NCBI RefSeq assembly: GCF_022045235.1
Contig: NW_027266305.1
Coordinates: 1 to 64,000, forward strand
Reading direction: 5' to 3'
DNA from: Haliotis cracherodii
Taxonomy: Eukaryota
Length of the DNA: 64,000 nucleotides
In this document: positions 1-64,000 of the stretch, piece by piece
Position numbering within the stretch: position 1 is the stretch's first letter
Layout: every line of letters begins with the position of its first letter
Made by a program: the position numbers and the translations under genes
Notes under the pieces: generated by a model
The model's input: the letters and a program-made list of their open reading frames with translations, nothing else
What the model was told of the DNA's origin: nothing
The model's database searches: none

Positions 1-3000
1 CAGCCACCCACACACCCACCCCCCACCCACACCCACACCCCCCCACCCCACCCACACCCACACCACACCCACACCCACCCCCCACACACACACCCACCCC
101 CACACACCACACCCCCCCCCCACACACACCCACACCCACCCCCACACCCACACCACCCCCACCACCCACACCCACCCACACCCACCACCCCCACACCCAC
201 ACCCCCCCCACCCACCCACCACCCACACCCACCCCCCACACACCACCCACCACCACACACCACACCCACCCCACCCACACCACACCCACCCCACACCACA
301 CCCACCCACCCCACCACACCCACACCCACCCCCACACAACCACCACCCTCCACACCCTACCCACCACCCCCCACACTCCACCCACCCACACCCACCCTCC
401 CCCCACACCCACCACCCACTCCCTACCCACCACCCACACCCTCCCACCCCACCACACCCACACCCCCCCCACACCCACCCACCCACACCCACCCACCACC
501 CACCCACCCCACACCCACCCTCCCTCACCCACCACCCCCACACCCACCACCCACACCCCACCCACCCCACACCCCACCCCCACCACCCACACCCACCCAC
601 CACCCACACCCCACCCCCCACCCTCACCCACCCCCACCCCACTCCCACACCCACCCCCCACCCCACCCACACCCCACCACCCCCCCACCCACACCCTCTC
701 CCACCCCCACCCCTCCACCCTACCCACACCCTCCCCCCACACCCTCCACTCCACTACCCACCACCCTCCCCCTATCCCTCCACCCTCTCCTCCCTATCCC
801 ACCACCCTCACCCTCCCTCACCCCTCCACCCACTCACCCACCCTCCCACCACCCTCCTCTCCCTCCCCCCCACCCTCTCCCTATCCCTCCACCCCTCTCC
901 CACCCCCCACCCTCTCCCTATCCCTCCACCCTCCTCACCCACCCCTCCACCCTCTCTCCCTCACCCCTCCACCCCTCTCACACTCCCACCACCCTCCTCT
1001 CCCTATCCCTCCACCCTCTCCCAACCCACACCCACCCCCACCCACCACCCTCTCTCCCCTCCCTCCACCCTCTCTCTCCCTATCCCTCCACCCCTCCCTC
1101 ACCCTCCACCCCTCCACCCTCCTCCCCATCCCTCCACCCTCTCTCCCTCTCCCTCCACCCTCTCTCTCCCTATCCCTCCACCCTCTCTCTCCACTCCCTC
1201 CCTCTCCCTATCCCTCCACCCACCCTCCCACCCCTCTCACCACACCCACCACCCTCTCACCCACACCCTCCCTCTCCCTATCCCTCCACCCTCTCACTCC
1301 ACACCCTCCACCCTCTCCCCCATCCCACCACCCACTCTCTCCTCTCACTCCCTCTCCCTACCCACCACCCCTCACACACCCCCCCACCCTCTCCCAATCC
1401 CTCCACCCACTCTCCCCTCCTCCCCTCACCCATCCCTCCACCCTCTCCCCACCCCCTCTCCCATCCCCCACCCTCTCCCCACCCCCCACCCACACCCACC
1501 CCACCCTCCCTCCCCTATCCCACCACCCTCTCTCTCCCCCCCCCTCTCCCTCACCCTCCACCCTCCACCCTCTCTCTCCTCTCTCTCTCCCTATCCCCCA
1601 CCCTCTCTCTCCTCTCCCTCCCTCTCCCTATCTCACCACCCTCTCTCTCCTCCCCCTCCCTCTCCCTCCACCCTCTCTCTCCTCTCTCTCTCCCTATCCC
1701 CCACCCTCTCTCTCCTCTCCCTCCCTCTCCCTATCCCTCCACCCTCTCTCTCCTCCCCCTCCCTCTCCCTCCACCCTCTCTCTCCTCTCTCTCTCCCTAT
1801 CCCCCACCCTCTCTCTCCTCCCCCTCCCTCACCCTATCCCTCCACCCTCTCTCTCCTCTCCCTCCCTCTCCCTATCCCTCCACCCTCTCCCTCTCCCTCC
1901 ACCCTCTCTCTCCTCTCCCTCCCTCTCCCTATCCCTCCACCCTCTCTCTCCTCTCCCTCCCTCTCCCTATCCCTCCACCCTCTCTCTCCTCTCCCTCCCT
2001 CTCCCTATCCCTCCACCCTCTCTCTCCTCTCCCTCCACCCTCTCTCTCCCTATCCCTCCACCCTCTCTCTCCCCCCCCTCCCTCTCCCTATCCCTCCACC
2101 CTCTCTCTCCTCCCCCTCCCTCTCCCTATCCCTCCACCCTCTCTCTCCTCTCCCTCCCTCTCCCTCCACCCTCTCTCTCCTCTCTCTCTCCCTATCCCCC
2201 ACCCTCTCTCTCCTCTCCCTCCCTCTCCCTATCCCTCCACCCTCTCTCTCCTCTCCCTCCCTCTCCCTATCCCTCCACCCTCTCTCTCCTCCCCCTCCCT
2301 CTCCCTATCCCTCCACCCTCTCTCTCCTCTCTCTCCCTCTCCCTATCCCTCCACCCTCTCTCTCCTCCCCCTCCCTCTCCCTATCCCTCCACCCTCGCTC
2401 TCCTCTCCCGCCCTCTCCCTATCCCTCCACCCTCTCTATCCTCTCCCGCCCTCTCCCTATCCCTCCACCCTCTCTCTCCCTCCCTCTCCCTCCACCCTCT
2501 CTCTCCTCTCTCTCCCTCTCCCTATCCCTCCACCCTCTCTATCCTCTCCCGCCCTCTCCCTATCCCTCCACCCTCTCTCTCCCTCCCTATCCCTCCACCC
2601 TCTCTATCCTCTCTCTCTCCCTCCCTCTCCCTCCATCCTCTCTCTCCCTATCCCTCCACACTCTCTCTCCTCTCCCGCCCTCTCCCTATCCCCCACCCTC
2701 TCTATCCTCTCTCTCTCCCTCCCTCTCCCTATCCCCCACCCTCTCTATCCTCTCTCTCTCCCTCCCTCTCCCTCCATCCTCTCTCTCCCTATCCCTCCAC
2801 CCTCTCTCTCCTCTCCCGCCCTCTCCCTATCCCTCCACCCTCTCTCTCCTCTCCCGCCCTCTCCCTATCCCTCCACCCTCTCTATCCTCTCCCTCCCTCT
2901 CCCTATCCCTCCACCCTCTCTCCCCTCTCCCTCCCTCTCCCTATCCCCCACCCTCTCTCTCCCTATCCCTCCACCCTCTCTCTCCTCTCCCTCCCTCTCC

Positions 3001-3447
3001 CTATCCCCCACCCTCTCTCTCCCTCCCTCTCCCTCCATCCTCTCTCTCCCTCTCCCTCTCCCTCCACCCTCTCTCTCCTCTCCCGCCCTCTCCCTATCCC
3101 TCCACCCTCTCTCTCCTCTCCCTCCCTCTCCCTATCCCCCACCCTCTCTCTCCCTCCCTCTCCCTCCCTCTCCCTCCATCCTCTCTCTCCCTCTCCCTCC
3201 ACCCTCTCTCTCCTCTCCCTCCCTCTCCCTATCCCCCACCCTCTCTCTCTCCCTCCCTCTCCCTCCATCCTCTCTCTCCCTCTCCCTATCCCTCCACCCT
3301 CTCTCTCCTCTCTCTCCCTCTCCCTATCCCCCACCCTCTCTCTCCTCTCTCTCTCCCTCCCTCTCCCTCCATCCTCTCTCTCCCTCTCCCTATCCCTCCA
3401 CACTCTCTCTCTACTCCCTCACTCTCCTCCCTCTCCCTCTCCCCCAC

Positions 3448-3486
<39 letters not shown>
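1..3486. repeat. C-rich low-complexity/polypyrimidine satellite (CCACCCTCTCTCTCCTCTCCCTCCCTCTCCCTATCCCT-like units) ending in (CT)n
   Basis: Almost no G on the + strand. The first ~350 bp are essentially only C/A and grade into CT-rich units. Confidence 0.95.
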
Positions 3487-3488
<2 letters not shown>

Positions 3489-5120
3489 GAATTTACACAG
3501 CAAAACAATGGATGTCTTCAGGGCATAAACTCAGCCATCATTCGACCAAGTCAGGTCACAAGACAAGCTGTAAGCATACCTCACAAACCAAACTTTTTCT
3601 GTACACAACACACGTCAATATACCATACAACAACCACGCTCAGTATAAGCAAATGGTACACAAAGATCATATCAACAGCACACGGAGACACGGAAAACAA
3701 CAAAGAAAATTGCCATGTATGTAAGCCAGTGCTGGCTATTTGCTCTCACCCAGAACCCGGGCGGTGTAATGGCTCAATTATAACGTGACCTTTCTCCCTT
3801 CATAAACAGTCATTCCACACTGTATATACAATACTTCCCTTTTCTGATATGCCGGCGTGACACACCGCCGTGATTCATACACATTACAGTAAACACTCTA
3901 GGCCTGTGTACGGATAAACACAATTTAAGCGTGACGTTTTGTCCTAATTTATATCTTTAAAAAGAACCGGGAACATTAACAGCAATATATTTTTTTTCTG
4001 ATACAGATTGTCATTCATATTCCGAGGCCATGATACATGGCTCTCTGTAATCGATTTTTCTCAAGTTAACCTAAACATGTTGACGTTGAACGATCAATAC
4101 TCGATGCAACTGCCAACTGTGATTTGTAATCTTATGAAATTACTTAATTCAATACGTGAGGGGGAATAAATATCAGACTCGGAAAAACTTTATAATCAAT
4201 TTTTGTGTGCAAAATACCATTATTTGGAGCGGTTTCGGATAAGGCGGATTTTATCAAACATGTATAATGTCAAGCGTTATTTTCAACGTCAATTATGAAT
4301 GATCAAACAGGTGTTTCTTGTGAGACAGCCTTATCGCAAACGTATGTAATATTTTGTAATAATATCATGGTAAATAATTATGTGAATGAGGTTAATATAT
4401 GCTACTGGGTTTGGTTCTGAACATAATATGAAATATACGCCGTAAAATTTGTGACTACATGTATGTAATTAAAGATGCTTGTCATCGGCCCTCAAATGAC
4501 TCACGCTTTAGCCAATGGCAAAATCTTCTCAAATAAAATATCTGAACGTCTTTAATGAACAGCCTGAATCAGATCAACGATACTATCCGCTGATAAATTC
4601 AGATATCACATGCAGTAGACATCGATATATAAGCATACCCATATAGATAAAATGGCACTTCATAAGAAAAGACGAATAATGACTCGCAGCATTATGAATG
4701 GCGGAACAGCTCAGGCTGATAAATTAAAAACATTGACCACAGATTACAACGGTGTGATAATTCTGATCCAAAAATCACTGCAACGAAGCCTGTGTTGTTT
4801 ACATGGCAGGTAGGGAATGGTTCGTGTAAACAACGCTATGTCACGTTGGTCTTATGCATTCCTCTTCGCGAGAAAGCCATCTGCGCTCTGCTGGGGGTCG
4901 AGGCTAGACAGTCAGTATGGTCACCGAGACAATAGGTAGCTAGATGGTCGAGAATTTATAACGTGATTAGTGAAATAAAACGAGTGTCGTATTTACCGTC
5001 GTCCTGCATGGTGTGAGCGAGCCGGTGTGGTATTCTGCACAGACGTGTCTGTATGGATCCGCATCGTTGTATTATGAGTCAACAAGTGGAAGCCGGCTGC
5101 TATATTTAGACGCTAGCATC

Positions 5121-5295
5121 ATGTCCGAGGCATTTTCAGACGCTTCTGTCATTCCCCCTGCCGCCTTAAGACGGAAATTATCGATTCGTGTCGAATGTGA
5201 CATAATCAAAGAAAATATGGAGGATCTACAGGACAATGAAAAATATTTTTTGTTCTCATCACCGACGGTAACATTGTTACCGTTCCCAGATAGCT
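5121..5295 (+). CDS. Candidate first coding exon of an unidentified gene (MSEAFSDASVIPPAALRRKLSIRVECDIIKENMEDLQDNEKYFLFSSPTVTLLPFPDS)
   Basis: ATG at 5121 (gcatcATG), an open frame with protein-like composition and an RRKLS motif, and a strong GTGAGT donor at 5296. The surroundings are CpG-rich. No downstream exon was identified. Confidence 0.4.
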
Positions 5296-5896
5296 GTGAG
5301 TGTGGATTTGGGGCGAGGTGTTGGGTGTTGGTGGATAGTCGGGGGGAGAGTTGACGTCCAATTGCTGATCGTTGGAGACGAGTTAATTGTGTTGTGTGAC
5401 CAGGCTGTAACTCTTGGGCTTAGCCGTGTCATTCTGCCTCGATGACTATCGTTCCTAAATCTTTCAGACAATGGTTTGCCTGGCCCAGGCTCGAACATTT
5501 ATAGGGTGTTATGGTATACCTGGCATATTACCAGCGTTCAATTTTTAAAAAAATCATTCAGTACGCTCATGTTAAAACCAGACTGGACATCTTGCTGAAA
5601 CCACATATAAAAAAAGATAAAAGCATATGCCTGACACAATTCATCGTCCCGTTAACTAATACCAGAAGTCCAGGGGACTATTATAGTCAGTTATTGCCCT
5701 TGCCTCGGGTAGATGGACCCAATTTGTTTTTGACGATTATAATATGTTCATCTTATGTGGTCATTGGTCAGTTTGCTGTTAAAGGCCGTTTTCAGCAATA
5801 TTCCAGCAATATGACGCCCGCCTGTTTGTTTGTTTGTTGTTTAACGCCGCACTCAGCAATATTCCAGCTATATGACGGCGGTCTGTAAATGATCAG

Positions 5897-6190
5897 GAGA
5901 ACCCAACTTATACCCAATGATCATAATCGAGAGAAAAAATCGAGTTTGTCTGAAGCGGACGTGTACGGCATGTGTTGCTGCGGGGATAGCATTCCCGGCA
6001 TTGAAGGATGGGTGTCTTGCCGACTGCAACGCGATGGGTACCTTTGAAGGTGGTTCAACAGTATTTGGCCATAGTGCACTTGATTGCCATAGCTCAACGG
6101 AATATGATAACGTCTGACATATTCCTTGGATATTTGTGGACATGGATGAGGATAAAAGTCTTATCTGGGAACTGTAGCGAGTGTGGTGTG
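5897..6190 (+). pseudogene. Degenerate hAT (ZNF862-like) transposase fragment
   Basis: Frameshifted pieces NLY..HN..KNRVCLKRTC, LPTATRWVP, YLAIVHL and FLGYL..M..KVLS follow the order of the hAT TRW region, recognised from memory of the family. Confidence 0.45.
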
Positions 6191-6296
6191 GTGAGTTGAT
6201 GTCAGTGTGAGGATCATATTTCATGTAATGCTGTGAATATTCTCCCAATGCATCTCTAATCCACTACGGCATCGAGTTCGAATTTCTCCGTCGAGG

Positions 6297-6456
6297 AGGG
6301 TCGGGTAGCCTAGTTGTTAAAGGGTTTGCTCGTCACGCCGAAGATGCGGGTTCGATTCCCGACATGGGTACAATGTGTAAAGCCCATTTCTGGAGTCCCC
6401 CGTCGTGATATTGCTAGAATATTGCTAAAAGCGGCGTAAAACCATACTCACTCACT
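6297..6456 (+). mobile_element. SINE family B (tRNA-derived head, GTC anticodon-like loop)
   Basis: A/B boxes (GGTAGCCTAGTTGTT, GGTTCGATTCC), (ACTC)n tail, TSD tccgtcgaggagg. Confidence 0.9.
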
Positions 6457-6715
6457 CCGTCGAGGAGGCTCTCTACTAGGGGTCATGGAGGGAACATTTC
6501 AATTCTCAGATATTGTACCTTGTGACTGTATAGCTAGCTGCCTTACAACATACTTTTTTCGTACTTCTTTATGTTCAAATCAACCTTGAACTGTTTATCA
6601 CAATAATTTACGATGTGGTACTTGAGATATTCAGTGACCATCTTTCTCGAACTAGCGCGTTCATTGTCAAAATTATTTCAAATTACCATTTACTGAATGT
6701 TCTGAAACTGTTTAG

Positions 6716-7227
6716 GTTGAAGATGGAGTCAGTTGGTTGAAGACTGAGTCAGCAGGTTGAAGATTGAGTCAGTTGGTTGAAGACTGAGTCAGTTGGTTGA
6801 AGACTGAGTCAGCAGGTTGAAGATTGAGTCAGTTGGTTGAAGATTGAGTCAGTTGGTTGAAGACTGATTCAGTTGGTTGAAGACTGAGTCAGTTGGTTGA
6901 AGATTGAATCAGTTGGTTGAAGATTGAGTCAGTTGGTTGAAGATTGAGTCAGTTGGTTGAAGATTGAGTCAGTTGGTTGAAGACTGAGGTAGTTGGTTGA
7001 AAATGGAGTCAGTTGGTTGAAGATTGAGTCAGCAGGTTGAAGATTGAGTCAGTTGGTTGAAGATGGAGTCAGTTGGTTGGAGACTGTGTCAGTTGGTTGA
7101 TGATTGAGTCAGCAGGTTGAAGATTGAGTCAGTTGGTTGAAGATTGAGTCAGCAGGTTGAAGACTGAGTCAGTTGGTTGAAGACTGAGTCAGTTGGTTGA
7201 AGATTGCGTCAGTTGGTTGAAGACTGA
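6716..7227. repeat. 20-bp minisatellite (GTTGAAGATTGAGTCAGTTG), about 25 copies
   Basis: Direct 20-bp periodicity. Confidence 0.97.
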
Positions 7228-7361
7228 CATATTTGTTGACTGACGTTGGATTATTCAAATAAAATGTAACACTGCGTGCACGTACGTAACGACTTCAGTG
7301 TAATACTCACTACCGTGTATGGAACGTGATGTACGGGCTCAGACAGAGACCACACAAGGAT

Positions 7362-10003
7362 TTTCATCATAGTGCTAAGGTTGGTTACCTTCATAGTGCT
7401 AAGGTTGGTTACCTTCATAGTGCTAAGGTTGGTTATTTTCATTGTGCTGAGGTTGGCTACTATCATTGTGCTGAGGTTGGCCACTTTCATAGTGCAAAGG
7501 TTAGCCACTTTCATAGTGCTAAGGTTGGCCACTTTCATAGTGATAAGGATAGTTACTTTCATAGTGCCAAGGTTTTGCTACATTCATAGTGCTAAGGCTG
7601 ACCACTTTCACAGTGATAAGGTTGGCCACCTTCATAGTGTTAACGTTGGCCACTTTCATAGTGCTAAGGTTTTGCTATTTTCATAGTGATAAGGTTGGCC
7701 ACTTTCATGGTGCTAAGGCTGGCCACTTTCATAGTGCAGAGTTTGGACACTTTCATAGTGATAAGGCTGGCTTCTTTTATAGTGCTGAGATTGGACACTT
7801 TCATTGTGCTAAGGTTGGTTACTTTCATAGTGCTAATGTTGGCTTATATCACAGTGATAAGGTTTTGCTTTTTTCATAGTGCTAAGGTTGGCCACTCTCA
7901 TAGTGCAGAGGTTGGCCACTTTCATATGTGCCATGGTTGGCCACTTTCAGAGTGCTGAGGTTGGCCACTTTCATAGTGCTGAGGTTGGCCACTTTCATAG
8001 TGCTAAGGTTGGCCACTTTCATAGTGCTAAGGCTGGCTACTTTCATAGTGCAGAGGCTGGTTACTTTCATAGTGCTAAGGTTTTGCTATTTTCATAGTGA
8101 TGAGGTTGGCCACTTTCATAGTGCTAAGGTTTTGCTATTTTCATAGTGCTAAGGTTGGCCACTTTCATAGTGCAGAGGTTGGCCACTTTCATAGTGCCAT
8201 GGTTGGCCACTTTCAGAGTGCTGAGGTTGGCCACTTTCATAGTGCTGAGGTTGGCCACTTTCATAGTGCTAAGGTTGGCCACTTTCATAGTGCTAAGGTT
8301 GGCTTCTTTTATAGTGCTGAGGTTGGCTACTTTCATAGTACAGAGGCTGGTTACTTTCATAGTGCTAAGGTTTTGCTATTTCCATAGTGATAAGGTTGGC
8401 CACTTTCGTAGTGCTAAGGTTGGCTACATTCATAATGATAAGGCTGGTTACTTTCATAGTGCCAAAGTTTTGCTACATTCATAGTGCTAAGGCTGGTCAC
8501 TTTCATTGTGCTGAGGTTGGCCACTTTTATAGTGCTGAGGTTGGCTACTTTCATAGTGCTAAGGTTTTGCTATTTTCATAGTGCTAAGGCTGACCACTTT
8601 CATAGTGCTAAGGCTGGCCACTTTCATAGTGCTAAAGTTGGCCACTTTCATAGTGCTAACGCTGGACGCTTTCTTAGTGTTAACGTTGCCCACTTTCAAA
8701 GTGCTAAGGTTTTGCTATTTTCATAGTGATAAGGTTGGTCACTTTCATAGTGCTAAGGTTGGCCACTTTCATAGTGCTAAGGTTGGCCACTTTCATAGTG
8801 CTAACGTTGGACGCTTTCTTAGTGTTAACGTTGCCCGCTTTCAAAGTGCTAAGGTTTTGCTATTTTCATTGTGCTGAGGTTGGCCACTTTCATAGTGCTA
8901 AGGTTGGCCACTTTCATAGTGCTAAGGTTGGCCACTTTCATAGTGCTAAGGTTGGCCATGTCATAGTGATAAGGTTTTGCTTTTTTCATAGTGCTAAGGT
9001 TGGCCACTTTCATAATGCAGAGGTTGGCCACTTTCATAATGCCATGATTGGCCACTTTCATAGTGCTGAGGTTGGCCACTTTCATAGTGCTAAGGTTGGC
9101 CACTTTCATAGTGCTAAGGTTGGCCACTTTCATAGTGCTAAGGTTGGCCACTTTCAGAGTGCTGAGGTTGGCCACTTTCATAGTGCTAAGGTTGGCCACT
9201 TTCATAGTGCTAAGGTTGGCCACTTCCATAGTGCTAAGGCTGGCTTCTTTTATAGTGCTGAGGTTGGCTACTTTCATAGTACAGAGGCTGGTTACTTTCA
9301 TAGTGCTAAAGTTGGTTACTTTCATAGTGCTAAGGTTTTGCTATTTTCATAGTGATAAGGTTGGCCACTTTCATAGTGCTAAGGCTGTCCACTTTCATAG
9401 TGCTAAGGTTGGCCATGTCATAGTGCCATGGTTGGCCACTTTCATAGTGCTAAGGTTGGCAACGTCATAGTGATAAGGCTGGTTACTTTCATAGTGCTAA
9501 TGTTGGCTACTTTCATAGTGTTAAGGTTGGCCACTTTCGTTGTGATAAGGTTGGCCACTTTCATAGTGCTAATGTTGGCTACTTTCATAGTGTTAAGGTT
9601 GGACACTTTCATAGTGGTAAGGTTGGCTACTTTCATAGTGCTGAGGTTTGGCTACTTTCATAGTGCTAATGTTGGCTACTTTCATAGTGTTAAGGTTGGA
9701 CACTTTCATAGTGGTAAGGTTGGCCACTTTCATAGTGTTAAGGTTTGGCTACTTTCATAGTGCTAATGTTGGCTACTTTCATAGTGTTAAGGTTGGACAC
9801 TTTCATAGTGCTAAGGTTTGGCTACTTTCATAGTGCTAATGTTGGCTACTTTCATAGTGTTAAGGTTGGACACTTTCATAGTGTTAAGGTTGGACACTTT
9901 CATAGTGCTAAGGTTTGGCTACTTTCATAGTGCTAATGTTGGACACTTTCATAGTGTTAAGGTTGGACACTTTCATAGTGATAAGCTTTGGCTACTTTCA
10001 TAG
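7362..10003. repeat. 24/25-bp minisatellite (CATAGTGCTAAGGTTGGCCACTTT), more than 100 copies
   Basis: Direct periodicity; it generates the spurious LRLATFIV and FHSAKVGH ORFs. Confidence 0.97.
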
Positions 10004-10155
10004 AGAGAAAAGTTGGCTACAATTGAAGGGCCACATTAGTTTGAGTGCTCCTCCATCTCCATATGTCAATGTACGGCTCAGGGGAGCAGGTGGAAGGTGC
10101 AGTGAGGTGAAAAGGGGTTTGACCTCATGTGCAAGATTATTCCACTTATAATGCG

Positions 10156-10305
10156 AGTGAGTGTGAGTGAGTTGGGTTTAACACTGATTTTAACAGTATT
10201 CCAGCTATATCACAGCTTGTCAGCTTAATGTGGGAGGAAAGCCCAAAGTGATGCAGGTCTCAGATGTTTACATCTTTGGTGAAACCCACCAGCACGGGTA
10301 TGGTG
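10156..10305 (-). mobile_element. SINE family C, 3' part
   Basis: Matches the full copy at 16240-16522 ((GAGT)n, tgtgggaggaaa, ggtgaaaccc). Confidence 0.8.
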
Positions 10306-10554
10306 CGGGTATATAAAGTTAACACAACTATAGCACAGCACTTCCACTTTGCAAATCAGGGCCATGATATGTTGCGGTGTATACATCCCCCTCAAAATCT
10401 GTTTTTAGACTCAATCTCATTAAATTCAGATCTCAGTTCTCGCTACCAAAGTTCCTTTGTTTTGGGGTAGTGAGAACTAAGATCTGATTTCAAAAGATCA
10501 TTTTAAAACTCTTATTCCCAAGTACATAAAAAGATATAGCAAATGTTTCCCACT

Positions 10555-10560
10555 TTTATT
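10555..10560 (-). promoter_or_regulatory. Putative UNC50 polyadenylation signal AATAAA (implies a ~3.3-kb 3' UTR)
   Basis: TTTATT on the + strand, bordered by sequence with the composition of a reversed 3' UTR. Confidence 0.35.
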
Positions 10561-10972
10561 TACAAATATATACACATAATTACATAATTCATACATTACA
10601 GTATGTACATACATAGATTGTGAAACATCAATTTACAAAGAGATATGTGGATATGTACAATGTACATGGGGGCCCAACAAGACCAGAGGGTCTCCCAAGA
10701 CCTATACAGTTAAATACTCTGAATAATTGATACACATTAAGACAAACACATAAAACAGAACAGGCCTGGATTGTGGTTGTGATTTCCAAAACGTTTAATT
10801 AAGCATCAAGATCATTCTAGATACCAGTTTCACAAACCCAAGCATCTCTGATATGAGAATTTAAAGTGAAATAGGATTTCCTGTGGATATTATTAAACAA
10901 GCAGGTAAATTTAAAGTCATAAATTGACTTGGTCTGAATCAGGAATGCCAAGATTCAAGATTTGTCTCTGAA

Positions 10973-11300
10973 AGTCTCAGGTAATCAGCCGAGTTGCTGT
11001 GCTAAGTCATGCCTACATCGATCTCAGGTAAGCATCCTAGCTGCTGTGTTAAACCCTGGCTACAACAGTCTCAGGTAAGCAGCCTGGTTAATGTTTAAAG
11101 TCATGCCTACATCAATCTCAGGTAAGCAGCCTGGTTGCTGTGTTAAGCCCTGGCTACAACAGTCTCAGGTAAGCAGCCAAGTTGCTGTTAAGCCATGGCT
11201 ACAACAGTCACAGGTAAGCAGCCAAGTTGCTGTTAAGCCATGGCTACAACAGTCACAGGTAAGCAGCCAAGTTGCTGTTGAGCCATGAATCCAACAGTCT
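10973..11300. repeat. ~45-47-bp minisatellite (AGTCTCAGGTAAGCAGCCAAGTTGCTGTTAAGCCATGGCTACAAC), about 7 copies
   Basis: Direct periodicity. Confidence 0.9.
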
Positions 11301-11678
11301 TAGATAAACAATCTTGTCAGAGATCAATCCTTACAGATAAGTGGTCAAGCACTAGTAGCTGCTGCGTGAAGCCCATAGTCTCAAACAAGCACTGTAGTTA
11401 CTGTATCAAGCCCTGAGAACTTTAATCTTATTGCTCAGATCATAGAGGCAAGTTTCCAGCAACTTATGAAAATTACAATGATAAAAAGCAAACAAAGAAC
11501 ATAACAGCAGCTGTTGGTAAAATTATAATCTCGAAAAATACAAAATTAAACAAAAAACAAAACAACTTTTATTTGCTTTGAAACAGTGTCTTGGGATGTG
11601 GCCAAGCAGATATGATAATCAAAACCATAATCAAACTTATAACATATGCAATTTCTTTTCCCCATGTGTGTAACATCC

Positions 11679-11781
11679 CCTATATCTGCTGTGTAATATC
11701 TCCTATATCTGCTGTGTAATATCTCCTATATCTGCTGTGTAATATCTCCTATATCTGCTGTGTAATATTCCCTATATCTGC
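11679..11781. repeat. 23-bp tandem repeat (CCTATATCTGCTGTGTAATATCT), about 4 copies
   Basis: Direct periodicity. Confidence 0.9.
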
Positions 11782-12538
11782 ATGCTGATCAATCTCAGTC
11801 TGCAGTCCCTCATCTTCACAATCTCACACAGCTGTGTACATGATGTATGAAGCAAACAATAACTATTTGTGTACTCTCAACAGACAATCTAGAACACTGC
11901 TTAGCTCAGATTTCACCAAAAGGTCTATGGGCATGGTAAAAGTTCATATGAACCCCACTGTCAAACTCATTCCTCGATATGGCTGAAACAAATGCTGATG
12001 TGACATCACATTTGAACTCACTTGCTCAGTGACCCCGATCCCTTCAACTTACACATGCAAAAAATATACAATGTTACTTTTAGTACAAAAAATTCCACCA
12101 TTAGATAGCAATTCCTTTAAATCCTAATGAAACAGTCTGCTGACCTACAAACCTTACCCAAAGCAATGTTCTGAAAGTCAATAGCTTATCCCGAGATGAG
12201 ACAGAATGTTTTCAATAGCTTCTCCACTCTGTAACCCACTAATCAATGCTGAGAACACCAGCAGCACGCTCTGTGCCACAAGGACAGCCTGACACAGAGG
12301 AAAGAAAAAGACATGCTTATATTATCACATGCTGTCTGGACTCCAAAACTCTGACATGTAAAGATCAATAAATGATATATGATACATTCTCAGTCTGCTC
12401 GGTATATCATTGAAATTTTTACATCACAGTCAATACATATAGGTCATAACTCACCAGCTGTTCACACCCAGCTGTTCACAATTTGCATCCATGTCACTCA
12501 GTATATCAAAATTCCCTCACATTAGTGCAACCCTCATA

Positions 12539-12803
12539 CTGATGATGATGATAATGATGATGATGATGTTTGTTGTTTAATGCTGCACTCTGCAATAATC
12601 CAGCTATATGACGGCAGTCTCTAAATAATCGAGTCTGGACCTGACAATCCAGTGATTGACATCAAGAGCATCGATCCACACAATTGGGATTCGGTGACAT
12701 GCATCAAACAAGTCAGCGAGACTGACCACCCGATCCCGTTAGTTGCCTCTTTCGACAAGCATGGGTTGATGAAGACCTATTCTACCCCGGATCTTCATGG
12801 GTC
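12539..12803 (-). mobile_element. Retroposon family A (tRNA-less head), full length
   Basis: Family consensus from GACCC to the tail; TSD gcaaccctcata at 12527-12538 and 12804-12815. Confidence 0.9.
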
Positions 12804-12891
12804 GCAACCCTCATAACGCTCAAGAGTAACCAAGTACACACACATGTTGAATGAAAACCGTTGACACTTTTTCTATATTGTCTGACACAAA

Positions 12892-13397
12892 CAGAGCTCC
12901 AGATAAGCTTTTGGTGTTGTGGGTATTTTACCCATGCATTTTATAATCATTGGGTATCAGTAATTCTATCTGGGTATTCAAATTTCTGTTACCCACTAGT
13001 CTTTACACATGTGGGTATTTAAGTTAAATATTTAAAAACACTATTCATCTAGTCCCTGCAAACTGGTGTCGTGTGGGTTCGAGAGCTTTATCTGACTCAA
13101 AAATACCAAGATACTTCCACCAGAAAGTGTGATGGCGAATGATCATGATGTAACTGTCATCGTGGAGTTTGGCAAGGTTGACGGAATGACCGTCTATAAT
13201 TTCAAAATAAGTTGCTGATTTCCTAATCGAATACGCAGGGTTACTTCACAATATTTTGATGATACGCACAAGTTTTATTTTTGTAGCGAATCTGTAATGT
13301 TCGTTGCGTATTTGATATGCTTGGATTTTATTTTACTGCGTATTTCTGCATTTTTTATGCGTATTTATCGCAGATACGCAGCTTATCTGGAGCTCAG
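12892..13397. mobile_element. hAT-like MITE
   Basis: Terminal inverted repeats CAGAGCTCCAGATAAGCT ... AGCTTATCTGGAGCTCAG. No clean TSD. Confidence 0.65.
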
Positions 13398-13901
13398 CAC
13401 AGAGTAATTCAGAACAGTGGTCAGTTTCAGCACACTGGCTAAACTAGTCATCTGAAGCAGTGAATGTGGAAATATATCGTGTAATAATAACCCACATTCT
13501 TCAAGTATAAACAGATAAATAAAGCAATAGAAAGAGTGTATCCTCAACATGTTCATGTGAACCACTTTGTAATGACGTTTCCATGCCGTACCATGACAGC
13601 ACTGCCTTGTTCTTAGGACACATTTGAACACTTAAAACGTTCATCAAATCCACCTGACCTCTCCCCCAACATGTGAGACAATATCAATCACAGTTCAACA
13701 GGTGACTCCGCAATGCCTTACTCCACATCCTCTGAAGAAACATCAGTGATGGTATCGACAATCTGCCCCAGCAGAACTACACTGACCTGGGAGTCATGGT
13801 AACAGGTTGCAATGATATTGATGTCAGGGTCAATGGACCAGTATCCCACAGGTCACTCGTGTTTGCATAACTCAGGTTCCGCTGGGCGCCACGAGGTCGG
13901 C

Positions 13902-26325: not shown

Positions 26326-28833
26326 ATGCCCAAGTACTACCCGGAGGAGGAAGGGGAGGAACCGAAACAACAGCTTGCCTGCTCTGGCATCCGAGAGGAC
26401 CTCTTGGATTGTCTGCTGAAGAGTGAATGCGTGATGAAGGTAGCTAGAAAGTTGATCGTCAGATAAATCAGTTTTGATAGTGACTGGATGACCCTGTAAT
26501 TGTTTCTGAGCATCATGGCATCTACAAAGTAAATGCTGCACTATCAGGGAAACTGCTTCTGACAACAGATCAAGTCTACAAAATTGAGAATGTAGTGCAA
26601 CCTAATCATTATTAGAAAGCTAATATCTGATAGGCTAAACACTCTTTGGGGGCGTGGGTGGCCCAGTCATCTGAGGCACCGTGATTCCCTGTGCAGCGTT
26701 GCGCCCCTTGGGCATGCCAGAAACCTATGATTTTGGGGTCGAATCCCGGTTCACCCCGATTATGCTTCTAGGTTTGTCAGCTGATATGAGGCTGTTTTGA
26801 CCTGCTCCCCTCTGGCAAATAAATGCAACTTTATTTCTTTGTATTTAGGGGATATAGAAACGGGCTTCTTCTGTACATCCAACAAGCATAACTCAGAAAC
26901 CGTTCAATATTTGTTCATCAAACTTTGCAGGTCTGTCAAGTACATGCGGAACTGGTGCCTTTTGCTTTTTAGAAATTTTAGACATTTTTATTTTTTACTT
27001 TTCCATGGCAACAAGATTGACTTAGGTTCTGTGAGGGTAGGGTTCGTTTCTGCAACATAACTCATAAACCGTTCAATATTTTTTCATGAAACTTTGCAGG
27101 TTTGTCAGGTACACGCTGAATTGGTGCCTTTTGCTATTTAGAAATTTTAGAAATTTTAGAATTTTATATATTTTTACGTTTCCATGGCAGCAAGATTGAT
27201 TTTGGTTCCAAACTCTTCTTTTTTTTACAATTTACATGACAAGTTCCACCTCGGTTAAAAAAGGATAGGGTTTGTTTAGATTTAATATTGTCTTAAATTC
27301 TGCAACAGTGGCGGGGGATATAGCAACTTTAGTGGCAAACTCTTGTTTATTTTATGATTGAGGCTTTTGGGAGTTGCATTAAATTGATCACTGAATGATT
27401 AAAATGATAACCCATCCTTATGACTTCCACCTGTTCCACTTGCAGGATGGTAAGACCCCCAGGGAGTGTCTGCAGCTCGGCCGCCACCCTAGCATACCAA
27501 ACAAGTGTCATAACCTCCGAACAGCCTTCTTCGAGTGTAAACGATCAATTGTAAGTGTTAATTGTTATATTTGCCTATTAGAAGTTTGTAATAACAAGAC
27601 ATTTGTAAGATGCAAGGATGACCACTCACTGTTGCGATGGTTCAGTATAGATGTAAGTGTGTGTGATAATGGTGCTAGCATCTGTACTGAAACATCGCGT
27701 TGTGTTCATCCATACAAATTGCTTGTTGTTTAACACTGTGTGCCAAACTCTTGGAGTCTCCACTTTAGACATGTCGCTTGACTTTATCTGAATATGTGTC
27801 GTGTTCCATCCATGACCATAGTCAAGTCCCTAATCAATTAATGTTGTAGCGATAAAAAAATCCAAATTTGCCCACACAGAATTGATTAATGATGTACCTT
27901 TAACCACAGATTACTTTATTTGTATATACTGTATGTGAGTGTTTCATTGCACCAATTGTTTGAAGACCGCCTCCGTGGTCTTGTGGTAGAGCATCCGCCC
28001 GGAGAGCGGAAGGTCCGGAGTTCGATCCCCGGCCGTGTCATACCAAAAGATGTTAAAAGATGGTACTTGTTGTTACCCTGTCTGGCGCTCGGCATTAAGG
28101 GGCTAAAACAAGGACTGGTCGGCTCGCAGTCAGTATACTGTGTCTGAGTGGGGTATTCATGTTAAACTGCGGCATGGTATCTCAGTGGGCTAGCACTATA
28201 AATCGGCATCAGTCTGGACTAGTACAAGCAGCCACACAAACACACACACGTACATGCACGTCGCTATATAAGTGCAATAATCTTGGACGCGACGTTAAAC
28301 CCAATTTCACCTCACCTCCAATTGTTTGACTAAATAATGTACATTGTATCTGTGTTCATTATAATAAAAACAATTATGATAAGGAGGAGAATATATGGAA
28401 GTCAACTTCTTCTTTATTATGAGGAACACAACGTTTCGGAGTATATGCTTACTCCTTCAACATTCACCTCATGAAGGAGTTAGCATATACTCTAAAACGT
28501 TGTGTTCTTCATAATAAAGAAGTTGACATCCATGTATTCTCCTTCTTATATGCATCACTTCTAAATGCCATTCAAAGACCAAAAATGATGATGCCATGAA
28601 GTGAACATATTTAACGGCATCCTTGGTATATTTTCCTTTTCTTCCTGTTCTATATGCTGTAAGGTTCGTTTGATGTACTGAAAATAGCAACAGAACAATA
28701 TTGCAGCAGCACAACAAATTCTTACTATCACAGCCAACACCTTAAGTGTAATATAGATGTTAGAGGAATGACGACTCTCCTCTCGTTTCAGCTTGACATG
28801 CGCAGCAGGTTCCGTGGAAGGAAGGGCTACTGA
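26326..28833 (+). CDS. COA5: Cytochrome c oxidase assembly factor 5 (PET191 family, twin CX9C-like), 86 aa
   Basis: Exons 26326-26439 (MPKYYPEEEGEEPKQQLACSGIREDLLDCLLKSECVMK), 27446-27550 (DGKTPRECLQLGRHPSIPNKCHNLRTAFFECKRSI) and 28792-28833 (LDMRSRFRGRKGY*), joined by phase-0 GT-AG introns. MPKYY, FFECKRS and RFRGRKGY are COA5 hallmarks. Confidence 0.96.
26647..26781 (+). mobile_element. SINE family C, 5' half
   Basis: Head ggggcgtgggtggcccagt ... gtcgaatccc; truncated next to the HINE-like element. Confidence 0.75.
26795..27347 (+). mobile_element. Helentron-associated non-autonomous element (HINE/DINE-like)
   Basis: Two ~170-bp internal repeats (cataactca..aaaccgttcaatat..aaactttgcagg..ccatggca), 3' end GGCGGGGGATAT...CTTGTTT, T-rich target. 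Confidence 0.6.
27965..28318 (+). mobile_element. SINE family D (tRNA head, Meta-domain-like centre, (CACCT)n tail)
   Basis: B box GTTCGATCCC, central gtcataccaaaagatgttaaaagatggtac...ggcgctcggcattaaggg, TSD ccaattgtttga. Confidence 0.9.
28379..28549. mobile_element. Inverted pair of Penelope-like element 3' ends with degenerate hammerhead motifs
   Basis: ~80-bp arms (28379-28459 and 28471-28549) that match the PLE end at 63050-63125. Both HHR cores are broken (one truncated, one CTCATGA/TAAAAC). Confidence 0.75.
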
Positions 28834-29429
28834 GGTTGACCGTGTGTATGTGTGGATGGTGTGGGAGTTGTGAGCAAGGGGTTCTACACAACCACCAAGT
28901 TCTCTTATATCACTGTCAAACCTGAGACACGAAGACCACTAACAAGGTGTGGTGTAGAATTGGACCTGTGTGAATCTGTGACTCGTTGAAAGATTACTCA
29001 TTACAGTTGATTATTCTAAGAAATATTGTCAGCTTAAGATATTCATTTGTCTGTTTAAACCTTTATCTGGAAATTGAATTGTATTGCACCTGGTGCTGTA
29101 AAACATTCATTTGCCTTTTAAAAGATTATATAAGGATAAAAAATATTGTACAGACATGACAACCCTTCAAACATGTTTCACCCATGAGATCACATTTAAT
29201 GAAGTGATCAGGCAAAACTTACTTAAATACTTGTTTTGCAGATTTATATTCCAAAAATACTTGAAGAGATGAAAATAGACACTGTTTGAAGTATAACTCA
29301 TTGTTTTGGGGTTCATTTCTTTGAGGTAGGGAAGGAAGGGGGGGATGCTTTCTTCTAGCTTTCACTGAAGTCTTTGCTGGGGGAGTAGGAGAGAGCAAGC
29401 ATACCAGTCAACCTGTTAGTGTAACTGTA

Positions 29430-29596
29430 GGGGCGGTCGGGTAGCCTAGTGGTTAAAGCGTTCGCTCGTCACACCGAAGACCCGGGTTCGATTCCTGACA
29501 TGGGCACAATATGTGAAGCCCATTTCTGGTGTCCCCCGCCGTGATATTGCTGGAATATTGCTAAAAGCGGCGTAAAACTTGACTCACTCACTCACT
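29430..29596 (+). mobile_element. SINE family B
   Basis: TSD tagtgtaactgta. Confidence 0.92.
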
Positions 29597-30160
29597 AGTG
29601 TAACTGTAAACTATGAGATATAAGGTTACGGGACAATTATTTCCCATTAGCAAATGTTTTATATTTTGTTGAATATGGCTAAGATGTGATCAGTTGATCT
29701 GTAAAACAAATAATTAAAATAATCTGGCCTGAATCAAAGACATTTGTACACTGATCGTAATGTATAGTTTTCCACCATTGACAGTAAGACCACGGGGTAT
29801 TCAGGTTGTTACTGACGTATCGTGGAGGACGATGACCTGTTAACATGAATGGAAGAATAATTAGATACGAATGTCTTGTATGTTGTGCAATGATGTTTAT
29901 ATCAGTAGTGAGAGATAAATATGTATATGAAATATGTTGTCTCTTTGTTATTTATTATCACGGCTAGGGACTCCGCAGCACCATTGATGTCTGCGAAGAG
30001 GAAGTTTGTCCCAGTTCAAATTATTTGTATTTGTACCATGTTTGTAATCACTTGTTAACAACCAGAAGATTTCACAGAAAATAGAAAACACCATTGCCAT
30101 TCTTAACATTACAATCATTCGTTACCATATAGAATTTATATACAGTATGCAGAATAGAAA

Positions 30161-30936
30161 GTTTGTTTGTTGTTTATTTCCAGTGGTTTAACACTGCACT
30201 CAGCATTATTCCAGCTATATGACGGCTGTCTGTAGATAATTGAGTCTTGACCAGACAATCCAGTGATTGACGTCATGAGCATCGATCCACACAATTGGGA
30301 TACGATGACATGCATCAACCAAGTCAGGGAGACTCACCACCTGATCCCGTTAGTCGCCTCTTACGACAGGCAAGTTGTCTTTTACAGCAAGCATGGGTTG
30401 CTGAAGACCTATTCTACCCCATCTTCCAAAGGTAAGAGAGTTAACTGACTTTAAAAGTCCAGTTTCCACCCTTGCCGAACTAGGCTGGAATTACTGGGCT
30501 CGATCGTAGCGCCACCAGTGACTATTACAAGTTATGTCCCTTCTAAGCCTCTCCTATGGACCAATCAGATTCCACCTCTCGTATCACTTGCATTTGCTTT
30601 AAACAAAATGGCGGCGTCCGGTCAAGACGATCTGATCGATAATCAAGATCTGCATTGTGATTAAAAACATGAAAAGATTTGGAAAATATCTGTTGACAAC
30701 GAGTTAGTGGTGCACATGCTTTGCAAATTCTGCAATCAACCGAAATCTGCACGGCAGATTACAAACCGGATTTCGATTTCTTGCTGATTTTGATTTGACT
30801 ATGCATAGACTCGTTAGTCCAGCCAAAATGTAACTCCATAATACCAGCCTAGTTCGGCAAGGGTGGAAACTGGACTTTTATTGTCCGTTAACTCTCTTGC
30901 CTCGGGAAGATGATTCTACCCTGGATCTTCACAGGT
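30161..30936 (-). mobile_element. Family A copy interrupted by a MITE
   Basis: Family A sequence resumes at 30913 (attctaccctggatcttcac). Confidence 0.85.
30420..30912 (+). mobile_element. Complete 493-bp MITE with ~70-bp TIRs (CATCTTCC...GGAAGATG)
   Basis: 9-bp TSD attctaccc at 30411-30419 and 30913-30921. Confidence 0.9.
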
Positions 30937-31031
30937 AGAAAGTTTGCGGTACATACCATGAGAAACTTTTCTGGAAACTAACGCCTGCGGTCTTTCATTT
31001 CAGGTTTCATCCAGATTTCACCCAAACACAG

Positions 31032-31099
31032 CACTCCCACTCCCACTCCCACTGCCACTCCCACTGCCACTCCCACTCCCACTCCCACTGCCCACTCCA
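31032..31099. repeat. (CACTCC)n hexamer microsatellite
   Basis: Direct periodicity. Confidence 0.9.
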
Positions 31100-31670
31100 C
31101 ATCATTGTTTCACAGTCGAAGTATAATTTTTCGAACTTAAGTTGCGTGGCAAATAAAACACAAGGGAATGAAGGGATTCAATTTGGATATTTTGTAGCGC
31201 CAAAGGTCCATTGCGGTTTTTTAAATGAAACCCCATATCTTACCAGAGCTACGAACGCTTATAGCCCAGGGTGCATAGTCAGCAAACATTGGGGGACACA
31301 TACGGTGACATTTTTCATATTTTTTTATGCGTCATTTCCCCAAAACAGAGCTGTGCAGAAGGGAAGGGTATTGGTCAGGTAAACAATCAGTTATGAACAT
31401 TCACCAAAGCGGAAACATTACCGCTAGCTCAACATACCAGACATCGCATGGCAACAAAAACCTAATAATAACGCCCGTTAGTCCATTCTGTTACTCTGTT
31501 ATTGATTATTAAATATTACAAAGCGGTTCGGGCTTTAAGTTATTAGTTAATTTCATTTATTGTTTCCAAAATTTCATCCTGTATTGTGAACACGAATCTC
31601 GGCAAAATCATGTGTGAAGGGACCCTCAGTACTAACATCCTCCCAAGGCAAGGGCGTTAATAAAGTTCCC

Positions 31671-31804
31671 TTGCTCGTGAGTTTCACCAACGTGGTAAAC
31701 GTCTAAGACCTGCATCACTTCGGGCTTTCCTCCCACATTTTGTTAACTCGCTGTGGTATAACTAGAACACGGTGTTAAACCCAACTCACTTACTGACTCA
31801 CTCA
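31671..31804 (+). mobile_element. SINE family C, 3' half
   Basis: Matches the family C body and tail. Confidence 0.75.
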
Positions 31805-33692
31805 TTGCGTTTTGTTTTATGCAAACTGTTGTTATGTAACATGATGTGTTATATAACACACTCGCCAACATTCTAAACTACAGTGGCTATCTGCCAATCT
31901 TTTAGAAGCGCACGTAAAATACCTGTCCCCCTGTCAGTCAGACGAGATGGGTATGTGATGTGTCTCAATTCATCATGTTGATGATGCAGGGTCATTCGTG
32001 TTTCGAGTAACTATAGTATATGAGAGCTTGTTGTCTAGCATTGTATTTAGCTTTGCAGTACTGTTTCAACAAACCTAACCAGCGGCAGGTCTAGACAGTC
32101 TATCTTCCAACCGCTATTTATTTATTCAGTACTTTTTAATATCTGAAACCTAACCTGCAACGCTTATGTATCGCGCAGCTTACCCCATTCGACCAACTTG
32201 CCAACTTTCGGACTTCGACGGAATGCTATATATATATCAACTCGATAAACGTCAATCAGATCTATGGCGGGACTCTGATCTGTGGCGGATTCTCAGATCT
32301 ATGACATACCACAAACGGAAGAAGATAATTGCGTATACTCAGATCTGTAGGAGATTATCATATAATATCAATAATTGTTATTTTTTATAGTTTAATAATT
32401 ATCCAAGGCCTTCCGCACTATTCTATCGTTTGCCGGAGTTCATGCTACCCCACTTTAGATTCAGAGCCTTTACGCGAGTAACTTCATGTAATTTTTAATA
32501 ATCATATTAAAATGATTCGGCATTTTTTCGATTGATCGCTGTGTCAATGAGAATCTGCCATGGATCTGAGTCCTACACATATATAACATTGTCCCTTATT
32601 AAACCAGTTGAAAACTATGGAACCCCCCACCGCCAGAAGCTTACGTCAGGCTGCGCAACAAAGCGCGATGGAGAGTTGCGTCCCTTAGGGCAACTGCTAA
32701 GGTGCGCTGTTTGTGGTGACGAATCCCAGGTTCGGTCTGATTATGACCCTTGGTTTCTTAGTGCGCCTATGTTCCTAGAGTTGAAATCGCCATGACCAGC
32801 CTCAGTTCCGACTTTCCACCCCAGAACATTTCCACGCCGTCACACAACCGAAGAAACAAATCGAGTTTTACGTATTTGATGATATTGTCTTGTAATGAAA
32901 AAATATGTTCTCTGTATGTCTCTAATCGATGAATGCCGCGTTAGGTAGGGACCCACCTTATATCATTCTTAATATATTTTTGTTTATTTCTTTGGTAAAA
33001 GGCCGTTAAACAAAAACAATTCCCAATCCTTGAACGAAGATCACAAACAAAATAACAAATAACACCCGAGAATGTATGATAGTTGATGTGTTTAATATAT
33101 ACATATATAGAATACACACATCTATTAAACCACAAGTGTGCAATATGAATGCATTTATAAATAACTACACCTGTCACAGATAAAAAAAATGAATTTTACA
33201 AGCACTGATATATAATCCTTGAAAGGGTATGACTAGTTGTAAACTTTCCAGGTTGGAAAAAATACCCACCGTTGTCAAGAGACATGCGTTTTGTGTATGC
33301 ATGAGCCGCGACACTGTATGTTAGTAGTGTAAGATTTACTCCTTGCCCCGTGGTTGAGACACGATTCACTGTGGAAGGTAAGCCATGTGTCCAGTGGCTG
33401 TGCGTGACAGGTTGATGGCTGCATTTATTCACCAACACAGCCAACCATGTACTGGATGCACGTTTCGGCATAGTTTGCCTTTAATAGTTTCTCATGTGGA
33501 AACCCTCAGCATTATTCATCCTCTATCACGACAGTTTACAGATGACTTCCGTGGTCGGATCTGATCATTACATGGCAACAGGCACACGCAGCAGCATGCC
33601 ATTAATAAGAAACTGAATCTCAAGGAATGACAGGGAACGAGGTATAGCAATGGCGCATTTTGGTCCACTGAACTTTAAAAACTTTGATGTAC

Positions 33693-33763
33693 GAGGTGAG
33701 GTGAAATTGGGTTTAACGTCGCGTCCAAGATTATTGCACTTGTATAGCGACGTGCATGCTCGT

Positions 33764-33801
<38 letters not shown>

Positions 33802-34254
33802 CTGATTGTACCTGTCCGGGCTGATGCCGATTTATAGTGCTAGCTCACTGAGATACCATATCGCACTACCCCACTCAGACACAGTATACAGGGTAACAAC
33901 AAGTACCATCTTTTTTATCGTCTATTGGTTGCGTCCCTTGGGCAAGCCAGAAACCTATGATTGTGGGTTCGAATCCAGGTTCGTCCCGATTATGTTTCTA
34001 GGTTTGTCAGCACCATACCCGTGCTCGTGGGTTTCACCGAAGTTGTAAACGTCTGAGACCTGCATCACTTCGGGCTTTCATCCCAGATTAAGCTGACACG
34101 CCGCGATATAACTGGAATATTGTTAAAAGTGGCGTTAAACCCAACTCACCCACTCACTCACTTTAACGTCTATTGGTATGTCGCGGCCGGGGATCCAATC
34201 CCGGACCTTCCGATCTCCAGGCGGAAGCTGTACCACTAGACCACGGGGACGGTC
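33693..34254 (-). mobile_element. SINE family D with a nested plus-strand family C SINE (33928-34161)
   Basis: D TSD ttgatgtacgagg; C TSD cgtctattggt. Confidence 0.85.
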
Positions 34255-34260
34255 TTGATG

Positions 34261-34430
34261 TACGAGGGCAGGTCAAATATTTAGCTTAACAACCAAAACC
34301 AACTGTTGTGAAAGTGTTTTTCAACATAATCTCCCTGCTTTTCAATACATTTCTCATATCGACAGTGAAGATTTTCAATTCCAGTCAGGAAGAAGGTTTC
34401 TGAAGCCACCCAGAAAACCCATTCACGACA
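34261..34430 (-). pseudogene. Mariner transposon 3' end relic
   Basis: C-terminal motif FFLTGIENLHCRYEKCIEKQGDYVEK followed by a TIR ending TA|CGAGGG. Confidence 0.75.
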
Positions 34431-35350
34431 GCCTTGGAGTGCAGCGTTAAACAATAAACAAACAAACAAAACAACACACACACGTGCGCGTGTCCTCGTC
34501 AACATTCAACCTAGGATTACAATGTTGCCAATAAATAACATTATACACCAAATGTTATAGACAGTTTATTGGAGGTCCACACTAGCACGTCTTTTTAAAT
34601 GAACCTCCATCGATGCCACGCTAGAATTAAAACAATGAAAATTGTCAATGGTATTAAAACATTATAATATAATACCAAAACGTGTATACTTGTTCACTTG
34701 ACATGAACCCGGCGAGCACTACATTTGTGTATTTATTATTATTATAATAATCATATACATAATATATGATGAATACCATAGTGACCTGACAAATATTACG
34801 TTTTCAAATTTGCGTCTGTGAAAAATTCAACACATGACATAGACTGTAGAGATATTCTTTTTTCAACTGACGTAGACGCTACACTTTTTTATTTACGTTA
34901 CATCCGGGCATCATCTTAACGCCCTGCAAATTTTCCATCGTACAAAACTTGGCTAACCCGATCCTATTTTCATCCATATTCTTTAAGGAGTTGTCATTAA
35001 ATACATCCAGTCTTTCCACACGGTAGGCGTTTATCGTCGCCGGCACTAGTGGTAAATATATATAGTGCAGTGGGTAATATATAACGGCACATTTGAACTA
35101 TACAACCCTACACATGATGTTTAACACCTGGTAGATATACTTCAGTCGACACACTTTCTGAAAAAGCATGGCAAAATACAATAATGCGTCAAACAGGAGG
35201 CCACTTAACTCAGTTAATCAACATTTTTCAGTGTTAAGGTTTTGGGGTTTTTACGGTATGTCTCGAAACTTAAGGCATCGTGTTTTTAATTTGGCTTCAT
35301 CCAATTATCTGAATAGTACTTGTTATCTATTCAATGTTAATCTGCTGCTT

Positions 35351-37222
35351 ATCACAACATGTCATGCACATATACCTCTCATCACTTGGTCGGTGTCACT
35401 CCAGCCTGATAACAGTGTGAGAATCTACATCACAACATGTCATGCACATATACCTCTCATCACTTGGTCGGTGTCACTCCAGCTTGATAATGATGTAAGA
35501 ATCTACATCACAACATGTCATGCACATATACCTCTCATCACTTGGTCGGTGTCACTCCAGCTTAATAACGGTGTAAGAATCTACATCACAACATGTCATG
35601 CACATATACCTCTCATCGCTTGGTCGGTGTCACTCCAGCTTAATAACAGTGTGAGAATCTACATCACAACATGTCATGCACATATACCTCTCATCACTTG
35701 GTCGGTGTCACTCCAGCTTGATAATGATGTAAGAATCTACATCACAACATGTCATGCACATATACCTCTCATCACTTGGTCGGTGTCACTCCAGCTTAAT
35801 GACGGTGTAAGAATCTACATCACAACATGTCATGCACATATACCTCTCATCACTTGGTCGGTGTCACTCCAGCTTAATAACGGTGTAAGAATCTACATCA
35901 CAACATGTCATGCACATATACCTCTCATCACTTGGTCGGTGTCACTCCAGCTTTATAACGGTGTAAGAATCTACATCACAACATGTCATGCACATATCCC
36001 TCTCATCACTTGGTCGGTGTCACTCCAGCTTTATAACGGTGTAAGAATCTACATCACAACATGTCATGCACATATCCCTCTCATCACTTGGTCGGTGTCA
36101 CTCCAGCTTTATAACGGTGTAAGAATCTACATCACAACATGTCATGCACATATCCCTCTCATCACTTGGTCGGTGTCACTCCAGCTTGATGACGGTGTAA
36201 GAATCTACATCACAACATGTCATGCACATATACCTCTCATCGCTTGGTCGGTGTCACTCCAGCTTAATAACGGTGTAAGAATCTACATCACAACATGTCA
36301 TGCACATATACCTCTCATCACTTGGTCGGTGTCACTCCAGCTTAATAACGGTGTAAGAATCTACATCACAACATGTCATGCACATATACCTCTCATCACT
36401 TGGTCGGTGTCACTCCAGCTTTATAACGGTGTAAGAATCTACATCACAACATGTCATGCACATATACCTCTCATCACTTGGTCGGTGTCACTCCAGCTTG
36501 ATGACGGTGTAAGAATCTACATCACAACATGTCATGCACATATACCTCTCATCACTTGGTCGGTGTCACTCCAGCTTAATAACGGTGTAAGAATCTACAT
36601 CACAACATGTCATGCACATATACCTCTCATCACTTGGTCGGTGTCACTCCAGCTTGATGACGGTGTAAGAATCTACATCACAACATGTCATGCACATATA
36701 CCTCTCATCACTTGGTCGGTGTCACTCCAGCTTAATAACGGTGTAAGAATCTACATCACAACATGTCATGCACATATACCTCTCATCACTTGGTCGGTGT
36801 CACTCCAGCTTGATGACGGTGTAAGAATCTACATCACAACATGTCATGCACATATACCTCTCATCACTTGGTCGGTGTCACTCCAGCTTGATGACGGTGT
36901 AAGAATCTACGTCACAACATGTCATGCACATATACCTCTCATCACTTGGTCGGTGTCACTCCAGCTTGATGACGGTGTAAGAATCTACATCACAACATGT
37001 CATGCACATATACCTCTCATCACTTGGTCGGTGTCACTCCAGCTTGATGACGGTGTAAGAATCTACATCACAACATGTCATGCACATATACCTCTCATCA
37101 CTTGGTCGGGGTCACTCCAGCTTGATGACGGTGTAAGAATCTACATCACAACATGTCATGCACATATACCTCTCATCACTTGGTCGGTGTCACTCCAGCT
37201 TGATGACGGTGTAAGAATCTAC
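35351..37222 (+). repeat. 78-bp satellite, 24 copies, apparently derived from a PLE hammerhead region
   Basis: Exact 78-bp period. Each unit contains AGC-TTGATGA-CGGTGTA..TACATC-ACAAC-ATGTC. The array is followed by a PLE-like end (agaagttg..atccat). Confidence 0.95.
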
Positions 37223-37989
37223 GTCGCTATATACAATATACCAGAAGTTGTTATCCATAAAGTTGTACGTCTTTCTTACTACGTTTGCCAACTTCTAGAA
37301 TGCCAATCAAACAGTCATTATTTTTTAAACCCTACATTGAATTTTAGAACCGGTCACCGAGGTAAGTACTATGTTCAACGCCATGTTACTCTTGGATGAA
37401 TGATTATCTAAAATTAAAGGATTAACCAGTTTGATTGTAGTGATGAGATGCTAAGCCCCAGGCGCTGTAACCAGCCCGCGTGTGTTGTCATGACAGTCAG
37501 GTGATGGCCGGTGACAGCCCGCCTTTGTAGTCGGGGATCGTGTTTGTGTCAGTGACGTGTGTAAGCGTCCTCCAGGTGTGTGGAATGCCACTAACATGGT
37601 TATTAATTTAATACCACTCTACATGTTTCGCATTCATCAACATGTCCTCCTAAGACCACCATCAGCTGTCCCGATAGTCTGGCCCGTACAACTCAGGTGG
37701 TTTCTATAGATACATGTATATGGCAAACATCCAACTCTCTTTCAGTTGTATTTATTTAAAGGGGCCTTGGCTGCAATTAATGTGCTGTCCCAGCATTTTA
37801 ATTTGAGTCAATGAAAAATGGTATATTCTCTGTTTGCTTATTTAACATTTACGATGTCTATCGTTTGTAGTTAATTATTCCCATAATGAGTGAACGAGTA
37901 GTTTCGTACATGACATTAACGACAACGTCAGATAACGTCAGACCAAGTCTGGGAATTAGGTACAGTTCTGTGGAACATCTCCCCAGGGT

Positions 37990-38775
37990 CAGATACGGCT
38001 CATTCACCTGCGAAACAGATTCGTAACGACGACGGCAGCAACAGCGTTGGGACATCCCATTAGCCAACGTACAGTACTACGACGACTTCGTGCTGCTGGA
38101 ATCCGAGCGTATCGTCCTTTCCGAGGAATGGTACTGACTGCTCGACATCGACGCCTGAGACAGCGGTGGGCGAGGCAGGTTCGACGCTGGCAAGTGAGAA
38201 ATTGGCGTCGAGTGCTGTTTACTGATGAAAGTCGGTTTAACTTGTTTCCAAATGACGGCAGAGAACGAGTTTATCGACGCAGAGGGGAACGTTTGGCTCC
38301 GGCGTGTATTCGAGAGGTCCATCCATTCGGCGGGGGAGGTGTCATGGTGTGGGGCGGTATTTGTGGAGATCAGAAGACTGATTTGGTGTTTATACAGGGA
38401 AAGCTGAATGCTGTGCAGTTCAGAGACCAAGTGATGCAGCCAGTTGTGCTTCCGTTCTTACAAAACCAACAGCAGGGGACATTGTTTCAACACGACAATG
38501 CCAGGCCCCATACTGCAAGACTGACTCGGAACTTTCTAAACCAGCAGAACGTTGACGTTTTGCCCTGGCCTGCCCACTCACCCGATATGAATCCTATTGA
38601 ACATCTGTGGGACCATCTTGACAGACAGATTAGAGCACGCCATCAGCCTCCCGTCAACAGACAAGAATTACAGCAGGCCCTGAGAGAAGAGTGGCAACGG
38701 ATTCCAGTCCACGTCATCAGAAGACTGACGTGATCGACGAGGCGGCATATCACAGCATGCATTGAGGCAGCTGTG
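37990..38775 (+). pseudogene. Tc1-family (DD34E) transposase, 5'-truncated with a premature stop
   Basis: TDESRF, VMVWGGI, FQHDNARPH and WPAHSPDMNPIEHLW motifs. No ATG or N-terminal HTH; stop at 38731 comes before the C-terminal ACIEA. No TIRs found. Confidence 0.92.
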
Positions 38776-39311
38776 TCGACAATGAACTTGTAGTGTGTCT
38801 GACAATTTTTTGGTGACATTTCAGACAACTTTTGAAAATGAAATTTCTTACCCCATCATTGTTTACCTTGAGCTTACATTACCTGTGTTTGCACAATTTC
38901 ATTCAAACTGTGGTTGATCAATCATTTGTTACCCCTCCCTAGATTATATTATAATTCACAACAAAACCTCTTCTTGTCTATCATCATTGAACTCGACCTA
39001 TACTTTCTTTTGCCGCCCAGTTTAGTTTCACCCATTCCAACACATCATTCCCATCCATTACTCAGTGACTTCCCTTTCGAAACCAGATGCGTAGATATTT
39101 TAGCATGACAGACTGAGGGTAGATTAATTGTAGGAATGTGTTAGTCGCCATATGTAGAGTTGCTTCCCTTAGCCGTGTCCGGATACGTTGGTCATGGTTT
39201 CGAATCCCAGATTTGTTCCAATTTCGATCTTCCGTCTGTCAGCATCACACCGGTGCCCGTGGACTTCCCCACTACCCAACCCCTCGCAAGAAGCTGACGC
39301 CATCATGGTAG

Positions 39312-39572
39312 ACCCGTGAAGATCCGGGGTAGAATAGGTCATCAGCAACCCATTCTTGCCCTAAAAGGCGACTATGCTTGTTAAAGAGGCGTCTAACGGG
39401 ATCGAATGGTCAGGATCGCTGACTTTGTGCTTGCTGTCATCGTATTCCATTTGTGTGGATCGATGATCATGATGCCAATCACTTGATTGTCTGGTCCAGA
39501 CTCGATTGTTTACAGACCGCGGTCATATGGCTGGAATATTGGTAAGTGCGGCGTTGAACAACAAACAAACCA
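39312..39572 (+). mobile_element. Retroposon family A
   Basis: Starts GACCCGTGAAGATCC; (AAAC)n tail. Confidence 0.88.
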
Positions 39573-39729
39573 ACATATAATTGTAATACTGTATTTGTCA
39601 CTGTTTTTGCTGACCACTTTGTGAAAACGCCATTTATTTACTCAGTCAACTATAGGTGAAGTTTTACATGTTTGGTCAGAGTGTATTTTATTGTATTGTT
39701 CGTTGGAAACAGTCATGCTGGTGTAAGTT

Positions 39730-39950
39730 GTAAGGTCGGTGGTTCGATCCCCTGGCCGCGTCATCCTAAAGACTTGAAAAGATGGTACTTGTTGTTACCC
39801 TGCCTCGCGCTCTGCCTTAAGGCATAGGCTTGAGTCATGCTAATGGGTCTGCGTCGGACACCCATGTTAAACTGCGGAATGTTAGTACTAAACAAACCGG
39901 TACAAGCAGCTACGCACATACATATGCACGTCGCTACAAATAAATTCCAA
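39730..39950 (+). mobile_element. SINE family D (degenerate)
   Basis: ggttcgatcccc..aaagatggtacttgttgttaccctg. Confidence 0.7.
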
Positions 39951-40604
39951 TAATAAACTTTCGTTTGAAATCGATTTAAACATTACTGAAAGAATAATTT
40001 GAAAGATGATGGATTGTGAAAACAAAATTTTGAATTTTCTCAATCATGCCAGTCATATACTCTGATAATTCACTTCGTTCAAAATTTTGAATAAAAAGCT
40101 AACATTTTTAAGCTCTTAAAAGAAAGATTATTTTCACGAAAACTCCTGGAGTTGTTAGTTAAGGTTTTTGTGAAAGAAGACAGTAAAACATATGTGCCTG
40201 TTTGACTACTTTACATGGCTGTTACAACTTTAGTACGTTTTGGTTGTGGTTTAGTGATATAAGGTATTGGTATTGGTTAGACCATCCGACCTTTCATACA
40301 TACCACTGGGGTTGCCGAGCAAGAAGTTCCTGAATGTAAAGCTATATCCTGTATTGTGGACCTTTACACCTTCCTCCGTCATACACTGTTTTAAATATTC
40401 ATGTGTTTTTCATTGTGATGAACGATGCTGGGAATTGCAGGAGGGACATGAAAAAATGACATAAAACAGGATGGGGTTATTGTCTTGTATACTCATGGAA
40501 AAAAAATCCGACCCACCCCGCAAACACCCACCTTAAATCATATTGCGCCTTGTGGCTGACTTCTGTCATGGCAGTAAAATGTTGTCGCTGGTGCGGGAGA
40601 TGAT

Positions 40605-40942
40605 GGGGTGAGGTGACGTGAAATTAGGTTTAACGTCGCGTCCAACATTATTGCACTTATACAGCGACGTGCATGTGTGTATGCTTGTGTGTGTACGTGC
40701 GTGAGAGTGCTTGTGTGTGTGCGTGCGTGCCTGTGTGTGTGCGTGCGTGAGTGTGCGTGTGTGCGTGCGTGCGTGCCCGTGTGCCTGTGTGTGTGCGTGC
40801 GTATATGTGTGCGTGTGTGCGCTTGTGTGTGTGGGCGTGTGTGTGTGTGTGCGTTTGTGTGTGTGTGTGTAAGTGTATATGGCTGCTTGTACCTGTACTC
40901 CTTGTATAGTGCTACCCCATGCTACCAGTCCGCAGGTTAACA
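40605..40942 (-). mobile_element. SINE family D, 3' part, with an expanded (GT/GC)n microsatellite
   Basis: Tail ggtttaacgtcgcgtccaa; the internal (CA)n tract is expanded to ~200 bp. Confidence 0.8.
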
Positions 40943-42227
40943 TAAATATTGTGATGATGATGATGATGATTTGGGATGATTATAAGCAAAGTCATTCCCG
41001 AAAAACTGTTTCAGTGCAACGCACCTTTAAGGAAACCATGTTTTGGAGTGTTGAACAAAACCGCAAACAATTGCTCGCTGATTAGGTATACAACTGCATC
41101 TATGGAACACTTACATGTTTTTTACCCAACTATTGTTATGGCTAAAGGACTTTTACCCAACTATTGTTATGGCTAAAGGAAACACGTTCAGGTGAATACT
41201 GCCCACCTGGCGAATAACATGGCGATAACCCCCGGCCCTACCAAGCCCTACTGTGGAAGTAGATGGCATCATGACTTGCTCATGACGTGGCGCCCTTACC
41301 GACTAACGTTCTTGCAGTTTTATCACACATTGAAGGAGATTAATGGCCATTTATCACATAGCTTACTAATCCTACAGTGTTCCTCGATGAGTTATTACTA
41401 GACTTCGTAAGCCAAGCCCAAACGAAGATATTCCTTATCACGACGAGCCTTGATTTTTTAGTATCTTGAAAACAAATATGTGACTGGCGAGTCTGGTTCT
41501 ACAAGATTCAGCTTTACGACTGTCGTCGGTCTATGTTAATGTACAGGAACTGAGGTTGCCCCCCATACTACCCATACTCAGCAGCCATAGTGGCCTCCCG
41601 ATCCCCATTGTACGAACTTTACGACATGTACATGCTGTACTGGGGTCCATATGTCTTAACTTTCACGGAAATACCAAGAGAAGCTCGTAATCCAAATAGC
41701 AGTGCATTTAAGATCCTCCTTGGGGTAGAGTAATGAGAAATTACACACTCTGTTTAGTATAATACACATAATCTAGACCTACGAGCTTCTGACGGTCACC
41801 AAAATATGTAACTAATTTGAAATTTAGATCATAATTAAATATTAAACCCAAATGCCTAGCTTTTTACGTTCGTTGATATACGGTACATCGAAACTGGCCG
41901 ATTAGCAGGACAAACTTGCAGTTTCAGCGAGGCTGCCATTTCAGATGAAAAAGACATCTTTGTATCAGGAATGCGGACATTAAATTCCCTCTTGTCAGGG
42001 ACATATAGTGTTGTGAGGAGAGCTCCTGAACAAGTTATTCCGACATCATCTCACAATTCACCAAACTAAAGAATCTTAAACTTGTGTTGCTTTTTACAGC
42101 CTCACTATACGGTGTGTTTTGTTGAATAAGAATTTATGTCTTACTATTTTACTTAACACAAATAAGATCTGTTCTATAATGCAGGCACGTGGCGATCATG
42201 ATGAAGATAAGGTTGTAATGCTATCGC

Positions 42228-42471
42228 AACTTGCCCTTGGGCACGCCAGAAACCTATGACTGTGGGTTCGAATCCCGGTTCGACCCAATTATGTTTCTAT
42301 GTTTATCAGCACCATACCCGTGTTCGTGGGTTTCACCGAAATGGTAAACGGCTAAGATTTGCATTACTTCGGGCTTTCGTCCGCATTAACCTGACACGCC
42401 GTGATATAACTGAAATACTGTTCAAAGTGACGTTAAACCCAACTAAACACAACTAACTCACTCACTCACTC
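42228..42471 (+). mobile_element. SINE family C (5'-truncated)
   Basis: TSD ctatcgcaacttg. Confidence 0.85.
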
Positions 42472-42510
42472 TATCGCAACTTGAAGTGATGACAAGCAGC
42501 TTCATTATCC

Positions 42511-42543
<33 letters not shown>

Positions 42544-42552
42544 TATTACATA

Positions 42553-42890
42553 TGACCGCCTTCGTGGTCGAGTGGATAGAGCGTATGCCCGGAGAGTGGA
42601 AGGTTGGTGATTCGATCCCCGGCAGCGTTATAGGTTAAAAGATGGTACTTGTTGTTACCTTGCCTGACTCGGCATTCAGGGGCTAAACAAGGACTGGTCG
42701 GCTCGGAGTGGGGTATCCATGGCATACCAGCATGGTATTTTAGTTGGCTATGGCTATACAACCGACACGTCACCAGTAGGCGCACGCACGCGCACGCACG
42801 CACGCACACACACAGACACATGCATGCATGCACGTCGCAGTATTTAAGCAATCATCTAAAACGCGACGTTCAACCCCATTTCATCTTACC
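42553..42890 (+). mobile_element. SINE family D
   Basis: Family consensus. Confidence 0.82.
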
Positions 42891-43939
42891 CATATCATTA
42901 CTTTTAACAAGTTTTAATTATTTTTTTAACAACTCGTGAAACACACGAGGGTTATAAAACACATCAGGTAAGGTTTGCGTAGGGACATATCCTGCCTGTG
43001 ATCAATATTTATGATGTCATATCTTGACACAGTCACCAGGTGCGGGTTTGTTTCAGAGTCGTTTTCCCTGAGGGTGCGCTCCTGGAGTGCGATGTATATA
43101 AATGATGTATTACTCCAGCCCCAATGCTTGAAGACCCCGACTTGTGAAGCTGACGGACCATTGCTCGCTGCTGTGTGGAGCTATGCGTAAATTGTTCTCG
43201 TATGCGCACGCGCTATATACTTGAGTCTTCGTCTCGTGACTTGGACAACATTGTCACATGGTTGAAGTGCTGCGGAAGTCTTCAATAAAGCTGGAAATAT
43301 CCATCCGTCGAGTGGTGTCAGTTTGCCAACAACTCAACAAGTGTCAGTTTCAGCATCAAGGTCCGCTGTTGTGGAACTTAACCCTCTCGGGGAAATCTAC
43401 ATTGTTATATAACAGTCAATGAGAATGTCGTCTGATCAGTAACAAGGCCTGTTTAGGCTTCTCTGACGGACCAAGGACTAAAAATAGATTTAGCTCTGTA
43501 CAAACATATGTGCAGCTGAAAGTATGTTGATATGCTTCAGCGCCCCGCGGTGACGACACTAAGCAGACGACATTTTCTCGCAGGTAGGTGGCAGAAGTAC
43601 GAACTTGTTTTTAGCATGAAATCCTTGTAGTTAAAACCGGTTTCAGATCAATGCGGCGATGAAACAATTTCCGTCAGGTTAACTACCTGTTTCCCTTGAT
43701 GAATAGCTTTTCTAACTGAACACTTTTAGTACCTCGTAAGAGGCAGCGATTACTTGGTCATAAACGTTTGGCTGTACACGATTGATGCAGGTAGTTTGTA
43801 AGTATATTCGACACTACTTTATCATGTGAAAAGCTGGATAGTTTAAATATGCGACCTCAATTCTAGCGTTGCCACACATTTGGAAACATAATGGCCGAAT
43901 AATGTAATACTTACAAAGAAATATATGGTAAACCGTATT

Positions 43940-44140
43940 CGTTTGTTTAATGTTTTACGCCTCACTCAGCAATATGCCAACTATATGACGGCCGTCTGTA
44001 AATAATTGAGTCCTGATCAAACAATCCAGTGATTGACATCATGAGCATCGATCCACGCAATTAGGCATCAACTATGTCAGCCTGACCACTCGATCCCGTT
44101 AGTCGCCTCTTACGACAAGCATGGGTTGCTGAAGACCTAT
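43940..44140 (-). mobile_element. Retroposon family A (5'-truncated)
   Basis: Family consensus. Confidence 0.82.
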
Positions 44141-46241
44141 CTTTACTAGACATAAGCCTTATTCTTTCCATGTAGATAGATTTATGCTATCTGACTTTAC
44201 GTTCAATATTATTAATAATTCAGTGGTGAACAATATTAATATCATTTCTTTGTTTCACAGTAAATACATTTTTTTTAAAATAATTGGAAACTATGAAAAG
44301 GATTGTATGTGTAAATGCTTCACCCATATACCGTTACTTCTGCTCTGTGTTGTTTTGCTTTAGACACAGCAATCTGAGACTTATCTCACTCTATCAAAAC
44401 AGGAAAAGGGTCATTAGGTGTAGCTTGCATGAACATAACTGTTTATTTCCTTAGATCTCATTGGGCAGAATTTCGCACGGTTACTTACATTTAGGCCTTG
44501 TCCAACAGTAAAGCTTGTGAAACAGTTCCATTGTATATTACTGTACTTTCGACACAGACGTATTCACCTCGCAACAAGACCACAAGTACATGTTTCAAAT
44601 GTTCTGTACCAGACTACAGTGATGGGCGTATATACAAGTGGTATTGTTGAACAATGCTTAGCTCAGTGACTGTATATAAGGATACAGATATATATTCTCG
44701 TCCCATGTACCAACGGTAACTGTATCTCCGTTTAAATGTGTCCAGGTTTTAAAAATAAGATAAAAACTGCAATATCACAACCATACAGAAAATAACTCTA
44801 ATTTTAAATTTGGTATACATGTCAAATTATGCCAACGAACAGATCTAGCAACGCGTGCTTTGGGATTTCTAACAAAGTAAATAAACAATGACATGGGCCG
44901 TGATAAAACTCCTTTGTGGGGCTAAAACATAAATTGCGGGATTAAAACGAAATGCTTGAGTCACGAATGCCGACAATTAATCCTCCCCTGACTGGGAAAT
45001 GTATTGTGTTGAAAGGATGATCCTCGGAAATCCCCTCGCAATTCGTCCCCCGAAGGAATTTATTATTATTGTTACCTTTATATGTTTTTTCCCCAAACGT
45101 AGTTAATATTATGATATCTTTTACTACAAAACAGTTTATCTGAACACATATCAATTATATCTATAAAACTGATATATACGTGCAACGCGCGTCATTAATA
45201 TGACGCTGTATATTTGTATAGTTTCCTTACTATGACAAGTTTATTTGTTGATAGTTCATCCCTTAGACGTTTTAACGCCAGGTGTGCTTGGGTACTTAAT
45301 ACCCGCGGTGACGAAGCGGTCACAAGGTGCGCCTCGATCATACCACGAAGGTTCATTTCCTTGTTTTTGTATCAGAAGTGTTTAACAGAAATACATTAAG
45401 TGATAAAGCGTGTGTGTATATGATGTCAGCTGATTCGTGAATACACAAGGTGTGCTTTGTTTACATTGTTAACGTTTTATAAGTGATCCTTGTATGTCTT
45501 CCTATCGAAATATTATTCATTCTAATATATGTTGGTTTTTTTCATTTAGGATAGTGGTAGGGGCAGCGTGAAACGGATGTTTAACGGGTCAAATTCGGTC
45601 GACTATATGTCATCTGAATCAGAAAAACACAATTTAGCTAGATTTATATAATACAGGTCTGAAGAAGTTTTTATTGGTTCACGTGATTTGGATAAAATAC
45701 GATGTATCCTGCCTTGAAGGGAAATAAATTTCTCAGCGGGAGAATATATCCCTTACATCCCGCCACGAAGAAAACAGGCTGCGCGTGGATTTCACAGCGG
45801 GAGAATAAATCCCTTATACACAGCTTCGAAACAAAGATCCACACGCATTTTCCGAGTCAGTGACATAGAACAAGTTAATCTCAGCTTAATTAAACAGCTA
45901 TTTTCTATCAATTTTGATATTTTCAGTTTCCTTTACATTATCACATTAAAACATGTCGGTAAGATAACTTCGTTGAAGCAGGATCACTCGGGGTACATTG
46001 GGTTTTATGCCTTTTAATACCACTCGCCTCCGGTGACATTAGGACAGTATGGGGCACATGAGATTTGATATCCATAATTTTATAAATTATTTGTTTTTCA
46101 GGTATACGGAAGACTTGGATTAAAGTCATTTCTCATGGAAAACAATAACGCCAGTCGAACGCGGCCAGAAACGAAGGTGAAAGTCAAAAGTTGAAAAAGA
46201 AACTTTGAAGAAGTGTCAGCAGTCTCGTTCCAACGACCAAC

Positions 46242-48131
46242 ATGAAACCTGTTTTGCTTGGCAGTATTATTGCCTGTCATATGATCTCGGTCTTGGCAGT
46301 GAAGCTCTCGCTTGGAGCCACCGGTGCCAGAGGCAATCACGCCATCCATCATCGATCAAATGCCGTTACTGGAAAAACAGTTTTACTAAGAAACGGAGAA
46401 TATTTATCCTTTTACTTGTGTCTGAGACAAGATACGTCCCTCCGTATCAGCAACGTCAGATATTCCAACGACGGCGGCCCTGACCTTGTTTCCTTAACTA
46501 TCGATAACGTGGACGCCGGATCCTTCTTAACCGGGAACAGATCCGATTGGGGGAAGCTCTGGAATGTGTTCCATATATCGGGGCCGGTTGGGAGACAGTG
46601 GGTTTTCAGGGAGGGTTTGCATGTGTTGTCCCTTCTCGCAAAGGCCGCCAATGGGATTGAGATTGATTATGTCGAGGTGGAGCTTTCAGATCAGACCATA
46701 ACCCATGATATATTGACCTGCGCACTTATGTGTTCGAACGTTCTACCACCCGTTCCCCCAGTAAACCCGAATGTGCTGGAGAACGCTACCCTCTTACAAA
46801 CCAGCTATCCCACGAAGTGCGCTGAAGAAGATAACGTCAAGATACCAGTGTTCCTGAAAAACGTCGTATCTTACACATTGACGGCAACGTTGCCAGATTA
46901 CAAGACGTTCATCAACGATCGTCATCCCAACACAACGGGGTGTGTATCTCTGCCTTCCGTGTACTGGAAGATTTCCCATTTCGTGATTCCACAACCCCTC
47001 AGTCGGGCCACGTTCGCCGGAGTTAGGATGGACTTCTTATTTGGTAGGAACAAACCCTTCACCTCTCAGGTACTGCAGATAGTGTTCAGACTCAAAGGCA
47101 GATCAAAAGGCTACATAGATGCTGATATTGGGTCTAAAGCAACGATCAGGATCCAGCCTGTCAAGTCGAAAGTGACAATGAGAGTGTTGTACCAAGGACG
47201 GGCTAAGAAGGTCCTGGGACTGGTCGATGAAGTATTTAAACCAGGGGAGACAACTAAGGAGTGGCACATTCCTGATTTTTCGTGGACGGAATATGATGAC
47301 AATGTTCTTCTTGTTTCCATAGTAACATCTGAAATAAGCTCTCTGACAATTGATTACGTGCAACTTGAGCGACGGTACATGAGGCCGGATCGACCATTTT
47401 CAATTTTCAGGTCAGATAATCTAATAATTGAGGGTATAGACGTTGATTTCTGGTGGCGAGCACCTGAGACAATGAAAGTCCACCGTTTGGACACTGGGAA
47501 GGTTTTTAACAAGGTGGACTACTTCCGCATTTCACGTCCAGTTCCTTGGACAACAGGCTTTGCCCAGATATTTGTTTTATATCAAGATGGAAACATCCGA
47601 CTCTTAGAACTTCCTCCACCAGGGCTTGACTGGATACCATTTGGTACCTCTGTGATTGTAGGACAGTCTGACGCGGACGCCTTCAGACCTTCCTCCCCTA
47701 TTGTCAGAATGGACCTGGCCCCTGTCAATCTGACTATGACCTTATATTATGCTGATGGGGGGTCAGCAAGGCTAGATCTCAAAACAACTATCCCGGAAAC
47801 ATCGTTGAAGGTGTCCAGCCTCATTTTCAAGAAAGACACTACACGGTACCCGTTTGCCAACTTCCGGTCCATGCATGTCAAGGACGGTAACTCTGATTCG
47901 GACAGTGTCCTGGTCGACGGGAAGACTGCTTTTCACGTCATGCACGGGTGGACGTCTTTAACGGGGAGGTCGTTCTTATTGTTCCGACGGTGTCAGTCGA
48001 AGCATCTCACTCTGAGCCCTGACATACGGCTGGACATTGACCAGACCACATCTTCACAGTCTAGTCAGGTCATGAACAGCCAACTGTGGTCTGAATTTGT
48101 AGAATGGAGGCGACTAATGGGGTTCCACTGA
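46242..48131 (+). CDS. Uncharacterised 629-aa secreted protein with an N-terminal CBM6/CBM35-like galactose-binding fold; single coding exon
   Basis: Long non-repetitive ORF with a signal peptide (MKPVLLGSIIACHMISVLA). VRYSN...GSF...WG.LW...GLHVLSL...GIEIDYVEV is a CBM-like pattern. Acceptor ttgtttttcAG at 46101; AATAAA at ~48750 and ~48810. Confidence 0.88.
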   Translation: MKPVLLGSIIACHMISVLAVKLSLGATGARGNHAIHHRSNAVTGKTVLLRNGEYLSFYLCLRQDTSLRISNVRYSNDGGPDLVSLTIDNVDAGSFLTGNRSDWGKLWNVFHISGPVGRQWVFREGLHVLSLLAKAANGIEIDYVEVELSDQTITHDILTCALMCSNVLPPVPPVNPNVLENATLLQTSYPTKCAEEDNVKIPVFLKNVVSYTLTATLPDYKTFINDRHPNTTGCVSLPSVYWKISHFVIPQPLSRATFAGVRMDFLFGRNKPFTSQVLQIVFRLKGRSKGYIDADIGSKATIRIQPVKSKVTMRVLYQGRAKKVLGLVDEVFKPGETTKEWHIPDFSWTEYDDNVLLVSIVTSEISSLTIDYVQLERRYMRPDRPFSIFRSDNLIIEGIDVDFWWRAPETMKVHRLDTGKVFNKVDYFRISRPVPWTTGFAQIFVLYQDGNIRLLELPPPGLDWIPFGTSVIVGQSDADAFRPSSPIVRMDLAPVNLTMTLYYADGGSARLDLKTTIPETSLKVSSLIFKKDTTRYPFANFRSMHVKDGNSDSDSVLVDGKTAFHVMHGWTSLTGRSFLLFRRCQSKHLTLSPDIRLDIDQTTSSQSSQVMNSQLWSEFVEWRRLMGFH

Positions 48132-48194
48132 CTGTAATGACATCACGACATCATGTCATTTATGAAACTACAGTATGTGTTGTCCATGCATCTT

Positions 48195-48735
48195 TCAAAG
48201 AGCATCTGGTCGCTTATTGTAAGCCCTAGCAGGTCCATCAAAAAAAGTGCATTCAAAGAGTTTGTGGTCGCTTATTGTAAGCCTAGCAGGTCCATCAAAA
48301 GTACATTCAAAGAGTTTGTGGTCGCTTATTGTAAGCCCTAGCAGGGCCATTAGTATGTGGTCGCTTATTGTAAGCCCTAGCAGGTCCATCAAAAGTACAT
48401 TCAAAGAGTATCTGGTCGCTTATTGTAAGCCCTAGCAGGTCCATCAAAAGTACATTCAAAGAGTATCTGGTTGCTTATTGTAAGCCCTAGCAGGTCAATC
48501 AAAAGTACATTCAAACAGTATGTGGTCGCTTATTGTAAGCCCTTGCAGGTCCATCAAAAGTACATTCAAAGAGTATCTGGTCGCTTATTGTAAGCCCTAG
48601 CAGGTCCATCCAAAATATATTCAAAGAGTATCTGGTCGCTTATTATAAGCTCTAGCAGGTCAATCAGAAGTACATTCAAAGAGTATCTGGTCGCTTATTG
48701 TAAGCCCTAGCAGGTCAATCAAAAGTACATTCAAG
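48195..48735. repeat. 55-bp minisatellite, about 10 copies, in the 3' UTR of the secreted-protein gene
   Basis: Unit TCAAAGAGTATCTGGTCGCTTATTGTAAGCCCTAGCAGGTCCATCAAAAGTACAT. Confidence 0.93.
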
Positions 48736-50179
48736 GTAACCAGACACTCAATAAAAAAAACCACTTTGCTCATTGTGTAAGTGGTTGTGTTACCTAGATT
48801 TATTTTAACAATAAATTGTGACATTTAACTTGGTAGATAGTGTCTCAAATCCACACAAGGTACCAATTGTGTCATGGCTTACCTTAGGCATGGAACCTCT
48901 CTAAAATTACCTGGTCCATCATTTGATATCGGGGATGGGGTGGGGTCTGTGATATATTTTTTTAAATAATATCTTTCCCGAAAATGCTCCGAAATATCGT
49001 CTGTCCTTTTTAACGGAGATACATACATTTTCACTGGAGATGTTGGATGTGCAGAAATAAAAGGATTGGTTGGCTCCACTTTTGCAGACAAAAATACAGA
49101 CCTTGAGAAACAAGCTGAAAAATATAAAACAACGTACACAAAGTGGTGAGACCCTAAGTACACATGAATCATCTTAACAACAATGGGAAACAAAGTTTTC
49201 TAACTAAATCTAGAGTAAGCTGGGTGTACCACGTGATATCTCCTTGACCTGAGGATGTCCGCTGTTGCCTTTGTGTGGTCTATTTATGTAAATGTTACAC
49301 GGACGATTGTGTCTCATGACTGCTATTGCCCTGTCAGATTGTGGTTATATGTTTTGTTTGGAGTTTATGTCTGTTTGCCTCATAAAGTGTCTGTAGTAAC
49401 TTGTAAATTGAAATATATCCCTTTTCCCTGCGTTATGTCAAACCCGTGTAGCACCAACATGCCTGAAGTCATGTATTCGGTGTCTTGTTACGAACATGCA
49501 AAGTGTTGTGTTTTGTGCATATATTCTAAATTCATATTCAGAAGACTGACAAAAATTTCAAATTGTAACTTTTCTTTGCTATAGTTGGAAATTATTTTGA
49601 AATAAGATGGTAAAGAATCGAATCTGTGCGGAGATCTGATTTATTGAAACTTCGAGACCATTGACACCCAGGCAACGATATGGTAATGGAGTCTCAACAC
49701 GTTCAATATGAATGACAGAGAGTGTACAGAACACTGGCAGCTGTTCGTCTATTACTCATTTCCAGCACAGATGTTTATCCTGTAAAGGGAATGTCATTTG
49801 GGCGGCTGTTATAAATAAATGCACGATTTGTAATATATTGTGTATATCATGGGTGAACCGGTGCGTTCAAAATCTTTAACTTTTACTGTGTGTATTTTTA
49901 TATTTTACTGTATACTTATTTTCAAAATAAATTTAAAGCCATGTTTGTAATGTTTTCATAATTCTCTCGGCGTATGTGATGAATGTTTCATGCGACGCAC
50001 TGTCACTTGAGAATGTTCAAAGGGGGACAACTGCAGCATCTAGTACAAAGACAACAAAACCACAAGCACGTTTTTTCGACAAAAGCATAAAACAGTTGAT
50101 CTTTCAGTCGACCAAATCTAAAAGAATTATGTTCAAAACCCAAATAAAAAAGTAGCCTTATTTCTTTTCTCAATAACCT

Positions 50180-50500
50180 GGTGAGGTGAGGTGAAATGGG
50201 GTTTAACGTCGCGTCCAAGATTATTGCACTTATATAGCGACGTGCATGCACGTGTGTGTGCGTGTACGTGCGTGCGTGTGTGTGTGTGCGTGGGCTGCTT
50301 GTACTAATCCGGAATGAAACCGATTCTAGAACCAGCCCACATGTCGCAGTTTAACATGAATACCCCACTCAGAGCCGACCAGTCCTTGTTTTAGCCCCTT
50401 AATGCCGAGCGCCAGACAGGGGAACAACAAGTACCATCTTTTAACGTCTTTTGGTTTGACGCGGCCGGGGATCGAACCCCGGACCTCCCCTCTCCGGGCA
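50180..50500 (-). mobile_element. SINE family D
   Basis: (GGTGA)n tail, body and B box; flanking caataa(c/t)ctggtg. Confidence 0.85.
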
Positions 50501-51001
50501 GTCCAATAATCTGGTGCATTATGAGCGTTGTACGTCAATATTACAGACAACGATATCCCACAAACATTATTATGCGTCACTTTAAACCTACTTGTTCGAA
50601 AGTCAATGACCTTTTACATCAGTTAATGTTATGGGAGAATTTTCCTGCACTACAATTTTATGTGTGTGCCATCAGTTATCATTCCGACATATGTTCCCCG
50701 CTACAAAGACCCTGTGACATCCATCGAGCTGTGAGGAGTGGTCGGGGCAGAACACTCATCTGTTTTGTACACCACAGGTAGACAATACCTATAGCGTCTC
50801 AATCACCTGGGGGGAAACGTGAGTCTGGGACTTCTGGTTGGTAGATTGATTGAAGAGAAGACTTAATTTAAACAGTTAATCATAATCATCAGTGATCTGA
50901 CAGCTGGTTATTGAAAACAGGAAATGTTTGTTTAATTAAACGGTTTTAGATCGGGGAGGGGGTGTTGAGCGTTAGAGCAGTGTGTATACTCCTGTCACAA
51001 A

Positions 51002-51240
51002 TTCGCTGAGTTGCGTCCCTTGGGCATGCCAGAAACCTATGATTGTGGGTTCGTGTCTCGGTTCGCCCCCATTATGTTTCTAGTTTTGTCAGCACCATAC
51101 CCGTGCTCGTGAGTTTTGACTGAAGTGGTAAATGTCTGAGAGCTGCATGACTCCGGGTTTTCCTCCCACATTAAACTGACACGTCGTAACGTAACTGGAA
51201 TACTCTTAAAACCGGCGTTAAACCCAACTCACCTCACTCT
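51002..51240 (+). mobile_element. SINE family C
   Basis: Family consensus. Confidence 0.82.
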
Positions 51241-51895
51241 TATATCCAACTTAGCACATTATTTCCCATAATTTGATTGGACGGCTATTTTTAGCGTCGT
51301 GATCTTCCAATCGTAGCGAGTGGGTCAGGGTTCTCAATCAAATAGAATGGAGATTTAATATACTTGATCACCGAGGACCCTTTAGTCATTATTCTTTTGT
51401 GCATTATACAATAAATCACATAATAGTTATTTCCTCTAAATTTCATAAGTTACTTTCTGACTCAATCAAACATTTAGCAGATATATAGTAGACATATAAA
51501 GAAATACAAACACGATAATCATGACCCACCGATGGACCAGTTGAGGGAGGTGGGGTTGCGGGTGGGGGTTGGGGTTGGGGGTTGGGACGGGGGTGCACCC
51601 CCAGCCCACCAATTCATCAGACTTTCTGTCTGCCTGTGTCCGATATGCAGCCCCAGAATTAGGTGTTCTGTTGAAGTACGTGACTTGTGCGCCACCTCTG
51701 AATCCTAGATCCGCACCTGAAATATTCTAACCTTGGGGACATTCTCTTTGAGACGCTCTCAGCATAAGAGGATAATCACTGGAAATATAATATCATGGGG
51801 CGACTGAGTGAATAACTCTCTCTTAACAACGCATTCGTCACCGTATGAGTTAACAAACTAAAATGGGTACGAGTGAACAGGTTAAGTGACAAAAC

Positions 51896-52075
51896 TGGCG
51901 ACTAAAAGGGATCGAGTGGTCAGGCACGCTGACTTGGATGATGCATGCCATCGTATCCAATTGCGTGGATCGATGCTCATGATGACAATCACTGGATTGT
52001 CTGGTCCAGACTCGATTTTTAACAGACCGCCGTCATAAAGCTGGAAAATGGTTGAGTGCAGCGTTCAACAACAAA
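51896..52075 (+). mobile_element. Retroposon family A (5'-truncated)
   Basis: Family consensus from ggcgactaa to the tail. Confidence 0.8.
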
Positions 52076-52133
52076 GAAAAATGAATAACGGAAATTTTGA
52101 CAAAGTACAAGGATGAGCCTGATATTTATCTTT

Positions 52134-54110
52134 TCTCTGTCGCCCGCCTACTCTCTGTCATCCGCCTACTCTCTATCATCCGTCTACTCTCTGTCATCCG
52201 TCTACTCTCTGTCATCCGTCTACTCTCTGTCATCCGTCTACTCTCTGTCATCCGCCTACTCTCTGTCATCCGTCTACTCTCTGTCATCCGTCTACTCTCT
52301 GTCATCTGCCTACTCTCTGTCATCCGTCTACTCTCTGTCATCCGTCTACTCTCTGTCATCAATCTACTCTCTGTCATCTATCTACACCCTGTCATCCGTC
52401 TACTCTCTGTCATTCGTCTACTCTCTGTCATCCGCCTACTCTCTGTCATCCGTCTACTCCCTGCAATCCGTCTACTCTCTGTCATCCGACTACTCTCTGT
52501 CATCCGCCTACTCTCTGTCATCCGTCTACTCTCTGTCATCCGTCTACTCTCTGTCATCCGTCTACTCCTTGTCATCCGCCTACTCTCTGTCATCCGTCTA
52601 CTCCTTGTCACCCGTCTACTCTCTGTCATCCACCTACTCTCTGTCATCCGTCTACTCCTTGTCATCCGCCTACTCTCTGTCATCTTTCTACTCTCTGTCA
52701 TCCGTCTGCTCTCTGTCATCCGTCTACTCTTTGTCATCCGTCTACTCCTTGTCATCCGTCTACTCTCTGTCATCCGTCTACTCTCTGTCATCCGTCTACT
52801 CTCTGTCATCCATCCGTCTACTCTCTGTCATCCGTCTACTCTCTGTCATCCGTCTACTCTCTGGCATCCGTCTGCTCCTTGTCATCCGTCTACTCCTTGT
52901 CACCCCCTACTCTCTGTCATCCGCCTACTCTCTGTCATCCGTCTACTCTCTATTATCCGTCTACTCTCTATTATCCGTCTACTCCTTGTCATCCGCCTAC
53001 TCTCTGTCATCCGTCTACTCTCTGTCATCCATCCGTCTACTCCTTGTCATCCGCCTACTCTCTGTCATCCGTCTACTCCTTGTCATCCGCCTACCCTCTG
53101 TCATCCGCCTACTCTCTCTCATCCGTCTACTCCTTGTCACCCGTCTACTCTCTGTCACCTGTCTACTCTCTGTCATCCGTCTACTCTCTGTCATCCGTCT
53201 ACTCTCTGTCATCCATCCGTCTACTCTCTGTCATCCGTCTACTCTCTGTCATCCGTCTACTCTCTGTCATCCGTCTACTCCTTGTCATCCGCCTACCCTC
53301 TGTCATCCGTCTACTCCTTGTCATCCGCCTACCCTCTGTCATCCGCCTACTCTCTGTCATCCGCCTACTCCTTGTCATCCGTCTACTCTCTGTCATCCGC
53401 CTACTCTCTGTCATCCGCCTACTCTCTGTCATCCGTCTACTCTCTGTCATCCGTCTACTCCTTGTCATCCGCCTACTCTCTGTCATCCGTCCACTCTCTG
53501 TCATCCGTCTACTCTCTGTCATCCGTCTACTCCTTGTCATCCGCCTACTCTCTGTCATCCGTCTACTCTCTGTCATCTGTCTACTCCTTGTCATCCGCCT
53601 ACTCTCTGTCATCCGTCCACTCTCTGTCATCCGTCTACTCTCTGTCATCCGTCTGCTCCTTGTCATCCGTCTACTCCTTGTCACCCCCTACTCTCTGTCA
53701 TCCGCCTACTCTCTGTCATCCGTCTACTCTCTATTATCCGTCTACTCTCTTTTATCCGTCTACTCCTTGTCATCCGCCTACTCTCTGTCATCCGTCTACT
53801 CTCTGTCATCCATCCGTCTACTCCTTGTCATCCGCCTACTCTCTGTCATCCGTCTACTCCTTGTCATCCGCCTACCCTCTGTCATCCGTCTACTCTCTGT
53901 CATCCGTCTACTCTCTGTCATCCGTGTACTCTCTGTCATCCGTCTACTCCTTGTCATCCGCCTACTCTCTCTCATCCGTCTACTCCTTGTCACCCGTCTA
54001 CTCTCTGTCACCTGTCTACTCTCTGTCATCCGTCTACTCTCCGACATCCGTCTACTCTCTATTATCCGTCTACTCTCTGTCACCTGTTTACTCCCTGTCA
54101 TTCATCTACT
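52134..54110. repeat. 18-bp minisatellite (CTACTCTCTGTCATCCGT), about 110 copies
   Basis: Direct periodicity; source of the spurious 673, 684 and 430-aa ORFs. Confidence 0.97.
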
Positions 54111-55268
54111 GTATGTGATCTGTCTATCACCTGTCATTCTGTTACGAGCAAATATAATGACAACTAAGTAACCATATACCTTTAACACATCCCAGCGTGA
54201 TATATCCTTTTTCCTTCAGCAAGTGAACTTGTGAGTTTTGTGAAAACAACTGTGCTTATAAGACGACGAATCTACTACGTACACAGGACAATGATTGGAA
54301 GCGCATGTACGAAGGCCGGCCATAAGAAACTTCTCGATCGCGATCAAGATAATCTCTACCTGGACTGTCTCCAGTTGAATGTTTGATCACTCGACGTGGA
54401 ATCCAAGAGGTCAGAGGTCACTTTGATAATGTGATAATAGTCTCCCGATGTGTCACCAGATGTTATATGACCGCAGTAAGTTGGTTTTTGTACAATTGCG
54501 ATTCTTAACTAAATATGTCTGAGAAATATATTGTGGAAAATATTTAAAACTGAGAACTACTTGTCAGTTGTTGGGTCGTTTTTTCAATTTAACTTTGAGA
54601 TTGCAGCTAAAATAATTGAGAAGATTTGGAAGTTATAAAGACATTCTAAAGGAAACATTTTATTTTTTTTATATCAGAAAGGTTCAATATATTTTCAAGA
54701 AGAATAGGCGAAGGCGACTGTGCCTTTCTGTACTATTAGACGCGGGTAGAATATAAGGTATCGTTCTTGTGTTCGCACGATAATATGGATTGTCAGTTTG
54801 GCGCGGGATACTTGTATGGGTATTGCAAGACCTATGTCCCTCACCGACACTGCACATATATATGATTGAAGTGGACGTAAAATCCCCAGAGAACTCCTGC
54901 AATTCGCCGTGCTTGCAATATCGCGCTGGTTATTCTACATATTCTGAAATCGAAATATTGTTTGGATTATGCAATTTTTTCATATATTAGTAGTAAAAGC
55001 ATTTTTTGAACAGTCGAACAATGTTGAATATGTACACAGACAATTAAATTGATAGTTCAATACACCAAGAGAGTAGGCACATGATGATAATTTATTCAGA
55101 ATAGATATGTCATGGCCGCCGTCATATAGCTGGAATATTGCCGAGTGCGGCGTTAAACAACAAACAACAACAAAAAAAGATATTTCATGAAATAATACAT
55201 CAGCAGTTTCTTTAAAGTGTTACGGCAATTTGGTTACTTTAAGGTTTTGCTGACAAGCATAACAAGAC

Positions 55269-58178
55269 CATCTTCCCGAGGCAAGAGAGTTAACTGACTT
55301 TACAAGTCCAGTTTCCACCCTTGCCGAACTAGGCTGGAATTCCTGGGCTCGATCGTAGCGCCACCAGCGGCTATTACGAGTTATGTCCATTCTATGGACC
55401 AATCAGATTCCATCTCACAGATTCACATGCATTTGCTTATAACAAAATGGTGGCGCCGTCAAGACGATGTGATCGACCATCAAGATCTATATTGTGATAA
55501 AAAGGTTCTTACTTCCCGAAGTCTAGTGATCACCTTGATTAAAACATGATCAGATTTGGAAAATATCTGTTGACAACGAGTTGGTGGTGCAGATGTGGTA
55601 GCTAGTAGTTCTGTATATATTAATCATTTTTTATTAATTAGCTTTTAATTTACTATGTATGTTGTCAATAATGGTATTTTGTATATTTCAGATATTGCAG
55701 TAATCAAGAATTATTTATTGTATTTCTCATTTCAGGCTGCATACTTAAATAGTTGTAAGTCAAGTATTATCATTAAAGCCCTATTCTAATGTCATGTTTT
55801 ACTTAGTGGGTCAGTCAACTTCTTGATGGTCAATCAGAGTGTAAGCCCAGGCGTCCTCTGGATTGGCTAGTTTTAAATCTCTGTGTCCCCCTTTCAAACC
55901 CCTTTGTTTTCACCCTGCACTTGGCATTACTACTTCACTGTGCACTGGACTGGAAGAAGGGATATACTTATATAAAGGTTAGTAGTTAAAGTTATAATTG
56001 TATTTTATGCCAGTAATAATTATGCAAATCACTTAAGTTTAATAAATGTCTCTATAGATCCTTAATTATATTTAAACATGTCACATTTACTAGTATTAGT
56101 GTGTGCATGGTGAGTGTATGTATACTAGATATATTCATTTCACTATATATGTGTCTGTGTTAATCTAGGACATTTGTGTATTCAGTAACTTGTATTGTGT
56201 ATTAATAATTTGATAATAGTTTACATGTTATGTTCATGTGTGTAGATAAACATACCTTCATGATGTATTTTATATCATGAACAGGTTTTCACGAGGGATT
56301 TGACCACCCGAATACACCCCAGTGGGATTCACCGGATATATATATATTGCTTGCATTGTAACATAATATTATATTTATTGTACCATATTTATATTAAATA
56401 TGTAAATCCATTTAACTTACATATCTAAGCTTATAATTGTGAAATGTTATAAATGATATATCATGTATAGCTTATAAGTGTGGTAGATTATTAATTAATC
56501 TGCTTCGGGTTTGATGTACTAGATATATTTGTATGTTTATTATTGTATTCATTGTTCCAGGGTGTCGGTTTATCACGACAGAAAATAAATTAATCAGACC
56601 TCACACCCTAGCCTGTGTCATTTTGTTATTTGGGATAATACATATTCACATATAATGGCTACAACAATGGAGCCCCCAGGATCTGTTGACGACTGATGCT
56701 GGGTGACAATTCCAGTGATCCAGTGACCATCCCAGTGATCCAGTAATGGACTGCATACCCATGTGAATACGTGGTAATTATGAACTATTTGGGTGCAGAA
56801 TGTTATCAACTTGTACCAAGATTCACGCAATCATGGACTCGTTTTCAAAGCTAGCTATGAAGCAATTGCTTTAGCTCTGTCTCATCAAATGTGCATTTGT
56901 TCTATTGTCAGCAAACAGTCATAATTGTGTTATACTCTCCAGAAGATGCATCTTATATTTCTTTGAAAATTTAAATGGTGTTACCTGTCATACTTTGTTA
57001 CTGATTGTACACTGCAGTATTATTCCTGTGTTGCAACACATTTTTTTCTTTTGTATATTCAACCATGGTGCCATTACTGACTCAGTTAGGTGTGTCAGTT
57101 TGTTGAGTCTTACCCTGAAGGTCACTGTAAACTGTATTTCTTTATTTATTAGTGTTGACTACATGTACCCGGATACACATGCATTAGTGATGCATGGTAT
57201 TTCATTGTGATGTGTATGAGTGGTGTGCTTTGTGTTTACATAATGCTTAGATAAGATTTAAATACTTGCTTAATTAATAAAGTGTGTAGGCATTCATCTT
57301 AGGCATTATGCATTAACCAAACCAAAACAGGTTATCCATAAACCCAGAATGACTCTGTGACTGACTCACTACATATATTTATCAACACCCTGCACTCACG
57401 GCACCTTGCACACATCTATGCACCAAGATGGTATAACAGGTGGTTCTGGTCGTGTCCCACTTATATTGTCATTATTGTCATCAAGCAAGGTTAGTTTGCT
57501 TTCATCTCACTCACTCATTTTATGTGACTGAACCCACCTATCCCATACTTTGGAAGCTACACATGTTCATATTCTTTTCCAGGTGATCAACTCAGATGAC
57601 TTTGCTGCTTCGCTTGGTTATATCAAGTCTGCTTTACTGCCCTTCATTTCGTTTTCAGCTCATAATGCCTTCTTTTTAGCTATAATCATATTCTTGTCTA
57701 TTTGCTTCTTTCATCGTCACATACATACTTAGTCACAAAGGTGACAACAGCGCTGGCGCCATATTGCACTTTAGCTTTTTCGTCTTAGTGACACTTGTTA
57801 ATATAAACTCTTCTTACAACATTTGTCCGCGATTATATCCACTCTGTCCAATATGGAACTCAGTAAGGAGGAGTTGGGTAACATGGTGAAACTGTTTAGA
57901 AAGATGGGGATGACACCTTAAGATGATACTCCAGAGAACTTAAAGGATTGGATACATGGAATGACTCAGCAGGAAGGTATTGCTAAGCAAATCCTGCAAT
58001 CGACCGTACTCTGCATGACAGTTTACGAACCGGATTTCGTTTTCGGGGCTCGATTTTGATTGGACTATGCATCGACTCGTTAGTCCAGCCAAAATGTAAC
58101 TCCATAATACCAGCCTAGTTCGGCAAGGGTGGAAACTGACCTTTTATAGTCAGTTACCTCTCTTGCCTCGGGAAGATG
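55269..58178 (+). mobile_element. CATCTTCC-family MITE carrying a 2.4-kb retrotransposon insert
   Basis: TIRs catcttcccgaggcaagag / ctcttgcctcgggaagatg; 8-bp TSD aacaagac. Confidence 0.9.
55594..57980 (+). mobile_element. Truncated Gypsy-type LTR retrotransposon: 5' LTR (55594-56666), PBS (56668), leader and gag start (57853)
   Basis: LTR ends TGTGGTAGC...GCTACAACA with an internal AATAAA. TGGAGCCC follows 1 nt later. Gag-like MELSKEELGNMVKLFRKMGMTP*DDTPENLKDWI. Confidence 0.72.
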
Positions 58179-58420
58179 AACAAGACTATCTCCTTTGTAG
58201 ACTTCCACAAAGTGATCTTAAGCCGAAGCCCTGTAAAACTGTTTTAGATCAGGAATGTCCTGCCCTTTTGTCTGACCCTCTATCATTACTTATACATGTT
58301 CGAATCTCTGAAATCATGAAAAGCCGAACTTTCGTATAACTGATCCTAATTGCATAACGTTTCTCTCAATATTGTTACCCCCGTTTGTCATTATTTATTG
58401 CACTTCTTTCACATCTCTGA

Positions 58421-58688
58421 AGACACATGAAGATCCGGGGTCTTCAGCAGCCTATGCTTTCCGTAAGAGGCGACTATGCTTGTCGTAAGAGGCGACTATG
58501 CTTGTCGTAAGAGGCGACTAACGGGATCGGGTGGTCAGGCTCGCTGACTTGGCTGATGCATGTCATCATATCCCAATTGCGTAGATCGATGTTCATAATG
58601 TCAATCAATGGATTGTCTGGTCCAGACTCGATTATTTACAGACCGCCGTCATGTAGTGCGGTGTTGAACAACAATCAAACAAACAACA
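58421..58688 (+). mobile_element. Retroposon family A with a triplicated hairpin module
   Basis: Three tandem ATGCTT(G/T)(T/C)CGTAAGAGGCGACT modules. Confidence 0.85.
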
Positions 58689-58793
58689 TCTATCAAATCC
58701 ATGATTCGGAAATTTCGAAGAAACCCATCACAGAACATAAATGTTGCCTCGAATGTACAGCCTTTTCGGATGTAGATATATCATGGCGCTCAA

Positions 58794-58961
58794 GGGGCGG
58801 TCGGGTAGCCTAGTGGTTAAAGCGTTCGCTCGTCACGCCGAAGACCCGGGTTCGATTCCCGACATGGGTACAATGTGTGAAGCCCATTCCTGGTGTCCCC
58901 CGCCGTGATATTGCTGGAATATTGCTAAAAGCGGCGTAAAACCATACTCACTCACTCACTC
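58794..58961 (+). mobile_element. SINE family B, near-consensus young copy
   Basis: Intact CpGs; TSD tcatggcgctca. Confidence 0.93.
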
Positions 58962-59049
58962 ATGGCGCTCATAGAGAACAGTGTGTATCATATATACAGC
59001 ACGGCCTCTATTATTTACTTTTGGGACTTCCCGTTTATGTTCGTAACCG

Positions 59050-59200
59050 CCCGGACGTTAAAAGATGGTACTTGGTGTTACCCTGTCTGGTGCTCGGCAT
59101 TAAGGGGCTAAAACAAGGACAGGTCGGCTCGGAGTCACTGTGTCTGAGTTGGGTATTCATGTTAAACTGCGGCATGATATCTCAGTGGGCTAGCACTTTA
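59050..59200 (+). mobile_element. SINE family D internal fragment
   Basis: aaagatggtacttgg...ggcattaaggggctaaaacaagg. Confidence 0.75.
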
Positions 59201-59530
59201 ACACGTATACAAATACCGAAACTGGTCCAGTATTCATCAGGAGCGTGATTATGAATGCGTATACATTTGCATCTTGGCTCAGATTGTCTTACCTTTGATA
59301 CTGTTTACCAACAGGAAGGTGGGTGTTCCTTACAGCAACTGGGTTCCGCCATATGTTTTAGGTTGGGAGCAGCTGGATAGTATTCCCATACTAATCTATT
59401 TCGGAGACTTATCTCAATCTTAAGACTAGATAAGTCACTATCTTTCCAGCTGGATGTAAGTATGCGTTACATTCAACAGTCCCGCATATGGATTCACCAC
59501 AAATTATGTTTCTGTATAAAGCTGAGTTTG

Positions 59531-59863
59531 ATATGACCTGTATAGGCAATAACTAATGCTATTTTCAGACGATTCTGTTTCTAATTATGTCATGGGTGAA
59601 TATAGTTATGTACAGATACAAATCCGGTGTTAATATGACCTGTGTAAGCAATAACTAATGCTATTTTCAGACGATTCTGTTTCTAATTATGTCATGGTTG
59701 AATATAGTTATGTACAGATACAAATCCGGTGTTAATATGACCTGTGTAAGCAATAACTAATGCTATTTTCAGACGATTCTGTTTCTAATTATGTCATGGG
59801 TGAATACAGTTATGTACAGATACGAATCCGGTGTTAATATGACCTGTGTAAGTAATAACTAAT
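59531..59863. repeat. 102-bp tandem repeat, about 3.3 copies
   Basis: ATATGACC recurs at 59531, 59633, 59735 and 59837. Confidence 0.93.
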
Positions 59864-60916
59864 CTTACTTAATGTGGTCAATGTGGTGGCACGGGACCCG
59901 TGTACAGGGCACAGGTCATGAATCAGGCAACGATGGCGCGGTGAGGAGGTGCATGGGTGACCGTGTATGACAACTAGACTGCAGCCCCACAGTGAAGCAC
60001 GTATAGCACATGTGGCGTTTCCTTGGGGAAATGACTTTGTTCGAAATATGTTTCTGTTCACCCATCACTGATTGGGTAACCGGTGGAATCAGATGGTAAT
60101 GAGACTGTACACCTTCTAGTGCCTCACGGGCAGTTTGGGTTTTATTATCCCCAGGGAGCTGATAATGAAAATAGAGTGCACCCTGATCCGTTGATAATCC
60201 ATAAATTAGCGCTTTGAGCATGCCCCTGTGTGGAAATACAGCATAATATGAATGACATTATTATCGCTGCAGTCAGTACTATTCCGGTCATATAACGGCG
60301 ATTCTGGATCGACTGCAATCCCTGCAATTTTACCCTGCAATCCCTGCAATTTTACCCTGCAATCCCCAGGATATATTTATTGACATCCGACAAATGACGG
60401 AGGAGTCTAAGTGTTTCAGTTGACATGGAAGGAATTGCTTTTTGAAAGCATGTTAGATGTCAGACGCGATTCAGTTAACATTTTACGTGATATATCGGCA
60501 AGATTTCGATAGTTTTAAGATTTAAAGATAATAAAATAGTTATAAACAAACCATATTTAATTAACTACGATGCTACTTATGCCGTTATAAGCGGGTAAAG
60601 CAGCCAGCAACCATAGCTAGAGGACCATACTGGCCCCTGGACCTACACGGCTGGGAGACCACGTGTACACGAAAGGCCATACCAGGACGGTAGAGTGATA
60701 CGAAGTGTGTCCAGTCCGAGGATGACCTCGCAACTGGACTATGAATACAAGCCTCTTTACCTGGAACTGGAATGGCTTGTCATCAGTTGGTCATATTTAG
60801 AGGTGTAAATTAGGGATAATCCTTCCTCGGAGTCACATGGGGCTCCGAGGAAGGAAAGGCCCCTAGTGCCTCCTGCTTGTGTGCATAGAATGCCCGAAGA
60901 GGATCGTGTGATCAGG

Positions 60917-61080
60917 AGCGAGTGGGTATGGTTTTATGCCGCTTTTAGTAATATTCCAACAATATCACGGCGGGGGATACCAGAAATGGGCTTCACACAT
61001 TGTACCCATGTCGGGAATCAAACATGTTTCTGCGGCGTGACGAGCGAACGCTTTAACCACAAGGCCACCCGACCGCCCCC
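60917..61080 (-). mobile_element. SINE family B
   Basis: Reverse complement of the 58794 copy. Confidence 0.88.
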
Positions 61081-61093
61081 ATGGGGTCAGGAT

Positions 61094-61518
61094 GAGTGAC
61101 CTGTTCGAGTGTGTGTTGTCGTACTGAGTGACCTGTTTGAGTGTGTGTTATCGTACTGAGTGACACGTTGGAGTGTGTGTTGTCGTACTGAGTGACCTGT
61201 TTGAGTGTGTGTTATCGTACTGAGTGACATGTTGGAGTGTGTGTTGTCGTACTGAGTGACCTGTTTGAGTGTGTGTTATCGTACTGAGTGACACGTTGGA
61301 GTGTGTGTTGTCGTACTGAGTGACACGTTGGAGTGTGTGTTGTCGTACTGAGTGACATGTTTGAGTGTGTGTTGTCGTACTGAGTGACCTGTTGGAGTGT
61401 GTGTTGTCGTACTGAGTGACCTGTTTGAGTGTGTGTTATCGTACTGAGTGACATGTTGGAGTGTGTGTTGTCGTACTGAGTGACCTGTTGGGGGGGGGGG
61501 GGGGGTGTTGTCGTACTG
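61094..61518. repeat. 32-bp minisatellite (GAGTGACCTGTTTGAGTGTGTGTTATCGTACT), about 13 copies
   Basis: Direct periodicity. Confidence 0.95.
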
Positions 61519-62034
61519 GGTGGATCGATGCTCGTTCTCTCAAGTCGCTATATCGCCGAAATATTGCCTATACGATGTTACATATTAACTCAAGCTTTCA
61601 GTCACTGATTCGCCACCCCCACATTCGTACAATGTGTAAAAGCCCATTTCTAGTGTCCTCCACCGCGATATTGCTGGAATATTGCGGCGTAATATAAAAA
61701 TATAAAAAAGCAGCATAAAACCATTCTCATTTACATTACAAGCATGGGGTACTGCACCTTCTGCTTTAAGCATAGATGTCTTATGAACATGGAAATGGTC
61801 TTGTTACCCTCGTTTTTCTACATTGGAATCACATACATGACGAGACATGTTCCGCAGTTGTTACAAATACAATATACAGTTTGGAAACACACTTATACAG
61901 AGAAGCCGCCCTCTAACAGTTACATCATTGTTGAGAACTATCTTAATCACTCATTCCATATATCTTAAAGTTGTTGAAACTATTTTATAGCCTGTATTTG
62001 TATGACGATTTGTTTTCAGAAACAGCCATAAGCC

Positions 62035-62280
62035 ATGATGATAAGATGCGGCTTACAGCAATTATCCACCAGACTCAGATATGGACACAACCGACTCTTC
62101 TCAGCGAAGACAGCCAGTGTGAGTGTGAACTGTCGGCGAGCCACTGTGGACGACTTCGAGGCTGTGGTGAACATTAATGAGAACGTGCTGCGTGGGCGAG
62201 ACTACGTCCCTTCTACATACCACAGCATGCTGACAGACCCAAACATATCTGCGTTTGTTGGTGAAGTGGAAAACAAAATA
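62035..62280 (+). CDS. First coding exon of a NAT16/histidine N-acetyltransferase-like GNAT protein; the gene continues beyond the window
   Basis: Acceptor tgttttcAG at 62019, gccATG start, GTAAGA donor at 62281. RRATVDDFEAVVNI..NV..GRDYVPSTYHSML.DP resembles the NAT16 family pattern R.AT..DF..V..I...Y.G.DYLP..YH.WL.DP. Confidence 0.75.
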
Positions 62281-62599
62281 GTAAGACTGGAGTGTTAAGA
62301 TTTTAATGAAAACAGTTCATGTACTAGTATATTGCCATGCCTGTCCTTTGCCCCTGACATTACATAGGGTTCCACTGACTTACAGTAACGCCAGTCTGCA
62401 GGGTATATCCAGAGGCAGGAGCGGATCCAGGATGAGGAAGGGGGAGGACCGCACAGCTTTCTGGAGAAGGGGGATGCACTTAAGATACATGCATTCTTGC
62501 ACCAAATTCGGAAAAATGCGTTTATTAGCCAAAAATGAGTCCATAAATTGTTACTTTTGTTGTTATGATTCAGTTATTTGTTTTCTTTATGCTTCAACA

Positions 62600-63015
62600 T
62601 GTCTGTTAAGTATGCATTAACCAAACAATCCTCCTTGTTACTGGATCCCAAAGCTCCATAAAAACCGTCCAGCAAATGTACCACCAAATCAAAGACTAAC
62701 CATAATCCTTGATACAATCTAGGAAAGACTTTCTTTATATTCACAGAAAGTATTTGAGACAAGTGGATTATAACCATTTGGATTCTTAAAAACTCAATCT
62801 CAGAAAAGAACCATTCTGTCAAAAAATGTGATTTTTCAACTTTGAACACCACTGTCCCAAATGACAATCTTCATTCCTTGATCCATGTGTTTTTGTTACA
62901 AAACGTGGTGAACACAGATACAGTTTCGTATCTATATTCAGAGGTTCAGGACAATTTGTTAAAAATGAAAGCAAATGCCGTCGGAAAAAAACAATATCTG
63001 AAATCAAGTCTTTGA
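62600..63015 (+). pseudogene. Degenerate Penelope-like reverse transcriptase fragment
   Basis: Frameshifted motifs YWIPKLHKN, SSKCTTK, WILKNS, DFSTLNTTVP and RY..FVKN in the expected order. Confidence 0.75.
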
Positions 63016-63082
63016 AAGGCATTTAGAAGTGATACACATAGGGAGGGGAGTTTATAGATGTCAACTTCTTTATTTTGAGGAA

Positions 63083-63122
63083 CACAACGTTTCGGAGTAT
63101 ATGCTTACTCCTTCATCAGGTG
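63083..63122 (-). ncRNA. Minimal type I hammerhead ribozyme in a PLE 3' end
   Basis: The minus strand reads CAC-CUGAUGA-A-GGAGUA-agcaua-UACUCC-GAAAC-GUU-GUG: helix I CAC/GUG, 6-bp helix II, and a loopless palindromic (AACGUU) helix III. Confidence 0.8.
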
Positions 63123-63402
63123 ATTGAATGATGTGTATATATATACAGAGAGAGAGATATTTGGAGATTTTACGAGCGCTTCAGCCTCTGGCTATTTCGC
63201 ACTCGGTATATATATACACGTAACAACAAAAGTAACAAGATAACAAAAGCTGGAAACTTAACAAGGGAAGACAACAGATAATTAACGCTGATAGGTAATT
63301 AGCAAAAGACAATAGAAGCCAACACTCTACAGTAATTAGCGCTAATAGTTATGGACAACTGGAAGCCAGGATTAAATTATCACTGATTGGTAATTGACAA
63401 TG

Positions 63403-64000
63403 GGCAAACGGGGGGCCGGGGGTAATTAGCACTGATAGGTAAACGGGGGGCCGGGGGTAATTAGCACTGATAGGTAAACGGGAGGCCGGGGGTAATTAGC
63501 ACTGATAGGTAAACGGGAGGCCGGGGGTAATTAGCACTGATAGGTAAACGGGAGGCCAGGGGTAATTAGCACTGATAGGTAAACGGGGGGCCGGGGGTAA
63601 TTAGCACTGATAGGTAAACGGGAGGCCGGGGGTAATTAGCACTGATAGGTAAACGGGAGGCCGGGGGTAATTAGCACTGATGGGTAAACGGGAGGCCGGG
63701 GGTAATTAGCACTGATGGGTAAACGGGAGGCCGGGGGTAATTAGCACTGATGGGTAAACGGGAGGCCGGGGGTAATTAGCACTGATGGGCAAACGGGAGG
63801 CCGGGGGTAATTAGCACTGATGGGCAAACGGGAGGCCGGGGGTAATTAGCACTGATGGGTAAACGGGAGGCCGGGGGTAATTAGCACTGATAGGTAAACG
63901 GGAGGCCGGGGGTAATTAGCACTGATAGGTAAACGGGAGGCCGGGGGTAATTAGCACTGATAGGTAAACGGGAGGCCGGGGGTAATTAGCACTGATAGGT
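63403..64000. repeat. 35-bp minisatellite (GGTAATTAGCACTGATAGGTAAACGGGAGGCCGGG), at least 17 copies, running off the window
   Basis: Direct periodicity; degenerate precursor units at 63280-63400. Confidence 0.96.

What the first reader, a model, noticed from the sequence alone, without database searches (positions are those of the whole stretch)
35351..37285. 24 x 78-bp satellite built from a broken hammerhead ribozyme of a Penelope-like element
Seen: each unit carries AGC-(C/T)TGATGA-C, a GGTGTA/TACATC hairpin and then ACAAC-AT-GTC. This is the hammerhead layout CUGAUGA-helix II-GAAAC-palindrome-GUC, with GAAAC replaced by ACAAC. After the last unit comes GTCGCT, whose GCT could pair with the AGC before the core (helix I). 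Next is agaagttg..atccat, which resembles the PLE ends at 28510-28535 and 63050-63075. Nearly all unit-to-unit variation falls in or just after the core-equivalent segment (cctgataa, cttaataa, ctttataa, cttgatga), and the 3' copies are homogenised to TTGATGA. Known: tandem hammerhead satellites and retrozymes occur in animals, and PLEs carry minimal hammerheads. Inference: microhomology between an upstream atcacaacatgtc and an ancestral atcgaaacatgtc seeded the amplification, leaving a fossil ribozyme array. The 743-aa ORF is a by-product.
Basis: partly seen in the sequence, partly recalled or inferred. Interest (0 to 1): 0.8.

Follow-up and report, generated by a model that had tools for sequence, protein, structure and literature searches.

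The report
Minisatellite from a Penelope retrotransposon tail
A 78-base piece of the tail of an old Penelope-like retrotransposon, holding two thirds of its small hammerhead ribozyme, has been copied 24 times in a row; the copies lack essential ribozyme parts, so this is most likely an inert by-product.

Summary
The array is 24.0 copies of a 78-bp unit at 35351-37222, 97% alike.

In 20 single-unit relatives fetched from the same genome, the unit is followed by GAAAC-GTC-GCT. Exact GAAAC is present in 13 of 20. Long copies continue upstream into a decayed RT/GIY-YIG-type ORF. The array therefore sits in the 3' tail of a 5'-truncated Penelope-like element (PLE).

Three corrections:
- The parental core is UUGAUAA (16 of 20; CUGAUGA 0 of 20). 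This is the published U3-A8 covariant of the PLE minimal dimeric hammerhead (PMC4209133, passages).
- Helix III is GAAAC-GUC, with no AU.
- The array is not unique. The same unit junction occurs at five array loci. The same tail also gave 64/65-bp arrays without any ribozyme part and a 54-bp array with the whole motif.

No unit can cleave: GAAA is absent in 24 of 24. The array most likely arose by exchange between two similar octamers 78 bp apart, then travelled with the retrotransposon.

It is an ordinary transposon-tail minisatellite. The scan had already noted tandem hammerhead modules elsewhere in this genome (s1-823298, s1-834481).

The parts
35289..35350 (+). 5'-truncated start of the PLE 3' UTR (62 bp) that precedes the array
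   Evidence: Most of the 20 dispersed copies align to window 35289-35430. The 5' ends of the copies vary while the 3' ends are fixed.
35351..37222 (+). 24 x 78-bp tandem array. Unit columns: 53-55 AGC (helix I 5' strand), 56-62 core-equivalent, 63 bulged C, 64-69 GGTGTA, 70-75 loop AGAATC. Columns 76-78 plus 1-3 of the next unit give TACATC, then ACAAC in place of GAAAC.
   Evidence: The homologous single-copy segment is present in 20 of 20 dispersed copies.
37200..37222 (+). Last unit's ribozyme remnant: TTGATGA (37200-37206), C (37207), GGTGTA (37208-37213), AGAATC (37214-37219), TAC (37220-37222)
   Evidence: aligned to the parental motif. The next 8 parental bases (ATCGAAAC) are missing.
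37223..37317 (+). PLE tail after the ribozyme cleavage-site triplet: GTCGCT...AGAAGTTGTTATCCATAAAGTTG...CAAACAGTCA, the fixed 3' end of the element
   Evidence: Dispersed copies align to 37145-37313/37328 and diverge after ...CAAACAGTTA.
35168..37399 (+). 743-aa open frame through the array (78 = 26 codons); a by-product
   Evidence: The Pfam matches are sums of tiny repeated matches; for the four with E at or below 2e-5 no single stretch passes on its own. The variable columns 58 and 61 are first codon positions (D/N/Y, N/D).
63089..63119 (-). Canonical minimal hammerhead of a second PLE family, CTGATGA-A-GGAGTA-AGCATA-TACTCC-GAAAC, with the same layout as the parent of the array
   Evidence: (1 match, 0.40 expected by chance). 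1316 such motifs genome-wide against 20 controls.
28380..28540 (.). Two head-to-head truncated tails of that second family, each starting inside the hammerhead

Best explanation
The array is a variable-number tandem repeat inside the 3' tail (pLTR-type untranslated end) of an old, 5'-truncated Penelope-like retrotransposon insertion at 35289-37317.

In single-copy form this tail carries a minimal, dimer-type hammerhead of the U3-A8 kind: AGC-UUGAUAA-C-GGUGUA-AGAAUC-UACAUC-GAAAC-GUC-GCU.

Two similar octamers lie 78 bp apart: ATCACAAC upstream, and ATCGAAAC at the end of helix II. An exchange between them duplicated the stretch in between. The exchange could have been unequal crossing-over, replication slippage, or a template switch during reverse transcription. 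Later unequal exchange raised the copy number.

Each unit therefore keeps the helix I 5' strand, the core heptamer and helix II. It has ACAAC where G12-A13-A14 should be, so no unit can self-cleave.

The array was probably already present in the RNA of a transposing sub-lineage and arrived here by retrotransposition. It has no function of its own, and the long ORF is accidental.

Shown: the anatomy, the parental form, the PLE link and the multi-locus spread.
Inferred: the exchange mechanism, the order of events and the lack of function.
For: Array.

Parental form: 20 of 20 fetched dispersed copies hold one unit flanked by window-like 35289-35350 and 37223-37317. GAAAC is exact in 13 of 20 and GAAA in 15 of 20. 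TTGATAA is in 16 of 20. GTC follows GAAAC in 11 of those 13.

Retroelement behaviour: fixed 3' end with variable 5' truncation, and head-to-head pairs.

PLE link:
- Copy L032 runs from ...VIYKINCDCGDSYIGK... through a stop into this tail.
- That piece is 65% identical (E = 5e-23) to the C-terminus of an intact 594-aa ORF of a sister family. A 279-aa frame of the array's own family is 47% identical to that ORF (E = 3e-50).
- The 594-aa ORF hits RVT_1 at 5e-11. Its UTR has TTGACAA-C-GGTATA-AGGATC-TATACC-GAAAC-GTC.

Fit to the published motif (PMC4209133, passages): no helix III loop, helix II of 6-8 bp, an unpaired base at its 5' end, a short helix I, and U3-A8 covariation.

Genome counts for heptamer + N{14,24} + CGAAACGT:
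- CTGATGA 1316 (control 20)
- TTGATAA 2664 (control 24)
- CTGATAA 143 (control 15)
- TTGATGA 182 (control 17)

Helix II: 6 of 6 pairs in 41 of 113 motifs found in the fetched loci and 5 of 6 in 39, against 19 of 5000 random pairs with 6 of 6. The families differ by changes on both sides: GGUGUA/UACAUC, GGUAUA/UAUACC, GGAGUA/UACUCC, GGGGCA/AGCCCC.

Spread: the junction GAATCTAC|ATCACAACATGTC with at most 1 mismatch occurs at 58 places, with 0 on the reverse strand and 0 in controls. These are C42 23, C78:59.5 Mb 21, C3 9 + 3, C6 1, and one unrelated place.

Shared history:
- The C78 array (78 bp x 22.1) has unrelated flanks and a different 5' truncation.
- It shares TCGG and the unit haplotypes TTAATAACGG and CTGATAACAG with the window array.

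Boundaries at short repeats elsewhere in the same tail: 64/65-bp arrays between two GTTGTTGTC, and a 54-bp array between two CCAG.

Age: contigs of two related organisms bridge the left flank/element boundary with 7 and 9 differences in 261 bases.
Against: - No Rfam hammerhead model matches the array end (E up to 10), the window at gathering score, or 16 of the 20 dispersed loci. I have not checked whether Rfam's hammerhead models cover the loop-less minimal form.
- Pfam does not recognise the GIY-YIG part above threshold (best E = 0.089).
- The three decayed ORF pieces gave no Pfam family.
- Self-cleavage of the U3-A8 parental motif was not tested here. Published PLE minimal hammerheads cleave poorly in vitro (PMC4209133, passages).
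- Five of 20 parental copies read ACATGGAAAC, which breaks the closing pair of helix II.
- The excess of variation in columns 56-69 of the array (p = 0.0003) is not explained by neutral decay. It is absent from the dispersed copies: 1.13 against 1.53 non-majority letters per column.
- Whether the array or only the element is present in the related organisms could not be resolved.
Confidence: 0.85

Rival explanations
1. The arrays are made anew at each insertion. The PLE reverse transcriptase repeatedly switches back on its template at the octamer microhomology near the stable helix II hairpin ('stuttering'), rather than the array being inherited from an array-bearing source or grown by genomic unequal exchange.
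For: Every array examined sits directly upstream of a PLE tail and at the 5' end of a truncated copy: for the 78/81-bp arrays, for the 44, 46 and 54-bp arrays. Copy numbers differ between insertions of one type (24, 22.1, 13.3, 4, 2). L042 holds a partial extra unit between two GAAAC-bearing junctions. PLE RT starts internally on its template, which is unusual behaviour (PMC11167929, abstract and passages).
Against: Units copied repeatedly from one template unit would be identical at birth. Yet the window and C78 arrays share several unit haplotypes in mixed order. The 64/65-bp arrays do not include the hairpin. No experiment on template switching by PLE RT was seen in the passages read.
Confidence: 0.12
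2. The array is a retrozyme-like product. Hammerhead self-cleavage, circularisation and rolling-circle reverse transcription produced the multimer, which later lost GAAA.
For: Tandem repeats carrying type I hammerheads are known in animals and have been tied to PLE pLTRs (PMC7229834, passages; bioRxiv 10.64898/2026.07.22.740005, abstract and section 14). This genome has arrays of complete minimal hammerheads.
Against: The unit boundary is not at the cleavage site GUC|G. It lies between two octamers, and the unit lacks both GAAA and the cleavage-site context in all 24 units. Loss of GAAA would have to be ancestral to every unit at all five array loci. At 78 bp the unit is far below the 150-450 bp reported (PMC7229834, passages).
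Confidence: 0.03
3. The repeat encodes a real repetitive protein (743 aa, 26-residue repeats), or is otherwise maintained for a host function.
For: One frame is open across the whole array. A 108-nt contig identical to 36267-36374 is present in a run guessed to be RNA (X20).
Against: With 26 codons and six frames an open frame is expected by chance (own estimate: about 0.29 per frame). The Pfam matches are repeat-summed; for the four with E at or below 2e-5 no single stretch passes on its own. The frequent variants change first codon positions. The sequence is plainly transposon UTR. X20's nature as RNA is a guess, and the flanks of the ORF are uncovered in it.
Confidence: 0.02

Closest known systems
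Minimal dimeric hammerhead (min-HHR) of Penelope-like elements, including the U3-A8 core covariant (Cervera & de la Pena 2014, PMC4209133; passages read)
   Same: The parental single-copy motif has every listed trait: it lies in the PLE terminal non-coding region, has no helix III loop (ACGU palindrome), a 6-bp helix II, one unpaired base at its 5' end, a 3-bp helix I, and U3-A8 instead of C3-G8.
   Different: The array unit is only the 5' two thirds of that motif, with ACAAC in place of GAAAC. Only 2 of 24 units keep the U3-A8 pair. Activity was not tested.
Non-LTR retrozymes and classical hammerhead satellites (PMC7229834, passages; bioRxiv 10.64898/2026.07.22.740005, abstract and section 14). 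Newt satellite 2 and schistosome SM-alpha appear in the passages only as unnamed amphibian and schistosome repeats; the names are recalled.
   Same: Tandem repeats descended from the hammerhead-bearing terminal region of PLEs, found at several loci.
   Different: Those units are 150-450 bp and each holds a complete, cleaving hammerhead and yields circular RNA. Here the unit is 78 bp and ribozyme-dead, and its boundary is a microhomology rather than the cleavage site.
Satellites and minisatellites born from internal tandem repeats of transposable elements (general knowledge, recalled; a review, PMC12692304, appeared only in a search listing)
   Same: A short segment of a transposon's non-coding part is amplified head to tail and carried to several loci by the element.
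   Different: The donor here is a PLE tail, and the unit happens to include a ribozyme fragment. My two searches listed no paper describing a satellite built from a truncated PLE hammerhead. I read only the listings of those.

Membership tests
PLE minimal hammerhead (min-HHR) | Core CUGANGA, or its U3-A8 covariant UUGANAA | tested here: met
   Parental copies: TTGATAA in 16 of 20, CTGATGA in 0 of 20. A sister family has TTGACAA. Array units: TTGATAA in only 2 of 24; the rest have mispaired or altered cores.
PLE minimal hammerhead (min-HHR) | GAAA (G12-A15.1) directly after helix II | tested here: not met
   Array units: 0 of 24, with ACAAC in that place, and the last unit has lost 8 nt there. 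Parental copies do meet it: GAAAC in 13 of 20, GAAA in 15 of 20. The array is therefore derived from the family, but its units are not members.
PLE minimal hammerhead (min-HHR) | Long helix II (6-8 bp) with an unpaired base at its 5' end | tested here: met
   C + GGUGUA/UACAUC, 6 pairs including one G-U, with a 6-nt loop. Across 113 motifs in the fetched loci, 80 have at least 5 of 6 pairs, against 181 of 5000 random pairs. The bulge is C in 78 and A in 31.
PLE minimal hammerhead (min-HHR) | No helix III loop; a palindrome that can pair between two copies; cleavage triplet GUH | tested here: met
   Parental GAAAC-GUC, with the ACGU palindrome. GTC follows GAAAC in 11 of 13 copies. This is absent from the array units.
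PLE minimal hammerhead (min-HHR) | Self-cleavage (as a dimer) | not testable with these tools
   An MFE cofold of two parental motifs did not form the intermolecular ACGU helix, but thermodynamic folding is no test of catalysis.
Rfam hammerhead families | Match to a curated covariance model | tested here: not met
   No hammerhead hit in the window at gathering score, in 36900-37500 at E up to 10, or in 16 of the 20 dispersed loci at E up to 10.
Penelope-like element | Reverse transcriptase ORF | tested here: met
   The sister-family 594-aa ORF hits RVT_1 at E = 5e-11, 43.1 bits against a cutoff of 29.6. The array's own family has a decayed 279-aa frame 47% identical to it, E = 3e-50.
Penelope-like element | C-terminal GIY-YIG endonuclease | tested here: inconclusive
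   The motif ...VVYKIDCNCGQSYVGETSRPINTRIKEH... is visible, and its relative lies upstream of the array-type tail. Pfam gives only SegE_GIY-YIG at E = 0.089, below the cutoff. An Atlas neighbour cluster carries PF01541 in 47% of its members (a lead only).
Penelope-like element | Fixed 3' end, variable 5' truncation, frequent head-to-head partial copies | tested here: met
   median 3' ends within about 20 bases, 5' starts spread over more than 400 bases. Inverted pairs in L021 and L048 and at window 28380-28540.
Non-LTR retrozyme | Each tandem unit holds a complete hammerhead and is bounded by its cleavage site; units of 150-450 bp; circular RNA | tested here: not met
   The unit is 78 bp, lacks GAAA, and its boundary lies between two octamers. 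Circular RNA could not be tested.

The most novel reading that the evidence does not exclude
The hammerhead end of PLE tails may be a recurrent birthplace of satellites in this genome. One tail family alone produced arrays of 54, 64/65 and 78/81 bp. Two other families produced 44-, 46- and 87-bp arrays, and each array abuts a PLE tail.

This could reflect template switching by the PLE reverse transcriptase around the structured, dimer-forming ribozyme.

The 44-54-bp arrays hold one complete minimal hammerhead per unit, with helix III formed between neighbouring units. They could be the smallest self-processing, retrozyme-like repeats known. The 78-bp array would be the dead-end product of the same process.
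Probability: 0.15. Interest if true: 0.7.

Novelty: new member of a known kind. Interest (0 to 1): 0.35.

Why it matters
The array is a clean, fully traceable case of a minisatellite born from a retrotransposon tail. The single-copy parent, the two octamers that define the unit, the sister arrays with the same junction, and the coding part of the parent element are all recoverable from one genome.

It also shows that a repeat that looks like a ribozyme array can be catalytically dead from birth, which matters for anyone counting hammerheads in animal genomes by loose motif searches.

The parental motif adds thousands of natural U3-A8 minimal hammerheads: 2664 TTGATAA...CGAAACGT matches against 24 controls. 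This sits beside 1316 C3-G8 ones in the same genome, a convenient natural set for testing that core covariation.

The array itself is unlikely to have a function.

Tried and rejected
Rfam: there was no hammerhead match at gathering score in the window. There was none at E up to 10 at the array end, and none in 16 of the 20 dispersed loci. This neither supports nor excludes the minimal form.

Ancient duplication: I tested whether the two octamers are relics of an older duplication of the whole ribozyme segment. Local alignment of the 75 bases before against the 80 bases from the second GTTGTTGTC, in 5 copies, found only the 9-10-nt repeat. The number of 500 shuffles reaching the observed score was 5, 430, 25, 92 and 162. 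The idea is not supported.

Pfam on three decayed ORF pieces of the family returned 0 families.

Pfam on the 743-aa ORF returned five families. The four with E at or below 2e-5 (NigD_N, NifT and two others) have 0 stretches passing on their own, so they are repeat artefacts.

Folding: MFE folds of two array units pair GGUGUA with the upstream UAUACC, not with UACAUC. A cofold of two parental motifs did not give the hammerhead dimer. This is uninformative for catalysis.

Reads: the contigs could not show whether the related organisms have the array or how many units. They break at 35360 and 37284/37288. No run on record as RNA holds the stretch.

Target-site duplication: TTTTTAA lies next to the 5' boundary (35283-35289) and 4 bases past the 3' end (37322-37328). 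It is too low in complexity to count.

An earlier count said GAAAC in 17 of 20. The proper count is 13 of 20 (corrected in entry 4).

They may already show arrays like those in 'noticed in passing'.
Full report
1. THE OBSERVATION

Tandem Repeats Finder reports one array at 35351-37222. It has period 78, 24.0 copies, 97% matches and no indels.

Cutting it into 24 units shows 11 variable columns out of 78. Unit columns read as follows:
- 53-55: AGC
- 56-62: a heptamer that is TTGATAA by column majority
- 63: C
- 64-69: GGTGTA
- 70-75: AGAATC
- 76-78 plus 1-3 of the next unit: TACATC
- 4-8: ACAAC
- 9-13: ATGTC

Seven of the 11 variable columns lie in columns 56-69. That is 7 of 14 against 4 of 64 elsewhere (Fisher p = 0.0003). 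TTGATGA fills units 11, 15, 17 and 19-24. The 743-aa frame (35168-37399) is the only ORF of at least 100 aa over the array.

2. WHERE THE UNIT COMES FROM

A search of the window's own genome (1.18 Gb in 80 contigs; the window is C42:1-64000) used the last two units plus 178 bases downstream. It returned 169 matches from 1717 first-look candidates, of which 40 were scored. Most dispersed matches cover one unit plus about 93 bases downstream.

I fetched 20 such places. All 20 align to window 35289-35430 and to 37145-37313/37328. The window therefore holds a copy of a dispersed element of roughly 235 bases in which the central 78 bases were multiplied.

The copies end at one place (...CAAACAGTTA) but start at different places. 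This is the signature of a 5'-truncating retroelement.

Two long copies continue upstream into coding sequence. L032 reads ...VIYKINCDCGDSYIGKNSRPVDTRIKE..., then a stop, then this tail.
- That piece is 65% identical (E = 5e-23) to the C-terminus of an intact 594-aa ORF of a sister family in the same genome (L069).
- A 279-aa frame of the array's own family is 47% identical to the same ORF (E = 3e-50).
- The 594-aa ORF hits RVT_1 at E = 5e-11.
- It ends in a GIY-YIG-looking block...VVYKIDCNCGQSYVGETSRPINTRIKEH.... Pfam scores that block only at E = 0.089.
- Atlas neighbours are animal RT clusters, one of which carries GIY-YIG in 47% of its members (a lead only).

Together with the head-to-head partial copies, this is a Penelope-like element (PLE). 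The endonuclease domain is recognised by eye and by homology between copies, not by a curated threshold.

3. THE PARENTAL MOTIF IS A PLE MINIMAL HAMMERHEAD

In the single-unit copies the stretch reads CCAGC-TTGATAA-C-GGTGTA-AGAATC-TACATC-GAAAC-GTC-GCT. Counts over the 20 copies:
- TTGATAA: 16
- CTGATGA: 0
- exact GAAAC: 13
- GAAA: 15
- GTC after GAAAC: 11 of those 13

Passages of Cervera & de la Pena 2014 (PMC4209133) describe the PLE 'min-HHR'. It sits in the terminal repeats and has no helix III loop, so two copies must pair. It has a long helix II, a short helix I and an unpaired base at the 5' end of helix II. In Schistosoma Cercyon elements it shows a core covariation, U3-A8 instead of C3-G8. 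The parental motif here has each of these traits.

The sister family has TTGACAA-C-GGTATA-AGGATC-TATACC-GAAAC-GTC. A third family, present in the window at 63089-63119 on the minus strand, has the canonical CTGATGA-A-GGAGTA-AGCATA-TACTCC-GAAAC-GTT (1 match, 0.40 expected).

Genome-wide counts for heptamer + N{14,24} + CGAAACGT:

| Heptamer | Matches | Reversed-pattern controls |
|---|---|---|
| CTGATGA (paired) | 1316 | 20 |
| TTGATAA (paired) | 2664 | 24 |
| CTGATAA (mispaired) | 143 | 15 |
| TTGATGA (mispaired) | 182 | 17 |

These are copies, not independent events. They still show that both paired cores belong to prolific families, and that the mispaired forms occur at the level expected of decay.

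Helix II is supported across families by changes on both sides: GGUGUA/UACAUC, GGUAUA/UAUACC, GGAGUA/UACUCC, GGGGCA/AGCCCC. Of 113 motifs found in the loci I held, 41 have 6 of 6 pairs and 39 have 5 of 6, against 19 of 5000 random pairs with 6 of 6.

Against this, no Rfam hammerhead model matches anything here. Five of the 20 copies read ACATGGAAAC, which spoils the closing pair. Catalysis was not tested.

4. WHAT THE ARRAY UNIT IS

The unit runs from ATCACAAC, upstream in the UTR, to just before ATCGAAAC, which is the end of helix II plus GAAAC. The two octamers agree at 6 of 8 places and both are followed, closely, by GTC.

The unit-to-unit junction ...GAATCTAC|ATCACAAC... replaces G12-A13 by A-C. 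All 24 units therefore lack GAAA.

After the last unit the window reads TCTAC|GTCGCT, where the parental copies read TCTAC-ATCGAAAC-GTCGCT. Eight bases are missing between two AC dinucleotides. Not even the terminal copy is a whole ribozyme.

Only 2 of 24 units keep U3-A8. Nine have U3 with G8 and one has C3 with A8. The units are dead by sequence.

5. THE ARRAY IS NOT UNIQUE AND PROBABLY TRAVELLED

The junction string, allowing one mismatch, occurs at 58 places, all on one strand, with 0 in the control:
- 23 in the window
- 21 at C78:59.5 Mb
- 9 and 3 at two places on C3
- 1 on C6 (a two-unit copy)
- 1 in an unrelated decayed motif

The C78 array is 78 bp x 22.1. Its flanks are unrelated to the window's and its element reaches further 5'. 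It shares the diagnostic TCGG and the derived unit haplotypes TTAATAACGG and CTGATAACAG with the window array. Its last unit is still followed by ATCAAAA before a later insertion.

The two C3 arrays (81 bp x 13.3 and x 4) share their own diagnostic changes and again have different flanks.

The simplest reading is that sub-lineages of the element carried the array in their RNA and left it at several places. A reverse-transcription 'stutter' at each insertion is the main rival. Shared, intermixed unit variants argue against it.

Contigs of two related organisms bridge the left flank/element boundary (35100-35360; 9 and 7 differences). One also bridges the right boundary. The insertion is therefore older than their split. 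Whether they have the array could not be seen.

6. THE RIBOZYME IS NOT WHAT SEEDS AMPLIFICATION

The same tail produced several other arrays:
- 65-bp arrays at three places on C56 (x 29, x 39, x 8) and a 64-bp array on C1 (x 32.5). Their unit lies between two GTTGTTGTC repeats and contains no ribozyme part.
- A 54-bp array on C8 (x 74.8). Its unit lies between two CCAG and contains the whole motif.

Two other PLE families produced 46-bp (x 31), 44-bp (x 12.8) and 87-bp (x 6.4) arrays of complete minimal hammerheads. One search shows the 46- and 44-bp arrays ending in a PLE tail.

Short direct repeats set the boundaries in every case. I tested whether the two octamers are remnants of an older duplication and found no support.

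7. WHAT REMAINS UNEXPLAINED

The excess of variable columns in the core-equivalent segment of the array is real. It is absent from the 20 dispersed copies, where that segment is among the best kept.

Part of it is CpG decay (columns 63-64). Part may reflect unit types that also exist as variants among dispersed copies, for example ACAGTGTGAG in L036 and TTAATAA in L025. That hints at exchange between copies. I cannot decide this.

A run guessed to be RNA holds a 108-base contig identical to 36267-36374, while the flanks are uncovered. This is a hint of transcription, not proof.

8. COMPARISON WITH WHAT IS KNOWN, AND NOVELTY

- PLE minimal hammerheads and their U3-A8 variant are published (PMC4209133, passages).
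- Tandem hammerhead repeats of 150-450 bp (non-LTR retrozymes) are published (PMC7229834, passages).
- The descent of those repeats from PLE pLTRs has been proposed (bioRxiv 10.64898/2026.07.22.740005, abstract and section 14).
- Minimal hammerheads 'in tandem' in axolotl PLEs are mentioned (PMC7229834, a passage pointing to a supplement I could not open).

The array fails the retrozyme definition: its hammerhead is incomplete, its unit is 78 bp, and its boundary is not at the cleavage site. It is best filed as a transposon-tail minisatellite that happens to include a ribozyme fragment. That makes it a new member of a known kind.

Two searches listed no paper describing a satellite built from a truncated PLE hammerhead. 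I read only the listings.

The scan's own notes had already flagged the intact hammerhead at 63050-63125 (s1-826566). They had also flagged tandem hammerhead modules from Penelope-type termini on other pieces of this genome (s1-823298, s1-834481).

9. VERDICT

It needs correction on the core type, on the helix III sequence, on uniqueness and on the role of the ribozyme.

Confidence in the PLE-tail minisatellite reading is 0.85, and interest is 0.35. The bolder possibility concerns the neighbouring 44-54-bp complete-hammerhead arrays and a reverse-transcriptase-driven origin of all these arrays. I rate it at 0.15.

Noticed in passing
L072 540-1949 (G000:C1:67136339-67137748): A 46-bp x 31 array. 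Each unit is one complete canonical minimal hammerhead (TTCAC-CTGATGA-A-GGAGTA-AGCATA-TACTCC-GAAAC-GTT-GTGTTCA), and the array ends in a PLE tail. In a multimeric transcript, neighbouring units could supply helix III (ACGU/ACGU). The MFE fold of one such span shows helices II and III.
   Followed up: partly
L073 684-4718 (G000:C8:25484683-25488717): A 54-bp x 74.8 array from the same PLE family as the finding. Its unit lies between two CCAG and holds the whole U3-A8 motif, but mostly with GTG at the cleavage triplet. An inverted partial copy precedes it and the PLE tail follows.
   Followed up: partly
L074 486-1045 and L075 286-840 (G000:C1:54.257 Mb and 29.193 Mb): Arrays of 44 bp x 12.8 and 87 bp x 6.4, built of complete minimal hammerheads of further PLE families (CTGATGA-A-GGGGCA-ATAAGT-AGCCCC-GAAAC; and the window-63089 type).
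   Followed up: no
L044, L045, L046 (G000:C56:49.11, 49.49, 49.95 Mb) and L047 (C1:1.313 Mb): 65-bp (x 29.1, 39.1, 8.1) and 64-bp (x 32.5) arrays from the same PLE tail, just upstream of the hammerhead. The unit lies between two GTTGTTGTC repeats. Homology between loci stops at the element's edges.
   Followed up: partly
window 63089-63119 (-) and 28380-28540: An intact canonical minimal hammerhead of a second PLE family, and two head-to-head truncated tails of that family that begin inside the ribozyme. Already noted by the scan as s1-826566.
   Followed up: partly
window 4-3485, 6715-7227, 7367-10003, 52134-54126: The window is the start of contig C42 and is rich in other repeats. There is a degenerate C/A- and C/T-rich low-complexity tract (GC skew about -1). 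There are minisatellites of 20 bp x 25.6, 24 bp x 109 and 18 bp x 110; the last underlies the 673-684-aa ORFs.
   Followed up: no
window 26112-26183 and 58799-58870: Two tRNA-like sequences just above the Rfam tRNA threshold (30.6 and 30.1 bits) with several non-standard pairs. They look more like tRNA-derived SINE heads than genes. A similar one is in L030.
   Followed up: no
window 38047-38733: A 228-aa frame that looks like a Tc1/mariner transposase C-terminal half (...DNARPH...PDMNPIEHLWD...). The name is recalled from the motif and was not tested.
   Followed up: no
L041 3145-3560 (G000:C78:59519644-59520059): The sister 78-bp array on C78 was later split from its tail by a roughly 410-bp insertion containing a tRNA-like box (GGTTCGAATCCC). 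The insertion landed inside the hammerhead's GAAA.
   Followed up: no
window 36267-36374: Run X20 is guessed by the tool to be RNA. It holds a 108-base contig identical to this stretch of the array, while both unique flanks are uncovered. This may be transcription of the array, or repeat DNA in a small data set.
   Followed up: no
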